Assembly (NCBI GenBank): GCA_012519065.1
Contig: JAAYQV010000131.1
Span: 1-62,817, forward strand
Origin: Phytoplasma sp.
GTDB lineage: Bacteria; Bacillota_I; Bacilli_A; Acholeplasmatales; Acholeplasmataceae
Direction: 5' to 3'
Length of the DNA stretch: 62,817 bases
The stretch's first letter is position 1. Every line of letters starts with the position of its first letter. A program made the translations under genes and the position numbers. The notes under the pieces are model-generated. The model saw only the letters and a program-made list of their open reading frames with translations. It was not told the origin of the DNA and made no database searches. This document shows, piece after piece, positions 1 to 62,817 of this stretch.

Positions 1-135
1 ATTTGATTTAACTAAGGTTGTATAATAAGTAGCTAATTATACCCTTCATATTTTGAAATCAACCTTAATATGAGGTTTTTTTCTGTTAAACACTTTAATC
101 CCTTGACTTCTAATAGTTAGTCTCTCTTTTTAACA

Positions 136-346
136 ATAAAAACGTCCTTAGTAAAAAAATCTAAGGACGAATGATTTCGCGGTACCACCTTAGTTCTAGT
201 TATTTTTATATAACTAGCACTCTTTATCGTTAAAGCCGATTTACTTTTAGCTCATAAGGTAGCTTTCATATCATCACACGGTCTATTTTCACCTAATATA
301 GACTCTCTTTTTTCGTGTTTCTATACTACTCATCTTAATCATCGCT
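136..346 (-). ncRNA. T-box riboswitch leader; specifier probably GCU (Ala)
   Basis: T-box AAGGTGGTACCGCG on the minus strand at 178-191. Stem I has GA-motif ends, AGUA, AGAGA and GGUGAAA boxes, and specifier loop GAA-A-GCU-A (261-263). Terminator hairpin CGTCCTTAG/CTAAGGACG (143-169) is followed by a U-tract. Confidence 0.9.
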
Positions 347-387
347 ATTTTTATTTTAGCATATTTCGATTCATCATTCAATCATAA

Positions 388-2160
388 TTACTTAAATTGA
401 CTCATAAATAATTCATGATAAAAGCCTTCTTGTTTTAATAGCTCAGCATGATTTCCTTGTTCAATGACATCACCATTTTTTAAGACTAAAATAAGATCAG
501 CATTTTGAATGGTAGATAGTCTATGAGCAATGATGAAAGATGTTTTATCTTTCATCAGATTTTGCATCGCTTCTTGAATTTGAATTTCCGTATGAGTGTC
601 AACATTTGATGTTGCTTCATCAAAAATTAAAACTTTTGTTTTTGAAAGCATAGCTCTTGCCATAACTAGTAATTGCTTTTGACCTTTAGATATATTGCTC
701 GCATCATCTGCGATTTCTGTTTGATAACCTTTAGGTAATTTAGTGATAAAATCATGAATTTTAGCTTTTTTCGCTGCTTCTATGACCTCATTTAAATCTT
801 TTGTATCATTACCGTAAGTTAAGTTATCAAAAACGCTACCTCTAAATAACCATGTATCTTGTAAAACCATTGAATAATTTTTACGATACTCTTTTCTTTT
901 TAACATTTGAATTGGAATACCATCAAAAAGAATTTCCCCTTCATTTGGTTCATAAAACCTCATAAGCAAGTTAACGATTGTTGTTTTCCCAGCACCTGTC
1001 GGACCTACAATAGCAACTTTCATACCTGGTTTAGCTTTAAAATTTAAACAATGAATGACTGGCCTATTTTCAATATACCCAAACTTGATGTTTTTAAATT
1101 CTATTTCTCCTTGTGGATTTTCGATGATTGTAGCATCTTTTAAATCTTTAACCTCATCAGCTTCATCTAAGACGGCAAAGACTCTTTCAGAAGCTGCTAA
1201 AGCACTTTGAATGTCTGCAACAATATTACTTAATTGGTTAATTGGTCCTGAAAATCTTCTAGAATATAACATAAAACTAGCAAGACTTCCTAATGTAATG
1301 AGGCCGTATACATTAAGAATACCACCGATAGAAGTCACTAGGACAACTGATAAGTTGTTAATAAAGTTAACAGTAGGCCCCACAACGGTTGAAAGTCTAC
1401 CTGCATAATAACTTTTATCTGCTGTATCTTGATTTTCTATTTTATATTTTTCTAAGGTAGCTTCTTCTTGAACATAGGATTTGATTGTTTTTTGAGCAGT
1501 GATCATTTCTTCTGTAAAGCCGTTTAATTGTCCTAGTTGTTTATTTCGTTGTCTTAATCTAGCTTTGATTCTTCTGGATAACATATTGGTTGTAATAAAT
1601 GAAAGCGGGATAGTAATAATAAAGATGACTACTAATATAGGAGACATAACAAGCATCATCACAAAGGAGACAACTAGGGTAATAATACTTGTTATAATAC
1701 TTATGACATCACTAGCAAGTGAAGTACTGATACTGTCAATATCATAACTCATTTTTGAGATGATGTCTCCTGTTTGATTGGTATCAAAATAGGAGACAGA
1801 TACTCTAGTAATTTTTTCAAATAAATCTTGTCTTAGTTTATAAACAACACCTTGTGCGATTTTAGCCATTGCAATCGATAAAAAATAGTTTAAAACAGAG
1901 CTGGTAATATAAAATGCTACCATAACACCTGCTATGATATAAACCTCTTGAAATTTAACGCCTTCGCTCATTGCTCCAATCATTCTTCCGATAAGATATG
2001 GACCTACTAAAGAAAGTCCATTTGCTACAACGGTAAGGATAAGTCCTAAGATGAGTTTATATTTATAAAAAGATAAATAAAACCATAATCTTTTTAAAAC
2101 CCCTTTTCTATCTTTAGGCTTAGGTGCTTTAATGCTTTCAACTGTCTTTTTTTGTGTCAT
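388..2160 (-). CDS. ABC exporter fused TMD-NBD, consensus subunit of a heterodimeric multidrug-type exporter (TM288-like)
   Basis: N-terminal TM helices; Walker A GPTGAGKT, signature ISKGQKQ, Walker B LIFDEATS, H-switch IAHR. Confidence 0.93.
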   Translation of the reverse strand: MTQKKTVESIKAPKPKDRKGVLKRLWFYLSFYKYKLILGLILTVVANGLSLVGPYLIGRMIGAMSEGVKFQEVYIIAGVMVAFYITSSVLNYFLSIAMAKIAQGVVYKLRQDLFEKITRVSVSYFDTNQTGDIISKMSYDIDSISTSLASDVISIITSIITLVVSFVMMLVMSPILVVIFIITIPLSFITTNMLSRRIKARLRQRNKQLGQLNGFTEEMITAQKTIKSYVQEEATLEKYKIENQDTADKSYYAGRLSTVVGPTVNFINNLSVVLVTSIGGILNVYGLITLGSLASFMLYSRRFSGPINQLSNIVADIQSALAASERVFAVLDEADEVKDLKDATIIENPQGEIEFKNIKFGYIENRPVIHCLNFKAKPGMKVAIVGPTGAGKTTIVNLLMRFYEPNEGEILFDGIPIQMLKRKEYRKNYSMVLQDTWLFRGSVFDNLTYGNDTKDLNEVIEAAKKAKIHDFITKLPKGYQTEIADDASNISKGQKQLLVMARAMLSKTKVLIFDEATSNVDTHTEIQIQEAMQNLMKDKTSFIIAHRLSTIQNADLILVLKNGDVIEQGNHAELLKQEGFYHELFMSQFK

Positions 2161-3884
2161 AAGATTTCGCCCCCTAACTGATGCATCATAATAGATTGGT
2201 AAGCGGCTGATGTTTCTAATAATTCTTCGTGTGTTCCTTTTCCTATGATTTTCCCGTTATCTATTAATAGAATCACATCAGCATCTTTAACACTACTTAT
2301 TCGTTGTGCAACAATAATTTTTGTTGTTTCAGCTAATGATTTTTTAATTGCTTGTCTCATGAGCATATCCGTTTGATAATCTAGTGCACTTGATGCATCA
2401 TCTAAAATCAGCAATTGCGGTTTTCCGGCAACCGCTCTTGCAATTAAGAGTCTTTGTTTTTGCCCACCTGAAATATTAGAACCTCTTTGCGCCATTCTTT
2501 CATAGTTTTTTAAAGGCATCTGATCAATGAAGGTTGCTTGAGCAATGCTTTTTGCAAACTCAACCGTTTCTAAATCAATATGTGTTCTATTAAATTGAAT
2601 GTTTTCATAAATAGTCTCGGATAATATTAAATCATTTTGTAAAACCACACCTATAGTCTCTCTTAGCTTCTTTTTATTGATGGTGTTAATGTTTTGTCCA
2701 AAAAGATTTATTTCTCCTTTTTGTGGTTCATAAAAACGCATCATTAAGTTGATGATGGTAGTTTTTCCTGCTCCTGTTGCTCCTAGAATACCTAAGGTTT
2801 GTCCTTTATACAATTTAAAACTAATATTTTCTAAATGATCTGCAACACCATTATATGAGAAACTAACATTTTTAAATTCAATATGTGGCTCTGTTGGTAT
2901 GATTTTAATTTCAGTTGCACCAAAATCTTCTTCTATTTTTAAGTCTAGGACTTCTTCAATTCTTTCTGCAGATGCTGATGCACGTGATAATCTAATAAAT
3001 ACTCTTGTTAGTGACATGGTCGCGTTTAGAATGATAGTAAAATAAGTAACAAAAGCAAGTATTTCCCCTACTTGTGTGGCTTGATTAAATACTCTAAAAG
3101 CCCCTACAATTAGGACCACAACTAATCCTATATTCATAACTAAATCAACCAGCGGTCTAATTTTTGACATAGTGACTGTTGCTTTTAGTTCTTCTTGTAC
3201 AACTAAACTATTGTCTTGATGAAATCTTTGATTTTCATATTCAACCATAGAAAGTGCTTTAACAACTCTAGCACCTGTAATGTTTTCTCTTAAAGTTCTA
3301 ATCAATTGGTCTACTCTATATTGAATGTTTGCATATAAAGGTCTCCCTTTTTTAGAGTTACTAATCGAAAAATAGATGATAAAAGGAACTAATGAAACCA
3401 TAATTAAAGCTAAAACCCAATCAAGAAAAAAGGAAACGATGATACCACCTATAAATAGTATGGGTGCCCTAACTCCCAGTCTTTGAATCGTTCCAATTGA
3501 AGTAAAGATGTTGTATGTATCTGTTGTCATTCTTGAGATTAAAGAACTTGATGTTATATCATCTATTTGAGAAGCTGATAATTCATTAATTTGCTCAAAT
3601 AATTCATTTCTAATATCTCTAACTGAATACGCTGCAACATATTCTGCGATTCTATTGGCTCTAATATTAAATGTCCAACCAATAAGAGCGATGGTAAGCA
3701 TTGCTAATCCAAGTAAAATAATGTTAGTAAGATTATCTTTTTGGGCGATTGGTAGAAGATCATCAATTAAGTAGGCAGTTAAAAAAGGCAAAGCTAAATC
3801 TGCTAAAGTACCGATTACCTTTAAAGTAATTGATTCTGTTACTTTTTTGCTATATGGCTTCATCTTTTTAAATATAAATTTCAC
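2157..3884 (-). CDS. ABC exporter fused TMD-NBD, degenerate subunit (TM287-like)
   Basis: GATGAGKT and ISGGQKQR motifs; degenerate Walker B LILDD and Q-switch VAQR; ATGA overlap with partner gene. Confidence 0.93.
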   Translation of the reverse strand: MKFIFKKMKPYSKKVTESITLKVIGTLADLALPFLTAYLIDDLLPIAQKDNLTNIILLGLAMLTIALIGWTFNIRANRIAEYVAAYSVRDIRNELFEQINELSASQIDDITSSSLISRMTTDTYNIFTSIGTIQRLGVRAPILFIGGIIVSFFLDWVLALIMVSLVPFIIYFSISNSKKGRPLYANIQYRVDQLIRTLRENITGARVVKALSMVEYENQRFHQDNSLVVQEELKATVTMSKIRPLVDLVMNIGLVVVLIVGAFRVFNQATQVGEILAFVTYFTIILNATMSLTRVFIRLSRASASAERIEEVLDLKIEEDFGATEIKIIPTEPHIEFKNVSFSYNGVADHLENISFKLYKGQTLGILGATGAGKTTIINLMMRFYEPQKGEINLFGQNINTINKKKLRETIGVVLQNDLILSETIYENIQFNRTHIDLETVEFAKSIAQATFIDQMPLKNYERMAQRGSNISGGQKQRLLIARAVAGKPQLLILDDASSALDYQTDMLMRQAIKKSLAETTKIIVAQRISSVKDADVILLIDNGKIIGKGTHEELLETSAAYQSIMMHQLGGEIL

Positions 3885-3899
3885 TTAATCGCCTCTTTC

Positions 3900-4733
3900 T
3901 CATCTCATTTGTTTTAAAAATGCATCAAATACATCCTTTGTTACAGTCGCATCCGTCTTCGCATCATGTGACTGGTCTTCTTTTGATTGATAGTAAATTT
4001 GATATGCTTTAAATAATCCAATATCATTTTTTAAGTTAAAATAATCTTTATGTAGTTTTAATAAATCTGTAAAATCTTTTTCATCTGTTAATGCTTCTAC
4101 TTGATGAAGTTCATAAGATGTTTGTAGTGCAGAAATATCATTTTTTCCCCATATAATAAGCTGAGGCTTATATTGTTTAATAATTTTTTTTAATTTATTA
4201 TAAAAGGTTATATAAGGGATTGCTTGGTTGAAAAATAAGTTTTCATCTAGCTGTAGAAATTTTTTCGTTCTTTTATTAATACTTTTTTCATCTATTGGTA
4301 AAACATAGTACCCATCTTCTAAAATAGTTTTTCCTGATTTATCTGTTAAAACATATCCTGCTTGAATGATTTCTGGCGTGAATTTCTTTTGATGATAATA
4401 TGGCATGGTCATTTCAAAATCTATAAAAAGAAAATGATCGTATTGTTTTACAACATTCTTCATTTGTTCTCTTAATTTTTCTAGATCATAAATGACGTTT
4501 TTCTTAGGATTATACGAAACAATTTCTAGAAAATAAGATATTTGATACCCCCATCTTCCTAGAAGTTTTTTTCTTTTATCTAAAATGGTAAAGGAAGCAA
4601 ATACTCCAGGATATAAATGTTCTAAAAATACTTTAGCTAGTCTATTAGGTAGGTAAAACATTTCTTTTTTTCCGTTAACCACACAGTAAAATACTTTGTT
4701 TTTATAGTCTACATCTGTTATTTGATATTTCAC
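3900..4733 (-). CDS. DEDDh 3'-5' exonuclease (KapD/ERI1-like) with an extra N-terminal domain
   Basis: Exo I FIDFEMT, Exo II WGKND, Exo III HDAKTDA; GTG start overlaps the uvrC stop. Confidence 0.8.
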   Translation of the reverse strand: MKYQITDVDYKNKVFYCVVNGKKEMFYLPNRLAKVFLEHLYPGVFASFTILDKRKKLLGRWGYQISYFLEIVSYNPKKNVIYDLEKLREQMKNVVKQYDHFLFIDFEMTMPYYHQKKFTPEIIQAGYVLTDKSGKTILEDGYYVLPIDEKSINKRTKKFLQLDENLFFNQAIPYITFYNKLKKIIKQYKPQLIIWGKNDISALQTSYELHQVEALTDEKDFTDLLKLHKDYFNLKNDIGLFKAYQIYYQSKEDQSHDAKTDATVTKDVFDAFLKQMR

Positions 4734-6466
4734 TTTAACACCTCTTTAATCTTTTTTGCTACTTCCATTGGAATACCAATGGCATTAATTTCTTCGATAC
4801 TTGCTTTTTTAATCTCATCGATACTATAAAAAGATTGTAGTAGTTTTTTCTTTCTTTGGACACCTAATCCTGGTATTTGATCAAAGATCGAAACTTGTTC
4901 TTTTTTTGCTTTTGTTTTTCTATGAAAACTAATTGCAAAACGGTGAACCTCTTCACTAAAACTTAATAGTAAACGATATAATTCACTTTTCTTATCTAAG
5001 TTAATTTCTTTTTCTGCTGTTAATAAGGATTGTAACTGGTGTTTTTCATTTTTCTTTAAACTCCCTACGGGAATATTTAAACCTAAGCTTTCTATAACTT
5101 GAAGACCTACATTTAATTGACCAATACCACCATCAAGCAAAATCAAATCAGGCATTGGTTTATTTTCCAATAAAAGACGTTGATATCTTCTATATAAAAC
5201 CTCTCTAAATGATTGATAATCGTCTTGAATGGCTGTTTTAATATGGTACTTGCGATATAATTTTTTTTCAAATTTTAAGTCTTTATAAACAACCATCGCT
5301 GAAACTGGAGCAACACCAAACAACTGTGCATTATCAAATATCTCAATAGTATTTATTTGATTTGAAAAAATATTAGATAATTCTATGAGTGTCTTTTGTA
5401 AAGTTTCTTCTTTTACTCTATAAAGCATATGATATTTTTCTAAATCTTCTTTAGCGTTTTTATAAGCTAAATCATATAATTTTTTCTTATCTCCTCTTTT
5501 AGGAATACTCACCTTAGCGTTAAGTATATTTGATATTTGCAAATCTTCAAATGCTTCATTTAAAACCAATTCATCAGGAATGAGTTCATTTTCATAGTGT
5601 TGCATTAAATAGGTGATTAGATTATCGTTAATTTCGCCAATATATGAAAATATTTTTTGTTCAGTATCTAAAATTCTTCCTTCTCTCATTTTTAAGATAT
5701 GAATGGCAAGATCATCGTCGTTATAAGCATAGCCAATAAAGTCTCTATCTTTAAAATCATTGATTTGAACAATTTGTTTTTCGGTAGTGGTTTTGACATG
5801 TTCTATCATATCCCGATATTCGATGGCTTTTTCAAAGGAAAGATCGCTACTTGATTTTTCCATTAAAAATTGTAATTTTTTTAAAACTTCTTTTGTGTCT
5901 CCCTTTAAAAACTTAGTGATTGAATCAATATTAGGTTGATAGTCAATATTTTCATGAGCACAAGGACCCAAACATTGTCCAATATGGTAATAAAGACATG
6001 GTTTTTTACCTATTGGATTACATCTTCTTAGTGGATATAGTTTTTGAAGTAATTTAACTGTTTCCTTTGCACTAGAGACATTAGGATATGGGCCAAAAAG
6101 TGTTTTATTTTGGGGAACTTTTTTATATCTTGAAACAATTAACATTGGATCTTTTTCTCTTGTAATTTCTATATATGGATATGTTTTATCATCAATTAAT
6201 CTAATATTATATTTAGGTGAATACTGTTTAATTAAGTTAGCTTCTAAAATGAGCGATTCTTGTTCATTGTTAGTCATTACATATGAAAAATCAGCTATTT
6301 CAGAAACTAAAAGAGCTGTTTTTTTATTATGAGATCCTGTGAAATAACTGCGGACTCTATTTTTTAAGTTTTTCGCCTTCCCTACATAAATGACTTCTCC
6401 TATTTTGTTTTTCATCAAGTAACAACCAGGATCATTTGGGATATTTTTTAGTTTGTCTGTAAACAT
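4730..6466 (-). CDS. uvrC: Excinuclease ABC subunit C
   Basis: GIY-YIG domain (PGCYLM...YVGKAKNLKNRV), Cys cluster, RNase H-like domain (FDNA, DDY, LLDGG), C-terminal HhH IPGLG. Confidence 0.97.
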   Translation of the reverse strand: MFTDKLKNIPNDPGCYLMKNKIGEVIYVGKAKNLKNRVRSYFTGSHNKKTALLVSEIADFSYVMTNNEQESLILEANLIKQYSPKYNIRLIDDKTYPYIEITREKDPMLIVSRYKKVPQNKTLFGPYPNVSSAKETVKLLQKLYPLRRCNPIGKKPCLYYHIGQCLGPCAHENIDYQPNIDSITKFLKGDTKEVLKKLQFLMEKSSSDLSFEKAIEYRDMIEHVKTTTEKQIVQINDFKDRDFIGYAYNDDDLAIHILKMREGRILDTEQKIFSYIGEINDNLITYLMQHYENELIPDELVLNEAFEDLQISNILNAKVSIPKRGDKKKLYDLAYKNAKEDLEKYHMLYRVKEETLQKTLIELSNIFSNQINTIEIFDNAQLFGVAPVSAMVVYKDLKFEKKLYRKYHIKTAIQDDYQSFREVLYRRYQRLLLENKPMPDLILLDGGIGQLNVGLQVIESLGLNIPVGSLKKNEKHQLQSLLTAEKEINLDKKSELYRLLLSFSEEVHRFAISFHRKTKAKKEQVSIFDQIPGLGVQRKKKLLQSFYSIDEIKKASIEEINAIGIPMEVAKKIKEVLK

Positions 6467-6536
6467 AATTTCACCAATATAATTTTACCATATTTTTACA
6501 GTTTTTAAAAGAACGCACTAAAGTTATCTTTAGACG

Positions 6537-6569
6537 AAAAAAGGCTCTTTTCTTTTGAAAAGAGGCCTT
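6537..6569 (-). terminator. Intrinsic terminator after the pectate lyase gene
   Basis: AAGGCTCTTTTC/GAAAAGAGGCCTT hairpin with a minus-strand U-tract. Confidence 0.7.
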
Positions 6570-6578
6570 ATTTTCATT

Positions 6579-9500
6579 TTATTTTAGTTTTAAAATATCA
6601 TCTACTATTTCCCAATTTTCATTTGATACAATATTAGGGAAATTAGTTGTCCAGAAGTTTTCATTAACACCTGACATATCTTCTAAAAGAGTGTCTGACG
6701 GAATGTTTAATCCACCACCTGCTTGAGTGTTTGTCCCCCATACGTTGACTAATGGCTCTAACTGAACATCTAGGTTACCAGCTATATGCCCATAACTTCT
6801 ATTAGATTCCGGTATTCTTTCAATGTTATTTCTATTATTGATAAAAACATCTTTGAAGAATCCATAGGTTGTTTCACTATTTACTTTTCCTATGAGACCA
6901 CCCATATTTCTGTTTGACGTAATTTCTGTATTAATGATTACAATTCTTTGCCCTGTAGCTATACCGCGAAGTCTTGCGATTAATACAGCAACCATATCAT
7001 CTGTTGACTCAACATTAACGGTGTGAATATAAATATCTTCAACGTGTGCTTCTGCTTTTTGATCAACACTTCCTAATAATCCACCTGTATTACCATTAGC
7101 ATATACAGTTGAATCCGTCAGTGTAATATTTTTAGCATAAACTGTAGAACCTGTTTCAATACGCCCTACTAATAAACCAGCGTAATTTCTATTTGAGTCT
7201 AAACTGCTATTTTTAATAACTATATTTTCAAACCAAGCTTTACCAAATGTTCTTCCTGCAACAATACCAGAACGGTCTCCTGCTTTAACAGAACCTGATA
7301 AATTACCATCTTCATCATAAAGTGGTTTATCTGCTACTTGAATCTTAACATTATCAAAAATAACATTTTTAATAATACCACCTTCTACAGTATGGAATAC
7401 ACCACCAGAAAATCGATGGATATCAATGTTTTTTAAAGTAAAGTTTTGTCCATCAAATATACCTTGGAATCTATTAAGTCCACCATCTAAATATGGGAAG
7501 TTACGATTGTAGTCTGTGAAATCTAAATCGTTTTGTAGTATATAATAATTGCCTCTTGTTTTCCATGACATCAACATATCAAAAAAATCATTAACAGTTT
7601 CAATTTTTACAACTACTTCTTTTTCTATCTTATGGGTAACCACTGGGCTTACTTTGCCATTTTCCAGTGTCACAAAGTGGATGAAATCTAAATTATTCGT
7701 TTTTTCTTCTTCTAATTGAATTGTTGTAGAAGTTATTGGTTTGACGATAGTGTCTGTATGATTTATGATTTCTTCTGCCGTTAAAGTTTGTGTATTTGTA
7801 AATAGATAATATAAACTACCATCTGCTACATAAACATCTAAACTAACATCAATGGTTTCGTTAAATTCATTTGAAATATTATAATCATATATTTCGTTTG
7901 GAAGGCTTTCATCATAGACAACATATTTAATTTCATATTCAAATTGATCCCATTCATGAATGAGTGATTGAATAAGGTATACCATCTTATAAACGCCTGG
8001 TACATCTGTTTCAATATTATGATCAATGTAATATGTAAAATCTTTTTCTATTTTCAATTCTTTTCCTGTATAAAAATTATATAATTTAGGTGTTTGTATC
8101 GTAACCGATTGTCCAAGTCTACTTAATACTGTTTCTAGGTTTTCTACACGATCTTGATCAATTTTTACACCCGGAATGAGTGTTGATGAATCTATTTGAC
8201 CTGTTATGTCTAACCAGTTAAAACCTTCTATTTTACCTACGCCTATTGGATTATCTTTAAATATTTTAGTTAATTTAACCGCTTCATCTACTTGGTATTC
8301 ATATGGCACTTCTTGGTAATTTCTAAAGTAGAAATCAAGATCATAATCAATATTGGTATTAGACTTATGCCATGGATTGTTATATGTCTGATCTGTACTA
8401 GACCCTAGATAGTAACTAGAATCTAATCTATATTCACTATCCTTTACTAAGTATCTTCCTGTAAAATCAGGATCTAGATTACTTGCTTGGTGTGTTTTAA
8501 CTGCTTCATTTACTCCTACAAAACGGCTGTTTTCCATTAAAATTGCTCCTTGTTCTGTAGGTACTAAACCTTGGCTAATCACTTTCATCCCTAAGGTTCT
8601 TAACGGATAGATTTGAGATGAATCTAAAACAACGTTATACATATGGATATCTCCACGTCTTAATCTAGGGAATCTATCTTGTAAGTTTTTAGCATAAATG
8701 TGGTGCATAGTTATAGTAATATTTTCAAAACCAATACCACCTTCAGTGTTCCCAAAGTTAAATCCTTTTTTTTGCGCAGCAGCTACTGTCATGATTTGTT
8801 CTTTGGTTAAATTATTTCTTAGTTCATTATAATAAGGATACTTACTTCTATTTGCTTCTAATTCATCAAATTGAGCTTTAATAAAGTCATCTGGGACAAA
8901 ATCTAGGTCCAACCACGATAAAGTAACGTTTTGAACATTGGTTTTAGCATCCACTATACCATCATAAGCTGTGTTAAAGGTTATATGGTCTAGCCAAACA
9001 CCATCGACATTTTCTAAGGTGAAATAATCCCAGTCATTTACCTTATAATCCCCTTTATCTTCCTCATCCCATTCCCATATGCCTGTCATTTTTAAGTTTC
9101 TAAAGACAATGTCTTTTGAATTACCTTTAATATGCACAGTTAAATGATTAAGTGTTATACCTTCATCAGAATATATCATCAAACCTTCTCGTTGATCAAT
9201 AATTAATTGCCCTACACCAGTTTCTTTTAATATTGGGTGAAGTAATGGTGTGTTTTGATTTTTACGATAATAATATCCTCTCATATAATCTTTATCTATT
9301 TCATCTTCTGTTTTACCAGCTTTAATTAATTGCTCTTTAACATAGTTTGACCCCATGTTTAAATCTTTATTTATTTTAATGACAACATTTTTAGTTGTTC
9401 GTGTGTTTTTTAAAACTTCTAAAAATTCTACTTCGTTATTAACTTCATAGAAATTTTCTACTTGATTTTTTCTATTGCTAACGCTTAAAGATGCAAAACC

Positions 9501-9860
9501 CGCAGGATTTTTAAATACTTCTGTATCTTTTGCTAAGTTATCCCATGTTTTAGCAACCGTCTTGTATTCATAAAATTCTACTTTTCCATCTAATTGTATA
9601 ACTAGTTCTAAGGTAATTTCAACATCTTCATCTGGTCTAATAAATCTGCCTTCAGATGATAAAATTTGGCTATGGCTTGAAATCCAGCTTAATTTTGCCG
9701 TAGGATATAAATCCGTCTTTCTTGGTAACTCTATATTCTCAGTAATTTCCTTCGGGATTTCAATACTCTTATATATTTTGTCAAACTTTGTGTTTTTACC
9801 ACACGCAGCTATTATGAACAAAAAAGATATTGAAATAATAAAGCCTAATACTTTTCTCAT
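6579..9860 (-). CDS. Multidomain surface lipoprotein with a PL1 pectate lyase domain, Ig-like modules and a C-terminal GLUG-like beta-helical repeat region
   Basis: Signal peptide with lipobox IAAC; PL1 motifs VWLDH, DGIVD, NVTLSW, RFPRLR, HMYN; C-terminal repeats GIVAG/GLLVG/GGLLG/GGLIG. Confidence 0.85.
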   Translation of the reverse strand: MRKVLGFIISISFLFIIAACGKNTKFDKIYKSIEIPKEITENIELPRKTDLYPTAKLSWISSHSQILSSEGRFIRPDEDVEITLELVIQLDGKVEFYEYKTVAKTWDNLAKDTEVFKNPAGFASLSVSNRKNQVENFYEVNNEVEFLEVLKNTRTTKNVVIKINKDLNMGSNYVKEQLIKAGKTEDEIDKDYMRGYYYRKNQNTPLLHPILKETGVGQLIIDQREGLMIYSDEGITLNHLTVHIKGNSKDIVFRNLKMTGIWEWDEEDKGDYKVNDWDYFTLENVDGVWLDHITFNTAYDGIVDAKTNVQNVTLSWLDLDFVPDDFIKAQFDELEANRSKYPYYNELRNNLTKEQIMTVAAAQKKGFNFGNTEGGIGFENITITMHHIYAKNLQDRFPRLRRGDIHMYNVVLDSSQIYPLRTLGMKVISQGLVPTEQGAILMENSRFVGVNEAVKTHQASNLDPDFTGRYLVKDSEYRLDSSYYLGSSTDQTYNNPWHKSNTNIDYDLDFYFRNYQEVPYEYQVDEAVKLTKIFKDNPIGVGKIEGFNWLDITGQIDSSTLIPGVKIDQDRVENLETVLSRLGQSVTIQTPKLYNFYTGKELKIEKDFTYYIDHNIETDVPGVYKMVYLIQSLIHEWDQFEYEIKYVVYDESLPNEIYDYNISNEFNETIDVSLDVYVADGSLYYLFTNTQTLTAEEIINHTDTIVKPITSTTIQLEEEKTNNLDFIHFVTLENGKVSPVVTHKIEKEVVVKIETVNDFFDMLMSWKTRGNYYILQNDLDFTDYNRNFPYLDGGLNRFQGIFDGQNFTLKNIDIHRFSGGVFHTVEGGIIKNVIFDNVKIQVADKPLYDEDGNLSGSVKAGDRSGIVAGRTFGKAWFENIVIKNSSLDSNRNYAGLLVGRIETGSTVYAKNITLTDSTVYANGNTGGLLGSVDQKAEAHVEDIYIHTVNVESTDDMVAVLIARLRGIATGQRIVIINTEITSNRNMGGLIGKVNSETTYGFFKDVFINNRNNIERIPESNRSYGHIAGNLDVQLEPLVNVWGTNTQAGGGLNIPSDTLLEDMSGVNENFWTTNFPNIVSNENWEIVDDILKLK

Positions 9861-9888
9861 ATAATCTCTCCTTCAATATTATTTAATG

Positions 9889-9936
9889 TGAAAACGCTTC
9901 CTTTTATAGTTTAGCAAATTTACATCACTTTTTCAA
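9889..9936 (-). promoter_or_regulatory. Sigma-A promoter of the pectate lyase gene with a downstream cre/LacI-type operator
   Basis: TTGAAA-17-TAAACT with TG extension (9936-9908); operator TGAAAACGCTTCCT at 9889-9902. Confidence 0.65.
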
Positions 9937-9965
9937 TACTAAGAGAATACTAATACTATATAAAA

Positions 9966-9990
9966 GAAAAAAGCGCCTATGCGCTTTTTC
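9966..9990 (-). terminator. Intrinsic terminator after rpmF
   Basis: AAAAAGCGC-ctat-GCGCTTTTT. Confidence 0.8.
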
Positions 9991-10001
9991 TTAATCTAAT
10001 C

Positions 10002-10187
10002 TTATTTAGATTCTTTTTTCTCTAAAACAAGTTGACCTTTGTAATAACCACTGTTTGGAGTTACTCTATGTGGTAAAGTAAATTCTCCTGTTTGAGGACA
10101 TACTACTAATGCTGGAGCATTTAACTTATAATGCGTGCGACGTTTTCTTTTCGCAGTCTTACTTGTTCTTCTAAATGGAACTGCCAT
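10002..10187 (-). CDS. rpmF: 50S ribosomal protein L32
   Basis: [19 protein letters not shown]; GAGGTG RBS; follows the DUF177 gene. Confidence 0.97.
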
Positions 10188-10202
10188 CTACCAATACACC
10201 TC

Positions 10203-10640
10203 CTATTTTTTTAGTAGATCTTCTAAACCACTGAAAGCTGGGTTGATTTCTCTTTTCTTTTCAAATTGAGTATGGTCAACATTTTCCGAATAAACAGAAT
10301 ACGGCTTTTCAGATAGGATATAAGCAAATATAATGGGTTCTAAATCTAATACTTTATCTTCTAAAACATAATCGGCATCTTGATGTTCTCCAAAGATGAT
10401 CTCTGCGTTAAAATCTAAAGGATAGATTACAGGTTTTAGTGTTAAGGCACAAGCTAATACAGCATCTGTTTTAACATTGATTTTTATAACACAATGATTG
10501 AGATAATTTTCAAGGGTTCCAACAACTGAAACTTTGTCTAAATTTAAAACCTCATGATGTGCTTCTGTTATGTATGGTGTTAAATTAATTACTTCATTTA
10601 TTGTCAAAAACTCAGGCAAAATAGCTAAATCGTATTTCAT
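10203..10640 (-). CDS. YceD/DUF177 family protein
   Basis: CALTL motif and C-terminal NPAFSGLEDL; conserved position upstream of rpmF; ATG at 10640 follows a GAGGTG RBS. Confidence 0.85.
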   Translation of the reverse strand: MKYDLAILPEFLTINEVINLTPYITEAHHEVLNLDKVSVVGTLENYLNHCVIKINVKTDAVLACALTLKPVIYPLDFNAEIIFGEHQDADYVLEDKVLDLEPIIFAYILSEKPYSVYSENVDHTQFEKKREINPAFSGLEDLLKK

Positions 10641-10661
10641 TTTTTTCACCTCAACGAAATT

Positions 10662-10690
10662 ATTATACCTAATAGCCTTAGATTTGTCAA
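10662..10690 (-). promoter_or_regulatory. Sigma-A promoter for DUF177-rpmF
   Basis: TTGACA-17-TATAAT perfect consensus. Confidence 0.85.
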
Positions 10691-10720
10691 TCTTATAAGA
10701 AACTATCGTATAAAGATATA

Positions 10721-10750
10721 AAAATAGGCAGTTAAACCACTGCCTATTTT
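10721..10750 (-). terminator. Intrinsic terminator after gcvH
   Basis: AAAATAGGCAGT/ACTGCCTATTTT inverted repeat. Confidence 0.85.
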
Positions 10751-10754
10751 GGTT

Positions 10755-11120
10755 TTATAAATTTTCTAAGTATGTGTCGTATGATTGTTGGGTCATTAAA
10801 TCATTTAATTCTGCTTCATCAAATGACTCTAATTCTAAAATAGCTTCATCCGCTGACATCATATCAAAAGATGATGGATCATTCAATAAAGTTTGGTTGA
10901 CTTTGACTACTTTTGCAGTAACTGGTGCAATGAAATCTCCAGTTGTTTTACTACTTTCATAATTTCCAAAAGCTTCACCTTTTGTTATGTTGCTGCCTAC
11001 TTCTGGTAAACTAACAAAGTTTAGAGTTCCTAAATCTGATAGTTTAAATGAAGTTAATCCTATTTTAGCTACATTTCCGTTAACTTCTACCCAAAAATGA
11101 TTTTTATCAAATTTTTTCAT
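10755..11120 (-). CDS. gcvH: Glycine cleavage H-protein family lipoyl carrier
   Basis: HFWV, IGLT, LG.L.FV.LP and ESSK (lipoyl-Lys) motifs; start at 11120 chosen from the GGAGG RBS. Confidence 0.88.
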   Translation of the reverse strand: MKKFDKNHFWVEVNGNVAKIGLTSFKLSDLGTLNFVSLPEVGSNITKGEAFGNYESSKTTGDFIAPVTAKVVKVNQTLLNDPSSFDMMSADEAILELESFDEAELNDLMTQQSYDTYLENL

Positions 11121-11121
11121 T

Positions 11122-12117
11122 TCATTTTCCTCCAATAATTCCTTCTTTTAGTAATTCCATAAAATCTTGGTTTGTGGCATCTATAATATAGTTGCTTATA
11201 TCAATTTGATTGATGATTTCTTCTAGCGCTTTTTCTTGATATTTAACATGGATGAACTTTTCTATCAGAGATTCTAAGTTATCTTCTTTATGAAAGAAAT
11301 CCCCTTTTAGTTCCATTTTTTCAATTTTTCCTTGGTTTAAGGTTAATCTTATTTCTAAACTTCCCCATTTAAAACGTTTTTTTAAAACTTTATCATGTTG
11401 GGGTTGAATATGATATATCCATTCATCTGTTGCGTATTTTAAAGCCTTTTCTTCTAACATTTTTACTTCTTCATCATTTATTTCATAAGTTGATGTGGTC
11501 AATTCTTTTTCTAAATGTTTGATAAGTTCTTCTTGTGTCATTTGATTTAAATATGGTTTTAAATTAGTGACTCTTGATCTAACGCTGGCAATACCTTTGG
11601 AAACTAATTTTTCATCATTAGGCGTAATTGCTCTAACCATTGTTTCTATATCACAATCATACATAAGTGTACCATGCATAATCATACCGTTTTTATTTTG
11701 CATAAAAGCTGTGCCAGAAACTTTTTTATCATCAAGTAAAATGTCATTTCTACCACTGAAATCTAATTTTATGCTAAGCGGCTTAAAAGCATCGACTACT
11801 TTGGATAAATAATCTTTAAAACTGAAGTTTTTATCCTTTCTTTTTGTAATGATTGTAAACATGGTGTTTCTATGATCAGCATACACAGCCCCACCACCGG
11901 TTGGTCTTCTAAATAGCGATATATTATTTTCTTTTAAATATTGCAGATTAACCTCATTTTCAATCACTTGATTTTTCCCAACAACTACACCATGAATTTC
12001 CCAAGTGAAAAAGTAAGTTTCGTCATCTTTTAATAATTGATTCAATACATAATCTTCTAAGGCAAAATAGAAAAACGGTTTTAGATTGCCTTCATTATGA
12101 TGTCTAACTAAAATCAT
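11122..12117 (-). CDS. lplA: Lipoate-protein ligase A
   Basis: RRPTGGGAVY, GRNDIL, KKVSG, HGTL, SVRSRVTNL; C-terminal GDFF domain. Confidence 0.95.
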   Translation of the reverse strand: MILVRHHNEGNLKPFFYFALEDYVLNQLLKDDETYFFTWEIHGVVVGKNQVIENEVNLQYLKENNISLFRRPTGGGAVYADHRNTMFTIITKRKDKNFSFKDYLSKVVDAFKPLSIKLDFSGRNDILLDDKKVSGTAFMQNKNGMIMHGTLMYDCDIETMVRAITPNDEKLVSKGIASVRSRVTNLKPYLNQMTQEELIKHLEKELTTSTYEINDEEVKMLEEKALKYATDEWIYHIQPQHDKVLKKRFKWGSLEIRLTLNQGKIEKMELKGDFFHKEDNLESLIEKFIHVKYQEKALEEIINQIDISNYIIDATNQDFMELLKEGIIGGK

Positions 12118-12183
12118 AATACCACTCCCTGCATACTATTATATCATTGTTGTTTTTTTTTGCTTAAAATATACAACTTATTC

Positions 12184-14760
12184 TTATATTTTATAATCAT
12201 AGGCTTTTAGTAAGATTTCTTTCATATCTTCAACCAAAGGTAATCTTGGATTCGCTGTGGAACATTGATCTTCATAGGCCATATATGCTATTTCATCTAA
12301 TTGATTCATATAGGCTTCTTTTTCAATGTTTTGCTGTTTAAAATTCATTTTTATGCCTATTTTATCTCCAAGTTGATAACATGCTTCAGAAAACATTAAA
12401 ACGCCTTCTTCGACCGTTTTTGGCTCTAATCCGATCGCTTTAGCTAACTCATAATACTTTTCATCTGCATGATAATATTCATATTTTGGCCATGTAGATA
12501 ATTTGGTTGGTCTAGTACCATTATATTTTATGACATGAGGTAATAAAATAGCATTAATTCTTCCATGTGGTATGTGGAATTTTCCGCCTACTTTATGTGC
12601 CATTGAATGACACATACCTAAAAAGGCATTGGCAAAGGCCATACCAGCCATCGTGGATGCGTTATGCATTTTTTCTCTAGCTTTGAAATCTTGTCCATCT
12701 TGATAAGCTCTTTCTAAGTATTTAAAAACGAGTTTGATGGCTTGTAAGGCTAAAGCATCTGTATAGTCATTGGCTAGTACGGATACGTAGGCTTCTACTG
12801 CGTGAGTCAGGACATCCATACCGGTATCTGCGGTCACTGACTTAGGTTGTGTTAGAGTTAAAGATGGGTCGACAATAGCAACCGTTGGTGTTAACGCATA
12901 ATCCGCTAATGGGTATTTTTTGCCTTCTTTATTATCTGTTATAACTGCAAACGGTGTGACTTCACTTCCAGTTCCTGAAGTTGTAGGGATACAAACTAAT
13001 TTGGTTTTTTTACCTAATTCTGGGTATCTAAAGGCACGTTTTCTGATGTCCATAAATTTTTGTTTTAAATCGTTAAAATCAATTTCCGGATTTTCATAAA
13101 ACAACCACATAGCTTTTGCTGCATCCATTGGTGATCCACCACCGATAGCGATAATCGTGTCTGGTTCAAAAGATTTCATGAGTTCATACCCTTTATAAAC
13201 TGTTTCAATAGACGGATCTGCTTCTACATCACAAAACAATTGATAAGAAACATGATTTCTTCTTAGTTCTAATTGGTCCGTTACTTTTTTTACATAGCCT
13301 AAATCCACCATAACTCTATCGGTTACAATAATTGCTTTTGTCATTTCTCTCATTTGTCTTAAGTATTCGATAGAGTCTTTTTCAAAATATATTTTAGACG
13401 GTATTTTGAACCATTGCATATTATTTTTTCTTTCTCCTATTTTCTTTATGTTAAGTAGGTGAACTGCCGATACGTTATCTCCTACTGAGTTTTTTCCATA
13501 TGAGCCGCATCCTAGAGTTAATGATGGAATGAATCTGTTATATATGTTCCCAATACCACCAAAGGTTGCTGGTGAATTTGAAATGATTCTAATGGCTTTT
13601 AATTGAAGACCAAAATCTTTGATGATCTCTTTGTTTTGAGAATGAATGACCGCGCTATGTCCTAATCCGTTAAACTCTACCATTTTTTCTGCTAAAGCGA
13701 TGCCTTCTTTTTCATCTTTGGCTTTCAAAATGGCTAGAATAGGAGATAGTTTTTCTCTGGTTAAAACTTCTTTTTCTCCTACTTCTTTACAAAGTGCAGC
13801 TAAAATACTGGTATCTTTTTCTACGATAAATCCTGCTTGTTGAGCAATATGATAGGCACTTTGTCCGACAATTTGTGAATTAAGGTTTTTATTGTCTGGA
13901 AAAGCTAAATTTTCAATTTTCTTTTTTTCTGTTTCTGTTAAAAAATGAACTTTATATTTTTTAAATTCTTCAATGACTTCTTTATAGATATCTGCTTGAA
14001 TGATTGCGGCTTGTTCTGATGCACAGACCATGCCGTTGTCAAATGATTTTGACATCACAATATCTGATACCGCTTGTTTAATGTCAGCTGATTTCTCTAT
14101 AAATGCTGGGACGTTTCCGGCACCTACTCCTAATGCTGGTTTCCCACATGAATAAGCCGCTTTTACCATTCCATTTCCACCTGTCGCTAGTATGGTAGAT
14201 ACATCTGGATGATTCATGAGTTGATTGGTTTTTTCCATAGATGGTTCTTTTATCCATGAAATACAATCTTTTGGCGCTCCTGCTTTTATGGCAGCTTCAT
14301 AAACTATTTTCGCTGCAAGTTCGCTTGATTTTTGTGCAGATGGGTGAAAAGCAAAAATGATTGGGTTTCTTGTTTTTAATGCAATGAGTGCTTTAAAAAT
14401 AGTGGTTGAGGTTGGGTTAGTTACTGGTGTGATCGCACAAATCACACCTACAGGATCTGCTATTTCAGTTATGCCTGTTACTTTGTTTTCACTAATGACT
14501 CCCACTGTTTTAAGATGTCTCATATGATTGATAACATATTCTACTGAAAAAAGATTTTTTGTTGCTTTGTCTTCAAAAACACCTTTTTTAGTTTCTAAGA
14601 CAGCTTCTTTTGCTAGTTTTCCGTGCGCATCTATCGCTGCAACAGATACTTTTGCTACAATATGATCAATGGTTTCTTGATCATAGTTTTTGTATGTTTC
14701 TAATGCTTTAACAGCGTTAGAAACAAGTAAATCAACTTCACCATAGTTTTGTTTTTCCAT
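12184..14760 (-). CDS. adhE: Bifunctional acetaldehyde-CoA/alcohol dehydrogenase
   Basis: PVTNPTST, catalytic VCASEQ, SLTLGCGSYG linker, GGGSPMD, TTSGTGSE, Fe-binding D/H motifs. Confidence 0.97.
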   Translation of the reverse strand: MEKQNYGEVDLLVSNAVKALETYKNYDQETIDHIVAKVSVAAIDAHGKLAKEAVLETKKGVFEDKATKNLFSVEYVINHMRHLKTVGVISENKVTGITEIADPVGVICAITPVTNPTSTTIFKALIALKTRNPIIFAFHPSAQKSSELAAKIVYEAAIKAGAPKDCISWIKEPSMEKTNQLMNHPDVSTILATGGNGMVKAAYSCGKPALGVGAGNVPAFIEKSADIKQAVSDIVMSKSFDNGMVCASEQAAIIQADIYKEVIEEFKKYKVHFLTETEKKKIENLAFPDNKNLNSQIVGQSAYHIAQQAGFIVEKDTSILAALCKEVGEKEVLTREKLSPILAILKAKDEKEGIALAEKMVEFNGLGHSAVIHSQNKEIIKDFGLQLKAIRIISNSPATFGGIGNIYNRFIPSLTLGCGSYGKNSVGDNVSAVHLLNIKKIGERKNNMQWFKIPSKIYFEKDSIEYLRQMREMTKAIIVTDRVMVDLGYVKKVTDQLELRRNHVSYQLFCDVEADPSIETVYKGYELMKSFEPDTIIAIGGGSPMDAAKAMWLFYENPEIDFNDLKQKFMDIRKRAFRYPELGKKTKLVCIPTTSGTGSEVTPFAVITDNKEGKKYPLADYALTPTVAIVDPSLTLTQPKSVTADTGMDVLTHAVEAYVSVLANDYTDALALQAIKLVFKYLERAYQDGQDFKAREKMHNASTMAGMAFANAFLGMCHSMAHKVGGKFHIPHGRINAILLPHVIKYNGTRPTKLSTWPKYEYYHADEKYYELAKAIGLEPKTVEEGVLMFSEACYQLGDKIGIKMNFKQQNIEKEAYMNQLDEIAYMAYEDQCSTANPRLPLVEDMKEILLKAYDYKI

Positions 14761-14892
14761 ATTTAATTGTCTCCTTTATTTTACTTCGTATCGTTTGGTT
14801 AATTTTATACTACCATCTTTATTTCATTTTCTCTATTTTTTTTATAAATAAAACGTTTTCACTATTAAAAAAAGAAAAAAATAGGGGTTTCC

Positions 14893-16401
14893 CTATTTTA
14901 ATTCATCATATACAAAGTATTTAAATGTCGCTTTGGAACCTTTAAATGTATTTAAATCATGAGTTGATAAAAAGATATAGGTCCCTGTAAATCCACCAGA
15001 TAAAAAGGTGATATTTTCTTCTATATCTTGTTTCATGTGATTGATATAAACATTTATCATATGGTTATCAGTAATAATTTTTATAACTACTTCACCCTCT
15101 ATTGGCGTTTTAGTTTCATATAAATGAAAAACGTTTTGTTCTTTTTTAAAATATCTAACGCATTTGCCAATGATTTCATCATAAGTTATATAAGCGTAAA
15201 AGAAATTTTCAACATTTAAATAAAGACCCATGCCAGCCATTTGATTAAAATGGGTTGGATTAAATTTTATTGCAGTCTCAGCATAAAAGTTGGTGGTTGT
15301 TAGTCTTTTTCCTATCAATGATACATCAAATAATGATTGGAGAGATTCTTTGCTTGTTATTTCTAATCCTTGATTAGATTGATTGAAGATTGATGAATCA
15401 TAATATGCTAACATATTCCATTCGTGATGTAATTTATTTGTTGAAAAATCATCTTTAAAATAGTGTTTGAATTGACTGGTTGTTTGATATGGGCTTTCAA
15501 TTTTTAATAACGGTTTGTTATCCGTTGATTTTAATTTTAACCAAAAGTCTTTGGTCATAACTAATTCTTGAATAGCTGTTTCTCTTCCTAGTACTGCATA
15601 ATCTTTTAATAGGGGTCTTGTGACTAGGTGATACATATACCATCTATTTTCAAACATAATAAGTGAGCCATGCCCTGCGCATTGTAACGGAAGTGTTTTA
15701 TCTTCTTTTGAGGTTAATAAAGGCGTGTTCGGATCTACTTCATATGGTCCATATAGTGCCTTAGATCGACATAGTGTCACCTGATGGTCCACACCTGTTC
15801 CACCTTCTGCTGTTATTAAGTAATAATAGTCATTGATTTTATATAAATGTGGCGCCTCTGTTTTAGCAGCATTGGTACCATTAAATATTTTTATAGGTTC
15901 ACCTATTAATTTTTGTTTTTCTCTACTATATTCTTGCATGATGATTCCAGCAGATTTATTAGGTGTTGTCATTCTATAATCCCAAATACAATTAAGGATA
16001 TATGATTTATCTTTTTCATGATACATTGAAGGGTCAAAACCACTACTATTTAAGTAAATAGGTTCTGACCAAGGCCCTTTAATATCTTTTGATTTAATTA
16101 GGTAATTATGACCATCTTTAAAAGGTCTATTGGTACTTATTACCTCTGTATATAGTAAATAAAACTCATCATCTACATAACTTAATTGTGGCGCCCATAT
16201 GCTACAATCTTTAGGGTTTCCTCTAAAATCAGAATGAATTAAAACATCTGTACAATACTCATAATTAACTAAATCTTGGGTTTGATAAATTCTTACGCCA
16301 GGAACCCATTGAAATGTGGAGACAGCTATATAAACAGTATTGCCCACTTTTACTGCAGAAGGGTCTGGATTAAAACCTTTTAAAACTGGATTGATAATCA
16401 T
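14893..16401 (-). CDS. GH43 beta-xylosidase/alpha-L-arabinofuranosidase, cytoplasmic, with C-terminal beta-sandwich
   Basis: NPVLKGFNPDPS, WAP, GFDPS, EAPH, AEGGT, GHG, LGRET; no signal peptide. Confidence 0.92.
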   Translation of the reverse strand: MIINPVLKGFNPDPSAVKVGNTVYIAVSTFQWVPGVRIYQTQDLVNYEYCTDVLIHSDFRGNPKDCSIWAPQLSYVDDEFYLLYTEVISTNRPFKDGHNYLIKSKDIKGPWSEPIYLNSSGFDPSMYHEKDKSYILNCIWDYRMTTPNKSAGIIMQEYSREKQKLIGEPIKIFNGTNAAKTEAPHLYKINDYYYLITAEGGTGVDHQVTLCRSKALYGPYEVDPNTPLLTSKEDKTLPLQCAGHGSLIMFENRWYMYHLVTRPLLKDYAVLGRETAIQELVMTKDFWLKLKSTDNKPLLKIESPYQTTSQFKHYFKDDFSTNKLHHEWNMLAYYDSSIFNQSNQGLEITSKESLQSLFDVSLIGKRLTTTNFYAETAIKFNPTHFNQMAGMGLYLNVENFFYAYITYDEIIGKCVRYFKKEQNVFHLYETKTPIEGEVVIKIITDNHMINVYINHMKQDIEENITFLSGGFTGTYIFLSTHDLNTFKGSKATFKYFVYDELK

Positions 16402-16428
16402 GATGAAATCTCCTTTAAATATATAGTT

Positions 16429-16456
16429 AAAAAGCGTCGGATTACAACGCTTTTTT
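16429..16456 (-). terminator. Intrinsic terminator after dnaJ
   Basis: AAAAAGCGT...ACGCTTTTT hairpin. Confidence 0.75.
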
Positions 16457-16458
16457 TA

Positions 16459-17568
16459 TTATTGTTTAAAAAATGATTTGAATTTTTCCCATCCGGATTT
16501 TTGTCTTGGTGTTTCAGCTTGACTAAGTTTTTCAAATAGTTCTTTTTCTTCTTGACTTAAGTTAGTTGGTGTTTGTAAATTGACCACTACAAATTGTGAT
16601 CCTTTTCTGCCACTTCTAACATTTGCAATCCCTTTATCTTTCATTCTTAGACGAGTGCCTGATTGAATGCCTGCTGGGATTTTTAGTTTAACATCCCCAT
16701 AAATGGTTGGGACCTCAATGCTTGTTCCTAAGGCAGCCTCTGAGAATGTTAAAGGTACTTCTAAAATAATATCTTCACCATCACGTTTGAAAACTTTATG
16801 TGGAGTTACTCTAAATGTGACAAATAAATCTCCTGAAGGCATACCATTTTTACCTGCATGACCATAACCTGAAACTCTAAGTGTCATATTATTATCAACT
16901 CCTGCAGGAATTTTAATATCTACAGTTTTCTTAACTCTTTCTCTTCCTGAACCTTTACATTTATGACACTTATTTTTAATGTCTTTTCCTAAACCATGAC
17001 ATCTAGGACAAGTTTGTTGGGTTCTAAAGTTACCTAAAATGGTTCTTTGTTCAACATTTACGAAACCTGAACCATGACATCTTTCACAAGTTTCTATATC
17101 AGCTTCTGTTTCTGCACCTGAACCATGACAATGTGAACAGTCTTGCTCGATATCCACTTCAACTGTTTTGGTGGCACCTAAGACTGCTTCCATAAAGGTA
17201 ATTGTCATTGTTCTTTCTATATCTTGCCCTCTTTGTTGAGTTTGTCTAGAACCAGATCCCCCGCCAAAAAAGGAGCTAAATATATCACTGAAACCGCCGA
17301 AATCTCCACCACCAAAGCCACCAAATCCTTCAAATGGATTTCCGTTTGCTCCTGCGTGTCCGAATTGATCATAAGAAGCTCTCTTTTTCTCATCACTTAG
17401 AACATCATATGCTTCTTGAACTTCTTTAAATTTTTCTTCAGCATTTTCTTCTGTTGATACATCCGGGTGATATTTTTTAGCCAACTGTCTATAAGCTTTT
17501 CTAATTTCATCATTGCTTGCTGTTTTTGAAACGCCTAACACGTCATAATAATCTCTTTTTTCTGCCAT
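16459..17568 (-). CDS. dnaJ: Chaperone DnaJ
   Basis: HPD J-domain, G/F-rich region, four CxxCxGxG repeats. Confidence 0.99.
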
Positions 17569-17589
17569 TTAATCAACCCCACACGGAAT

Positions 17590-17607
17590 AAGGGGCAAAT
17601 GCCCCTT
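17590..17607 (-). terminator. Hairpin between dnaK and dnaJ (partial terminator or mRNA stabiliser)
   Basis: AAGGGGCA-aa-TGCCCCTT. Confidence 0.6.
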
Positions 17608-17618
17608 TGTTCTTATTT

Positions 17619-19442
17619 TTATTTTTCTTCAAAATCTGCGTCAACTACATCATCTGTGCTTGATGAGTTTGATTCTTGATTGTTTGATTCTGCTTCTTTT
17701 TGAGCTTTTTCATATGCTTTAATAGCAATACCTTGAGCTGCTTGTGATAAGCTTTCTACTTTTTCTTTAATTGCTTTAGCGTCATCTGATGATAATACTT
17801 CTTCTAATGCTTTAATTGCGGTTTCTACATTATTTTTCTCATCTTCAGTAACATCTTCTTTTAAATCATCTAAAGCTTTCTTAGTTTGGAAAATTAAAGT
17901 ATCTGCCTCATTTTTAGCCTCTGCTAATTCTTTTTTAGCTTTATCAGCTTCAGCATTTTCTTCAGCTTCTTTAATCATTCTTTCAATTTCTTCTTCTTTT
18001 AATGCACCTGAACCAGAAATAGTAATTTTTTGTTCTTTGTTGGTTCCTAAATCTTTTGCCTTCACAGAAACAATACCGTTAGCATCTATATCAAAAGTTA
18101 CCTCAATTTGTGGAACACCTCTTGGTGCTGGTGGTATATCTGTTAATTGAAAACGTCCAAGTGTTTTATTATCAGTTGCCATTGGTCTTTCACCTTGTAG
18201 AACGTGAATGTCTACTGCTGGTTGGTTGTCTGCTGCAGTTGAGAAAACTTGTGTTTTTGATGTAGGAATGGTTGTATTTCTTTCAATTAATTTTGTAAAT
18301 ACGTTTCCTAATGTTTCAATTCCTAATGATAATGGTGTTACGTCAAGTAGTAAAACATCTTTTACTTCACCTGCTAAAACACCACCTTGAATAGCAGCAC
18401 CCATAGCTACTACTTCATCTGGGTTAACACTTTTGTTTGGTTCTTTTCCTAATTCTTTTTTAACTAAGTCTTGAACTGCAGGGATTCTTGTTGATCCACC
18501 AACTAATAAGACTTGATCGATATCTTTAGCTGTTAATTTTGCATCTGATAATGCGCGTTTTACTGGAATTAAACATTTATCTACTAAATCTTTGGTTAAT
18601 TCATCAAATTTAGCGCGAGTTAAGTTGTACTCTAAGTGTAGTGGGCCTGCATCACTCATTGTAATAAATGGTAATGATACTTGGCTTGATGTAACACCAC
18701 TTAATTCTTTTTTAGCTTTTTCAGCAGCATCTTTTAATCTTTGAACTGCCATTTTGTCTTTTAATAAATCTACGCCTTGTTCTTTTTTAAACTCAGCTGC
18801 TAAGAATTCAACAATTTTATCGTCAAAATCATCTCCACCAAGTTTATTATTTCCGGCAGTTGAAATAACATCAAAAGTTCCATCTGCTAAGTGAAGGATT
18901 GATACGTCAAAAGTTCCTCCCCCTAGGTCGAAAACTAAGATGGTTTGTTCTTTTTCTAATTTATCAATACCATAAGCAAGCGCAGCTGCTGTTGGTTCAT
19001 TAATGATTCTTTTAACTTCAAGCCCTGCAATTGTACCTGCGTCTTTGGTTGCTTGTCTTTCAGCATCATTAAAGTATGCAGGAACAGTAATAACTGCTTG
19101 TGTTACTTCTGCGCCTAAATAATCTTCTGCTGTTTTCTTTAAATTTTGTAAGATCATTGCGCTGATTTCTTGTGGTGTATATTTTTTTCCATTAATGTCT
19201 ACACGATAGTTTGCATCACCCATGTATCTTTTAATTGATGATACGGTGTTTAAGTTAGTGATTGCTTGTCTTTTTGCAACTTCCCCAACCATGATTTCAT
19301 CACCTTTAAATGCCACCACTGAAGGCGTAGTTCTACCACCTTCAGCATTAGGGATAACTTTTGCTTCTCCACCTTCTATAACTGATACTACTGAGTTTGT
19401 TGTTCCTAGGTCAATACCTATAATTTTATTTGTCTTCGCCAT
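17619..19442 (-). CDS. dnaK: Chaperone DnaK (Hsp70)
   Basis: [28 protein letters not shown]; start MAKTNK at 19442 with a GGAG RBS. Confidence 0.99.
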
Positions 19443-19971
19443 TTTCATCGCTCCATTCATTTACTTTTACCATACTTGGTCTTAATACTCTTTCTTTATA
19501 CATATATCCTTTTTGTAGGACTTCTAAGACAATACCATTGTCCTTTTCTTTATCTGATGTTTTTTCTACTGCATGATGTACTTTTGGATCAAACATTTGA
19601 TGGAGTGCATTGATTTCTTTGACTCCTTCATTTTCTAAAACGCTCATAAATTGATCATTGATCATCTTAAAGCCAATTAAGAAGTTTTTTAATAAATCAT
19701 TGTCTGTTTCCATATTTACTACTTTATCAAATTGATCTAGTGGTACGAGTAAATCATGTAATAAATTGGTTGATGCATATTTTCTATCATTTATTTTTTC
19801 TTGCATCATTCTTTTCTTGAAGTTTTCTAACTCTGCTGCGTTTCTTAAAAGTTGATCTTTTAAGTCTTTTACTTCTTCTTCAAGTTTTGCTACTTTATCT
19901 TTTTTCTTTTCTTTTTTTGGTTCAACTTGTTCTTCTATTGTTGATTCTAAGATTTCATCTTTATCTGTCAT
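19426..19971 (-). CDS. grpE: Nucleotide exchange factor GrpE
   Basis: [32 protein letters not shown]. Confidence 0.97.
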
Positions 19972-19981
19972 AGTCATCTCC

Positions 19982-20998
19982 CTACTTCTTGTATAGTTTG
20001 GCCATATTAATTGCTATATATTCTAATAATGGTATTACTTTTTTGTATTCCATTCGTGATGGCCCTAAAATTGCGATTGTACCACTTTCATTCTCATTGA
20101 CACGATAAGGAATGGATATTACTGTATAGTTTTCCATTGGCAATAAATTCATATCTTCTGAAAACTTAATAGACAATCCTTCTGGTGTCCCAATTAATTT
20201 AACAAGTTCCCTTCGATCTAACATATCGACAAATTGTCTGATGGTTTCAACATTGCTAAATTCTGGTTGGCCTAAAACATTTGAAAAGCCTGATAAATGA
20301 AAATTCTCTGTTGCAAATTGTGCAAATGCTTGAATAAATGTTTCAATGATTTTACTTTGATATTTCATAAATTTGCTCACTTCTTCTTTAGCAAATTCGG
20401 TTTGAATAATTTGTGAAGCTTCATATAAATATTTATTTTTAAGTAAATCATCTAAAGTTGTAATAACCTCTTTTAAATCTTTCATATTCATTTCATCAGA
20501 AATTCTAATGTTTTCATGTTGAACATGTCCATGGTTGGTTACAATCAAAATAACTGCATTTTTTTCACCTAACGGAATAAAATCTATTTTTTGGATTTTA
20601 CTTGTCTCTAAGACATCCGGGCCAATAGCCATAGCGGTATAATTAGTTAAATTACTTAGTAGTTCTAAGGCTTCCTTGACAGCTTGTTCTTTGATATGTG
20701 AGTGTCTATCAAAGATTTCATCGATTAAAGGGAATACATCAGCTACTTCTTGGTCTCTTGTAAACAAGTGATTGACATAGTACTTATATCCCTTTGATGA
20801 TGGTATTCTTCCACTAGAGGTGTGTGTTTTTTCTAGAAAACCTAACTCTTCTAATTGAGCCATATCATATCTAATGGTTGCACTAGAAAAATCTAAGTAT
20901 GGTAAACTAGTTAATAGTTTTGAACCTACTGGTTGTGCGTCTTGAGCGTATAACTCTACAATTGCTTTTAATATAAGTTTTTGTCTACTGGTCAACAT
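19982..20998 (-). CDS. hrcA: Heat-inducible transcription repressor HrcA
   Basis: LTSRQKLILKAIV, PVGSK, SSATIR, HTSSGRIPS, LGPSRMEY; start chosen from the GAGGTG RBS. Confidence 0.97.
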   Translation of the reverse strand: MLTSRQKLILKAIVELYAQDAQPVGSKLLTSLPYLDFSSATIRYDMAQLEELGFLEKTHTSSGRIPSSKGYKYYVNHLFTRDQEVADVFPLIDEIFDRHSHIKEQAVKEALELLSNLTNYTAMAIGPDVLETSKIQKIDFIPLGEKNAVILIVTNHGHVQHENIRISDEMNMKDLKEVITTLDDLLKNKYLYEASQIIQTEFAKEEVSKFMKYQSKIIETFIQAFAQFATENFHLSGFSNVLGQPEFSNVETIRQFVDMLDRRELVKLIGTPEGLSIKFSEDMNLLPMENYTVISIPYRVNENESGTIAILGPSRMEYKKVIPLLEYIAINMAKLYKK

Positions 20999-21011
20999 CA
21001 TATCACCTCTT

Positions 21012-21038
21012 TTAGCACTCAACACCCCAAATTGCTAA
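21012..21038 (-). promoter_or_regulatory. CIRCE element (HrcA operator)
   Basis: TTAGCACTC-N9-AATTGCTAA versus consensus TTAGCACTC-N9-GAGTGCTAA, lying between the promoter and the hrcA RBS. Confidence 0.92.
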
Positions 21039-21042
21039 TACC

Positions 21043-21071
21043 ATTGTATTATAATCTTTTGGCAATGTCAA
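21043..21071 (-). promoter_or_regulatory. Sigma-A promoter of the hrcA operon
   Basis: TTGACA-17-TACAAT. Confidence 0.8.
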
Positions 21072-21085
21072 GAGTTTAGTGCTAT
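21059..21085 (-). promoter_or_regulatory. Second, degenerate CIRCE overlapping the -35 box
   Basis: Minus strand ATAGCACTA-N9-CATTGCCAA. Confidence 0.55.
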
Positions 21086-21151
21086 TTTTTTAAAAAAACG
21101 AGATAAAAGCCTCGTTAGGCTATCTTTTTTTTACTAAATTACCTATAAAAT

Positions 21152-21182
21152 AAAAAACCTCGGTACTTTATGTACTGAGGTT
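21152..21182 (-). terminator. Intrinsic terminator ending the eda-kduD operon
   Basis: AACCTCGGTAC/GTACTGAGGTT hairpin with U-tract. Confidence 0.8.
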
Positions 21183-21199
21183 CTAAAAATATTAAGGAT

Positions 21200-21973
21200 T
21201 TATCTTGCTAACCATCCACCATCAACAGCAAGTGTAAAACCGTTAATGTAGCTTGCATTATCAGATGCTAAGAAGACTGCAGCTCCTGCTAAATCTGCTG
21301 GGGTTCCCCAACGATCTGCTGGAATTCTTTCTAAGATTTCAGTTGATCTCTTATCATCAGCTCTTAATTGTTCTGTGTTATTTGTAGCCATATATCCTGG
21401 AGCGATTGCATTTACGTTAATGTTGTATTTTGCCCATTCATTAGCCATAGTCATTGTGATTCCTTTTACACCTGATTTAGATGCAGTATATGATGGAACA
21501 CGAATGCCTCCTTGGTATGATAACATAGATGCGATATTAATGATTTTACCACCAGTTTTTTGTGCTACATATTGATTTGCAACTGCTTGTGATAAGAAGA
21601 AAACAGTTTTTAAATTAATTGCTAATACATCATCCCAGTTTTTTTCTGAAAACTCTAATGAGTCTTCACGACGAATGATTCCAGCATTATTAACTAAAAT
21701 ATCTACTTTCCCAAATGCTTTTACAGCATCTGCAACTAATGCATTTAATGCTTCAGGAGTAGAATTTTTGATTAAATCCATCTTTACTCCGTGATATTTT
21801 CTACCAAATGCTTCTACTTGCGCTTTTGTTTCTGGTGCATCAACGTAGTCAACACCCACGATATCAGCTCCAGCTTCTGCAAGACCTAAAGCAATTCCTT
21901 GTCCTAACCCTGTTGAAGAACCAGTTACGATTGCAACTTTTCCTGCAAGGCTGAATTTATTTAAAATACTCAT
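21200..21973 (-). CDS. kduD: 2-dehydro-3-deoxy-D-gluconate 5-dehydrogenase
   Basis: SDR with TGSSTGLG, NNAGIIRR, SYQGGIRVPSYTASK, VDGGWLAR; adjacent to kduI. Confidence 0.96.
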   Translation of the reverse strand: MSILNKFSLAGKVAIVTGSSTGLGQGIALGLAEAGADIVGVDYVDAPETKAQVEAFGRKYHGVKMDLIKNSTPEALNALVADAVKAFGKVDILVNNAGIIRREDSLEFSEKNWDDVLAINLKTVFFLSQAVANQYVAQKTGGKIINIASMLSYQGGIRVPSYTASKSGVKGITMTMANEWAKYNINVNAIAPGYMATNNTEQLRADDKRSTEILERIPADRWGTPADLAGAAVFLASDNASYINGFTLAVDGGWLAR

Positions 21974-21987
21974 TTTGTAGCCTCCAA

Positions 21988-22824
21988 TTATTTTAAGTCT
22001 TTCATAGCAACATGATCCATGTCGTCATATGTTTGGTTTTCACCAGTCATTCCCCAAATGAATGTATAGTTTGATGTAGCAAACCCTGCATGGATTGACC
22101 AGCTTGGAGAAATTACTGCTTGTTCGTTTGACATAACAATATGTCTTGTTTCATTTGGTTCACCCATTAAGTGAAATACTCTTGTATCAGCTTCCATATT
22201 AAAGTAGAAGTAAACTTCCATTCTTCTGTCATGTGTATGAGCAGGCATAGTGTTCCATGAACTACCTTCTGCTAATTGAGTCATACCCATTTGTAATGCA
22301 CAAGTTTCTAATACTGCTGGGTTTAAATATTGATAAATTGTACGTTTGTTTAATGTTTTTGGATCTCCAATTTCTCTTGGATTCGCTTTTTCAAACGGAA
22401 TATGTACAGTTGGTAATTCTTTATGAGCAGGCGCGCTGTTTACATAGAATTTAGCTGGATTTTTAGGATCTTTAGAACCGAACACAATGTTTTTGTTTCC
22501 TTTTCCAACATATAATCCATCTTTAGAAACCATATCATATTTCTTCCCGTCAACAACGATGTATCCATCTCCACCAACGTTAATAACTCCTAATTCTCTT
22601 CTTTCTAAGAAATAGTCAGTTCCTAAGTCTTTTGTTACTGGTAATGCTACTTCTTTATTTACTGGTAAAATACCACCAGCAATGATTCTGTCATGGTGTG
22701 AATATGTAAATAAGATTTCGTCTGCCTCAAACACCTTTTCAATTAAGTATCTTTCTCTTAATTTAGCTGTATCATATTTTTTTGAATCCTCTGGGTGATT
22801 GTTATATCTAATATCTAATTTCAT
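21988..22824 (-). CDS. kduI: 5-dehydro-4-deoxy-D-glucuronate (DKI) isomerase
   Basis: [36 protein letters not shown]. Confidence 0.97.
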
Positions 22825-22838
22825 TTAATATTCCTCCT

Positions 22839-23654
22839 TTATTTTATTAATGAAGATATCAATTCATAACTTGTATTAATGTCATCACCTGTAACACCTT
22901 CAAATATTAATAAGGCATTTGGTAACTCCTGCTTAATTCTACTTATGATCGTTGGATAGTCCATTAATCCCTGACCTAATCCTACTTGTTTTAATTTATC
23001 ATTTTCAACGATAAAATCTTTTAAATGAAAAATGACAATGTGTTCTTTTAATAATTTAATACTCTCTTCAAATATTTCCATACGTCGAGGATAATTTTCG
23101 ATGTTTAAGAAATTGTATAAATCAATGGTTACTTTTAAATTAGGACTATTGATTTTATCAACTAATTCTTTAACACGTTGAGGATTTTGTGCTACATGCG
23201 CATAAGCCCCTTCAACAGCTATGTAACTGTTGTATTGCTCTGCTGTATGTGCTAAATCCTTAAAAATACGTATAACCTCATCTAAACTTTCCTGTGTATG
23301 ATTTTCTGGCATGTACCCCCATGGTGAACCCATAAGTGAGCCTGTTTCGCTTCCGACATATTTAGCGTTTAATTCGTTTGCTATTTTTAAGTGTTTTTTA
23401 AAGTTGTTAACACCTTGATCAACTATTTTTTTATCAGGATGTACTGGGTTAAAGTATGCTCCTAACATAAATATTTCTGGTTTAATACCGAAATGTTCTT
23501 TAATATTTTGTAGGTTTTCAAAATCAACTGGTTCATTAAGTGCTTTACCAAAAACTAGTTGCACACCTTCAAACTGATGTTCATTAACTTTTCTTGATAA
23601 CTCTTCTGCACTATATTTACCAATATCATGAGCCCTAATTCCTATTTTCAACAT
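22839..23654 (-). CDS. Sugar phosphate isomerase/epimerase (xylose isomerase-like TIM barrel), substrate unknown
   Basis: GIRAHD start; metal ligands in VEG, IDLYN, FHLKD, FEG. Confidence 0.85.
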   Translation of the reverse strand: MLKIGIRAHDIGKYSAEELSRKVNEHQFEGVQLVFGKALNEPVDFENLQNIKEHFGIKPEIFMLGAYFNPVHPDKKIVDQGVNNFKKHLKIANELNAKYVGSETGSLMGSPWGYMPENHTQESLDEVIRIFKDLAHTAEQYNSYIAVEGAYAHVAQNPQRVKELVDKINSPNLKVTIDLYNFLNIENYPRRMEIFEESIKLLKEHIVIFHLKDFIVENDKLKQVGLGQGLMDYPTIISRIKQELPNALLIFEGVTGDDINTSYELISSLIK

Positions 23655-23656
23655 AA

Positions 23657-24349
23657 TTAATCACCTAAATATCCTAATCTTCTTGATACAACTTTCCCTA
23701 ACTCAACAAAAGAATCGATGGTTTCTTGGTCTTCAGGTTCAGTATATAAGTCTGAAACTGATAAGACTCCTGTAACTTTGTTTTCAAAGTTTCTTACAGG
23801 AACTGCAATGATAGATATGCGACCTTGGTTTTCATCACTTAAAACATATCCTTTATCATATATTTCTTTTTCTTCAGGTGTTAAGTCTGAATATTTTTTC
23901 TCATTGAAAATTTTGAAAACTTTTGTGATTGGGTTGTTTTCTTCTTGAAGAACTGTACCTAACTCTTCAGGTGTTGCAATTAAGCTATTGCTTGGTTGAT
24001 ATTTATAAACTAGTACAATTTGATCCTTAGTTTTTTTACTAATAAATGATGTTTTTCCATATTCATCTGAATACTTTTTAAGTTCATATTCTGCCGCTTC
24101 AATGAGGTTTGAGTTTTTTGTATAAACCGAACCAATCGCAAACATTTTTGAACCTATAACATAATTTTTTAGTCTTGGATCTTTATAGTAAACTGCATCT
24201 TCTTTATATAGCGTTTGAAGAAAATCGTAAGCTGTTGCTTTTGGTATTCCCAACATACGATAGATTTGCCCCAAAGTTAAACCTTCTTCGTGTTGAGATA
24301 CCAATTCTAATATATCCAACAGACGTTTAACTGAGCGGTTTTCTTTCAT
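23657..24349 (-). CDS. IclR-family transcriptional regulator (KdgR-like)
   Basis: N-terminal HTH RSVKRLLDILE...LGIPKATAY; C-terminal IAVPV effector domain; located in the KDG operon. Confidence 0.88.
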   Translation of the reverse strand: MKENRSVKRLLDILELVSQHEEGLTLGQIYRMLGIPKATAYDFLQTLYKEDAVYYKDPRLKNYVIGSKMFAIGSVYTKNSNLIEAAEYELKKYSDEYGKTSFISKKTKDQIVLVYKYQPSNSLIATPEELGTVLQEENNPITKVFKIFNEKKYSDLTPEEKEIYDKGYVLSDENQGRISIIAVPVRNFENKVTGVLSVSDLYTEPEDQETIDSFVELGKVVSRRLGYLGD

Positions 24350-25368
24350 CGTTGTACTCTACCTGATGCGTCTCCTCCAGCTAGTTTATCAACTTCGTCT
24401 TCTGACATTAAGTTAAAGTCTCCTGGGATAGTGTGTTTTAACGCGCTAGCTGCTGCGGCAAACTCAACTGCTTGTGCTGGTTTACGTGTTAATAGTCCGT
24501 GGATTAACCCTGCTGAGAATGAGTCTCCCCCACCTACGCGGTCAATAATTGGATTGATTTCATAGCGTTTTGAGTGGTGGAATTCTTTTCCATCATATAA
24601 TAAGATGCTCCATCCATTGTGAGTAGCTGAGAATGATTCACGTAATGATGTTCCTACCATTTCAAAACCAAATGTTTCTGCCATTTCTTTAAAGATTGTT
24701 TTATAGCCTTCTATTTCAACTTTTCCTGAAGTTACATCTAATCCTTTAGGTACAAATCCTAATGTTAAAGCTGCATCTTCTTCGTTTCCAATACATACGT
24801 CAACGTATTGCATTAAATCACGCATTACTTCTTGCGCTTCAGCTGGTGTCCATAATTTAGCACGGTAGTTTAAGTCTACTGATACTTTAACACCATGTTT
24901 TTTAGCTGCGATTAATGCTGCTTTTGTTAATGCTGCTGCTTCTTTTGAAATAGCTGGTGTAATTCCTGACCAGTGGAACCAGTCTGCTCCTTCAAAAATT
25001 GCGTCAAAATCAAAATCTTCTGGTTTTGCTAAAGCGATTGCGCTATCTGCACGGTCATAGATAACTTTAGAAGCTCTCATTGATGCTCCTGTTTCTAAAT
25101 AATAAATACCTACTCTATCTCCACCACGTGCGATATAGTCTGTATGCACACCAAATTTACGTAATGCATTAACTGCGCTTTGTCCAATTTCATGTTTTGG
25201 TAATTTTGTTACAAAATGCGCTTCGTGTCCGTAGTTAGCTAAAGATACTGCAACGTTTGCTTCTCCTCCACCATATACTACGTCAAATGAATCACTTTGT
25301 ACAAATCTTTGATTTCCTGGAGTTGATAATCTTAGCATAATCTCCCCAAGTGTAATTACTTTTGCCAT
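24346..25368 (-). CDS. kdgK: 2-keto-3-deoxygluconate kinase (PfkB family)
   Basis: GEIMLRL, GGGEANVA, DLNYR, DRVGGGDSF, LKHTIPGD. Confidence 0.92.
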   Translation of the reverse strand: MAKVITLGEIMLRLSTPGNQRFVQSDSFDVVYGGGEANVAVSLANYGHEAHFVTKLPKHEIGQSAVNALRKFGVHTDYIARGGDRVGIYYLETGASMRASKVIYDRADSAIALAKPEDFDFDAIFEGADWFHWSGITPAISKEAAALTKAALIAAKKHGVKVSVDLNYRAKLWTPAEAQEVMRDLMQYVDVCIGNEEDAALTLGFVPKGLDVTSGKVEIEGYKTIFKEMAETFGFEMVGTSLRESFSATHNGWSILLYDGKEFHHSKRYEINPIIDRVGGGDSFSAGLIHGLLTRKPAQAVEFAAAASALKHTIPGDFNLMSEDEVDKLAGGDASGRVQR

Positions 25369-25391
25369 TTATAATGTCCTCCTAATTTTTA

Positions 25392-25853
25392 TTATTTCAA
25401 TTTTATTTTAAATACTGCTTTTTTCACAAATGACTGTTTTTCTGTTGCCAATTTTGGCATGTGTAAATCTTGTGGTAAAACGATTGCAAACATTTGGTCA
25501 TTTAAATATACTTTAGTGAAGTTTTCGATTTGGTATTTTTCAACATCTTTTTCCGGATTGTAAGCATCAGTTATTGTGATGCCTTCATTTTGTATATTGT
25601 GATAACCCATGTATTCAAATCCTGATAAAACAATTTGAATGTCGGCATAATTCTTATGCCCTTCAAAATAACATTTTTCTAAAGGTCTTGGTTCATAGTC
25701 TTCTCTCATTAAATAAACTTCTTTACCATCAATTTCATATTTACCTACTTCTAATTTGGATAAATCATTGTTTTTGATGTACTCTAAAGCCGTTTTAAAG
25801 TTTGGATGAAGATCAACATATTGTTCTAGGTTTACTAATTTATCTACAATCAT
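25392..25853 (-). CDS. YhcH/YjgK/YiaL (NanQ-like) family protein
   Basis: MIVDKL, FEGHKNYADIQ, PQDLHMP, VKKAVFKI. Confidence 0.9.
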   Translation of the reverse strand: MIVDKLVNLEQYVDLHPNFKTALEYIKNNDLSKLEVGKYEIDGKEVYLMREDYEPRPLEKCYFEGHKNYADIQIVLSGFEYMGYHNIQNEGITITDAYNPEKDVEKYQIENFTKVYLNDQMFAIVLPQDLHMPKLATEKQSFVKKAVFKIKLK

Positions 25854-26872
25854 CTTATAACCCTTCCTTCTTTGCTATTCATAAAGTTAAGAATATCTTC
25901 TTCCTCTAAGTTTAAAGCATCACCCCAAATGGTGTGTTTTAAAACAGAGGCTGATAGTCCAAAATTTAAAGCATAGAAAAGATCTTTCATATTCGTTTTT
26001 AATAGTCCATGAATAACACCTGCTGCAAACGCATCTCCTCCACCAATTCGATCATAGATATTAAATCGAATAGGCGCAGCATAGTATGCTTTATTTGCTT
26101 GGTAGCAGTATGCTGATAGTGCATTATCAGTTGCTGAGAATATTTCTCTTTTTGTACCAAAGACTTTGTCTCCATTATAAGTTTTTAACAAATCTTGTAA
26201 TAATTGTTCTTCTTGTTCACTTTCTGGAAGTTCTTGATTACGTTTTATTCCAAATAGTTTTTCTGCATCAAATGGGCTTGCGAAAAACAAATCTACATAA
26301 GGAGCTACTTTTTGAAAGTATGGTGCTGCCTCTTCTGTATTTTCCCATAGTTTTGATCTAAAATTACAGTCAAAACTTACATATACATTGTGTTTTTTTG
26401 CCGCTTCTAATGTATCAAATAATACACTTCTAACGTTTTCACCTAATGCTAATGTGATCCCGCTGAAATGAAACCATTTTGCTTTTGAAAAAATTTCATC
26501 GTAATCAAATTTTTCTGAATAAATAGAAGTTATAGCGGAATATTTTCTATTATATAAGACCTTAGATGGTCTACCACCAAAGCCTGGTTCTAAAAAATAT
26601 ATACCGATATTAGTTCCACCACGGTCAACATAATCTGTATTTACACCGTATCCTCTTAAGTGCTTAATCGCACCATCTCCTAATTGATTTTTAGGGAGTC
26701 TAGATAAAAAATACGCATTATGACCGAATTTTGAAAGTGAAACTGCAACGTTTGCTTCTCCACCGCCATAATTGGCAAGGAAACTTCTAGCACCTTCGAT
26801 TGTATTATATTCAGGGGGAGTTAAACGTAGCATAATCTCACCGAAGGTAATAATACGATTTTTTTTACTCAT
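25850..26872 (-). CDS. kdgK: Second 2-keto-3-deoxygluconate kinase-like PfkB sugar kinase
   Basis: GEIMLRL, GGGEANVA, DCNFR, DRIGGGDAF, LKHTIWGD. Confidence 0.82.
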   Translation of the reverse strand: MSKKNRIITFGEIMLRLTPPEYNTIEGARSFLANYGGGEANVAVSLSKFGHNAYFLSRLPKNQLGDGAIKHLRGYGVNTDYVDRGGTNIGIYFLEPGFGGRPSKVLYNRKYSAITSIYSEKFDYDEIFSKAKWFHFSGITLALGENVRSVLFDTLEAAKKHNVYVSFDCNFRSKLWENTEEAAPYFQKVAPYVDLFFASPFDAEKLFGIKRNQELPESEQEEQLLQDLLKTYNGDKVFGTKREIFSATDNALSAYCYQANKAYYAAPIRFNIYDRIGGGDAFAAGVIHGLLKTNMKDLFYALNFGLSASVLKHTIWGDALNLEEEDILNFMNSKEGRVIR

Positions 26873-27522
26873 TATTTTTTGTTAGCTCTTGCTTTTTGAA
26901 CTGCTTCAACAAATGCTTTAGCGTTAGCTACAACACCAGCATAATCTCCAGTATTAGCAGGTCTAGTCAATTCTCCCCCTACACCTACTGCTACAACACC
27001 GTTGTTAATCCATTCTTGAACGTTATCTAAGCTTACACCGCCTGTTGGCATAATGTTAACTTGTGGAAGTGGTCCTTTAACTGCTTTAACATAGCTTGCA
27101 CCAAATGCACTTCCTGGGAATAATTTAACGATATCACATCCAGCTTCCATTGCTGTAATCATTTCTGTGATTGTTAAACATCCTGGCATATATGGAATTT
27201 GGTATCTATTACATAATTTCGCTGTTTCTAAATCAAATCCTGGTGAAACAATGTAAGTTGCTCCTGCTAAAATAGCAGCTCTTGCTGTCTCAGCGTCTAA
27301 TACTGTTCCAGCACCTAAAATAAGCTCTTCTGGCTTAAATGTTTTTGCTAATTCTTTAATTACATCTACAGCACCTGGTACAGTAAAGGTAAGTTCAATT
27401 GCTGGGATTCCCCCTTGAATACATGCTTCTGAAATTTTAATTGCTTGTTCTGCATTTTCTGCACGAATAACTGCTACAACACCAACATCTGTGATGCGTT
27501 TCATTACATTTTGTTTGAACAT
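26872..27522 (-). CDS. eda: KDPG/KHG aldolase
   Basis: VVAVIR, IELT, GAGTVLD, Schiff-base Lys in VKLFP, MPTGGV. Confidence 0.96.
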   Translation of the reverse strand: MFKQNVMKRITDVGVVAVIRAENAEQAIKISEACIQGGIPAIELTFTVPGAVDVIKELAKTFKPEELILGAGTVLDAETARAAILAGATYIVSPGFDLETAKLCNRYQIPYMPGCLTITEMITAMEAGCDIVKLFPGSAFGASYVKAVKGPLPQVNIMPTGGVSLDNVQEWINNGVVAVGVGGELTRPANTGDYAGVVANAKAFVEAVQKARANKK

Positions 27523-27562
27523 AAATATATCTCCTTTATATAAGTGTTTATTATTACATACA

Positions 27563-27596
27563 CGTCTATTATAGTATTTTAAACCTATAAAGTCAA
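27563..27596 (-). promoter_or_regulatory. Sigma-A promoter of the eda-kdgK-kdu operon with a candidate IclR operator half-site
   Basis: TTGACT-17-TATAAT (27596-27568); CGTCTATTAT at 27563-27572 overlaps the -10 box and recurs upstream of uxaB. Confidence 0.75.
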
Positions 27597-27632
27597 TTTA
27601 TAAGGGCTTAAATATTAATTTTTTTTAAAAAT

Positions 27633-27659
27633 AAAAACTTGCCCTTTAAAGGACAAGTT
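27633..27659 (-). terminator. Intrinsic terminator after the GH28 gene
   Basis: AACTTGCCCTTT/AAAGGACAAGTT hairpin with U-tract. Confidence 0.75.
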
Positions 27660-27664
27660 CTTTC

Positions 27665-29215
27665 TTATTCATTACTAAAACTTTTGACACTTTCTAAAAG
27701 AATTGCTTCGTGATTTTTTGTATCAACGCCTTTTACATTAACGTTTTTCAAAACAACTTCATCAACGTGTCTAAATTGTAATCCTGCTTTAAGTTGTGGT
27801 TCTTGAAAGCTCATCATAGCAGGGATAAATGGCTTAGCATCGTCTGCAAAATTAATATCTACATTTTCAATTGTAATAGATTTAATTGGTTGTTCTGGTA
27901 GTCCGTAAAAGAAACCAGCTGCAGCATGTGCATCATCACATTTCATATCTTTAAATACAAATTTTCCTAAATAAGGAGTTCTTTGATCTAATGGTAAATG
28001 TTCTTTACTCCAAACATATTCTGTCTTGCCATCTGGGTCACAATAGTAATACATATTCATAACAAGAGGTGTCAAGACTTCTTTCATATATATGTTCTCA
28101 AATGTGATTCCGTCTATCACAGCGGACTCTCCACGCCCTCTTCTTGTTTTAATTCTAAGGCCTCTATCTGTTTTATAAAAGTAACATTGAGTCACTGTAA
28201 GGTCTTTAACACCGCCGCTCATTTCGCTGCCTAAAACAACCGCTCCATGACCATAAGCCATATAGCAGTTACGTACTGTCATATTAGACGTTGGTTTGCG
28301 ATATTTCATACCCATATCATATTTACCAGACTTGATTGCTATACAATCATCACCTACTGAAAAGTTAACACCGATGACATTAACATAATCACAACTTTCA
28401 GGATCACATCCATCAGTATTTGGTGAATCTTTAGGGCTAATTAATTTCATATCAATAAAATCAATGTAAGAACTAAAATATGGGTGTAGATTCCAAGATG
28501 GTGTATTGGTTACAGTCACACCTTGCATACCGATGTTAGAACAATTTGATAAGAAAACTCCTTTTGGTCTCCAAGCAATTCTTCTAACTTTTGCATCTAC
28601 CCACCAATCTGAATTTTGAGCATTTGCATCAATGATTCCTTCACCAATGATTTTAACGTTTGAAACTTCTACTCCGGTGATGATACTTGCGTATGTTTCA
28701 GATGGTGTTCCTTCCCAGCTTGCTAATTCAAGTAATGTGTCATCTGCTTTTTTAATTTGAGCTGGTAAAATTGGATATTTATGGCGATCGGTTTCTCCAA
28801 GTAAAGTTGCTCCTTTAACTAATTCAATAGTTAAGTCACTTCTTAGGAATAATGGTTTTACCCAATAGGTTCCTTCTGGAATTAAAACTCTACCGTTTTT
28901 AGGTACAGTTAGGATGGCGGTTTGAATTGCAATCGTATCATCATGAACGCCGTCACCTTTTGCTCCATAATCTTTAACGTTTACAGATGCTGATTCGAAG
29001 TCGGTTTTACATTTTAAGATAAAGTCTCCAACTTTAATTTCATACTCAGTATCAGGGTTTAAGTTATAGATTGAAAACACATTCGTATTGTGTTTTTCTA
29101 ATTTTTTCTCTCCGTTTACAAACACATCATAAGTTTCTTTTGAAAAATAAATATCTTTATTTTCTAACTCAAAAGTAAAACTTCTTGATGAACTAAAAAC
29201 TACATTAAACTTCAT
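27665..29215 (-). CDS. GH28 (exo-)polygalacturonase with an N-terminal FN3-like domain, cytoplasmic
   Basis: GH28 motifs SPNTDG, GDDC, GHG, RIK; LNPDTEYEI FN3-like segment; no signal peptide. Confidence 0.93.
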   Translation of the reverse strand: MKFNVVFSSSRSFTFELENKDIYFSKETYDVFVNGEKKLEKHNTNVFSIYNLNPDTEYEIKVGDFILKCKTDFESASVNVKDYGAKGDGVHDDTIAIQTAILTVPKNGRVLIPEGTYWVKPLFLRSDLTIELVKGATLLGETDRHKYPILPAQIKKADDTLLELASWEGTPSETYASIITGVEVSNVKIIGEGIIDANAQNSDWWVDAKVRRIAWRPKGVFLSNCSNIGMQGVTVTNTPSWNLHPYFSSYIDFIDMKLISPKDSPNTDGCDPESCDYVNVIGVNFSVGDDCIAIKSGKYDMGMKYRKPTSNMTVRNCYMAYGHGAVVLGSEMSGGVKDLTVTQCYFYKTDRGLRIKTRRGRGESAVIDGITFENIYMKEVLTPLVMNMYYYCDPDGKTEYVWSKEHLPLDQRTPYLGKFVFKDMKCDDAHAAAGFFYGLPEQPIKSITIENVDINFADDAKPFIPAMMSFQEPQLKAGLQFRHVDEVVLKNVNVKGVDTKNHEAILLESVKSFSNE

Positions 29216-29780
29216 CGTTATCATTTCCTTTGTTTTCTTTATATTTGCTTTTCAATTTAATAATTAGTTTTTTCACTCTAAACCAAATAAAATCCACCAG
29301 TAAAAAATACAACGCAAAACTAAATGGTTCTATACTATTAGGATATCCTGTAAACATACCTGAAAGTGTTGGTATCCCTATTGCTATAGATAAACTATTT
29401 ATTCCATAATTTAGGAAAAACGTCGCAGTTATAATTATGATCACATACAACATAGTAGAAAATAAGCTTAATGCTGATTTTCTTTTTATATAACCAAAAG
29501 GTAGATAGTCATAGGTAGGTGTTTTATCATTATTCATCCATATTATGATATTATTTGCAATAAATTCCATCATAAGTGTAGCGATAAGCACCATTGCTAA
29601 TTTTTCAGTTGATCCATCTTGACTCGCAAATTGTGGCGTCATATGAGATAGTAAAAAAGACGCACCTATTACCCAATATTTTAAAAACCCGATTTTTACA
29701 CCAGGTTTTATTTTTGAAAATTTATCTATACTATATGGATCAGGAATTTGATTTGGATCAATATCCTTTTTATTCTTCAA
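29205..29780 (-). CDS. Uncharacterised membrane protein (about 4 TM)
   Basis: Hydrophobic segments; overlaps both neighbouring genes. Confidence 0.75.
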   Translation of the reverse strand: MKNKKDIDPNQIPDPYSIDKFSKIKPGVKIGFLKYWVIGASFLLSHMTPQFASQDGSTEKLAMVLIATLMMEFIANNIIIWMNNDKTPTYDYLPFGYIKRKSALSLFSTMLYVIIIITATFFLNYGINSLSIAIGIPTLSGMFTGYPNSIEPFSFALYFLLVDFIWFRVKKLIIKLKSKYKENKGNDNDEV

Positions 29781-30282
29781 TTTTTACATACTTCCAATCT
29801 ACATAAATCCATGATAATACATTTGATACAATAACAAACACTAATGATGTTCCTAAGATAACCATAGAAATAATGGCTGTATTTGTTATAGAGTAAGCAG
29901 CTTGTCTACTTGGTTCTGTAATGAATACTACTACATATAAAATGTAGATAATTGTATGAATTAATGTTATAGCCGTACTCATAAATAACGTTTTTGGCGA
30001 CTGTGCTTTAGAAAATGAAAACGAAAAGAACAGTAATATTAATATTAATAAGTTCATAGCAAACAAGTAAAATGATGCCATATAATTAGTTAAATGATAT
30101 AAAGAAGCAATATGTGCTTCCCATTTGAAATTTCCAATTGAAAAGTCTAAAGTCCCATTAACCAAAAATGTCGCTACAATCATTAAATAAAATGGAATAT
30201 TTTGTTTTGAAAATGAGTACCATCTTGAAACTTTTTCCTTGAAAGTTCTTTGAATGTGGCTCGGTTTATCGTTGTTTTGCAT
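29770..30282 (-). CDS. Uncharacterised membrane protein (about 4 TM)
   Basis: Four hydrophobic segments; start MQNNDK at 30282 follows a GGAGG RBS inside the 3' end of the ATPase gene. Confidence 0.75.
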   Translation of the reverse strand: MQNNDKPSHIQRTFKEKVSRWYSFSKQNIPFYLMIVATFLVNGTLDFSIGNFKWEAHIASLYHLTNYMASFYLFAMNLLILILLFFSFSFSKAQSPKTLFMSTAITLIHTIIYILYVVVFITEPSRQAAYSITNTAIISMVILGTSLVFVIVSNVLSWIYVDWKYVKIEE

Positions 30283-31366
30283 AAATTCTTTCCTCCGTTT
30301 CACTATCAAAGAAGTAAACATCTTTAATATCAAATCCATATACAACTTCTTCATTTTCATGAATAGTTTCTCTAGCGCTTGTTTTTGCAATGACTTGTTG
30401 GTTATCTACATTAAAATAAATTAATGCTTCAGCACCAAGTAATTCAAAGTTTGTTGCTTTTGATACTAAGCCTTTAGCATATTGTGTTTTTCTTTCAACT
30501 CTAATTGCTTCAGGTCTAATTCCTATGGTGACATCTTTACCATGATATGGTTTTAATGATTCCGATACTTCTTTATCGTTGATTTCTACTTGGTTATCTG
30601 AAAAGAGTAATTTACCATCTTCGCTTATTTTTGCTTTAAATATATTCATTGGTGGTGTTCCAATAAAACTTGCTACAAATAAGTTTGCTGGGTCTTTATA
30701 TACTTCTGTTGGTGTCCCTACTTGTTGTATATAGCCATCTTTCATGATCACTATTCTATCTGCTAAGGTTAAAGCTTCTATTTGGTCATGGGTTACATAA
30801 ATCATAGTGGTGCCTAATTGGTGATGTAAAAGTTTTAATTCTTTTCTCATCGTTCCTCTTAATTTTGCATCTAGGTTTGATAGTGGTTCATCAAATAAGA
30901 AGATTTTAGGATTTCTTACCATGGCACGACCTACTGCTACACGTTGACGTTGCCCACCAGATAGATTAGCTGGCTTTCTATTTAAATATGGTGTTAAACC
31001 TAATATATTAGCTGCCCACATCACTCGTTGGTGAATATAGTCACTATTCTCTTTTCTTAACACTAAACTAAATGCCATGTTGTGGTATACCGTCATATGT
31101 GCATATAATGCATAGTTTTGAAACACCATCGCTATATCTCTATCCTTTGGTGCTCTTTCTGTCATATCCTCATCATCTATTAATAAGCTTCCTGATGAAA
31201 TTTCTTCTAATCCTGCCACCATTCTTAGGGTTGTGGATTTTCCACATCCTGATGGACCTACTAAAACGATGAATTCACCATCTTTGATTTCTAAATTAAA
31301 ATCATAGACTGCTTGAACCCCGTTGGGATATATTTTATTGATGTTTTTTAAACTCATTGTTGCCAT
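30266..31366 (-). CDS. CUT1 sugar ABC transporter ATP-binding subunit (MalK/MsmK/UgpC type)
   Basis: GPSGCGKST, VFQNYALY, LSGGQRQR, DEPLSNLD, C-terminal TOBE region (GIRPE). Confidence 0.95.
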   Translation of the reverse strand: MATMSLKNINKIYPNGVQAVYDFNLEIKDGEFIVLVGPSGCGKSTTLRMVAGLEEISSGSLLIDDEDMTERAPKDRDIAMVFQNYALYAHMTVYHNMAFSLVLRKENSDYIHQRVMWAANILGLTPYLNRKPANLSGGQRQRVAVGRAMVRNPKIFLFDEPLSNLDAKLRGTMRKELKLLHHQLGTTMIYVTHDQIEALTLADRIVIMKDGYIQQVGTPTEVYKDPANLFVASFIGTPPMNIFKAKISEDGKLLFSDNQVEINDKEVSESLKPYHGKDVTIGIRPEAIRVERKTQYAKGLVSKATNFELLGAEALIYFNVDNQQVIAKTSARETIHENEEVVYGFDIKDVYFFDSETEERIYAKQR

Positions 31367-32592
31367 TATTTTTCACCCAACTCTCTAATATGTTTTTCAA
31401 GTTTAGTTGTCTTAATGTAGTTAATTACTCCTCCTGCAATTTGTAATGCAATAGCAGCAACCATTAATATGACTACGATAATATATCTTGACGTTGGTAA
31501 CCCACCTGGAGCAACCGTATCAATATTATTTATGTAGTTTAGATACTGATTATGGAAAATAGTTGGAACAAAGAAAATTCTAGCAACGTTAATTACTGCA
31601 AGAACAAACATCCCTATTGACCATTTTTTCTGATAGTTTTTCATTTTTTCAGCACCTAAGAAGGTAGCTAGTAACATAATAATTAATAACGCGATATCAA
31701 TAGCAACTTGGTAGTTTGGGTTAACTCGTAATTCATTTGCATCATTTGTAAATGAACTATATGTGATACTCATAAAACCTGCAATCGCTAATAACACTAC
31801 AGAAAGCAATGCCAACCAATAAGATGATTTATTAGCTTGATATCTCATCTTATCTACTTTAATATCTTCAATATCCGTTAATTGTGCAACATCAATCTTA
31901 ATTTCTTCTGAATCAAAATCAATTGCTGATTTTTTATCTTGAATCACTTCAATTTGTCCTAACTCTATTTTTCTCATTACATCAGAATAAGTTTCTTTTT
32001 TTACATTTAAATATAAGTATTTTTGAACCATTACTCCAATTGCAGCTAAGTTTGCTAGAATTGTTAAAGCACTAGCGGCATACCCTAATTTAAAAGTTAA
32101 TCTAACACCTTCAGCAGAACTTCCGTTTATTCTAAATAGACGTTCCCATAATGATGCATTAGCAGGATCGTTCAGCAACGCTAACATTGAAGTTTCTACT
32201 TCACGTATTGTGATTATATATACAATAGAAACAGTAGCAAACAATAGAAGCACAATACCTAAAGTTATAAAGTTTGTTAAGTAATACTTCGTTCTATTAG
32301 CAGATCCAAAAAGCATGGAAAAAGCCACCGAAAGAACTAATCCTAAACTTAAATTAAACATCAATATATTTTTGCTATTAACAGTATCTTTAACATAATT
32401 TGAAACCGCATTGTTTCCCATTTCTTGAGAAATTGACCATGAAGTTCCAAATCCAATAGCATAAAGAAAAGCTACAATGCTAGCTACTAAAAACAAACCA
32501 AATGAGGCTTTTTGCCATTTAGTTTTTATAGTAAATTTTGTCCTACTCCAAAAATTTGAGAAAAAGTTATTTTGTTGGGTCCTAGTTTTCAT
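31366..32592 (-). CDS. Uncharacterised membrane protein, about 8 TM arranged as two 4-TM modules
   Basis: Two hydrophobic blocks separated by a charged linker of about 60 aa; TAATG coupling to the ATPase gene. Confidence 0.8.
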   Translation of the reverse strand: MKTRTQQNNFFSNFWSRTKFTIKTKWQKASFGLFLVASIVAFLYAIGFGTSWSISQEMGNNAVSNYVKDTVNSKNILMFNLSLGLVLSVAFSMLFGSANRTKYYLTNFITLGIVLLLFATVSIVYIITIREVETSMLALLNDPANASLWERLFRINGSSAEGVRLTFKLGYAASALTILANLAAIGVMVQKYLYLNVKKETYSDVMRKIELGQIEVIQDKKSAIDFDSEEIKIDVAQLTDIEDIKVDKMRYQANKSSYWLALLSVVLLAIAGFMSITYSSFTNDANELRVNPNYQVAIDIALLIIMLLATFLGAEKMKNYQKKWSIGMFVLAVINVARIFFVPTIFHNQYLNYINNIDTVAPGGLPTSRYIIVVILMVAAIALQIAGGVINYIKTTKLEKHIRELGEK

Positions 32593-32621
32593 AATTTAAT
32601 ACACCTCGTTGTTTATTAAAA

Positions 32622-32666
32622 TAAATATGAGTGAGGATAGCTAGGCTATCCTCACATACATATTTA
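32622..32666 (-). terminator. Long hairpin after the solute-binding protein gene (stabiliser or partial terminator)
   Basis: GTGAGGATAGC-tag-GCTATCCTCAC extended by TAAATATG/CATATTTA. Confidence 0.7.
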
Positions 32667-32680
32667 CTTATTGTTTTTAA

Positions 32681-34765
32681 TTAGCTATTTTTTTGTGCTG
32701 TTTCGTATGCACTTCTATATGCTGCAATAAACGCATCATATTCACCAGTAGTTTTAACTAAAGCTTCATATGCTGCTCTTGTTAATGTGTCATTTGTTCC
32801 AGCGAATCCATTTAATACTAAAATAATAAGTTTATTGTTATTTGTATGAGATCTGAATGTAGTTGTTCCAATTTCAGTAGTATCTACTTGAGTTAATGGT
32901 AAGTTAGTTGGAACTGCTCTAAAGAATGGATCTTCATTACCTTGTAATCCCACTAATTTGAATGTACCTGCTTGAACTGCTTTATTAATTCTTCCGATAC
33001 CAGCAAGACCATCTTCTGATAATGTTTGATATTCTAATCCTAAACTACGTACGTGTCCAATTGGCATTGTAGCTCCTAAGAAACCACGTAAGTATTTAAC
33101 CATGTTTCCACCACCAAGAGTGTTTAATTCCTTCATAGCTTCTGGTTTATATTTAGAAACGATTTCACCTGGTTTGTATTCAAATGTTTCATCGCTTAAC
33201 CACTCAGATGGTCCATATAAGTGAATTGAACCAATTGCATCTTTATTTGATAAATCATATAGTCCATCAACAATTTTTAATACGTTTTCAAGTTTTTTAG
33301 CATCTTTAGCAACTGATATTGGAATTCCCCAACCTTCAGGTTTTAATGCACGAACTGATTCAGAGAAGTGGAAATATCCTGTTTTTTCTGACTTGTCTGC
33401 CCATTTAACAACTGGAGGTAAGATAGCTTGGAATTTAAAGTCTTTATCTTTTGATCTACCACCTTTTTCAGCACCAGTTAATGCATCTGGAGTTGATGAT
33501 CCGTTATAATCATAAGTTAAGAAGCCCCACTCACCATTTGCACCAGTTAAGTATTCTTGACGGAAGTTTATTTTATCTGGACCAGCAACGTTATTTGGGA
33601 TTAATCCATCTTTATGCATATTTGCTAAGTTATCAAATGCATCCATTATATAAGCACCATCGTTATATCCACGTGCATCATGTAATTCTCCATCTTTATC
33701 AAAGAATAACCATTCATTTCTAGCTCCAACACCGCGTAGACCAAACATTTCTAAACCACGTGCATATTGACGTTGACGGTTATCAGCTTTTTCACGTTGG
33801 AAATAAACTTGAATGTTTTTAGCATCTTTTTCTGGAGTAACAGTAGATAATAAGAAGTCTTCGTTAGCTTTAACTAAATGCATTAAAGCAACCATTTCAT
33901 CTGTATCATATGATGCGTCAACACCAGCAAATACATCTGACCATTTAGCATATCCTGATTCTGCTAATGTTCCATAAGTGTTTTCTAGGTAAACTTTAAA
34001 AGCGTCTAACATAGCTTGACCAGTAGTTGCACCTAATTCTCTTAATACTACAACTGGGTTTTTAGCTCTGTTTTTTTCTACTTTTCTTGTACCAGTATCA
34101 CTATTTGCAACAGTTACTGAGTATGTTTCTTCTCCTGCTGGGCTTTGTAATACATAGTTAGTACCAACTGTATATGCTTTAGTTGAACCTTCACCTTTGT
34201 CTGAATCTAATAATTTTTCAATCCAGTCAATTCTTGCTAAGAACATATGTTCTAATTCGTCTTTACCATCAAAATACGGTGTATAGTAAATTTTACCATC
34301 ACCAGCAGTCATAGATAGTTTTGACGCAGGGTCATTTTCTAAGAAAGTTTTTAAGTTTGGCATTTGATCTAGGTAGTCGCTTATTGCAACAAATTGTCCT
34401 GCAACACCAGCCTCAGTAATTTTAGCTCCTGTACCGTTAACTAAGTCAACGTTTTTAAAACCTACAGCTGTTAATCTTTCCCATTGCGCGTCAGTTGATG
34501 TATCTCCTGAGTCAACAACGTCTTTGAACTTAACGCCTAATTTTTCACCAATTGCTTCCCAAACAGGTAAGATATCACCTTTAGTGTATGTCTTATTGTT
34601 TAGTGAAGAAGTATACGGTGTGCTTCCACGGTAACTAATTGAATATTCTTCTGATCCTGACTTGAACCATACTGAAGTTCTAATCGCATCAGAGTCTGAT
34701 CCACCACATGCAGTTAATGTTAAAACTCCTGCAAGAGCAACCAGTAATGAAAATATTTTTTTCAT
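32681..34765 (-). CDS. Large (694 aa) solute-binding lipoprotein of the sugar ABC importer, probably for oligogalacturonides
   Basis: MKKIFS...LTAC lipobox after an AGGAG RBS; CUT1-type motifs ISDYLDQMPNL, DGKIYYTP, RIDWIEKL; genomic context. Confidence 0.88.
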   Translation of the reverse strand: MKKIFSLLVALAGVLTLTACGGSDSDAIRTSVWFKSGSEEYSISYRGSTPYTSSLNNKTYTKGDILPVWEAIGEKLGVKFKDVVDSGDTSTDAQWERLTAVGFKNVDLVNGTGAKITEAGVAGQFVAISDYLDQMPNLKTFLENDPASKLSMTAGDGKIYYTPYFDGKDELEHMFLARIDWIEKLLDSDKGEGSTKAYTVGTNYVLQSPAGEETYSVTVANSDTGTRKVEKNRAKNPVVVLRELGATTGQAMLDAFKVYLENTYGTLAESGYAKWSDVFAGVDASYDTDEMVALMHLVKANEDFLLSTVTPEKDAKNIQVYFQREKADNRQRQYARGLEMFGLRGVGARNEWLFFDKDGELHDARGYNDGAYIMDAFDNLANMHKDGLIPNNVAGPDKINFRQEYLTGANGEWGFLTYDYNGSSTPDALTGAEKGGRSKDKDFKFQAILPPVVKWADKSEKTGYFHFSESVRALKPEGWGIPISVAKDAKKLENVLKIVDGLYDLSNKDAIGSIHLYGPSEWLSDETFEYKPGEIVSKYKPEAMKELNTLGGGNMVKYLRGFLGATMPIGHVRSLGLEYQTLSEDGLAGIGRINKAVQAGTFKLVGLQGNEDPFFRAVPTNLPLTQVDTTEIGTTTFRSHTNNNKLIILVLNGFAGTNDTLTRAAYEALVKTTGEYDAFIAAYRSAYETAQKNS

Positions 34766-34785
34766 GTGTTTTTCTCTCCTTTTTT

Positions 34786-35655
34786 TTATTCTTTTACTCC
34801 ACCTTCGTTGACACCTTGTGACATATACTTTTGAAGTATTGGGTATACAACGATGATTGGAATTATAGATAATACGATAGCTGCATAAGATAGTGAATAT
34901 AAAGAGAACGTCCAATTGTTGATATTATCTGTATTGGATGCATCTCCTACTATGTTACGCAGGATAACTTGTAGTGGATGTTGGTTACTATCTGAAACTA
35001 ATCTCATGTTCCAGAAATATCCATTCCATCTACTTAATGCATAGAATAATGTAACTGTTGCTAATGATGATTTTGACATTGGTAAATAAATGCTTGTTAA
35101 GATTTTCATTTCTCCTGCACCATCAACAATAGCTGCTTCTTCTATTTCTTTTGAAATACCTTGGAAATAGTTTCTTAATAATATAATGTTAAACGCTTGA
35201 ACACCAAAACCATAAATAATACCCCAACGGTTATTAACACCCATTGCAAGGTAGTTTAGATATGTCGGCATAATCCCCGCACTAAACCACATAGTAAAGA
35301 CAATAAAGAAGTTTATTTGTCTTTTGAATAATAGGTTTGATTTTGATAGCGCGTAAGCTGCAAAAATTGTACATACCATACTGAATATTGTTCCGTAGAA
35401 TGTATAGAACAATGTATTTGTGTATGATACCCAGAATTTAGTAGCATAATCCGGATTTGTAAAGAAAGCTTTAAAAGCATCTAAATTTGGATTTACTGGC
35501 CACAATACCACTTGGCCTGATTCAACTGCGATTTTACCACTTAATGCAGCCGATAAACTATATACTAATGGGTATAAAGTAGTAATAGCAAACAATGTCA
35601 CTAATACATATGCAATTATTTTAAATATTAATTCACTTTTATCTAGTCTTTTCAT
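34786..35655 (-). CDS. Carbohydrate ABC permease (LplC/YtcP-like)
   Basis: EAA motif EIEEAAIVDGA; C-terminal YPILQKY..GV..GGVKE. Confidence 0.94.
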   Translation of the reverse strand: MKRLDKSELIFKIIAYVLVTLFAITTLYPLVYSLSAALSGKIAVESGQVVLWPVNPNLDAFKAFFTNPDYATKFWVSYTNTLFYTFYGTIFSMVCTIFAAYALSKSNLLFKRQINFFIVFTMWFSAGIMPTYLNYLAMGVNNRWGIIYGFGVQAFNIILLRNYFQGISKEIEEAAIVDGAGEMKILTSIYLPMSKSSLATVTLFYALSRWNGYFWNMRLVSDSNQHPLQVILRNIVGDASNTDNINNWTFSLYSLSYAAIVLSIIPIIVVYPILQKYMSQGVNEGGVKE

Positions 35656-35676
35656 TTTATCTCTATCTCCCTAGTC

Positions 35677-36765
35677 TTAGAATAATGATGAATCAGATAT
35701 ACGTCTACTAATGAAGTTAGCACCTAAAACCAATGACATAGAAATCAATGAGTTAAATAAGTCAGCAGACGTTGCAATTCCGTAACTAGTAGTTGATGTC
35801 CCAGTAGTTGGGCTACTATTTAATAATCCACCCATACTTAATACATAGGTTGAAATCACTTCTGCTGTTTGTAAGACATATGTTCCTCTACTTTCTGTCA
35901 TTAACATGATTTTTTCATAACCCATGCTTAAGACAGAACCAATACGTAAAATCAAGGTAATTGTTAATGTTGGTGCCATTCCTGGTAATGTTACATATCT
36001 AATTTGTGCCAATTTATTTGCACCATCTATTTTAGCTGCTTCATAACTGGTAGGACTAATAGCCATGATCGCTGCAAAGTATACAATTGATCCGTATCCA
36101 GCACCTTCCCAAATATTTGAAATAATATATATACTTCTAAAATACTTCGGTAAACTTAGGATTTGAACTTGATCGCCAATTACTCCGAAAGCTTGCAGCA
36201 TTTTATTTAATACTCCAGGCCCTACTGAGGTTCCATTCCCCCCCATTAACATCAATCCTAATAAAGAAGTAACAACAACTGTTGAAACAAATTTAGGTAT
36301 ATATGTTAAAACTTGAGTTACTGCACGATATTTAGTGTTTTTAATTTCACTAAACATTAATGCTAAGATGATTGGAATTGGGAATCCAAAGATTAATCCA
36401 TACATACTTAATGTAAAGGTATTTCTAAAGGCTCTCCAAAAGAAAGCTGCCTCTCTACCAAACATAATTGTTTTTAAAGCATAAAACCCATAAAACTGAG
36501 AGTCATAAGTTGAGACTTGTGGGGAATATTGTTTAAAAGCAATTAGAACTTCTGTAATTGGGCGGTATCTCATAAATAAGAAGAATAGCAATACTGGAAT
36601 TAACATGACGTATACTGGCCACGTTTGTCTAAACGTTACCCAATATCTTTTCATCTTAGTTTTTTGCATTTCCTCTTCTATTTCAATTCTTCTAAGTTCT
36701 TCTAGTTCACGTTGAGTAATCCTAGAGATTTCTATTGTGTTAGTTTCTGTACTCATTTTTTTCAT
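35677..36765 (-). CDS. Carbohydrate ABC permease (LplB/YteP-like)
   Basis: FPIPIILAL, PKFVSTVVV, YEAAKIDGA. Confidence 0.94.
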   Translation of the reverse strand: MKKMSTETNTIEISRITQRELEELRRIEIEEEMQKTKMKRYWVTFRQTWPVYVMLIPVLLFFLFMRYRPITEVLIAFKQYSPQVSTYDSQFYGFYALKTIMFGREAAFFWRAFRNTFTLSMYGLIFGFPIPIILALMFSEIKNTKYRAVTQVLTYIPKFVSTVVVTSLLGLMLMGGNGTSVGPGVLNKMLQAFGVIGDQVQILSLPKYFRSIYIISNIWEGAGYGSIVYFAAIMAISPTSYEAAKIDGANKLAQIRYVTLPGMAPTLTITLILRIGSVLSMGYEKIMLMTESRGTYVLQTAEVISTYVLSMGGLLNSSPTTGTSTTSYGIATSADLFNSLISMSLVLGANFISRRISDSSLF

Positions 36766-37321
36766 CTCTTTCCTTTTGTTGTTCTTTTAGGTAGGTTGGC
36801 ATATCTACCAATAGGTTTTTTTGGAAAACTGCGATAACCATAATTATTAGACATATTGGTAGATTCATTACATGTCTTCCCCAATATGTTACAAAAGTTC
36901 CCTCAAATCCTAATAAATTGGATGCTCCTGCTTCAAGCAGTATCATGAGTCCATAAGGAATAATTAAATAAAGCGTTATCATTTTAAATCCGGAGGAAAT
37001 TATATCATGTTTCTTTTTACCTGTCCATATCAAAACTGACGATAGTGATAGATAACCTAATATAAACCCTACTAATTGTGGTGTGCTTGCAAGTATTTCA
37101 TGTCGATAAATAGTAATTTGGGCGATCATCAATAAAACGTTAGACGCAATTCCTAATTTACCCCATCTAATATAAATGATGATGACAAAAATAATTGATG
37201 GCGCAATGTATAGCGTATCTTGTACGAATTTAGACTTCACCCAATATGAAACCACGTCGGCCAAAAGAGCTGTTGCTGTTAAAATCGCTATATCAATTAA
37301 CTTGTATTTCCTCATTGTCAT
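36740..37321 (-). CDS. Uncharacterised membrane protein (about 6 TM), first gene of the ABC operon
   Basis: Hydrophobic 193 aa ORF with a GGTG RBS; overlaps the permease gene. Confidence 0.75.
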   Translation of the reverse strand: MTMRKYKLIDIAILTATALLADVVSYWVKSKFVQDTLYIAPSIIFVIIIYIRWGKLGIASNVLLMIAQITIYRHEILASTPQLVGFILGYLSLSSVLIWTGKKKHDIISSGFKMITLYLIIPYGLMILLEAGASNLLGFEGTFVTYWGRHVMNLPICLIIMVIAVFQKNLLVDMPTYLKEQQKERDEKNEYRN

Positions 37322-37340
37322 CTTGTTTTCACCACGTTTT

Positions 37341-37425
37341 AGTAAGCGTTTTCCCTCTTAATTTTTAAAAAGCGTTGAAACGCTTCCATCATTGATATTA
37401 TATACATTTTTAATAGTAATGTCAA
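37341..37425 (-). promoter_or_regulatory. Sigma-A promoter of the ABC/GH28 operon with two cre/LacI-type operators
   Basis: TTGACA-17-TATAAT (37425-37397); minus-strand operators TGGAAGCGTTTCAA (37375-37388) and GGAAAACGCTTACT (37341-37354). Confidence 0.8.
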
Positions 37426-37432
37426 TAGTTTA

Positions 37433-37461
37433 TAAGTAAGATATCAAAGATATCTTACTTA
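37433..37461 (-). terminator. 13 bp perfect hairpin after uxaC
   Basis: TAAGTAAGATATC-aaa-GATATCTTACTTA. Confidence 0.65.
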
Positions 37462-37488
37462 ATAACCATTGTTTTCTTAAAATATATA

Positions 37489-38883
37489 TTAAAAATTAAA
37501 ATATTCTTTTGCGTTAAAATATGATATATCTTTTACAAATTTTGAAAGTAGTTTATAATCTTCAGGGAAATAACCTAAAGTTACTTGCTCTCCAATAATA
37601 TTACATAATAATCTTCTAAAATATTCGTGTCTTGGATATGATAAGAAACTTCTTGAATCTGTTAACATACCTACGAATCTAGCAAGTAAACCATTGTTTC
37701 CTAAAGCTTTCATTTGCTTTGTCATACCATCAATAGTATCTAGGAACCACCAAGCAGATCCAAACTGGATTTTACCTGGAATTCCGCCGCCTTGGAATGC
37801 TTGCATTAACGTAATTGCTACATCAAAATCTCTAGAGTTTAATGTATAAAGGATAGTTTTTGGTAACTGATTTGTTTCATCTAATGATCCTAATAACGCG
37901 CTTAAAGGTTCTGCTACTAAGCCATCGTTAATTGAATCAAATCCAGTATCTGGTCCGATTGCATCTAACATACGTTTAGAGTTGTTTCTTAAGGCCCCAA
38001 TATGATATTGTTGCACCCAACCTAAACGATGATATTCTTGCCCTAGGAAAGTTAATATATATCCTTTATATTTTTTAATCTCTGTAAGGGTTAATGCTTC
38101 TCCTACTAATCCTTTTTTTAAAATCATATCCGCTTCTTGTTCTGTTGTTTTTTCAAACATTACAACGTCTAAAGCGTGATCTGATAATCTACAACCATTT
38201 TCATGGAAGAACTCTATTCTATTTTTCAAAGCTTCTTTCATTGTTTGAATGTCTACAACTTTAACACCAGCAACTTTCCCTAGTTGTTCTACCCATGAAA
38301 CAAACCAAGATAATTCAATATTAAATGCTTTATCTGGTCTAAACGCAGGTAGGACTTTAAAAGTGATCGTTTGATCTTCTTTGATTTTTTTGTGCCATGA
38401 AAGATCATCTACTGGGTCATCTGTAGTTACAATTGTTTCCACATTGCTTGACTCAATTAATTTTCTAGCAGTAAGTGTTTCTAACTGTTTATTAACTGCA
38501 TCATAGATTTCTTTTGCTGTTTCTGGACTTAATAGAGTATCAATTCCAAAGAATCTTTTTAACTCTAAATGTGTCCAGTGATATAAAGGACTTCCGATTA
38601 AAGTTGGAACAACCTCAGCCCATTTCATGAATTTTTCAAAATCAGGTTGATTTCCAGTAATATAATCTTCTGTAATTCCGTTTGCTCTCATCAATCTCCA
38701 CTTATAGTGGTCTCCTGATAACCATGCATCAAAAAGGTTTCTAAATTTTTTGTTTTCAAAAATTTCTTGTGGACTTAAGTGGCAATGGTAATCAATGATA
38801 GGTAAATCTTTTGCATGCTCGTGATAAAGTTTTTTTGCTACCTCATTGTGTAGTAAAAAGTCATCATTAATAAATGTTTTCAT
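37489..38883 (-). CDS. uxaC: Uronate isomerase
   Basis: IIDYHCHL, GDHYKWRLMR, GSAWWF, GMLTDSRSFLSYPRHEYFRR. Confidence 0.98.
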   Translation of the reverse strand: MKTFINDDFLLHNEVAKKLYHEHAKDLPIIDYHCHLSPQEIFENKKFRNLFDAWLSGDHYKWRLMRANGITEDYITGNQPDFEKFMKWAEVVPTLIGSPLYHWTHLELKRFFGIDTLLSPETAKEIYDAVNKQLETLTARKLIESSNVETIVTTDDPVDDLSWHKKIKEDQTITFKVLPAFRPDKAFNIELSWFVSWVEQLGKVAGVKVVDIQTMKEALKNRIEFFHENGCRLSDHALDVVMFEKTTEQEADMILKKGLVGEALTLTEIKKYKGYILTFLGQEYHRLGWVQQYHIGALRNNSKRMLDAIGPDTGFDSINDGLVAEPLSALLGSLDETNQLPKTILYTLNSRDFDVAITLMQAFQGGGIPGKIQFGSAWWFLDTIDGMTKQMKALGNNGLLARFVGMLTDSRSFLSYPRHEYFRRLLCNIIGEQVTLGYFPEDYKLLSKFVKDISYFNAKEYFNF

Positions 38884-38901
38884 AACTTAACCTCTCTTTT
38901 T

Positions 38902-40377
38902 TTATAAAATAACTCCGTCTTTAAAGATAGCAATTTCTCTAAAGTCGTTGATTTCATTGTTTGTTTTCTTACCATTAACTATTTCAACGATAAAATCCAC
39001 AAAGTCCTCTAATAAATCATCCATGGATACGCCATCCACTAAACTTCCGGCATTAAAGTCAATCCATTTTGGTTTCTTCTTATAAATATCGGTATTAGTT
39101 GATACTTTGATGGTTGGAATAAACCCACCAAATGGTGTTCCACGTCCAGTTGAGAATAATACTAAATGAGATCCAGCCATTCCCAGTGTTGTAACAGATA
39201 CTAAGTCATTCCCTGGAGCGCTAATTAAGTTTAATCCTTTAGATTTCAGTCTTTCAGTGTGTTTTAAAACGTCCATAACTACTGAGCGTCCGCCTTTTTG
39301 TGTACACCCTAAAGATTTATCCTCTAAAGTTGTAATACCACCGTTTTTGTTTCCTGGTGATGGGTTTTCATAAATTACTTGATTATGCGCTTCATAGTAT
39401 CCTTTGAAGTCATTAATTAATGAAACGATTTTATGGAATGTTTCTTCATCTTTTGCGCGTTTCATTAAGATTTTTTCTGCTCCAAACATTTCTGGAACTT
39501 CAGTTAAAACGCTTGTTCCACCATGATGAGTAATATAATCTGACATTCTACCTAGTAGTGGGTTAGCGGTAATTCCTGAAAATCCATCTGAACCTCCACA
39601 TTTTAATCCGATTCTTAATTCTGAAATATCAGCTTCGCTTCTATGTTCTTGAATTAATCCATCATATAATTCATCTAATAACTCAATAGCAGCTTCAATT
39701 TCATCTTCAACTTCTTGCATGGCTAAAAACTTAATACGACTTCCATCGTAGTCATAAGTTTCTTTAAACTCTTTGATTTGGTTATTCTCACAACCTAGTC
39801 CTAAAACTAAAACACCACCTGCATTTGGATGCAATGAAATGTTTTGTAACGTTTCCTTTGTATTCACATGATCATCACCCATTTGTGAACAACCGTATGG
39901 ATGTCCAAAAACATGAATCCCGTCGTAGTTTTCTAATTCAGGATGTGTTTTGGCAAAGGCATTAGCAATTTGTCTTGCTTGTCCTACAATACAGCCTACT
40001 GTTGGGATGATCCATAGTTCATTTCTAATACCAATGTCTCCGTTTTTTCTTCGGTAAACATTGATTTTTCTAGAAGCTGGTTTTACATCATATTGTTCAA
40101 ATTCAGGTTCGTATGCATAATCTAGTTTACCACTCAAATTAGTAGATACGTTATGAACGTGAACATGCGCTCCTTTTAAGATATCTTCTGTTGCATGACC
40201 AATTGGTGCACCATATTTAATGATATCTTCGCCTTTTGAGATATTTCTTAAAGCTATTTTATGGCCTTTAACAATATCTTCTAATATTTCGACGCCATTG
40301 ACTACTTTACCTTTAGAAATATCTTCTAAAGCAACCATGACGTTATCGTTATTATTAATGATTAAGAATTTACTCAT
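38902..40377 (-). CDS. uxaA: Altronate dehydratase
   Basis: N-terminal SAF domain (GHKIAL, HVHN); HPYGCSQ, LGLGCE, KCGGSDG, NPSPGNK. Confidence 0.96.
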   Translation of the reverse strand: MSKFLIINNNDNVMVALEDISKGKVVNGVEILEDIVKGHKIALRNISKGEDIIKYGAPIGHATEDILKGAHVHVHNVSTNLSGKLDYAYEPEFEQYDVKPASRKINVYRRKNGDIGIRNELWIIPTVGCIVGQARQIANAFAKTHPELENYDGIHVFGHPYGCSQMGDDHVNTKETLQNISLHPNAGGVLVLGLGCENNQIKEFKETYDYDGSRIKFLAMQEVEDEIEAAIELLDELYDGLIQEHRSEADISELRIGLKCGGSDGFSGITANPLLGRMSDYITHHGGTSVLTEVPEMFGAEKILMKRAKDEETFHKIVSLINDFKGYYEAHNQVIYENPSPGNKNGGITTLEDKSLGCTQKGGRSVVMDVLKHTERLKSKGLNLISAPGNDLVSVTTLGMAGSHLVLFSTGRGTPFGGFIPTIKVSTNTDIYKKKPKWIDFNAGSLVDGVSMDDLLEDFVDFIVEIVNGKKTNNEINDFREIAIFKDGVIL

Positions 40378-40388
40378 TCTTTTTCTCC

Positions 40389-41822
40389 TTATTTAATCAT
40401 ATTTTCTAATGCTTTTTCCATGCCATCTTTTAGAATAGATTCAACTGATTGAGTAACAAATTCAACCACAGGTTGAGTACTTAAATAGTCAGTTTCCCAA
40501 AACGATAAGCTAAGAACTTCTTTTACTATGTGAGAAACATCATTAGTTGCCCATAGTTTTTCAAATAACTCAATGAATTTAGGATCATCATTTAAAGGAA
40601 TTTTATTTCCTTTTAAATCTATGCCACGGTAGAAAACAATGTTTGCTGCTAAACTAAATAATGAATGCGCTGCAAATTTGCCTTGTTTGTTTAAATCTAA
40701 GACCGTTGGTAAAATTCTAGATTTGTACTTGCTAATAGAGTTTAGAGCTATTGATAATAGCAAATGATGAACAAATGGGTTTGAGTATCTTTCAATCACG
40801 CTATATGCAAAAGCATGAGTATCTGCTTGTGGCAACGCTATGGTTGGAACAACTTCATCGTAAATGAATCCTCTAACAAACTTAGAAACTCTTGAGTCCT
40901 CCATAGATTCTTTTACTGCTTCGATACCTAGTAAATAACTTACTGGTACTAAGGCAGTATGTGATCCATTTAAAATTTTTACTTTTTGTTCTTTATATGG
41001 AACAATACTTTCGACAAACTGAACATTAAGTCCAGATTTTTCAAAAGGTAATTTTTCTTTTAGAGTGCTAGGTCCTTGTAAGACGAATAAATGAAAGATT
41101 TCGCCTTTAACAATAGAGTTATCTGAATAACCTAACTCTTCTTCTAAAGTTTTGATTTCATCTTTTGGATATCCCGGAACAATTCTATCTACTAATGTGT
41201 TGTAGTAGTTATTGTTATTTTCCAACCAATAGATGAAGTCTTCATCAAATTGATTAAATTTAGCTAATTTTATTAAAATTTCTTTTAAGGTATCACCGTT
41301 GTGATCAATAAGTTCACAAGGAACGATTTCTAACCCTTTAGAATGATCTCCATTAAAGTGGTCATATCTTTCTTTTAATAAAAGTAATAGTTTCCCTGGA
41401 AAACTGTTTGGTGTTTGATTTTTATTTAAAATTTCTGCTTCATAAACAATGCCAGCTTCTGTAGTATTAGAAATGATTATTTCTAATTCTTCAGACTTAG
41501 CATAGTCTAAATATTTTTCTAATTCTTCATAAGGATTAACAAAGTCAGCTAAAACATCAATGATTTGATGTTGTTTAACTATTTGTTCATTTTGAACCCC
41601 TTGTAATAGTAACGTATACAATCCATCTTGTTGTTTGAGTTCTTCAACTCTTCCAAATGGCATTGGTTGAACAACAACAACATCTTTATTAATCAATTTT
41701 TGATCATTTAGCTTTTGGATAAAGTCATCTACAAATGCTCTTAAAAAATTTCCTTCTCCAAATTGCATAATTGAAATTGGTCTTTCTTTTTTAACATGAA
41801 TTTCTTTATTTAACTTTTTCAC
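40389..41822 (-). CDS. uxaB: Tagaturonate reductase (altronate oxidoreductase)
   Basis: QFGEGNFLRAF, SNTTEAGI, PCELI, LVDRIVPG, ILNGSHT; GTG start. Confidence 0.96.
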   Translation of the reverse strand: MKKLNKEIHVKKERPISIMQFGEGNFLRAFVDDFIQKLNDQKLINKDVVVVQPMPFGRVEELKQQDGLYTLLLQGVQNEQIVKQHQIIDVLADFVNPYEELEKYLDYAKSEELEIIISNTTEAGIVYEAEILNKNQTPNSFPGKLLLLLKERYDHFNGDHSKGLEIVPCELIDHNGDTLKEILIKLAKFNQFDEDFIYWLENNNNYYNTLVDRIVPGYPKDEIKTLEEELGYSDNSIVKGEIFHLFVLQGPSTLKEKLPFEKSGLNVQFVESIVPYKEQKVKILNGSHTALVPVSYLLGIEAVKESMEDSRVSKFVRGFIYDEVVPTIALPQADTHAFAYSVIERYSNPFVHHLLLSIALNSISKYKSRILPTVLDLNKQGKFAAHSLFSLAANIVFYRGIDLKGNKIPLNDDPKFIELFEKLWATNDVSHIVKEVLSLSFWETDYLSTQPVVEFVTQSVESILKDGMEKALENMIK

Positions 41823-41840
41823 AATAACCCTCTTTTTCTC

Positions 41841-41921
41841 CGTGTATTATCTTATCGTCTATTATGTAGGACGCTGTTTTCACTTCGTCTATATTCTACT
41901 CTTTTTTGTACATTTTGTCAA
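41841..41921 (-). promoter_or_regulatory. Sigma-A promoter of uxaBAC with repeated CGT(C/G)TA(T)TAT motifs (candidate IclR operators)
   Basis: TTGACA-17-TAGAAT (41921-41893); motifs at 41841, 41856 and 41886; imperfect palindrome CGTCTATTATGTAGGACG at 41856-41873. Confidence 0.7.
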
Positions 41922-41926
41922 CGGTT

Positions 41927-43351
41927 TCATAAACTTAGTCCCTCATAGCCATAATGCTTAATTTTATGGTTGAAAATTAAGTATAAAACGATGGTGATGA
42001 TCATCGTAACTGTGTTACTTATAAACATAGTTAATCCTACAAATTCATATTGATGTGCCACAAATTGTGAAAACCAACTAACATTTAAAAAGATAAACAG
42101 AACAGGTAGTCTAAAAACAAATAATCTAATGACGTTTACAAAAAATGAAACAGATGTTTTTCTAAATGCAATAAATAAACTTGTAATTAAACTGATCATA
42201 GTTGATGTTAAAAGCGAGTATTTTTCCCACTTAAACATGTATTTAATCATCTGAAACTGTTCTAAAGTTAGTTCTTCACCCGGTTTGCTAGAGCTAAATA
42301 AAGGGATAAGATAGTCTTGTGCAAGAACTAATATAATAAGTCCGATAACTGAGATAACTGTTGCATAGACAACAGATATTTTAAACGTATTCATAGCTCT
42401 TTTTAAATTTTTATTTCCTAAGTTCTGCGAAATAACACTAACTTCTGATTCTTCAAATGAATTTACAAGTGCACTAAACCCTCCATGAAGATTCATCGCT
42501 ATACCAAGGGCTCCTACTGCATAAGGATGCGTTTGTAGCGCTAAGCCGTTGATTGCAACTTTACCTGCACTAAATAGGAATCTTCCAAAAAAGATTGGAA
42601 CTGATAGTTTAACTATTGGCATAACATACATTTTTTTTAATTTCATTTCTGAAAATTTTATTCTAAAAATATTTGTTTTATTAAACATGACAAGAACAGC
42701 AATGATAGTTAAAAGGCCTTGGGCAATTAAAGTAGCCATCGCTAAATCAGTCACCGTTCCATCAAATAAGTATACATACACGATTGATAGTGTTAATTTA
42801 ACTATCATAACTATTAAATTCAACATTAAAATGATTTTAGTGTTTCCTTTAGCTTTTTCCAAACCAATAAAAACACTATTAATGGCTATTAGTGTTGTTG
42901 ATAACATTTGAATATTATAATAATCAAGACCATCTGTAATGATCTGATCAGTTGCTCCTGTAGCTTTTAATATCATTGGGCCGAATCCAACAGTTATTAT
43001 AGCCACCAAGCCACTAATTAATAGGGATAAAATAAAGGTTGAACCTGCGTTTTTTCTTGCCTCCTCGATATCTCCAGCCCCGTAGTATCTAGCGACAACT
43101 ACGGTTCCTGCAGAAGCAATCGCCACACCAAAAGCGCTAATTGCAGATTTTATCTGATCGATAAATACGACCACATTCACTTGGCTACTACCGATATTAG
43201 CAACTAATATCATATCTATAAATGTATATAAATAATTAAATAAGTTGTAAATTGCTAGGGGAACCGCCAAGATCATGATGGTTTTCCATAAGTTCCCCTC
43301 TAATATCGCTGTTCTTCTTTTACTGTCTTTAACTGATAACTGTGGTTGCAT
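41927..43351 (-). CDS. MATE family efflux transporter
   Basis: ILEGNLWKTIMILAVP, D..LVA, ARYYGAGD, ISQNLG; about 12 TM. Confidence 0.92.
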   Translation of the reverse strand: MQPQLSVKDSKRRTAILEGNLWKTIMILAVPLAIYNLFNYLYTFIDMILVANIGSSQVNVVVFIDQIKSAISAFGVAIASAGTVVVARYYGAGDIEEARKNAGSTFILSLLISGLVAIITVGFGPMILKATGATDQIITDGLDYYNIQMLSTTLIAINSVFIGLEKAKGNTKIILMLNLIVMIVKLTLSIVYVYLFDGTVTDLAMATLIAQGLLTIIAVLVMFNKTNIFRIKFSEMKLKKMYVMPIVKLSVPIFFGRFLFSAGKVAINGLALQTHPYAVGALGIAMNLHGGFSALVNSFEESEVSVISQNLGNKNLKRAMNTFKISVVYATVISVIGLIILVLAQDYLIPLFSSSKPGEELTLEQFQMIKYMFKWEKYSLLTSTMISLITSLFIAFRKTSVSFFVNVIRLFVFRLPVLFIFLNVSWFSQFVAHQYEFVGLTMFISNTVTMIITIVLYLIFNHKIKHYGYEGLSL

Positions 43352-43382
43352 TTTATTTCATATCTCTTTCATATTTTATATT

Positions 43383-44222
43383 TTAAGCTGCGATCGGGTT
43401 ATTATCAGGGTCTGTATAAACTCTTCTTCCTTTGTTTAACTGATTGATTTTAATTACGTCTTCTGTTGATAACTCTACATTCAATGCTTCAAAATTTTCT
43501 TTTAATCTATGTTCTTTAACTGATTTTGGAATCATAAATACCTCTCTTTGAATTCCCCAGGCAACAATAACTTGAGCAATGCTTGCTTGATGTTTTTCAG
43601 CAATTTCTGTCAATACACTTGCATACGGTTCTTCAAAGACTTGCCCTTTCATTAAAGGTCCATAACTTGTGATAGCTATATTTTCTGATGCTAAATATTT
43701 TTGTAGTGGTATTTGATTTAGTCCTGGGTGTAACTCTACTTGATTCATCATTGGTTTAATTTCAGCAGTTTTCAATAACTCTTCTAAATGATGTTTTTGG
43801 AAGTTAGAAACACCAATGGCTCTTATTTTTTTAGCTTTGTATTTTTCTTCTAAAAATTTCCAAGTGATTTCATTAACTTTAGGATCATGAGATGGCCAGT
43901 GAATTAACATTAAGTCTATATAATCTGTTTGTAAGTTATCTAAACTTTCTTTGAATGTCGCCTCTAACTGTTCTATATCTCCCATAGCTTTAGATTTAAT
44001 TTTACTTGTGATAAAAATCTCTTTTCTATCTATACCACTTTGAGAAATTGCTTCTCCGATTCCATGCTCATTTTGATACATATACGCTGTATCAATATGT
44101 CTGTATCCGATTTTTAAAGCTTTAAGAACCGTTTCTGTCACAGATGTACCATCTTCAATTAAAAACGTCCCTAACCCGATAACTGGCATTTCTACGCCGT
44201 TTGATAATTTACGATATTTCAT
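43383..44222 (-). CDS. Aldo/keto reductase (YtbE/DkgA-like)
   Basis: MPVIGLGT, GYRHIDTA.MY.NE, LIHWP, IGVSNF, IPKS. Confidence 0.93.
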   Translation of the reverse strand: MKYRKLSNGVEMPVIGLGTFLIEDGTSVTETVLKALKIGYRHIDTAYMYQNEHGIGEAISQSGIDRKEIFITSKIKSKAMGDIEQLEATFKESLDNLQTDYIDLMLIHWPSHDPKVNEITWKFLEEKYKAKKIRAIGVSNFQKHHLEELLKTAEIKPMMNQVELHPGLNQIPLQKYLASENIAITSYGPLMKGQVFEEPYASVLTEIAEKHQASIAQVIVAWGIQREVFMIPKSVKEHRLKENFEALNVELSTEDVIKINQLNKGRRVYTDPDNNPIAA

Positions 44223-45286
44223 TTGTTTTCCTCCTTAATTAAATCTATTTTTTCATTATTTATATTTTTTAAAACTGTAAATAACATTTTTCTAGCATTT
44301 TCTAAATCTTCTGTGTCCATCATTGCTATTGTTGAGTGAATGTATCTGGATGGTAGACCAATAGTGGTTGCTAAAACACCTTCATTTAAATCTAGCGCCT
44401 TAGCTGCATCTGTACCACCCATTGAAACAAAATGTTGATACTTAATTTTATTTTTCTCAGCTAAATCGATGAAATATTTCATCAATCCTTTATGCATAAT
44501 ATTTCTTGGGTCATACATTCTTAAAAGAAATCCTTTTCCTAAAGCAGCCATACTTGTTGAGTCAAGCAAATCATTAACAGGTGATGCATCTAACGCAATG
44601 AAAACGTCTGGGTTAAATAAATTAACAGCTGTTTCTGCTCCTCTTAACCCAACCTCTTCTTGAACTGTGGCACCGATGATTAAATGGTATGGTAATTCTA
44701 TATCATTAAACTTCTTAATCGCCTCTAATGCCAACCCACAACCAAATCTATTATCAATAGCTTTAGACATTACTCTTTTCTGATTATGTGTATATGAAAA
44801 TTGATTTTCAAACAACACCATATCGCCCAGTTTAATCCCCCAAGATAATACTTCTTCTCGAGACTCTGCTCCGACATCTAACCTTAATTCACTGATGTCA
44901 TTTTTTTGTTCTTTCTTTAGATGTGGAGGGATTGAGCCAATAATCCCTTTAATTACTTTATGATCTTGTGTATATACATTCATCACTTGAGAAACAAATA
45001 CCTCTCCTGTTAAACCACCAATATTTTGAAGCACTATTAACCCGTTTTCTAATATTTTTGCAACAACAAGTCCTACTTCATCCATATGACCTGCTACCAT
45101 CACGGTTTTTGCATCTGGATTTTTAGATTTTTTAATGGCAAATAATGAGCCTAAGTTATCTTGCTTCATCTCATAATTAGAACCATTCTTTTCTATGTAT
45201 GATTTCATGTAATTCCTAACGTTGTGCTCGTGCCCACTTATGCCCGCTAAATTCATCAAATCCTTATAAATTTTATTCATAATCAT
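44219..45286 (-). CDS. M42 family (glutamyl) aminopeptidase
   Basis: AGHMDEVG, KAIDNR, QEEVGLRGA, GGTDA, RYIH. Confidence 0.94.
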   Translation of the reverse strand: MIMNKIYKDLMNLAGISGHEHNVRNYMKSYIEKNGSNYEMKQDNLGSLFAIKKSKNPDAKTVMVAGHMDEVGLVVAKILENGLIVLQNIGGLTGEVFVSQVMNVYTQDHKVIKGIIGSIPPHLKKEQKNDISELRLDVGAESREEVLSWGIKLGDMVLFENQFSYTHNQKRVMSKAIDNRFGCGLALEAIKKFNDIELPYHLIIGATVQEEVGLRGAETAVNLFNPDVFIALDASPVNDLLDSTSMAALGKGFLLRMYDPRNIMHKGLMKYFIDLAEKNKIKYQHFVSMGGTDAAKALDLNEGVLATTIGLPSRYIHSTIAMMDTEDLENARKMLFTVLKNINNEKIDLIKEENK

Positions 45287-45888
45287 TCCACCTTCATTTT
45301 TGCGACCAATTGATAAATTGGCCCTGTTTTTCTTTTTTTTATTTCATATTCTGTCATGTATGAACTCTCTGATAAGTTTCTATCTTCAGAGACTATGTCA
45401 AACACTTCCTCAATATACTCAATACTATCATTAAATAAATCTAAGTGATCTGTCCTTAGTTGTATTCTACCATCTTTTTTTAAAAGTTGTTGGTACTTAG
45501 ATAAATATGTTGAATATGTTAGTCTTCTTTTATGGTGTCTTGCCTTTGGCCAAGGATCTATAAAATTTAGAAAAATATGGTCAATAGACTCTTTTTTGAA
45601 AAAAATCTCTAAATTTTCAGCATCCCCCAATATGATTTCTAAGTTATCTAACTTCATTTCATTTTTCTTTTGAGCGATTCTATAGCAGACACTATCTATT
45701 TTTTCTATGGCAACAAATTGAATCTCTGGATGGTCTTTAGCAAGATTTGTTATGAAGTGTCCCTTACCACTCCCAACTTCAACATATAATTGATGATTAT
45801 TCTTAAGGTTTAAAGCTGTTATATCCGTTTTTACACCCATTTGTTGTAGATACTCGGCATCAACGCCCTTAATTCGTTTTTGTCTCAT
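45283..45888 (-). CDS. trmB: tRNA (guanine-N7)-methyltransferase
   Basis: EVGSGKG, NFIDPWPKARHHKRRL, RTD, MTEYE; start at 45888 chosen from the AGGAG RBS. Confidence 0.95.
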   Translation of the reverse strand: MRQKRIKGVDAEYLQQMGVKTDITALNLKNNHQLYVEVGSGKGHFITNLAKDHPEIQFVAIEKIDSVCYRIAQKKNEMKLDNLEIILGDAENLEIFFKKESIDHIFLNFIDPWPKARHHKRRLTYSTYLSKYQQLLKKDGRIQLRTDHLDLFNDSIEYIEEVFDIVSEDRNLSESSYMTEYEIKKRKTGPIYQLVAKMKVE

Positions 45889-46762
45889 TTTTTTCTCCTT
45901 TTGTAAAAAGTCTTGCAATCCATATACCTAGTGGAATTAAAGCACATCCAATAAGCCAAGAAAGCCAAGTTTCTTTAAAATTAAAGATATTATTCTCACT
46001 CATTTCAATATTTAAACTATAGACGATATTAATTGGCGATGCAATGATAATACCTAAAATGAATTGATAAAAGTACTCTGGTATTTTTTTTAATAAAACT
46101 GATATAAGTTTAGCTAAAATGATTGCTGAAATGATTAAACCTAACGCAATGAAGACAATACTCCAAAATTCGTTATATAAAACTGAAAAATCAAATACGA
46201 TCAAACTTTTTATTAAATCATTAACCAACGCTAGCATTGGTTTATAATAACCAATCATCAGTAAAATCATGGTCCCACTGAGTCCAGGAATAATAAAACT
46301 AGTTGTAATTAAAAAACCAACAATAAACCACATGAAATAGTTAGTGCTTGTTGTTGTAAGGCCACCTAGTTGTTCTAAAAAGATGACTGATATCATGATA
46401 ATAAAACCAGAAACTGTAACCAATATATTTTTAAGTTTCATTTCTTTGTATTTAGCATAAAATAAAATCTCTGGAATACCACCTAATATAAGACCAATAA
46501 ACAGTAAGGTTGATGGTATTGGAATATACTCAAATATCTTCATAACACCTAAAAAAGCAATAATAAGACCAATAAATATACCTAATAAATACTCCCATAT
46601 ACTCAAAAAAGCCTTAATCGGGTGTCTAGTTACCTGATTTAAAGCTTCTATTAATGGTTTGTAAATATTAAAAGAGGCAGCAATCATTCCTCCACTAACA
46701 CCGGGTAAGATTGCACCAATACCTATTAGAACGCTTCTAATAATTTTTATAAATCTACTCAT
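45869..46762 (-). CDS. DUF368 family membrane protein (polyprenyl-phosphate translocase family)
   Basis: Duplicated re-entrant motifs LPGVSGG and IPGLSGT in a multi-TM protein. Confidence 0.88.
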   Translation of the reverse strand: MSRFIKIIRSVLIGIGAILPGVSGGMIAASFNIYKPLIEALNQVTRHPIKAFLSIWEYLLGIFIGLIIAFLGVMKIFEYIPIPSTLLFIGLILGGIPEILFYAKYKEMKLKNILVTVSGFIIMISVIFLEQLGGLTTTSTNYFMWFIVGFLITTSFIIPGLSGTMILLMIGYYKPMLALVNDLIKSLIVFDFSVLYNEFWSIVFIALGLIISAIILAKLISVLLKKIPEYFYQFILGIIIASPINIVYSLNIEMSENNIFNFKETWLSWLIGCALIPLGIWIARLFTKGEKNETKTN

Positions 46763-47030
46763 CTAAGGCTCTTCCAAGTCCCTCTGATACAATAAAATCT
46801 ACTAATGCGTTAATCGCCTCTTGAGCATCAGGCCCTTCTGCGCTTACTATAATTTCTTCGCCATTGTAAATACCTAAGGACATAACGCCCATGATAGATT
46901 TTAAGTTAACGGTTCTATTCATGGCTGTAAGCATGATTTCTGATTGAAAGCCCATCGCTTCATTTACCAATCTTGTGGCAGGTCTAGCATGCAACCCATA
47001 TTCTGCTGTGATCAAAAATTTCTGTTTCAT
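46755..47030 (-). CDS. ptsH: PTS phosphocarrier HPr
   Basis: GLHARPA (His15 site) and NLKSIMGVM (Ser46 site). Confidence 0.97.
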   Translation of the reverse strand: MKQKFLITAEYGLHARPATRLVNEAMGFQSEIMLTAMNRTVNLKSIMGVMSLGIYNGEEIIVSAEGPDAQEAINALVDFIVSEGLGRALDE

Positions 47031-47401
47031 TTAAGCCCCTCGTTTCTTATTTCATCTATTTTTTTTAATATAAATTCTGGAGAGTATTTTACCAATACCT
47101 TTATCTCCTTGCCAACAACAAAAGCTGGTGTATCTATTTTTTTAAAATCTTCTGGTTGAATGATTCTAGTGTCTTTTAATAAGACTTTAAGTCTTTTGTT
47201 TTCTAAACTTGTTTGTATGATATTTTCTTTAGTTCCTAAAGCTTGGTATAATGCAAAAACGTATTCATCATCGATAATGACTTCTTTTTTTTTCGATTTT
47301 GCTTGTTTTTTTAGATAGATAATCAACCCTATTAATAAGATTAAAAAAACGGATGCTCCCGCAATTGAATATAATTGAATTTGGCTTAACAATGTGAGCA
47401 T
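47027..47401 (-). CDS. Single-TM protein with a degenerate glucose-family PTS EIIB-like domain
   Basis: ALGTKENI...NKRLKV.LKD resembles the EIIB pattern LGG.ENI....C.TRLR but lacks the Cys. Confidence 0.65.
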   Translation of the reverse strand: MLTLLSQIQLYSIAGASVFLILLIGLIIYLKKQAKSKKKEVIIDDEYVFALYQALGTKENIIQTSLENKRLKVLLKDTRIIQPEDFKKIDTPAFVVGKEIKVLVKYSPEFILKKIDEIRNEGLK

Positions 47402-47423
47402 ACTAACACCTTCCTTATGTTAT

Positions 47424-47481
47424 ATTATAGTTGCTTTATCTTAAAAATTCAATCCTATATCTTAACAACTTGTGATATAAT
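47424..47481. promoter_or_regulatory. Divergent promoters for the EIIB-like/ptsH operon and uppP
   Basis: Minus strand TTGAAT-17-TATAAT (47452-47424); plus strand extended -10 TGATATAAT (47473-47481). Confidence 0.7.
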
Positions 47482-47498
47482 ACTTTCAGGTGATTATT

Positions 47499-48323
47499 TT
47501 GATAGATATTATAAAATATATTATATTAGGGATTATTCAAGGAATCAGTGAAATTTTTCCTGTTTCCAGTAGTGGACATTTAACTATTTTTGCACATATT
47601 TTAAAGATTGACACTTCAAATTTAACTATTTTTTTAATGATAACTAATGCTGGATCTTTCTTAGCTTTACTTTTCTTTTTTAGAAAAGATATTTTATCTT
47701 TGATTGTTAGTTCTTGGAATTTTATTTTCCGTAGAAAAAAACTTTCTGAAGAGCAATATTTAAGTGAGAAAATAGAGTTTCATTATGTTTTAAAGTTGTT
47801 AATTGCCGCTGTTCCAATCGGTATTGCAGGTTTACTTATAAAAGATTATCTACCTGATAACTTATTTTTCGTTGGTACTGCATTATTAGCAACAGGTGTC
47901 TTACTGTCAATTGTTTTCTATTTTAGAAATCAAAAATTTGCTAATGAAGTCACTTGGAAAAACGCTATGGTCATTGGCTTATTTCAAACACTTGCTGTTT
48001 TTCCTGGTATTTCAAGAAGTGGAATCACCATTGTTGGTGGACTTAGTCAAAAAGTTAATTTAAAAGATGCCTTACGCTTTTCGTTCTTATGTTATATCAT
48101 TATCTCTGTTCCAGTAACTTTATTGGGTATCTATGATGCTTTAAATGCTAGCGAAGAAATTCATGTCATTGGCTATTCATTAGCTTTCATCTTTAGCTTT
48201 ATTGCAACTTTTATTTCGGTTAAATTTATTTATAAATATGTTAAAGTTAAAAACTTAATTCATTTTGCGATTTATTGCTTAATTATAGGATCTGTAGCAA
48301 TCACTCTACACTTCTTTATTTAA
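47499..48323 (+). CDS. uppP: Undecaprenyl-diphosphate phosphatase
   Basis: LGIIQGISEIFPVSSSGHL and PGISRSG; TTG start after AGGTGA (the ORF is open from GTG at 47490). Confidence 0.93.
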   Translation: MIDIIKYIILGIIQGISEIFPVSSSGHLTIFAHILKIDTSNLTIFLMITNAGSFLALLFFFRKDILSLIVSSWNFIFRRKKLSEEQYLSEKIEFHYVLKLLIAAVPIGIAGLLIKDYLPDNLFFVGTALLATGVLLSIVFYFRNQKFANEVTWKNAMVIGLFQTLAVFPGISRSGITIVGGLSQKVNLKDALRFSFLCYIIISVPVTLLGIYDALNASEEIHVIGYSLAFIFSFIATFISVKFIYKYVKVKNLIHFAIYCLIIGSVAITLHFFI

Positions 48324-49338
48324 TTAGCATTGAATCTCCAAAAGAGAAAAAACGATATTCATTGCTTACAGCTTCACTGTAAGCTTTTTTTATGTTTTCT
48401 TGATCATAAAAGGCACTAATCAACATCATTAAAGTTGATTTTGGCAAATGAAAGTTGGTAATAAGTTTATTAACAACTTTAAACTTATATCCCGGATAAA
48501 TAAAGATGTTTGTTTCAAATACTCCGGGATGAAATTGGTTTTCTTTAAAGTTACTTTCTAAAGTTCTGACGGTTGTTGTCCCTACTGCAACTATTTTTTT
48601 ATGTTCTTTAACAGCTTGATTTAATGCTTTAACTGAACTTTCTGTTAATATATATTGCTCATAATGCATTTTATGATTTGTCACATCAGAAACAGAAACG
48701 GGTCTAAATGTCCCTAATCCGACATGAAGTGTGATTGGGATGATTTTAATTCCTTTTTCTTCTATCTGTTTTAAAAGTTCTTGTGTGAAATGAAGTCCTG
48801 CCGTTGGTGCGGCTGCACTACCTAGGTTTTCTGCATATACCGTTTGATATCTGCTTTGGTCTTTTAGTTTTTCAGTAATATAAGGTGGTAACGGCATTGT
48901 TCCAAGTTTTTCTAATATTTCTACTAAAACGCCTTGATAAAGTAGTTTAAACGTTGCTAATCCATCTTCCATTTTGTTGGTACATACCATTTTTAAAAGT
49001 CCATCCCCAAAATAAACTTCTGTACCAATTTTAATTCTTTTAGCAGGTTTAACCAACGTTTCCCAATGATCTTTTTCTTTTTCTTTTAACAACAGTATTT
49101 CAATGGCTGCATGAGTATCTCTTTTTATACCCAATAATCTTGCTGGTAATACTTTAGTATCATTTAAAACCAAAACATCGTCTTTATCTAAATAGTCTAT
49201 GATGTTAAAAAACTGTTTATGTTCTATGGTTTGACTGTTTTTATCTAATACCATCAATCTTGAATTATCTCTTTTTTCGCTAGGATGTTGAGCAATTAGT
49301 TTTTCTGGTAAGTAAAAATCAAAATCTTCTGTTTTCAT
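48316..49338 (-). CDS. queA: S-adenosylmethionine:tRNA ribosyltransferase-isomerase
   Basis: LIAQHP, PLPPYI, YQTVYA, AAPTAGLHFT, TNFHLPKSTL, YRFFSFGD. Confidence 0.98.
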   Translation of the reverse strand: MKTEDFDFYLPEKLIAQHPSEKRDNSRLMVLDKNSQTIEHKQFFNIIDYLDKDDVLVLNDTKVLPARLLGIKRDTHAAIEILLLKEKEKDHWETLVKPAKRIKIGTEVYFGDGLLKMVCTNKMEDGLATFKLLYQGVLVEILEKLGTMPLPPYITEKLKDQSRYQTVYAENLGSAAAPTAGLHFTQELLKQIEEKGIKIIPITLHVGLGTFRPVSVSDVTNHKMHYEQYILTESSVKALNQAVKEHKKIVAVGTTTVRTLESNFKENQFHPGVFETNIFIYPGYKFKVVNKLITNFHLPKSTLMMLISAFYDQENIKKAYSEAVSNEYRFFSFGDSMLIK

Positions 49339-50345
49339 TATTCAAACATTCCTTTATAATATTTAATGCCAAAAAGCTCATAGGCTTTTTCAGTAGCTAC
49401 ACGCCCTCTAGGCGTTCTTTTTATATAGCCTTCTTGTAATAAGAAAGGTTCATATACATCTTCTATGGTTGTTGTTTCCTCACCAATGGTTGCTGCTATA
49501 TTTTCGATACCAACAGGTCCCCCGTTAAATTTTTCAATCAAACCTTTTAAGTAAGCATAATCTGCTCCGTCTAGTCCCCTTTGATCGATATTTAATTTTT
49601 CTAAGGCATGATTGGTAATATCTAATGTGATAACACCATCTTCAAAAATTTCTGCAAAGTCTCTGACTCTTCTAAACAATCTGTTAGCAATCCTTGGCGT
49701 CCCTCTACTTCTTCTCGCTAATTCTGATACAGCTTTTTCTTCTATTTTATGATTATAAACCTCAGAGGTTCTTCTTACAATCATTTCTAAATCGTTTTGC
49801 GTGTAATATTCTAGTTTAAAAACAACACCAAATCTATCTCTTAGTGGTGCAGATAAATCTCCAAATCTTGTGGTTGCTCCTATAAGTGTAAATGGCGGTA
49901 AATCAATTCGAATGGATCTAGATTCTCCATCTTTACCAATAATGATATCTAAAACATAATCTTCCATTGCCGAGTATAATACTTCTTCTACGAAGCGGGG
50001 TAATCGATGAATTTCATCAATAAATAATACATCACCTGGGTTTAAACTACTTAAAATAGCAGCTAAATCTCCGCTTCTTTCTATGGCTGGCCCACTGGTA
50101 ACCTTAATGTTAACATCTAATTCATTGGCAATTATTTGTGCTAAGGTAGTCTTTCCTAAACCTGGTGGCCCATAAAGTAAAATATGATCTAGAGCCTCAT
50201 CTCTTTTTTTGCTTGCTTTAATATAGACTTCAAGCACTTCTTTAATATCTGATTGCCCTATATATTGACTTAAGTACTTAGGTCTTAAAGTTTGCTCTTC
50301 ATCTTCTAAAAATACATCAGTGCTCATTATTCTTTCATCTTTCAT
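49338..50345 (-). CDS. ruvB: Holliday junction helicase RuvB
   Basis: [35 protein letters not shown]. Confidence 0.99.
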
Positions 50346-50351
50346 TTAAAC

Positions 50352-50909
50352 TCATCCTTTTAATAGTAGTGATAATGCTTCTTTAACCATAACTTCTATG
50401 GATTCATTATATGCTATTTTCTTTACTACTTTACTTGTCTCTGCCTTTGAGTATCCTAAAGCAATTAAGGCTTCTTTAACCTCTTTTTTATCATCTTTTA
50501 TCAGCGTTTCTTCTATTTCAACTAATTTTCCTTTTAAATCTAAAATGATCTGTTGTGCTGTCTTTTTACCGATACCAGGAAATTTAGTTAAAAACTGTAT
50601 ATCACTGTTTTCAATAGCCATAATGACGTCATTAACATCATCTGCCGCCGTAATAGATAAAGCACTCTTTGGCCCAATACCTGAAACACTTAATAGTTTT
50701 TTGAAAAATTCAAGCGTTTCTTCATTTTTAAATCCATATAAAGCTTGTATATCTTCTCTAACGTGAAAATGAGTGTAAATCTTCACTCTCTCATCTATTT
50801 GATATTGATAAGGGTTTGGAACTATAATCTGATAGCCTATTTCTTGATTTTCAACAATAATAAATGATGGTCTAACGCTTGTTACGTTTCCCTTGATATA
50901 TCCATACAT
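50352..50909 (-). CDS. ruvA: Holliday junction DNA-binding protein RuvA
   Basis: VRED..LYGF, VSGIGPKSAL, PGIGKKTAQ, ALIALGY. Confidence 0.98.
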   Translation of the reverse strand: MYGYIKGNVTSVRPSFIIVENQEIGYQIIVPNPYQYQIDERVKIYTHFHVREDIQALYGFKNEETLEFFKKLLSVSGIGPKSALSITAADDVNDVIMAIENSDIQFLTKFPGIGKKTAQQIILDLKGKLVEIEETLIKDDKKEVKEALIALGYSKAETSKVVKKIAYNESIEVMVKEALSLLLKG

Positions 50910-50934
50910 AAAAACACCTCTCTAATCATAAAAT

Positions 50935-50982
50935 ATTATATCATTTTTTAGTTCATTTTACATTCTCTTAATATGCTATAAT
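50935..50982. promoter_or_regulatory. Divergent extended -10 promoters for ruvA and the coiled-coil gene
   Basis: Minus strand TGATATAAT at 50935-50943; plus strand TGCTATAAT at 50974-50982. Confidence 0.6.
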
Positions 50983-51004
50983 ATGATTAGGGGAAGTGAT
51001 TTTG

Positions 51005-54000
51005 ATGAAATATGGCTTACATGATGAATTAATCTTAAAACTCCATAGTCTTGATAAGACTCTCACAAAGGAAACTGATGAGCATTTAAAGAATGCTTTC
51101 ACTTCTTTAAGTGATGCTTTTTTGACTTTGGGAAATTCTAAAATAGCCTATAATCTAAAGTCTTTTGAAAATACTGATGAAATCATTTTACATAATCAGG
51201 CTTTATTCGATCATCAAACAGTGATTGATAAAACGATTAAGGAATTAAAAAAAGATATCATAACTTTAAGCAATAAGAAACAACTGAAAATTACTTCTTT
51301 GAATAAAGAATATCGAGATAAAACGACTGAAGTATTTAGATTAAAGGAACATATTCCTTCTAAAAATAGCCAATTACTTAATCAAGCAGCTTTAATACAA
51401 CGTCAAGTTGCTGATAAACTACAAACAGAACTTCAAATCAATCAAAAAAGAATTGACACTGAAATTCGTGCTTTAGAAAAAGAGTATGAGCTTTTATTTA
51501 AAGAATCTAAACTTTCATATGATACTTCTTTAAATAAAATTAATACTTCTATTGAAAAAGAAAATACTTCATTTGATGTTTTTGTTAAAGATAGCGCACT
51601 TGAATTAGAAATGTTAAAAAAGCAAAGTGATGATAATCTTTTATCTATTAGACAAACTTTTAATCAAGCAAGCATTAGTTTCAACCATAAAATAAATGAA
51701 TTAAAAACTACCTTACAAAGTGATTTATCTGATTTGAAAATCAGTTATGAGAAGAGTATTGAAATTCTAGAGTCTTCTAAGCAAAAATTACAAGATGATT
51801 ACAATGCTATTCTTAGTCAATCTAACGCTGAATATCAAGAAAAAATGGCAAAACACAATCGTTCTTTTGACCTTTTAAACAAAGAATATGAGGATGCTAT
51901 TTCCAAAATTACTTTTGAATATAATCACGCTATCTCTTTGATTAATAGTAGTCTAAGTTCATATAAAGATAGCATCACAGAACGCATCAAAAGACTTCAA
52001 CAAGAAGGTAGATCTGCAAAAGAAGTTTCCCTTTTAACTAAGCAAGTTAATGCTTATATAAAAAAAGCCTCTAAAGAGGATGCTGAAAAATGGAGAAAAA
52101 ATCAAAGAAAACTATATGATCATGAAATCAACCATTTAAAAAAACTTTATCAATGGCGTATTGAACATGGGAAAATTGATTTAGAACATAAACAAAGTGC
52201 ATTGATGTTAGAACATCACTTAAAGATGAATCTCAAACGTCTTTCCTACCAAAAAGAACACTTTGATTTTGTTTTAGAAAAAAGATCTTTTTTACTTGAA
52301 GCCGCTCACTTAAATAATATTGCACCTTTAGAATCGCAACTCAATTTAGCAGCTAATATTCAAGAAAGAGAATTAAAATTGCTTGCTAATGATACTAGTT
52401 ACTTAATCTTTAAGCATGATTTAAATGTTTTGGAGAAAAAAACAGCACACCAATATAAATTAAATGCTTTAGAATATCAAAAAAATATTTTAACTTACGC
52501 TAGAGAAAGAGATTTAAAAATCAATCAAATAACTTTTCAAATCAAACTAGATTCTTTAAAACAAGAAATGGAATCTTTAGAAAAAAAATATGAGCTTGAA
52601 ATTGAATTATCTAAAGTTGAATATGAGTTATCCATTATAGATGCTACTATTAATACGGATACCGATTTATTTAAACTTAATTTAGAATCTGAACAAAGTA
52701 ATAACTTATTAAGCATTAATATTCAAAAGGAAAAACAAAAAGAAACTGTTTTATCAACTATTCTTAAAGAAAGCATCAACTCTTCACAAACTGAATTATT
52801 TATTTTACAAAGTCTAACTGCTTTTAAAAAAAGCAAGGTCTTTTTTGATTGTTTCACTGATCATTTTAAAGATCAATTCTTCTTATTTCAAAATGCTTTA
52901 GACCAAAACTTAAACATTTATCAACAATATTTGAATATGATCCCCTCCCTTACCTTAGTTTCTGACAAGAATTATGAATACGACCAAGTAATCGCAGGGA
53001 TTTTAGATTATAAAAAACACATGACTACTTTGAATGCAGAAGCCAAATTAACGTTTGATGATCATCTTAATTGTTTTAAAGATGGTTTACTAGAATTGAT
53101 AGATTATTTTTATGAAAGTTATTATCAATTTTTAGAAAAACTTCTTCATTATAATATAAACAGTCTTAAAAACCGTATCATTTTATTAGAACAAAAAAAC
53201 AGTTACTACGATACTAATATTTTAATTAAACGACAAATCATTCAAAAATATAATTATAAAGGTTATGGCAACTCTTCTACTCAGAGAAGCGACTTGTTTA
53301 TGCTTTATAAGTATATTAGAAAAGACGAACGTAACGTCAATATCATTAAGCGTAAAATTCAAAAAAATAGAGTATTAATTGAAAAACTTGAAGCCTCTTT
53401 TACAAAAGATATTCAAACTTTAAAAACTGAACAAAAGAACCTTGTTTTTAAAATAAATGATTTAGAACTTAGTTTTGATAAACACCTATCTTTATTTGAT
53501 AAAAACAGTTTGGAAACTAGTCTTTTTGTTGATAAGCTATTTAAACCAGGAAAATTTATACAAGGTAAAAAACTTCAAATTAAACTAAATACTATTTTTT
53601 CTACTCATAAGAAAAAAAATATCCGTTTAATTCATTTAATTTATCAAGATTTTTTAAAACTTTATGATACTTTTAAAAATCATTTCTTACCAAAAACACA
53701 AAAAGTTTCTTTTGCTTTGTTAAAATTAAATTCAAATATAAGTAAAAATCATCAAAGATACGATGTCTTCCTAAATTTGCTTAACAAAGATTATGAAGAA
53801 ATCATTTATCAATCAAAATCACAAATAGATGCTATTATGAGTGTTGCTTTAGAAGATTTTCTAGCTTCTAAAAAAACCACTAAAGATGAATTATTTAAAG
53901 ATAAGGATGAAATTTTAAAGAAAATTTCTTCTAATACTTTTGATTTAAATGCCCGTTTAGAATTGCTCCAGGAAAATCTAGCTTCTGTGCTTTCTTCAAT

Positions 54001-54433
54001 TGAAGCAGAAACTATAAAGCATCATACAACACTAAATCTCGGTTTTAAAAATAGACAAACCAAACTTTCTGAGCACTTGCTTTCAGAAAAAGAAAAATTA
54101 AAAGATATGGAAATTGCTATCAAAGAAAAAAACGATGCCATTCTTATGCAATATGCCAAGAGCCAGAAAAAAAGCATTGCAGAGCTTTCTCATAAGCAAG
54201 CCTCTTTTAAAAAAACAAGTCTTAAAATTGCTAATGATATTCTTTCTTCTGAATCTCATTTAGCTAAAAACTTTAAAAAAACCAAACGATTAAGTGTTAT
54301 AGAAATTTCAAAACTTCAATCTGAGTATAGACAAAAGATACGTGAAAACAAACAATCTGCAAAAAATAGTTATAAAAAAGATTTGTCTGAATTTAAGAAA
54401 AGTTTTAAATTCAAAGAAAAGAAATTAAAATAA
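51005..54433 (+). CDS. Large orphan alpha-helical/coiled-coil protein (about 1140 aa)
   Basis: 3.4 kb open frame rich in K/L/E/Q/S and very poor in Gly/Pro; no Walker motifs and no TM segment; own promoter and terminator. Confidence 0.85.
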   Translation: MKYGLHDELILKLHSLDKTLTKETDEHLKNAFTSLSDAFLTLGNSKIAYNLKSFENTDEIILHNQALFDHQTVIDKTIKELKKDIITLSNKKQLKITSLNKEYRDKTTEVFRLKEHIPSKNSQLLNQAALIQRQVADKLQTELQINQKRIDTEIRALEKEYELLFKESKLSYDTSLNKINTSIEKENTSFDVFVKDSALELEMLKKQSDDNLLSIRQTFNQASISFNHKINELKTTLQSDLSDLKISYEKSIEILESSKQKLQDDYNAILSQSNAEYQEKMAKHNRSFDLLNKEYEDAISKITFEYNHAISLINSSLSSYKDSITERIKRLQQEGRSAKEVSLLTKQVNAYIKKASKEDAEKWRKNQRKLYDHEINHLKKLYQWRIEHGKIDLEHKQSALMLEHHLKMNLKRLSYQKEHFDFVLEKRSFLLEAAHLNNIAPLESQLNLAANIQERELKLLANDTSYLIFKHDLNVLEKKTAHQYKLNALEYQKNILTYARERDLKINQITFQIKLDSLKQEMESLEKKYELEIELSKVEYELSIIDATINTDTDLFKLNLESEQSNNLLSINIQKEKQKETVLSTILKESINSSQTELFILQSLTAFKKSKVFFDCFTDHFKDQFFLFQNALDQNLNIYQQYLNMIPSLTLVSDKNYEYDQVIAGILDYKKHMTTLNAEAKLTFDDHLNCFKDGLLELIDYFYESYYQFLEKLLHYNINSLKNRIILLEQKNSYYDTNILIKRQIIQKYNYKGYGNSSTQRSDLFMLYKYIRKDERNVNIIKRKIQKNRVLIEKLEASFTKDIQTLKTEQKNLVFKINDLELSFDKHLSLFDKNSLETSLFVDKLFKPGKFIQGKKLQIKLNTIFSTHKKKNIRLIHLIYQDFLKLYDTFKNHFLPKTQKVSFALLKLNSNISKNHQRYDVFLNLLNKDYEEIIYQSKSQIDAIMSVALEDFLASKKTTKDELFKDKDEILKKISSNTFDLNARLELLQENLASVLSSIEAETIKHHTTLNLGFKNRQTKLSEHLLSEKEKLKDMEIAIKEKNDAILMQYAKSQKKSIAELSHKQASFKKTSLKIANDILSSESHLAKNFKKTKRLSVIEISKLQSEYRQKIRENKQSAKNSYKKDLSEFKKSFKFKEKKLK

Positions 54434-54457
54434 AAAGGCCTTTTAAGGCCTTTTTTT
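54432..54457. terminator. Bidirectional terminator between the coiled-coil gene and obg
   Basis: AAAAAGGCCTT-tt-AAGGCCTTTTT. Confidence 0.88.
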
Positions 54458-55709
54458 AGTCTATAAATTCAAACTCATAATCTAAGATACGTACCGTATC
54501 TCCATTTTTTAATCCTTCTTTTCGCAATGCTTCATCAATACCTAAACCCTTTAATTGCCTTGAAAATCTTCTCACCGCATCTTCATTATTAAAATTAGTA
54601 CGATAGAATAGTTTTTCAACAACCTCACCGGTAATTTCAAAGACATTATCATCACCGTGTTTAATAACAAACGGCTCAACCTCTTCTTTAATCGTGTACA
54701 CAGTTTCTTCTTTTATTGGTTCTGGTAATGGCGTTTCATTTAATGTTTTAAGTATTTCATATTTAAGTTTTTCAACATTTTGTGTTGTTAAAGCAGAAAT
54801 AGGAATAATTTTCTCAACATTTATTTTTTTTACTAAATCTTGGTATTTTTCTTCTGCTCCTTCTAAATCCATTTTATTGGTTACAATAATTTGTGGCCTA
54901 GTAAGGATTTTTTCATTAAATCGTCTTAATTCTTCGTTAATTGCTAAATAATCTTTATAAGGATCTTGACTATCCATGCTAATTAAGTGAACTAATACGC
55001 GACATCTTTCTATATGTTTTAAAAATTGAATACCTAGACCATGCCCTAAATGAGCATTTTCAATTAGCCCAGGTAAATCAGCTACAACAAAGCTTTGGTC
55101 ATCTAAATATACCATACCTAAGTTAGGTGCTAAAGTTGTAAATGGATAATCAGCAATTTTAGGTTTTGCATTTGAGATCACAGAAATTAGCGTTGACTTA
55201 CCAACGCTAGGATATCCAATTAATCCCACGTCTGCTAGTACTTTTAATTCTACAATAATTTTTCTTTGTTCGCCCATATCACCATTTTCAGCATAACCTG
55301 GTGCAGGGTCTTTGTGAGTAGCAAAGGCTTGATTACCTCTACCACCTTTTCCACCTTTAGCAACAACCAGTTGTTGTCCATGTTCAAGAATTTCACCTAT
55401 TAATTCACGCTCCATTGTATATACAACTGTTCCTAAAGGCACTTTAAAATATCTATGCTCTGCATTTGCACCATGCATAGAACGACTTTTACCATTTTCT
55501 CCTGGTTTTGCTTTAATATGTCTATTATATTTTAGTTTAAGTAAGGTATTCTCCCCTTCTTCTCCAACAAAAATAACAGATCCGCCTTCTCCACCGTTAC
55601 CACCTGATGGTCCACCAAATTCTACGTATTTTTCTCTTCTAAAGGATGCCATACCATTACCACCTTTTCCGGCTGTAACTTCAACAACGACCTCATCTAT
55701 AAAATCCAC
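54456..55709 (-). CDS. obgE: GTPase ObgE/CgtA
   Basis: Gly-rich Obg fold, GYPSVGKST, YPFTT, DLPG, NKMD, C-terminal OCT domain. Confidence 0.98.
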   Translation of the reverse strand: MDFIDEVVVEVTAGKGGNGMASFRREKYVEFGGPSGGNGGEGGSVIFVGEEGENTLLKLKYNRHIKAKPGENGKSRSMHGANAEHRYFKVPLGTVVYTMERELIGEILEHGQQLVVAKGGKGGRGNQAFATHKDPAPGYAENGDMGEQRKIIVELKVLADVGLIGYPSVGKSTLISVISNAKPKIADYPFTTLAPNLGMVYLDDQSFVVADLPGLIENAHLGHGLGIQFLKHIERCRVLVHLISMDSQDPYKDYLAINEELRRFNEKILTRPQIIVTNKMDLEGAEEKYQDLVKKINVEKIIPISALTTQNVEKLKYEILKTLNETPLPEPIKEETVYTIKEEVEPFVIKHGDDNVFEITGEVVEKLFYRTNFNNEDAVRRFSRQLKGLGIDEALRKEGLKNGDTVRILDYEFEFID

Positions 55710-55762
55710 GGGTTATTCCCCCCTTCTTTGATATTTTATCATAAAAAAAGGATAATGCTTAA

Positions 55763-56041
55763 TTATCCTTCATACACTGAAACTTGTTTGCGATCGCGGC
55801 CTTTTCTTTCGTATTTAACAATTCCGCTAACTTTTGCAAATAATGTGTCATCTCCACCGATTCCAACGTTATTACCTGGGTGAACTTTTGTTCCTCTTTG
55901 ACGGTAAATAATTGAACCAGCAGTTGCGTATTGTCCATCTGACAATTTAGCGCCTAATCTTTTTGAATGAGAGTCACGGCCGTTTTTACTTGAACCTACT
56001 CCCTTTTTAGATGCGAATAACTGTATGTCTAGTCTTAACAT
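55763..56041 (-). CDS. rpmA: 50S ribosomal protein L27 with Prp-cleaved N-terminal extension
   Basis: [27 protein letters not shown]. Confidence 0.99.
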
Positions 56042-56042
56042 G

Positions 56043-56360
56043 TTATCCCTCCTTTTTCTGGTTTTTAATATATTGACTATATGTAATTTCTAAATCATTT
56101 AATGTGTATTCTAAATTAGTTAATAATCCTTCAACAATTTCATCTACTTGGTTAACTTCTAATTTAAAATAGCCTTCATCTAAATCCAATTGCACCTTAT
56201 CTTTTAAATTTAAGACCTCTATTGCATTGGCTGTTACGATAATAGCAGTTGAGACTGCTGCACAAACAATATCTTCACCATGTTCTGCATAATTAGCATG
56301 CCCAGTGACTTTTATTTCTTGAATGTGGTTGTTTTCTTTTGTAAATTGATACTTAATCAT
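56043..56360 (-). CDS. prp: Ribosomal-processing cysteine protease Prp (YsxB)
   Basis: GHA...DIVCAAVS motif; lies between rplU and rpmA. Confidence 0.95.
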
Positions 56361-56362
56361 GA

Positions 56363-56671
56363 TTAAGCAACAATTTTTTCAATGACAAGTTTTGTGTATG
56401 CTTGTCTGTGCCCTTGTTTACGACGGTATTTTTTCTTAGCTTTATATTTGAAAACAATGATTTTTTTAGCTCTTCCTTGTTTTACAACTTTAGCAACTAC
56501 CTTAGCACCTTCAACTAATGGTTGACCAATAACTGTCTTTTCTCCACCAATTGATAAGATTTCAGTAAACTCATATGTATCATTTTCAAGAACATCTAAT
56601 TTTTCAACATAGATTTCTTGTCCTTCAACAACACGTACTTGTTTACCACCTGTTTTGATTACTGCAAACAT
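56363..56671 (-). CDS. rplU: 50S ribosomal protein L21
   Basis: [18 protein letters not shown]. Confidence 0.99.
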
Positions 56672-56694
56672 TTTGTTACCTCCTTTATTTATTA

Positions 56695-56763
56695 TGAAGA
56701 CTCACTATTGAGGTAATTTATCCGGTAAGATAAATCTTTAAAACCTTGTCTACGTGGTACAAC
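56695..56763 (-). ncRNA. L21 leader RNA
   Basis: Minus strand CCAC-GUAGAC-AAGGU...ACCU...GUGAGUCU between the promoter and the rplU RBS, matching the Firmicute L21 leader pattern. Confidence 0.7.
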
Positions 56764-56769
56764 ATTGGT

Positions 56770-56798
56770 ATTATATCTTTTTATTCTATAAAAGTCAA
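56770..56798 (-). promoter_or_regulatory. Sigma-A promoter of the rplU operon
   Basis: TTGACT-17-TATAAT. Confidence 0.85.
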
Positions 56799-56822
56799 TA
56801 AAAGATACTTTTATTTTTAATT

Positions 56823-57788
56823 TTAGTTTTCTGTTTTTTCCTCTTCTTTTTTATCTTTTTTTCCAAAGTTAAAAAGACCAAAAAGTTTCTTAGGGAAAAT
56901 CATAATGCCTTCTGCAACCACACTAGGAAGCATTTTTGCTGCCTCAATTAAAGCTCCTTTTCTAATTGTTTCTTTTGTTATTTCATTGGCATCACTGAAT
57001 AAATATTTTCTAGTTACAACACCTATTCTTAGCGTCAGTAAAGCGTTTGAAATACCTTGAGTTACTGAGGATAAAATGGGACGAATCAATGGGATTTCAC
57101 TTAAAGTATTCATAGAACTTTGAGGTAAAATATCTTGTATATCGATATTTTCTAATCCTTCTGCGATAAGTGCTGTGGTAAATACATTAATCGTTAGCTT
57201 TGCTAGGTTTTTATATGATGGTCTAAATCCACATGCAACAACTATTTCTTTGATCATTCTTATATTAACAGCTATCACTGTAAAGAAATCTAATCGCCCA
57301 TTTTGGCTAATCGCAGTTGAAATCATCACCGTTTTGGCATGTTTTTTAATGATTTTATTAATGATTTTTTTCACGTGTTTATTATATGTTTGATTTAATG
57401 TGGTTTTTAATTGTTCATAATCATTTAAAGATGCCTTTAAATTTTCTTTTGCTATTTCTGGAAGTTCTTTATTTTCAATGAGTCTTTCTGCTATTTTTTT
57501 ATATAGTCTAAAATTTTTTCTTGATTTCTTTTTTTGTTGTTCTAAAGTAGTTTCAACTGAGAAAGCAGGTGAAAAAAGAATGATTTGAACTGGCCTTAAA
57601 ATTAAGAAATATATTAATAGAAAAGCTAATCCATAAAAACCATAAGCAACATATGGATGAATATTTGAAAGTCTATCGCCTACCGATAAGATGCTACTTA
57701 ATAAGATTAATAAAAATAAGATAATTACACCTATCGCAATGGCATACCAAAATCTTTTTGTTGTTTTTTGTTTATCCAAGACAATCAC
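56823..57788 (-). CDS. YcjF/DUF697 family membrane protein
   Basis: Two N-terminal TM helices; TAISQN..LD, GFRP, QGI.NALLT.RIG motifs. Confidence 0.75.
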   Translation of the reverse strand: MIVLDKQKTTKRFWYAIAIGVIILFLLILLSSILSVGDRLSNIHPYVAYGFYGLAFLLIYFLILRPVQIILFSPAFSVETTLEQQKKKSRKNFRLYKKIAERLIENKELPEIAKENLKASLNDYEQLKTTLNQTYNKHVKKIINKIIKKHAKTVMISTAISQNGRLDFFTVIAVNIRMIKEIVVACGFRPSYKNLAKLTINVFTTALIAEGLENIDIQDILPQSSMNTLSEIPLIRPILSSVTQGISNALLTLRIGVVTRKYLFSDANEITKETIRKGALIEAAKMLPSVVAEGIMIFPKKLFGLFNFGKKDKKEEEKTEN

Positions 57789-57800
57789 CTCTTTGTCTTA

Positions 57801-58463
57801 TTATACTTTAATCTTTTTATTCTGTCTAATACTAAAAAATTCATTTTTCCCTATGATGATATGATCAATTAAGCTAATTTTTAAGATTTCTGATGCTTCT
57901 ATCAGGCTATGTGTGGAAACCAAATCCATTTGACTTGGTGTTGAATTTCCTGTTGGGTGATTGTGTACACAAATAATAGAGGATGCACTTAATCGAATAG
58001 CCTGTTTAAAGATCTCTCTAGGATGAATGACTGTTTGATTAATCGTTCCAATAAAAACTGTTTCTTGATGAATGACTTCACTTTTAGTATTTAAAAATAG
58101 AACAATAAAATGTTCTTGTTCCAAATGACTCATTTTATCTTTTAGTAAATAGTAGACATCTTCTATACGATTTAGTTTTTTTAATTCTTGATATTTAGCA
58201 AAGGACAATCTTTTCCCTAATTCTATCGCTGCAATTATTTTTGAAGCCTTGGCTTTTTTTACACCTTTTATTAAAGTTAACTCATTTAGTTTCATATTTT
58301 TTAAATCTTCTAATGTGTTTAGTTGATCTAAAATTTCTCTTGATAACTCATAAACATTTTTATCCTGATTTCCAGTGCCTAATAAAATAGCAATTAATTC
58401 TTCTGTTTTTAATGCATCCACTCCTAGTCGTTCTAATCTTTCTCTTGGTTTATCATGATTCAT
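57801..58463 (-). CDS. radC: RadC family JAB-domain protein
   Basis: PRERL, ELIAILLGTG, HPREIF, HNHPTG, DHIIIG. Confidence 0.95.
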   Translation of the reverse strand: MNHDKPRERLERLGVDALKTEELIAILLGTGNQDKNVYELSREILDQLNTLEDLKNMKLNELTLIKGVKKAKASKIIAAIELGKRLSFAKYQELKKLNRIEDVYYLLKDKMSHLEQEHFIVLFLNTKSEVIHQETVFIGTINQTVIHPREIFKQAIRLSASSIICVHNHPTGNSTPSQMDLVSTHSLIEASEILKISLIDHIIIGKNEFFSIRQNKKIKV

Positions 58464-58532
58464 ATAGACACTCCTTTTTTAAAAAAAACTTTCCTAGCTT
58501 AAATATATTAGCGTAGAAAAGTTCTTTTTCTT

Positions 58533-59222
58533 TTATAAGAAGAATCTTTTTTTAAGTTCATTTATGGTGGTTCTAGGCGTTATAATGAATAAACCAAAAA
58601 TTGTAGCCAATCCAACAATTAAAATGGTTAAATGCGTCCAAAAGACGGTTTTATATTCATTAGGTAAGAAAAGATAACAAATAAATGGAATCAAATCTAA
58701 AATGCTTACAATGATTAAAGGTAAGATATAGTAGTGTCTTCTTTTTAAGTTAAATGTAAATAAAGCAATCATCGATAGGGTTGAACCTGTTAATATAGCT
58801 GGAATGACGTATTCAAAAGCCCAGTATCCTGTATTTGAAATCAATTGTATGGCTAAAACTAAAAGTGATATAACAAGTGTTTGTGTGATGATTTTAAAAG
58901 TAATATGACTTTTTGATTTAATGATTGTAATAAAGAAAATCCATATATAAATAATGGCACCTATGACGATAAATGACCACGGAAAAGCTGCTTGGTCATA
59001 AGTTAATCGATTGATTACTGTGCTAACGACCATAGCTATTACTGAGATGAATATTAAAATTCTTAAAACAGGGTTTAAGAGCCTTTTTTTGCTTATAAAA
59101 GGTGGATATGGTGAGTTTGTATATAAACTTTTCTCGTCAATTGATTGTAAAATTTCTCCACACAAAGGACAAGTGTTTTTAGTCGTCTTAATGTCTACTT
59201 GGCAGTGATTACATTTTTTCAT
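58533..59222 (-). CDS. Zinc-ribbon plus 6-TM membrane protein (DUF6320-like)
   Basis: CNHC...CPLC at the N-terminus, six TM segments, C-terminal ELKKRF. Confidence 0.7.
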   Translation of the reverse strand: MKKCNHCQVDIKTTKNTCPLCGEILQSIDEKSLYTNSPYPPFISKKRLLNPVLRILIFISVIAMVVSTVINRLTYDQAAFPWSFIVIGAIIYIWIFFITIIKSKSHITFKIITQTLVISLLVLAIQLISNTGYWAFEYVIPAILTGSTLSMIALFTFNLKRRHYYILPLIIVSILDLIPFICYLFLPNEYKTVFWTHLTILIVGLATIFGLFIITPRTTINELKKRFFL

Positions 59223-60484
59223 ATACTTACCTCTAATTCATTGGTTTCTATCTCAACGTTTAACCCATCTTTTCTAAGTGTATTAAAAAAATGTTTTTCA
59301 ATATCATTATCGATCATTAATGATACAAAATTAATAGTCAGTGTGTTATTAAAACTGATTGCTGACATTGCTTTAGGGCAATCCGTACTGGTTCCAATGA
59401 TAAATTGATATCTGTCAATATACGATTCCATATCTTTAGGTAGATCAACTAATCCAAGATTAGAAAAGGCAAAACTATTTAAAGCTTCTCCCACAAAATT
59501 AAAAACTAGTTTCATGAAAAAAGTTTTAATAAATAATGGCACTGAACGATTGATGATGTTTTTTTCAAACTTCACGTTTGAGGCAAGTGTTGATAAAAGT
59601 TTATCTTTAACCAGTTCTTCTTTAAAACCGTTTTTAGTGATAGAAAAGATTTCTTCTAAACTTAATTCTTGGTTAAAATCATAGTTGATTCTCATATATA
59701 AAACAAAGTTTCTCAATGTTTTAGTTGAAATAAATTGTCTCATATTAACAGGTAAAATTAGTCTAAATGTTTTTTTAAAGTCTTTGCCTTTTAAGTATTG
59801 ATAATTAGCATAAACTAAAACACCTGATAAATATTCTGTTAGTGTTACTCCGTAATTTTGAGCAACTTTTCTTAGCTCATCTAGTTTTAAATAACCATGG
59901 ATAATGGCTTGATAGTTATCTTTGTAGATATCTGCTTTAATATGATATGCCTTATCCTCTTTGGCTTTTTTTAAGTCTTTTTTATTATAGTTCTTAACGT
60001 ATTGATCAACAGTCTCATCGTATCTAACTTCAATATCTTTGGTCCATATTTTATGTTCTGGGTCTATTATTTCACCTTTTAAAATAAGGTATTCATATAC
60101 CAGTGCATTAAGAAAGGTTAATGCGCCTTTCCCATCTGTGATAGAATGAAAGAATTCTACTGATATTTTGTTTTCATAATAAAGTGTTCTAAATAAAAAA
60201 TCATTGGTCTCTTTTTTATTAATGGCTTTATTGACATAGGAATCTTCTAAAAAAACCAATGGTTTTTTAGGGTTTGTTTCTAAGTAATGCCAAAAAAAAC
60301 CTTTTTTTAGTCTTACGTTAAAACTTGTAAATCTTTCAATGATTGCATTTAAGGCTGCTTGTAGAGTATCCTTATCTATCTTCTCTTTTAACACCACACT
60401 TACTCTAAACATATAGGGCCTGTTTTTATTTGTAACAGCAGGGAATATTTTAGCTGCATTATCTAATTTATACCATTTTTGCAT
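59219..60484 (-). CDS. CoA-dependent acyltransferase (alcohol acetyltransferase/condensation fold)
   Basis: W..LDNAAKIFP, GFFWHY, HxxxDG motif HSITDG, PVNMR, TLRNF, FSNLG. Confidence 0.8.
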   Translation of the reverse strand: MQKWYKLDNAAKIFPAVTNKNRPYMFRVSVVLKEKIDKDTLQAALNAIIERFTSFNVRLKKGFFWHYLETNPKKPLVFLEDSYVNKAINKKETNDFLFRTLYYENKISVEFFHSITDGKGALTFLNALVYEYLILKGEIIDPEHKIWTKDIEVRYDETVDQYVKNYNKKDLKKAKEDKAYHIKADIYKDNYQAIIHGYLKLDELRKVAQNYGVTLTEYLSGVLVYANYQYLKGKDFKKTFRLILPVNMRQFISTKTLRNFVLYMRINYDFNQELSLEEIFSITKNGFKEELVKDKLLSTLASNVKFEKNIINRSVPLFIKTFFMKLVFNFVGEALNSFAFSNLGLVDLPKDMESYIDRYQFIIGTSTDCPKAMSAISFNNTLTINFVSLMIDNDIEKHFFNTLRKDGLNVEIETNELEVSI

Positions 60485-61464
60485 TATTTTACACCTAAAT
60501 CTTCTAAAAGTTTTTGTGCTAACATTAGATAGAGTTTCCCATTCATTTCATCTTTTTCAAAAAGTAAGTTTGATGTATTTGCCAAAGGTATACGAGCAAT
60601 TAAGTCCATACCTAGTTGTTCTGATACATAAGTTCCGCCTTCTTTTCCAAAGATATGATAATACTTATCAACATCTTGAGCGTAAAAATAACTCATATTT
60701 TCAATAATACCTAATATTTTATGACCCATTTCTTTGGCTGCTAAACCGGCTTTTATGGCAACATGTGCTGCACTTAAAGAAGGGGTTGTTACAATCAACA
60801 TTTTTGTTTGTGGCATATATTCTTGAACATCTAATGCAACATCTCCTGTTCCTGGTGGTAAATCTATTAAGATAATTTTTGTTTTATCATGCCATTGTAC
60901 TTCTTTAAAATAATGAGTTAGAAGTTGATTTAACATTGGCCCTCTCCATAATAATGGTTTGTTTTCTGGCATGAAAAATTCTGTTGAGACTATTTGAACT
61001 TTTTGTTTGACTGCCGGAATAATTTTATCATCATCTGTAGTTGATAAAGGTAACGGCTTTAAACCAAAGATAAAAGGAATGCTGGGTCCGTAAACATCCG
61101 CATCAATAATACCAACTTCTATATTTAAGCGAGCAAAAGCTAAGGCTAAGTTTGCACAAACACTAGATTTTCCAACTCCTCCTTTTCCTGAAGCAACGCC
61201 AATATAAATGATTTTTTCTTCTGCTTGAATATAGGCATCTAAAAAGTCGATTTTTAAACCTGGATATTTATGCTCAATTTTTACAATTCGTGCAATATCT
61301 AATTTGACTTGTTGAGTGTCTTTAGTTTTATTTCCTAAAGCTACAACTATATTCACGATATTATTTTCTATATTAAATGACTTAATTGATTTCAATTCTT
61401 TAAAGGTCTTTTTATAATATGGATCAATTAAGTTTTCAATTTTTTGGTATAGTTCTTGATTCAT
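60484..61464 (-). CDS. Mrp/NBP35 (ApbC/SalA-like) P-loop ATPase
   Basis: SGKGGVGKS, DADVYGPS, WRGPML, DLPPGTGD, ENMS. Confidence 0.92.
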   Translation of the reverse strand: MNQELYQKIENLIDPYYKKTFKELKSIKSFNIENNIVNIVVALGNKTKDTQQVKLDIARIVKIEHKYPGLKIDFLDAYIQAEEKIIYIGVASGKGGVGKSSVCANLALAFARLNIEVGIIDADVYGPSIPFIFGLKPLPLSTTDDDKIIPAVKQKVQIVSTEFFMPENKPLLWRGPMLNQLLTHYFKEVQWHDKTKIILIDLPPGTGDVALDVQEYMPQTKMLIVTTPSLSAAHVAIKAGLAAKEMGHKILGIIENMSYFYAQDVDKYYHIFGKEGGTYVSEQLGMDLIARIPLANTSNLLFEKDEMNGKLYLMLAQKLLEDLGVK

Positions 61465-61558
61465 ATGTTAACCTCCCATTCTATTGTTAATAGTATAGCA
61501 TAAATGATGAAAAAAAGTATTTCTTGTTTATTTGTTTGATTCGTTTTTTTAAGTATAA

Positions 61559-61583
61559 AAAAGAGAGTATTTCTACTCTCTTT
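61559..61583 (-). terminator. Intrinsic terminator after the ABC-2 permease gene
   Basis: AAAGAGAGTA-tttc-TACTCTCTTT. Confidence 0.8.
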
Positions 61584-61594
61584 ACTGTTTTACT

Positions 61595-62815
61595 TTAATT
61601 CTTAGCTTCTTTTTTCTTTTTTTTATTGGTTTTAGAACTTTTAATGATTTTTTTGATTCGTTTGAATAGTTTTCCTTCATCGTAACTTAAGATCGAAGCT
61701 CTATAGATTGGAGCAAGAATAAGTGCAACTAAGAAGACAGTTATTAATAAGATGACAACACTGATGATAACTTCCCATCCGTAAATATGTCCTGAAAAAT
61801 AGGCTCCTGCGGTTACCATTGGTGAGGTAAACGGAATATAGGAAAGAACTCTAATTAAGGTTGCAGAGTTGGCCGCATTTGCAAAAATTGAAGCAAAGTA
61901 ACCAATCATTAACACAATCATCATTGGAGATTGAACTTGTTGGAAGTCTTCTTGATTCACTGCCACAGAAGCAAAGAATGCTGATATCACTAAATATAGC
62001 AGTGTTCCCACAAGTGAAACAACTAAAGCAATTAAGACTGTCATGCCCACCAAACTTGTACTATCGCCTAATAGAGCAGTCCAAGAGCCTCCACCATTAG
62101 AACCAAGGATGATGTTATTTAGTAGAACACCTACTAGACCATAAATGATGTATAAAAGTAGTTGTAGTCCTAAAAAGGAAATGGTTGATGTTATTTTAGC
62201 AAAAAAGTGTGTTTTAGGTGGTACGCTTGCTATGATAACTTCTATTGCTTTGGTTGATTTTTCTTCAATGATGTCAGTTCCAATAAACTGAATTCCCATG
62301 GTTACTAAAATGAATAAAGGAATAATTAAAATCGATGAAATACTACTGTTGATTGCACTTTGAACTTCATTAGCAATCGCTTCTTCATTTGGTACTTGAG
62401 TGATTGGTGTATTTGCAATATCTGATAAATCTACATCTGTATTGTTTTGCAAATAAATTAGTCTGTTTAATTCTAAAATACTTTGTTTGGCTAACATATC
62501 TAACAGACTGTTTTCTGCATATGAGTAGTAATCTACGGTGATATGCCCGTTGGTTTCTTTAAACACAATGAGAATTGAATTTTTATGTTCAATGTTACTG
62601 TAGTATGTAGACGGGTCTTCTGTATAGATTTGTGCTTCTGACTCCCATCTTGCCTCTAATAAATTAGCTTGCTCTTTGGTGTAGTCAAGAAAAATTGTAA
62701 AAACATCACTTGTCTGTGTTGTTTGATCAATGTAATAAATATCTCCTGCTACTATTTTTTCTTCAGGAAGCGCATTTCCTGAGTCAAACATAGAAACAAA
62801 GGTTGGAATTAAACT
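61595..62815 (-). CDS. ABC-2 type permease (YhaP/NatB-like), 5' end outside the window
   Basis: IIEEKSTKAIEVI, SYIPFTSP, IYR..IL; frame stays open to the window edge. Confidence 0.85.
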   Translation of the reverse strand, partial: SLIPTFVSMFDSGNALPEEKIVAGDIYYIDQTTQTSDVFTIFLDYTKEQANLLEARWESEAQIYTEDPSTYYSNIEHKNSILIVFKETNGHITVDYYSYAENSLLDMLAKQSILELNRLIYLQNNTDVDLSDIANTPITQVPNEEAIANEVQSAINSSISSILIIPLFILVTMGIQFIGTDIIEEKSTKAIEVIIASVPPKTHFFAKITSTISFLGLQLLLYIIYGLVGVLLNNIILGSNGGGSWTALLGDSTSLVGMTVLIALVVSLVGTLLYLVISAFFASVAVNQEDFQQVQSPMMIVLMIGYFASIFANAANSATLIRVLSYIPFTSPMVTAGAYFSGHIYGWEVIISVVILLITVFLVALILAPIYRASILSYDEGKLFKRIKKIIKSSKTNKKKKKEAKN

Positions 62816-62817
62816 AA

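What the first reader, a model, noticed from the sequence alone, without database searches (positions are those of the whole stretch)
27665..37425. Pectin-oligomer ABC importer with four extra uncharacterised membrane proteins: possible new transporter architecture
Seen: one promoter drives membrane protein (6 TM), permease, permease, an unusually large 694 aa solute-binding lipoprotein, membrane protein (8 TM), ATPase, membrane protein (4 TM), membrane protein (4 TM), GH28. Every unknown gene overlaps or is translationally coupled to a neighbour, and three of them flank the ATPase. Established: a canonical CUT1 importer needs only SBP, two permeases and ATPase. Inference: these are accessory or regulatory subunits, or a membrane scaffold tethering the GH28 or lyase to the importer, in a bacterium with no periplasm or wall. 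This is the best candidate for an undescribed system in the window.
Basis: partly seen in the sequence, partly recalled or inferred. Interest (0 to 1): 0.85.

Follow-up and report, generated by a model that had tools for sequence, protein, structure and literature searches.

The report
Sugar-acid importer with five extra subunits
An ordinary-looking pump for taking up pectin or alginate fragments is encoded, in Acholeplasmatales, Clostridia and spirochaetes, together with five unnamed small membrane proteins in a fixed gene order (four genes here, two being fused), one predicted to fold like a vitamin-transporter subunit, so this branch of a well-studied importer type likely has extra, undescribed parts.

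Summary
Observation confirmed and wider than reported. The core (two permeases, binding lipoprotein, ATPase) is closest to the Sphingomonas alginate importer AlgM1M2SS/AlgQ. The four unknown genes are five protein units: the 408-aa gene fuses two genes (BN, BC) that are separate in most relatives. None has a Pfam or NCBIfam family. In 80 loci picked by permease alone, BN was present in 69/69 scorable loci, BC 67/67, C 60/60, D 59/60, A 69/73; 49 of 54 complete loci have all five in the same order. These permeases form one tree branch; 23 outside permeases, including alphaproteobacterial alginate importers, have none and have shorter binding proteins. A is predicted to have the ECF S-component fold (Z 14.7) yet sits beside this permease in 106 of 107 cases. 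The set also serves alginate loci and occurs in walled Clostridia and spirochaetes, so neither wall-lessness nor GH28 tethering explains it. Best reading (0.6): dedicated accessory membrane subunits of this importer clade. Physical association is inferred from gene linkage and conservation, not shown. No description found in ten literature searches.

The parts
37397..37425 (-). sigma-70-type promoter-like site, TTGACA-17-TATAAT
   Evidence: 12/12 consensus match; function inferred
37376..37389 (-). near-palindrome just behind the -10 box, resembling a CcpA/LacI-type operator (consensus recalled)
   Evidence: not enriched in the window beyond chance
36740..37321 (-). A: 193-aa, 6-TM protein predicted to have the ECF S-component fold
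   Evidence: model pLDDT 92.7; best match ThiT 3rlb Z 14.7, rmsd 3.0 over 163 residues, top 12 rows all S-components; no Pfam/NCBIfam hit
35677..36765 (-). P1: AlgM1-like permease
   Evidence: PF00528; AlgM1 4tqu_M E 9e-66
34786..35655 (-). P2: AlgM2-like permease with a clade-specific conserved N-terminus
   Evidence: AlgM2 4tqu_N E 3e-73; diagnostic L4, E8, K12, A23
32681..34765 (-). 694-aa solute-binding lipoprotein, AlgQ-like, with an insertion of about 90 aa near residues 190-280
   Evidence: AlgQ1 E 5e-11; insertion filled in 15 clade members and absent from 5 canonical controls of 504-539 aa
32631..32655 (-). 11-pair hairpin between SBP and B, likely mRNA-stabilising or attenuating
   Evidence: role inferred
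31366..32592 (-). B: 408-aa fusion of two 4-TM units, BN (about 1-215) and BC (about 233-408)
   Evidence: separate adjacent genes in most relatives; BC model is a four-helix bundle, pLDDT 84, no specific fold match
30266..31366 (-). K: MalK/UgpC-type ATPase with intact Walker A, signature, Walker B and H-loop
29770..30282 (-). C: 170-aa 4-TM protein, no family
29205..29780 (-). D: 191-aa 4-TM protein, no family
27665..29224 (-). GH28 polygalacturonase, PglA-like, with no hydrophobic N-terminus, likely cytoplasmic
   Evidence: PF00295 E 3e-37; NF051860 E 1e-131 but under its cut-off
27633..27662 (-). terminator-like hairpin after GH28

Best explanation
This operon encodes an AlgM-type ABC importer, likely for pectin fragments, and its five small membrane units (A, BN, BC, C, D) are likely dedicated accessory subunits that would pack around the permease pair. 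Shown: the genes, their linkage to one permease branch, the enlarged binding protein, the intact ATPase. From family knowledge: a surface PL1 lyase lipoprotein (window 6579-9860) would cut pectin, the SBP would deliver oligogalacturonides to P1-P2-K2, GH28 would trim them inside, and the flanking uxa/kdu/kdg genes would catabolise them. Inferred: BN, BC and C (never missing in scorable loci) with D would form a belt that contacts the clade-specific N-terminus and first helix of P2 at the cytoplasmic face, next to the operon's own ATPase, helping assembly and coupling. A would be a co-opted S-component fold acting as an optional structural or regulatory partner rather than a vitamin carrier.
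For: Presence by permease-defined loci: BN 69/69, BC 67/67, C 60/60, D 59/60, A 69/73; all five in order in 49 of 54 complete loci. In 151 genomes of the order, 106 of 107 A genes and 93 of 108 D genes lie beside a clade permease; 0 of 36 other permeases have A and 1 has a weak D-like gene. Accessory-bearing permeases are one side of a branch (31 vs 23 rows, SH-aLRT 99). Six plasmid AlgM-like loci at 41-46% identity lack all five. The units stay with P1-P2-K when the SBP gene moves away (L079, L262-L264) and when the enzymes change from GH28 to alginate-type lyases. BN-BC and C-D fusions occur. P2 residues conserved only in this clade include L4, E8, K12, A23 at the N-terminus. The best-conserved residues of A and BC are mostly cytoplasmic (11 and 10 of the top 15). 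RNA-library contigs from two studies cover the genes and bridge A-P1, B-SBP-P2, K-B and GH28-D-C-K.
Against: Sister importers need no such parts: the Streptobacillus tetramer alone is stimulated by SBP plus substrate in liposomes (PMC5430744, passages) and AlgM1M2SS is described as a heterotetramer (PMC8286568, passages). P1, P2 and K here are full length with intact motifs, so nothing obvious is missing. A is absent from 4 loci and was not found in the three such genomes searched; D is absent from L023 and L117, and one D survives beside lyases without the importer (L261). The units are only 22-28% identical across loci against 54-60% for P1, P2 and K. Conservation in BN, C and D is not clearly cytoplasmic. 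Kin loci are not independent, and the linkage may stem from one origin.
Confidence: 0.6

Rival explanations
1. The units form a separate membrane complex that is co-expressed with the importer but does not touch it, for example a second carrier (monomeric uronate, counter-ions such as the calcium that cross-links pectin and alginate) or a sensor.
For: Four units share one 4-TM, N-in/C-in layout and fuse with each other, not with permeases; BN and C show weak profile likeness (hhalign 56%); D has conserved intramembrane W36, G39, E151-P152, D163; the S-component fold also serves receptors and MreD (PMC11109136, parts 1-2 of 8).
Against: The genes are interleaved with the core on both sides of the ATPase in fixed order, were found apart from it only rarely, and P2 has clade-specific conserved residues.
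Confidence: 0.22
2. A membrane scaffold tethers the cytoplasmic depolymerase (GH28 or lyase) to the importer exit; most plausible for D alone.
For: D directly precedes an enzyme in 47 of 56 scorable loci; D is lost in the two loci without such an enzyme next to it (L023, L117) and kept with lyases where the importer is gone (L261).
Against: The partner enzymes belong to unrelated families (GH28 versus DUF4962/heparinase II-III-like and PF05426 lyases); 8 of 60 loci carry neither within the DNA held; simple adjacency explains the losses.
Confidence: 0.1
3. A is a true ECF S-component that imports a vitamin or ion through the genome's shared EcfAA'T module, independent of the sugar importer.
For: Fold match to ThiT, PanT, BioY, FolT and RibU; the genome has an EcfT gene; acidic residue at position 22 in 81% of rows and other polar outer-half residues.
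Against: 106 of 107 copies sit beside the clade permease and no solitary copy was confirmed; no i/i+4 pair of small residues is well conserved in helix 1 (12/16: 0.32/0.16; best 21/25: 0.47/0.61; the AxxxA motif is recalled); invariant residues D10, R52, W53 are cytoplasmic. It says nothing about BN, BC, C, D.
Confidence: 0.06
4. The genes are passengers without a role in uronate use.
For: Low sequence identity among members.
Against: Kept intact and in order across Acholeplasmatales, Clostridia, other Bacilli and Spirochaetes, in pectin and alginate paralogues alike, with invariant residues.
Confidence: 0.02

Closest known systems
Sphingomonas sp. A1 alginate importer AlgM1-AlgM2-AlgS2 with AlgQ1/AlgQ2 (PDB 4TQU)
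   Same: Best solved relatives of P1, P2 and the SBP; uronate-polymer catabolic context with cytoplasmic depolymerase.
   Different: Four-protein core only; binding proteins about 490-540 aa. Here five extra membrane units, SBP 694 aa with a ~90-aa insertion, ATPase gene embedded among the extra genes.
Streptobacillus moniliformis glycosaminoglycan importer Smon0120-0123 (PMC5430744)
   Same: SBP relative in the PDB search (5gub, E 1e-7); acidic oligosaccharide substrate; kdu/kdg genes alongside.
   Different: Cluster list has no extra membrane genes, and the tetramer is active in liposomes.
ECF S-components (ThiT, PanT, BioY, FolT, RibU) and MreD
   Same: Six-helix fold predicted for A; 10-15% identity is usual within the fold.
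   Different: A is tied to a type I sugar importer operon with no EcfT in it; no family HMM reaches cut-off; conserved C-terminal cytoplasmic helix.
DUF624 (YesL-type) membrane proteins beside CUT1 operons
   Same: Uncharacterised small membrane protein encoded with a sugar ABC importer; one seen in L260 beside a distant permease.
   Different: None of the five families hits PF04854; DUF624 was not found in this genome; one gene rather than five.

Membership tests
CUT1 / AlgM-type type I ABC importer | two BPD_transp_1 permeases related to AlgM1/AlgM2 | tested here: met
CUT1 / AlgM-type type I ABC importer | MalK-type ATPase with intact motifs and OB/TOBE domain | tested here: met
CUT1 / AlgM-type type I ABC importer | family-1 solute-binding protein | tested here: met
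   AlgQ1 E 5e-11 over residues 67-186; no Pfam hit; lipoprotein-like N-terminus seen in the sequence
CUT1 / AlgM-type type I ABC importer | core of four proteins sufficient for transport | not testable with these tools
   needs reconstitution
CUT1 / AlgM-type type I ABC importer | substrate is oligogalacturonide | not testable with these tools
   inferred from GH28, uxaABC, kduID, kdgKA and a PL1 lyase in the window
ECF S-component (protein A) | six-helix S-component fold | tested here: met
   predicted model, Z 14.7 vs 3rlb; first unrelated row Z 7.5; Foldseek E only 0.04 but prob 1.00, TM 0.62
ECF S-component (protein A) | AxxxA motif in helix 1 for docking on EcfT (motif recalled) | tested here: inconclusive
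   present at 12/16 in this protein but small residues in only 32% and 16% of 38 rows; register not fixed by a structural alignment
ECF S-component (protein A) | binds a micronutrient and uses EcfAA'T | not testable with these tools
   EcfT exists on another contig
DUF624 / YesL | PF04854 match | tested here: not met
   0 of 95 members of the five alignments at E 0.01 and 0 of 38 further A rows
claudin/TARP-like tetraspan fold (BC) | fold match standing above unrelated helical bundles | tested here: inconclusive
   best Z 11.6, tied with de novo bundles and soluble proteins; no Foldseek hit at E 0.001

The most novel reading that the evidence does not exclude
A nine-component ABC importer: a type I sugar importer that has recruited an ECF S-component-fold subunit and a belt of four unrelated 4-TM subunits, all required, with an enlarged binding protein, to import long or cation-bridged polyuronate chains. 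It would be a hybrid of two ABC importer classes that are treated as separate.
Probability: 0.3. Interest if true: 0.9.

Novelty: new variant of a known kind. Interest (0 to 1): 0.72.

Why it matters
Type I ABC importers are taught as binding protein, two permeases and an ATPase dimer. A whole branch that keeps five further membrane proteins, one with the fold of the other importer class, would change that picture and gives five unnamed families a testable role. The branch is common in its home order (87 of 151 genomes sampled, 67 of 68 in one family) and occurs in rumen, gut and digester pectin and alginate degraders, including the cultured alginate fermenter Defluviitalea phaphyphila. Anyone moving this importer into a production host would likely need the extra genes.

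Tried and rejected
Complex prediction: B, C, D and P2 together, P2 scored; verdict 'no answer' (0.44, while a control with B replaced scored 0.55); not used for or against binding. Pfam/NCBIfam scans of the window proteins, 133 alignment rows and 21 further homologues gave no family; scattered single-member hits were treated as hydrophobic noise. Atlas searches for BC and D returned only unnamed Bacillota clusters. Mutual homology of the five units: hhalign at most 56% (BN-C), so a common ancestor is not shown. Distance-matrix correlations were 0.82-0.95 for all pairs and cannot single out partners. A mixed alignment of B halves misaligned and was not used. BC was matched clearly in only 1 of 300 genomes of Defluviitalea's class, the centre itself, plus two marginal hits not followed up: the system is patchy in Clostridia. 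The G308 match fell inside a permease and was dropped. RNA contigs cannot show one transcript or rank genes; a control stretch was patchy in the RNA runs and continuous in a DNA run. The cre-like motif is not enriched in the window. Ten paper searches found no description; most subscription papers are not covered, and the Defluviitalea genome paper PMC4725288 was not held, so its cluster map and supplements could bear on novelty.

Full report
Observation. The region holds nine minus-strand genes between a perfect sigma-70-type site (37425-37397) and a terminator-like hairpin (27662-27633): A, permeases P1 and P2, a 694-aa lipoprotein, B, ATPase K, C, D and a GH28. Each unknown gene overlaps a neighbour; the only wide gap is the 88 nt with a hairpin between the binding protein and B. 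uxaCAB lie upstream, kdgA, two kdgK, an IclR regulator, kduI and kduD downstream (named from their translations and Pfam), and a PL1 lyase with a lipoprotein-like start is at 6579-9860. The nearest relative by permease is titled uncultured Acholeplasma sp..

The core. P1 and P2 match AlgM1 and AlgM2 of the Sphingomonas alginate importer far better than any other solved permease (E 9e-66 and 3e-73; next best 8e-5 and 2e-9). The binding protein's best match is AlgQ1. K has all motifs. So the core is a complete AlgM-type importer; pectin oligomers as substrate are inferred from context.

Five units, not four. B's halves are separate adjacent genes in most relatives and fused in a minority. Leave-one-out profiles show that the genes at each of the five positions are true homologues (worst E 3e-11). 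The units are not clearly related to one another. None matches Pfam or NCBIfam; all ten homologues looked up that carry a name are called hypothetical (one was not in the collection). The BC family has 479 representatives at 50% identity. BN, BC, C and D each have four TM helices with both ends inside.

Linkage. To avoid counting by the trait, loci were picked by permease. Of 596 confirmed matches in the species-genome collection the best 80 were kept; the search patterns came from accessory-bearing permeases and a few of these loci had also trained the profiles. Where enough flank was held, BN was present in 69/69, BC 67/67, C 60/60, D 59/60, A 69/73, and 49 of 54 complete loci had all five in the window's order. 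Titles include Acholeplasmataceae, Anaeroplasmataceae, Izemoplasmatales, Lachnospiraceae, Oscillospiraceae, Solobacterium, Defluviitalea phaphyphila, Lacrimispora and Spirochaeta. A metagenome scan reached down to 23% identity: 17 of 80 loci had an accessory gene, all among the closer permeases; many others were too short to score. Six plasmid loci at 41-46% identity, among them Agrobacterium, Devosia and Pseudooceanicola alginate-type clusters and a Monoglobus pectin cluster, have none. On a P2 tree (31 of 120 accessory-bearing rows after thinning, 23 rows without, 30 short-flank rows left out) the two groups are separated by one branch (SH-aLRT 99, quick method); this suggests a single origin, so the loci are not independent tests. 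In 151 genomes of the order, clade permeases (E at most 2e-109; next 3e-82) occur at 108 places in 87 genomes; 106 of 107 A matches (three weak ones dropped) and 93 of 108 D matches lie beside one. Thirteen of the other D matches are on another contig in genomes whose permease also lacks a D neighbour, likely assembly breaks, not checked singly; one is an orphan beside lyases and one a weak match by a distant permease.

What the units travel with. After D comes GH28 in 32, an alginate-type lyase in 15, a second intact ATPase in 6 and another gene in 3 of 56 scorable loci. In L079 and L262-L264 the binding-protein gene has moved while A-P1-P2-BN-BC-K-C-D stays together. The units therefore follow the membrane core, not the enzyme, the binding-protein gene or the cell-wall type. 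A is optional: missing in four alginate loci and not found in the three of those genomes searched.

Structure. A folds confidently (pLDDT 92.7) and its top 12 matches among 48,161 chains are ECF S-components, followed by MreD (Z 14.7 to 10.2; first unrelated row 7.5). Foldseek ranks ThiT first, though with E 0.04; weak sequence hits to YkoE and the ThiT family agree. The fold is known also from MreD and sensor kinases (PMC11109136, abstract and first results sections read), so it does not fix function. Its invariant residues (D10, R52, W53) are cytoplasmic and helix 1 has no well-conserved small-residue pair. BC is a four-helix bundle without a specific match. Clade binding proteins carry an insertion of about 90 residues absent from five canonical ones. 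P2 has twelve positions conserved only in the clade, four of them in the N-terminus and first helix (against 8 control rows).

Expression. Contigs from RNA libraries of close strains cover the genes and bridge most junctions; this shows presence in RNA libraries, not a single transcript.

Mechanism. Most likely (0.6) the units are accessory subunits of this importer clade, a belt of BN, BC, C and D contacting the permeases near the cytoplasmic face and the operon's own ATPase, with A as an optional co-opted S-component fold. The contact is inferred only. Against it, sister importers work as tetramers (PMC5430744, passages; PMC8286568, passages) and nothing in the core looks deficient. A separate co-expressed membrane complex (0.22), an enzyme tether mainly through D (0.1) and an independent ECF role for A (0.06) remain open.

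Novelty. The core is a member of a known family; the five-unit addition was not found in ten paper searches (listed under Tried and rejected). Four earlier notes of this scan describe the same cassette in other genomes; they are unchecked AI notes, were read after this analysis, and are not counted as support.

Noticed in passing
window 6579-9860 (-): 1093-aa lipoprotein with a PL1 pectate-lyase domain and a long unassigned C-terminal part; the likely surface enzyme feeding the importer.
   Followed up: partly
window 50996-54433 (+): 1145-aa ORF with no Pfam match, on the opposite strand to its neighbours, in the lowest-GC part of the window (0.25-0.29).
   Followed up: no
window 37376-37389: cre-like near-palindrome just behind the operon's -10 box, suggesting catabolite repression (consensus recalled).
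   Followed up: partly
L073, L075, L120, L127, L131, L146, L164: A second intact MalK-type ATPase gene lies in or near many clostridial copies of the operon; a heterodimeric ATPase is possible.
   Followed up: partly
L261:8881-9360: Orphan D with a 78-aa possible remnant of C (E 0.02) in front of alginate-type lyases, importer genes gone.
   Followed up: partly
L260:6379-9210: A distant CUT1 operon with a DUF624 gene and a weakly D-like 128-aa gene (E 4e-10), a possible link to YesL-type accessory genes.
   Followed up: partly
L023 and L117: Paralogous operons without D; L023 continues with LacI, GH43 and GH88 genes, L117 lacks the ATPase and continues with a 2094-aa Ig-repeat protein.
   Followed up: partly
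L024:3501-4412, L035:3190-4095, L036:2957-3919: A pectinesterase gene is often encoded divergently just upstream of A in relatives; it is absent at that place in the window.
   Followed up: no
L265-L267: A second, more distant permease pair in these genomes is followed by giant proteins of about 1000-1150 and 1500-1570 aa; not annotated.
   Followed up: no
L025, L092, L095, L097: In some Acholeplasma relatives B has two extra TM helices in the linker and C has about three extra N-terminal helices.
   Followed up: no
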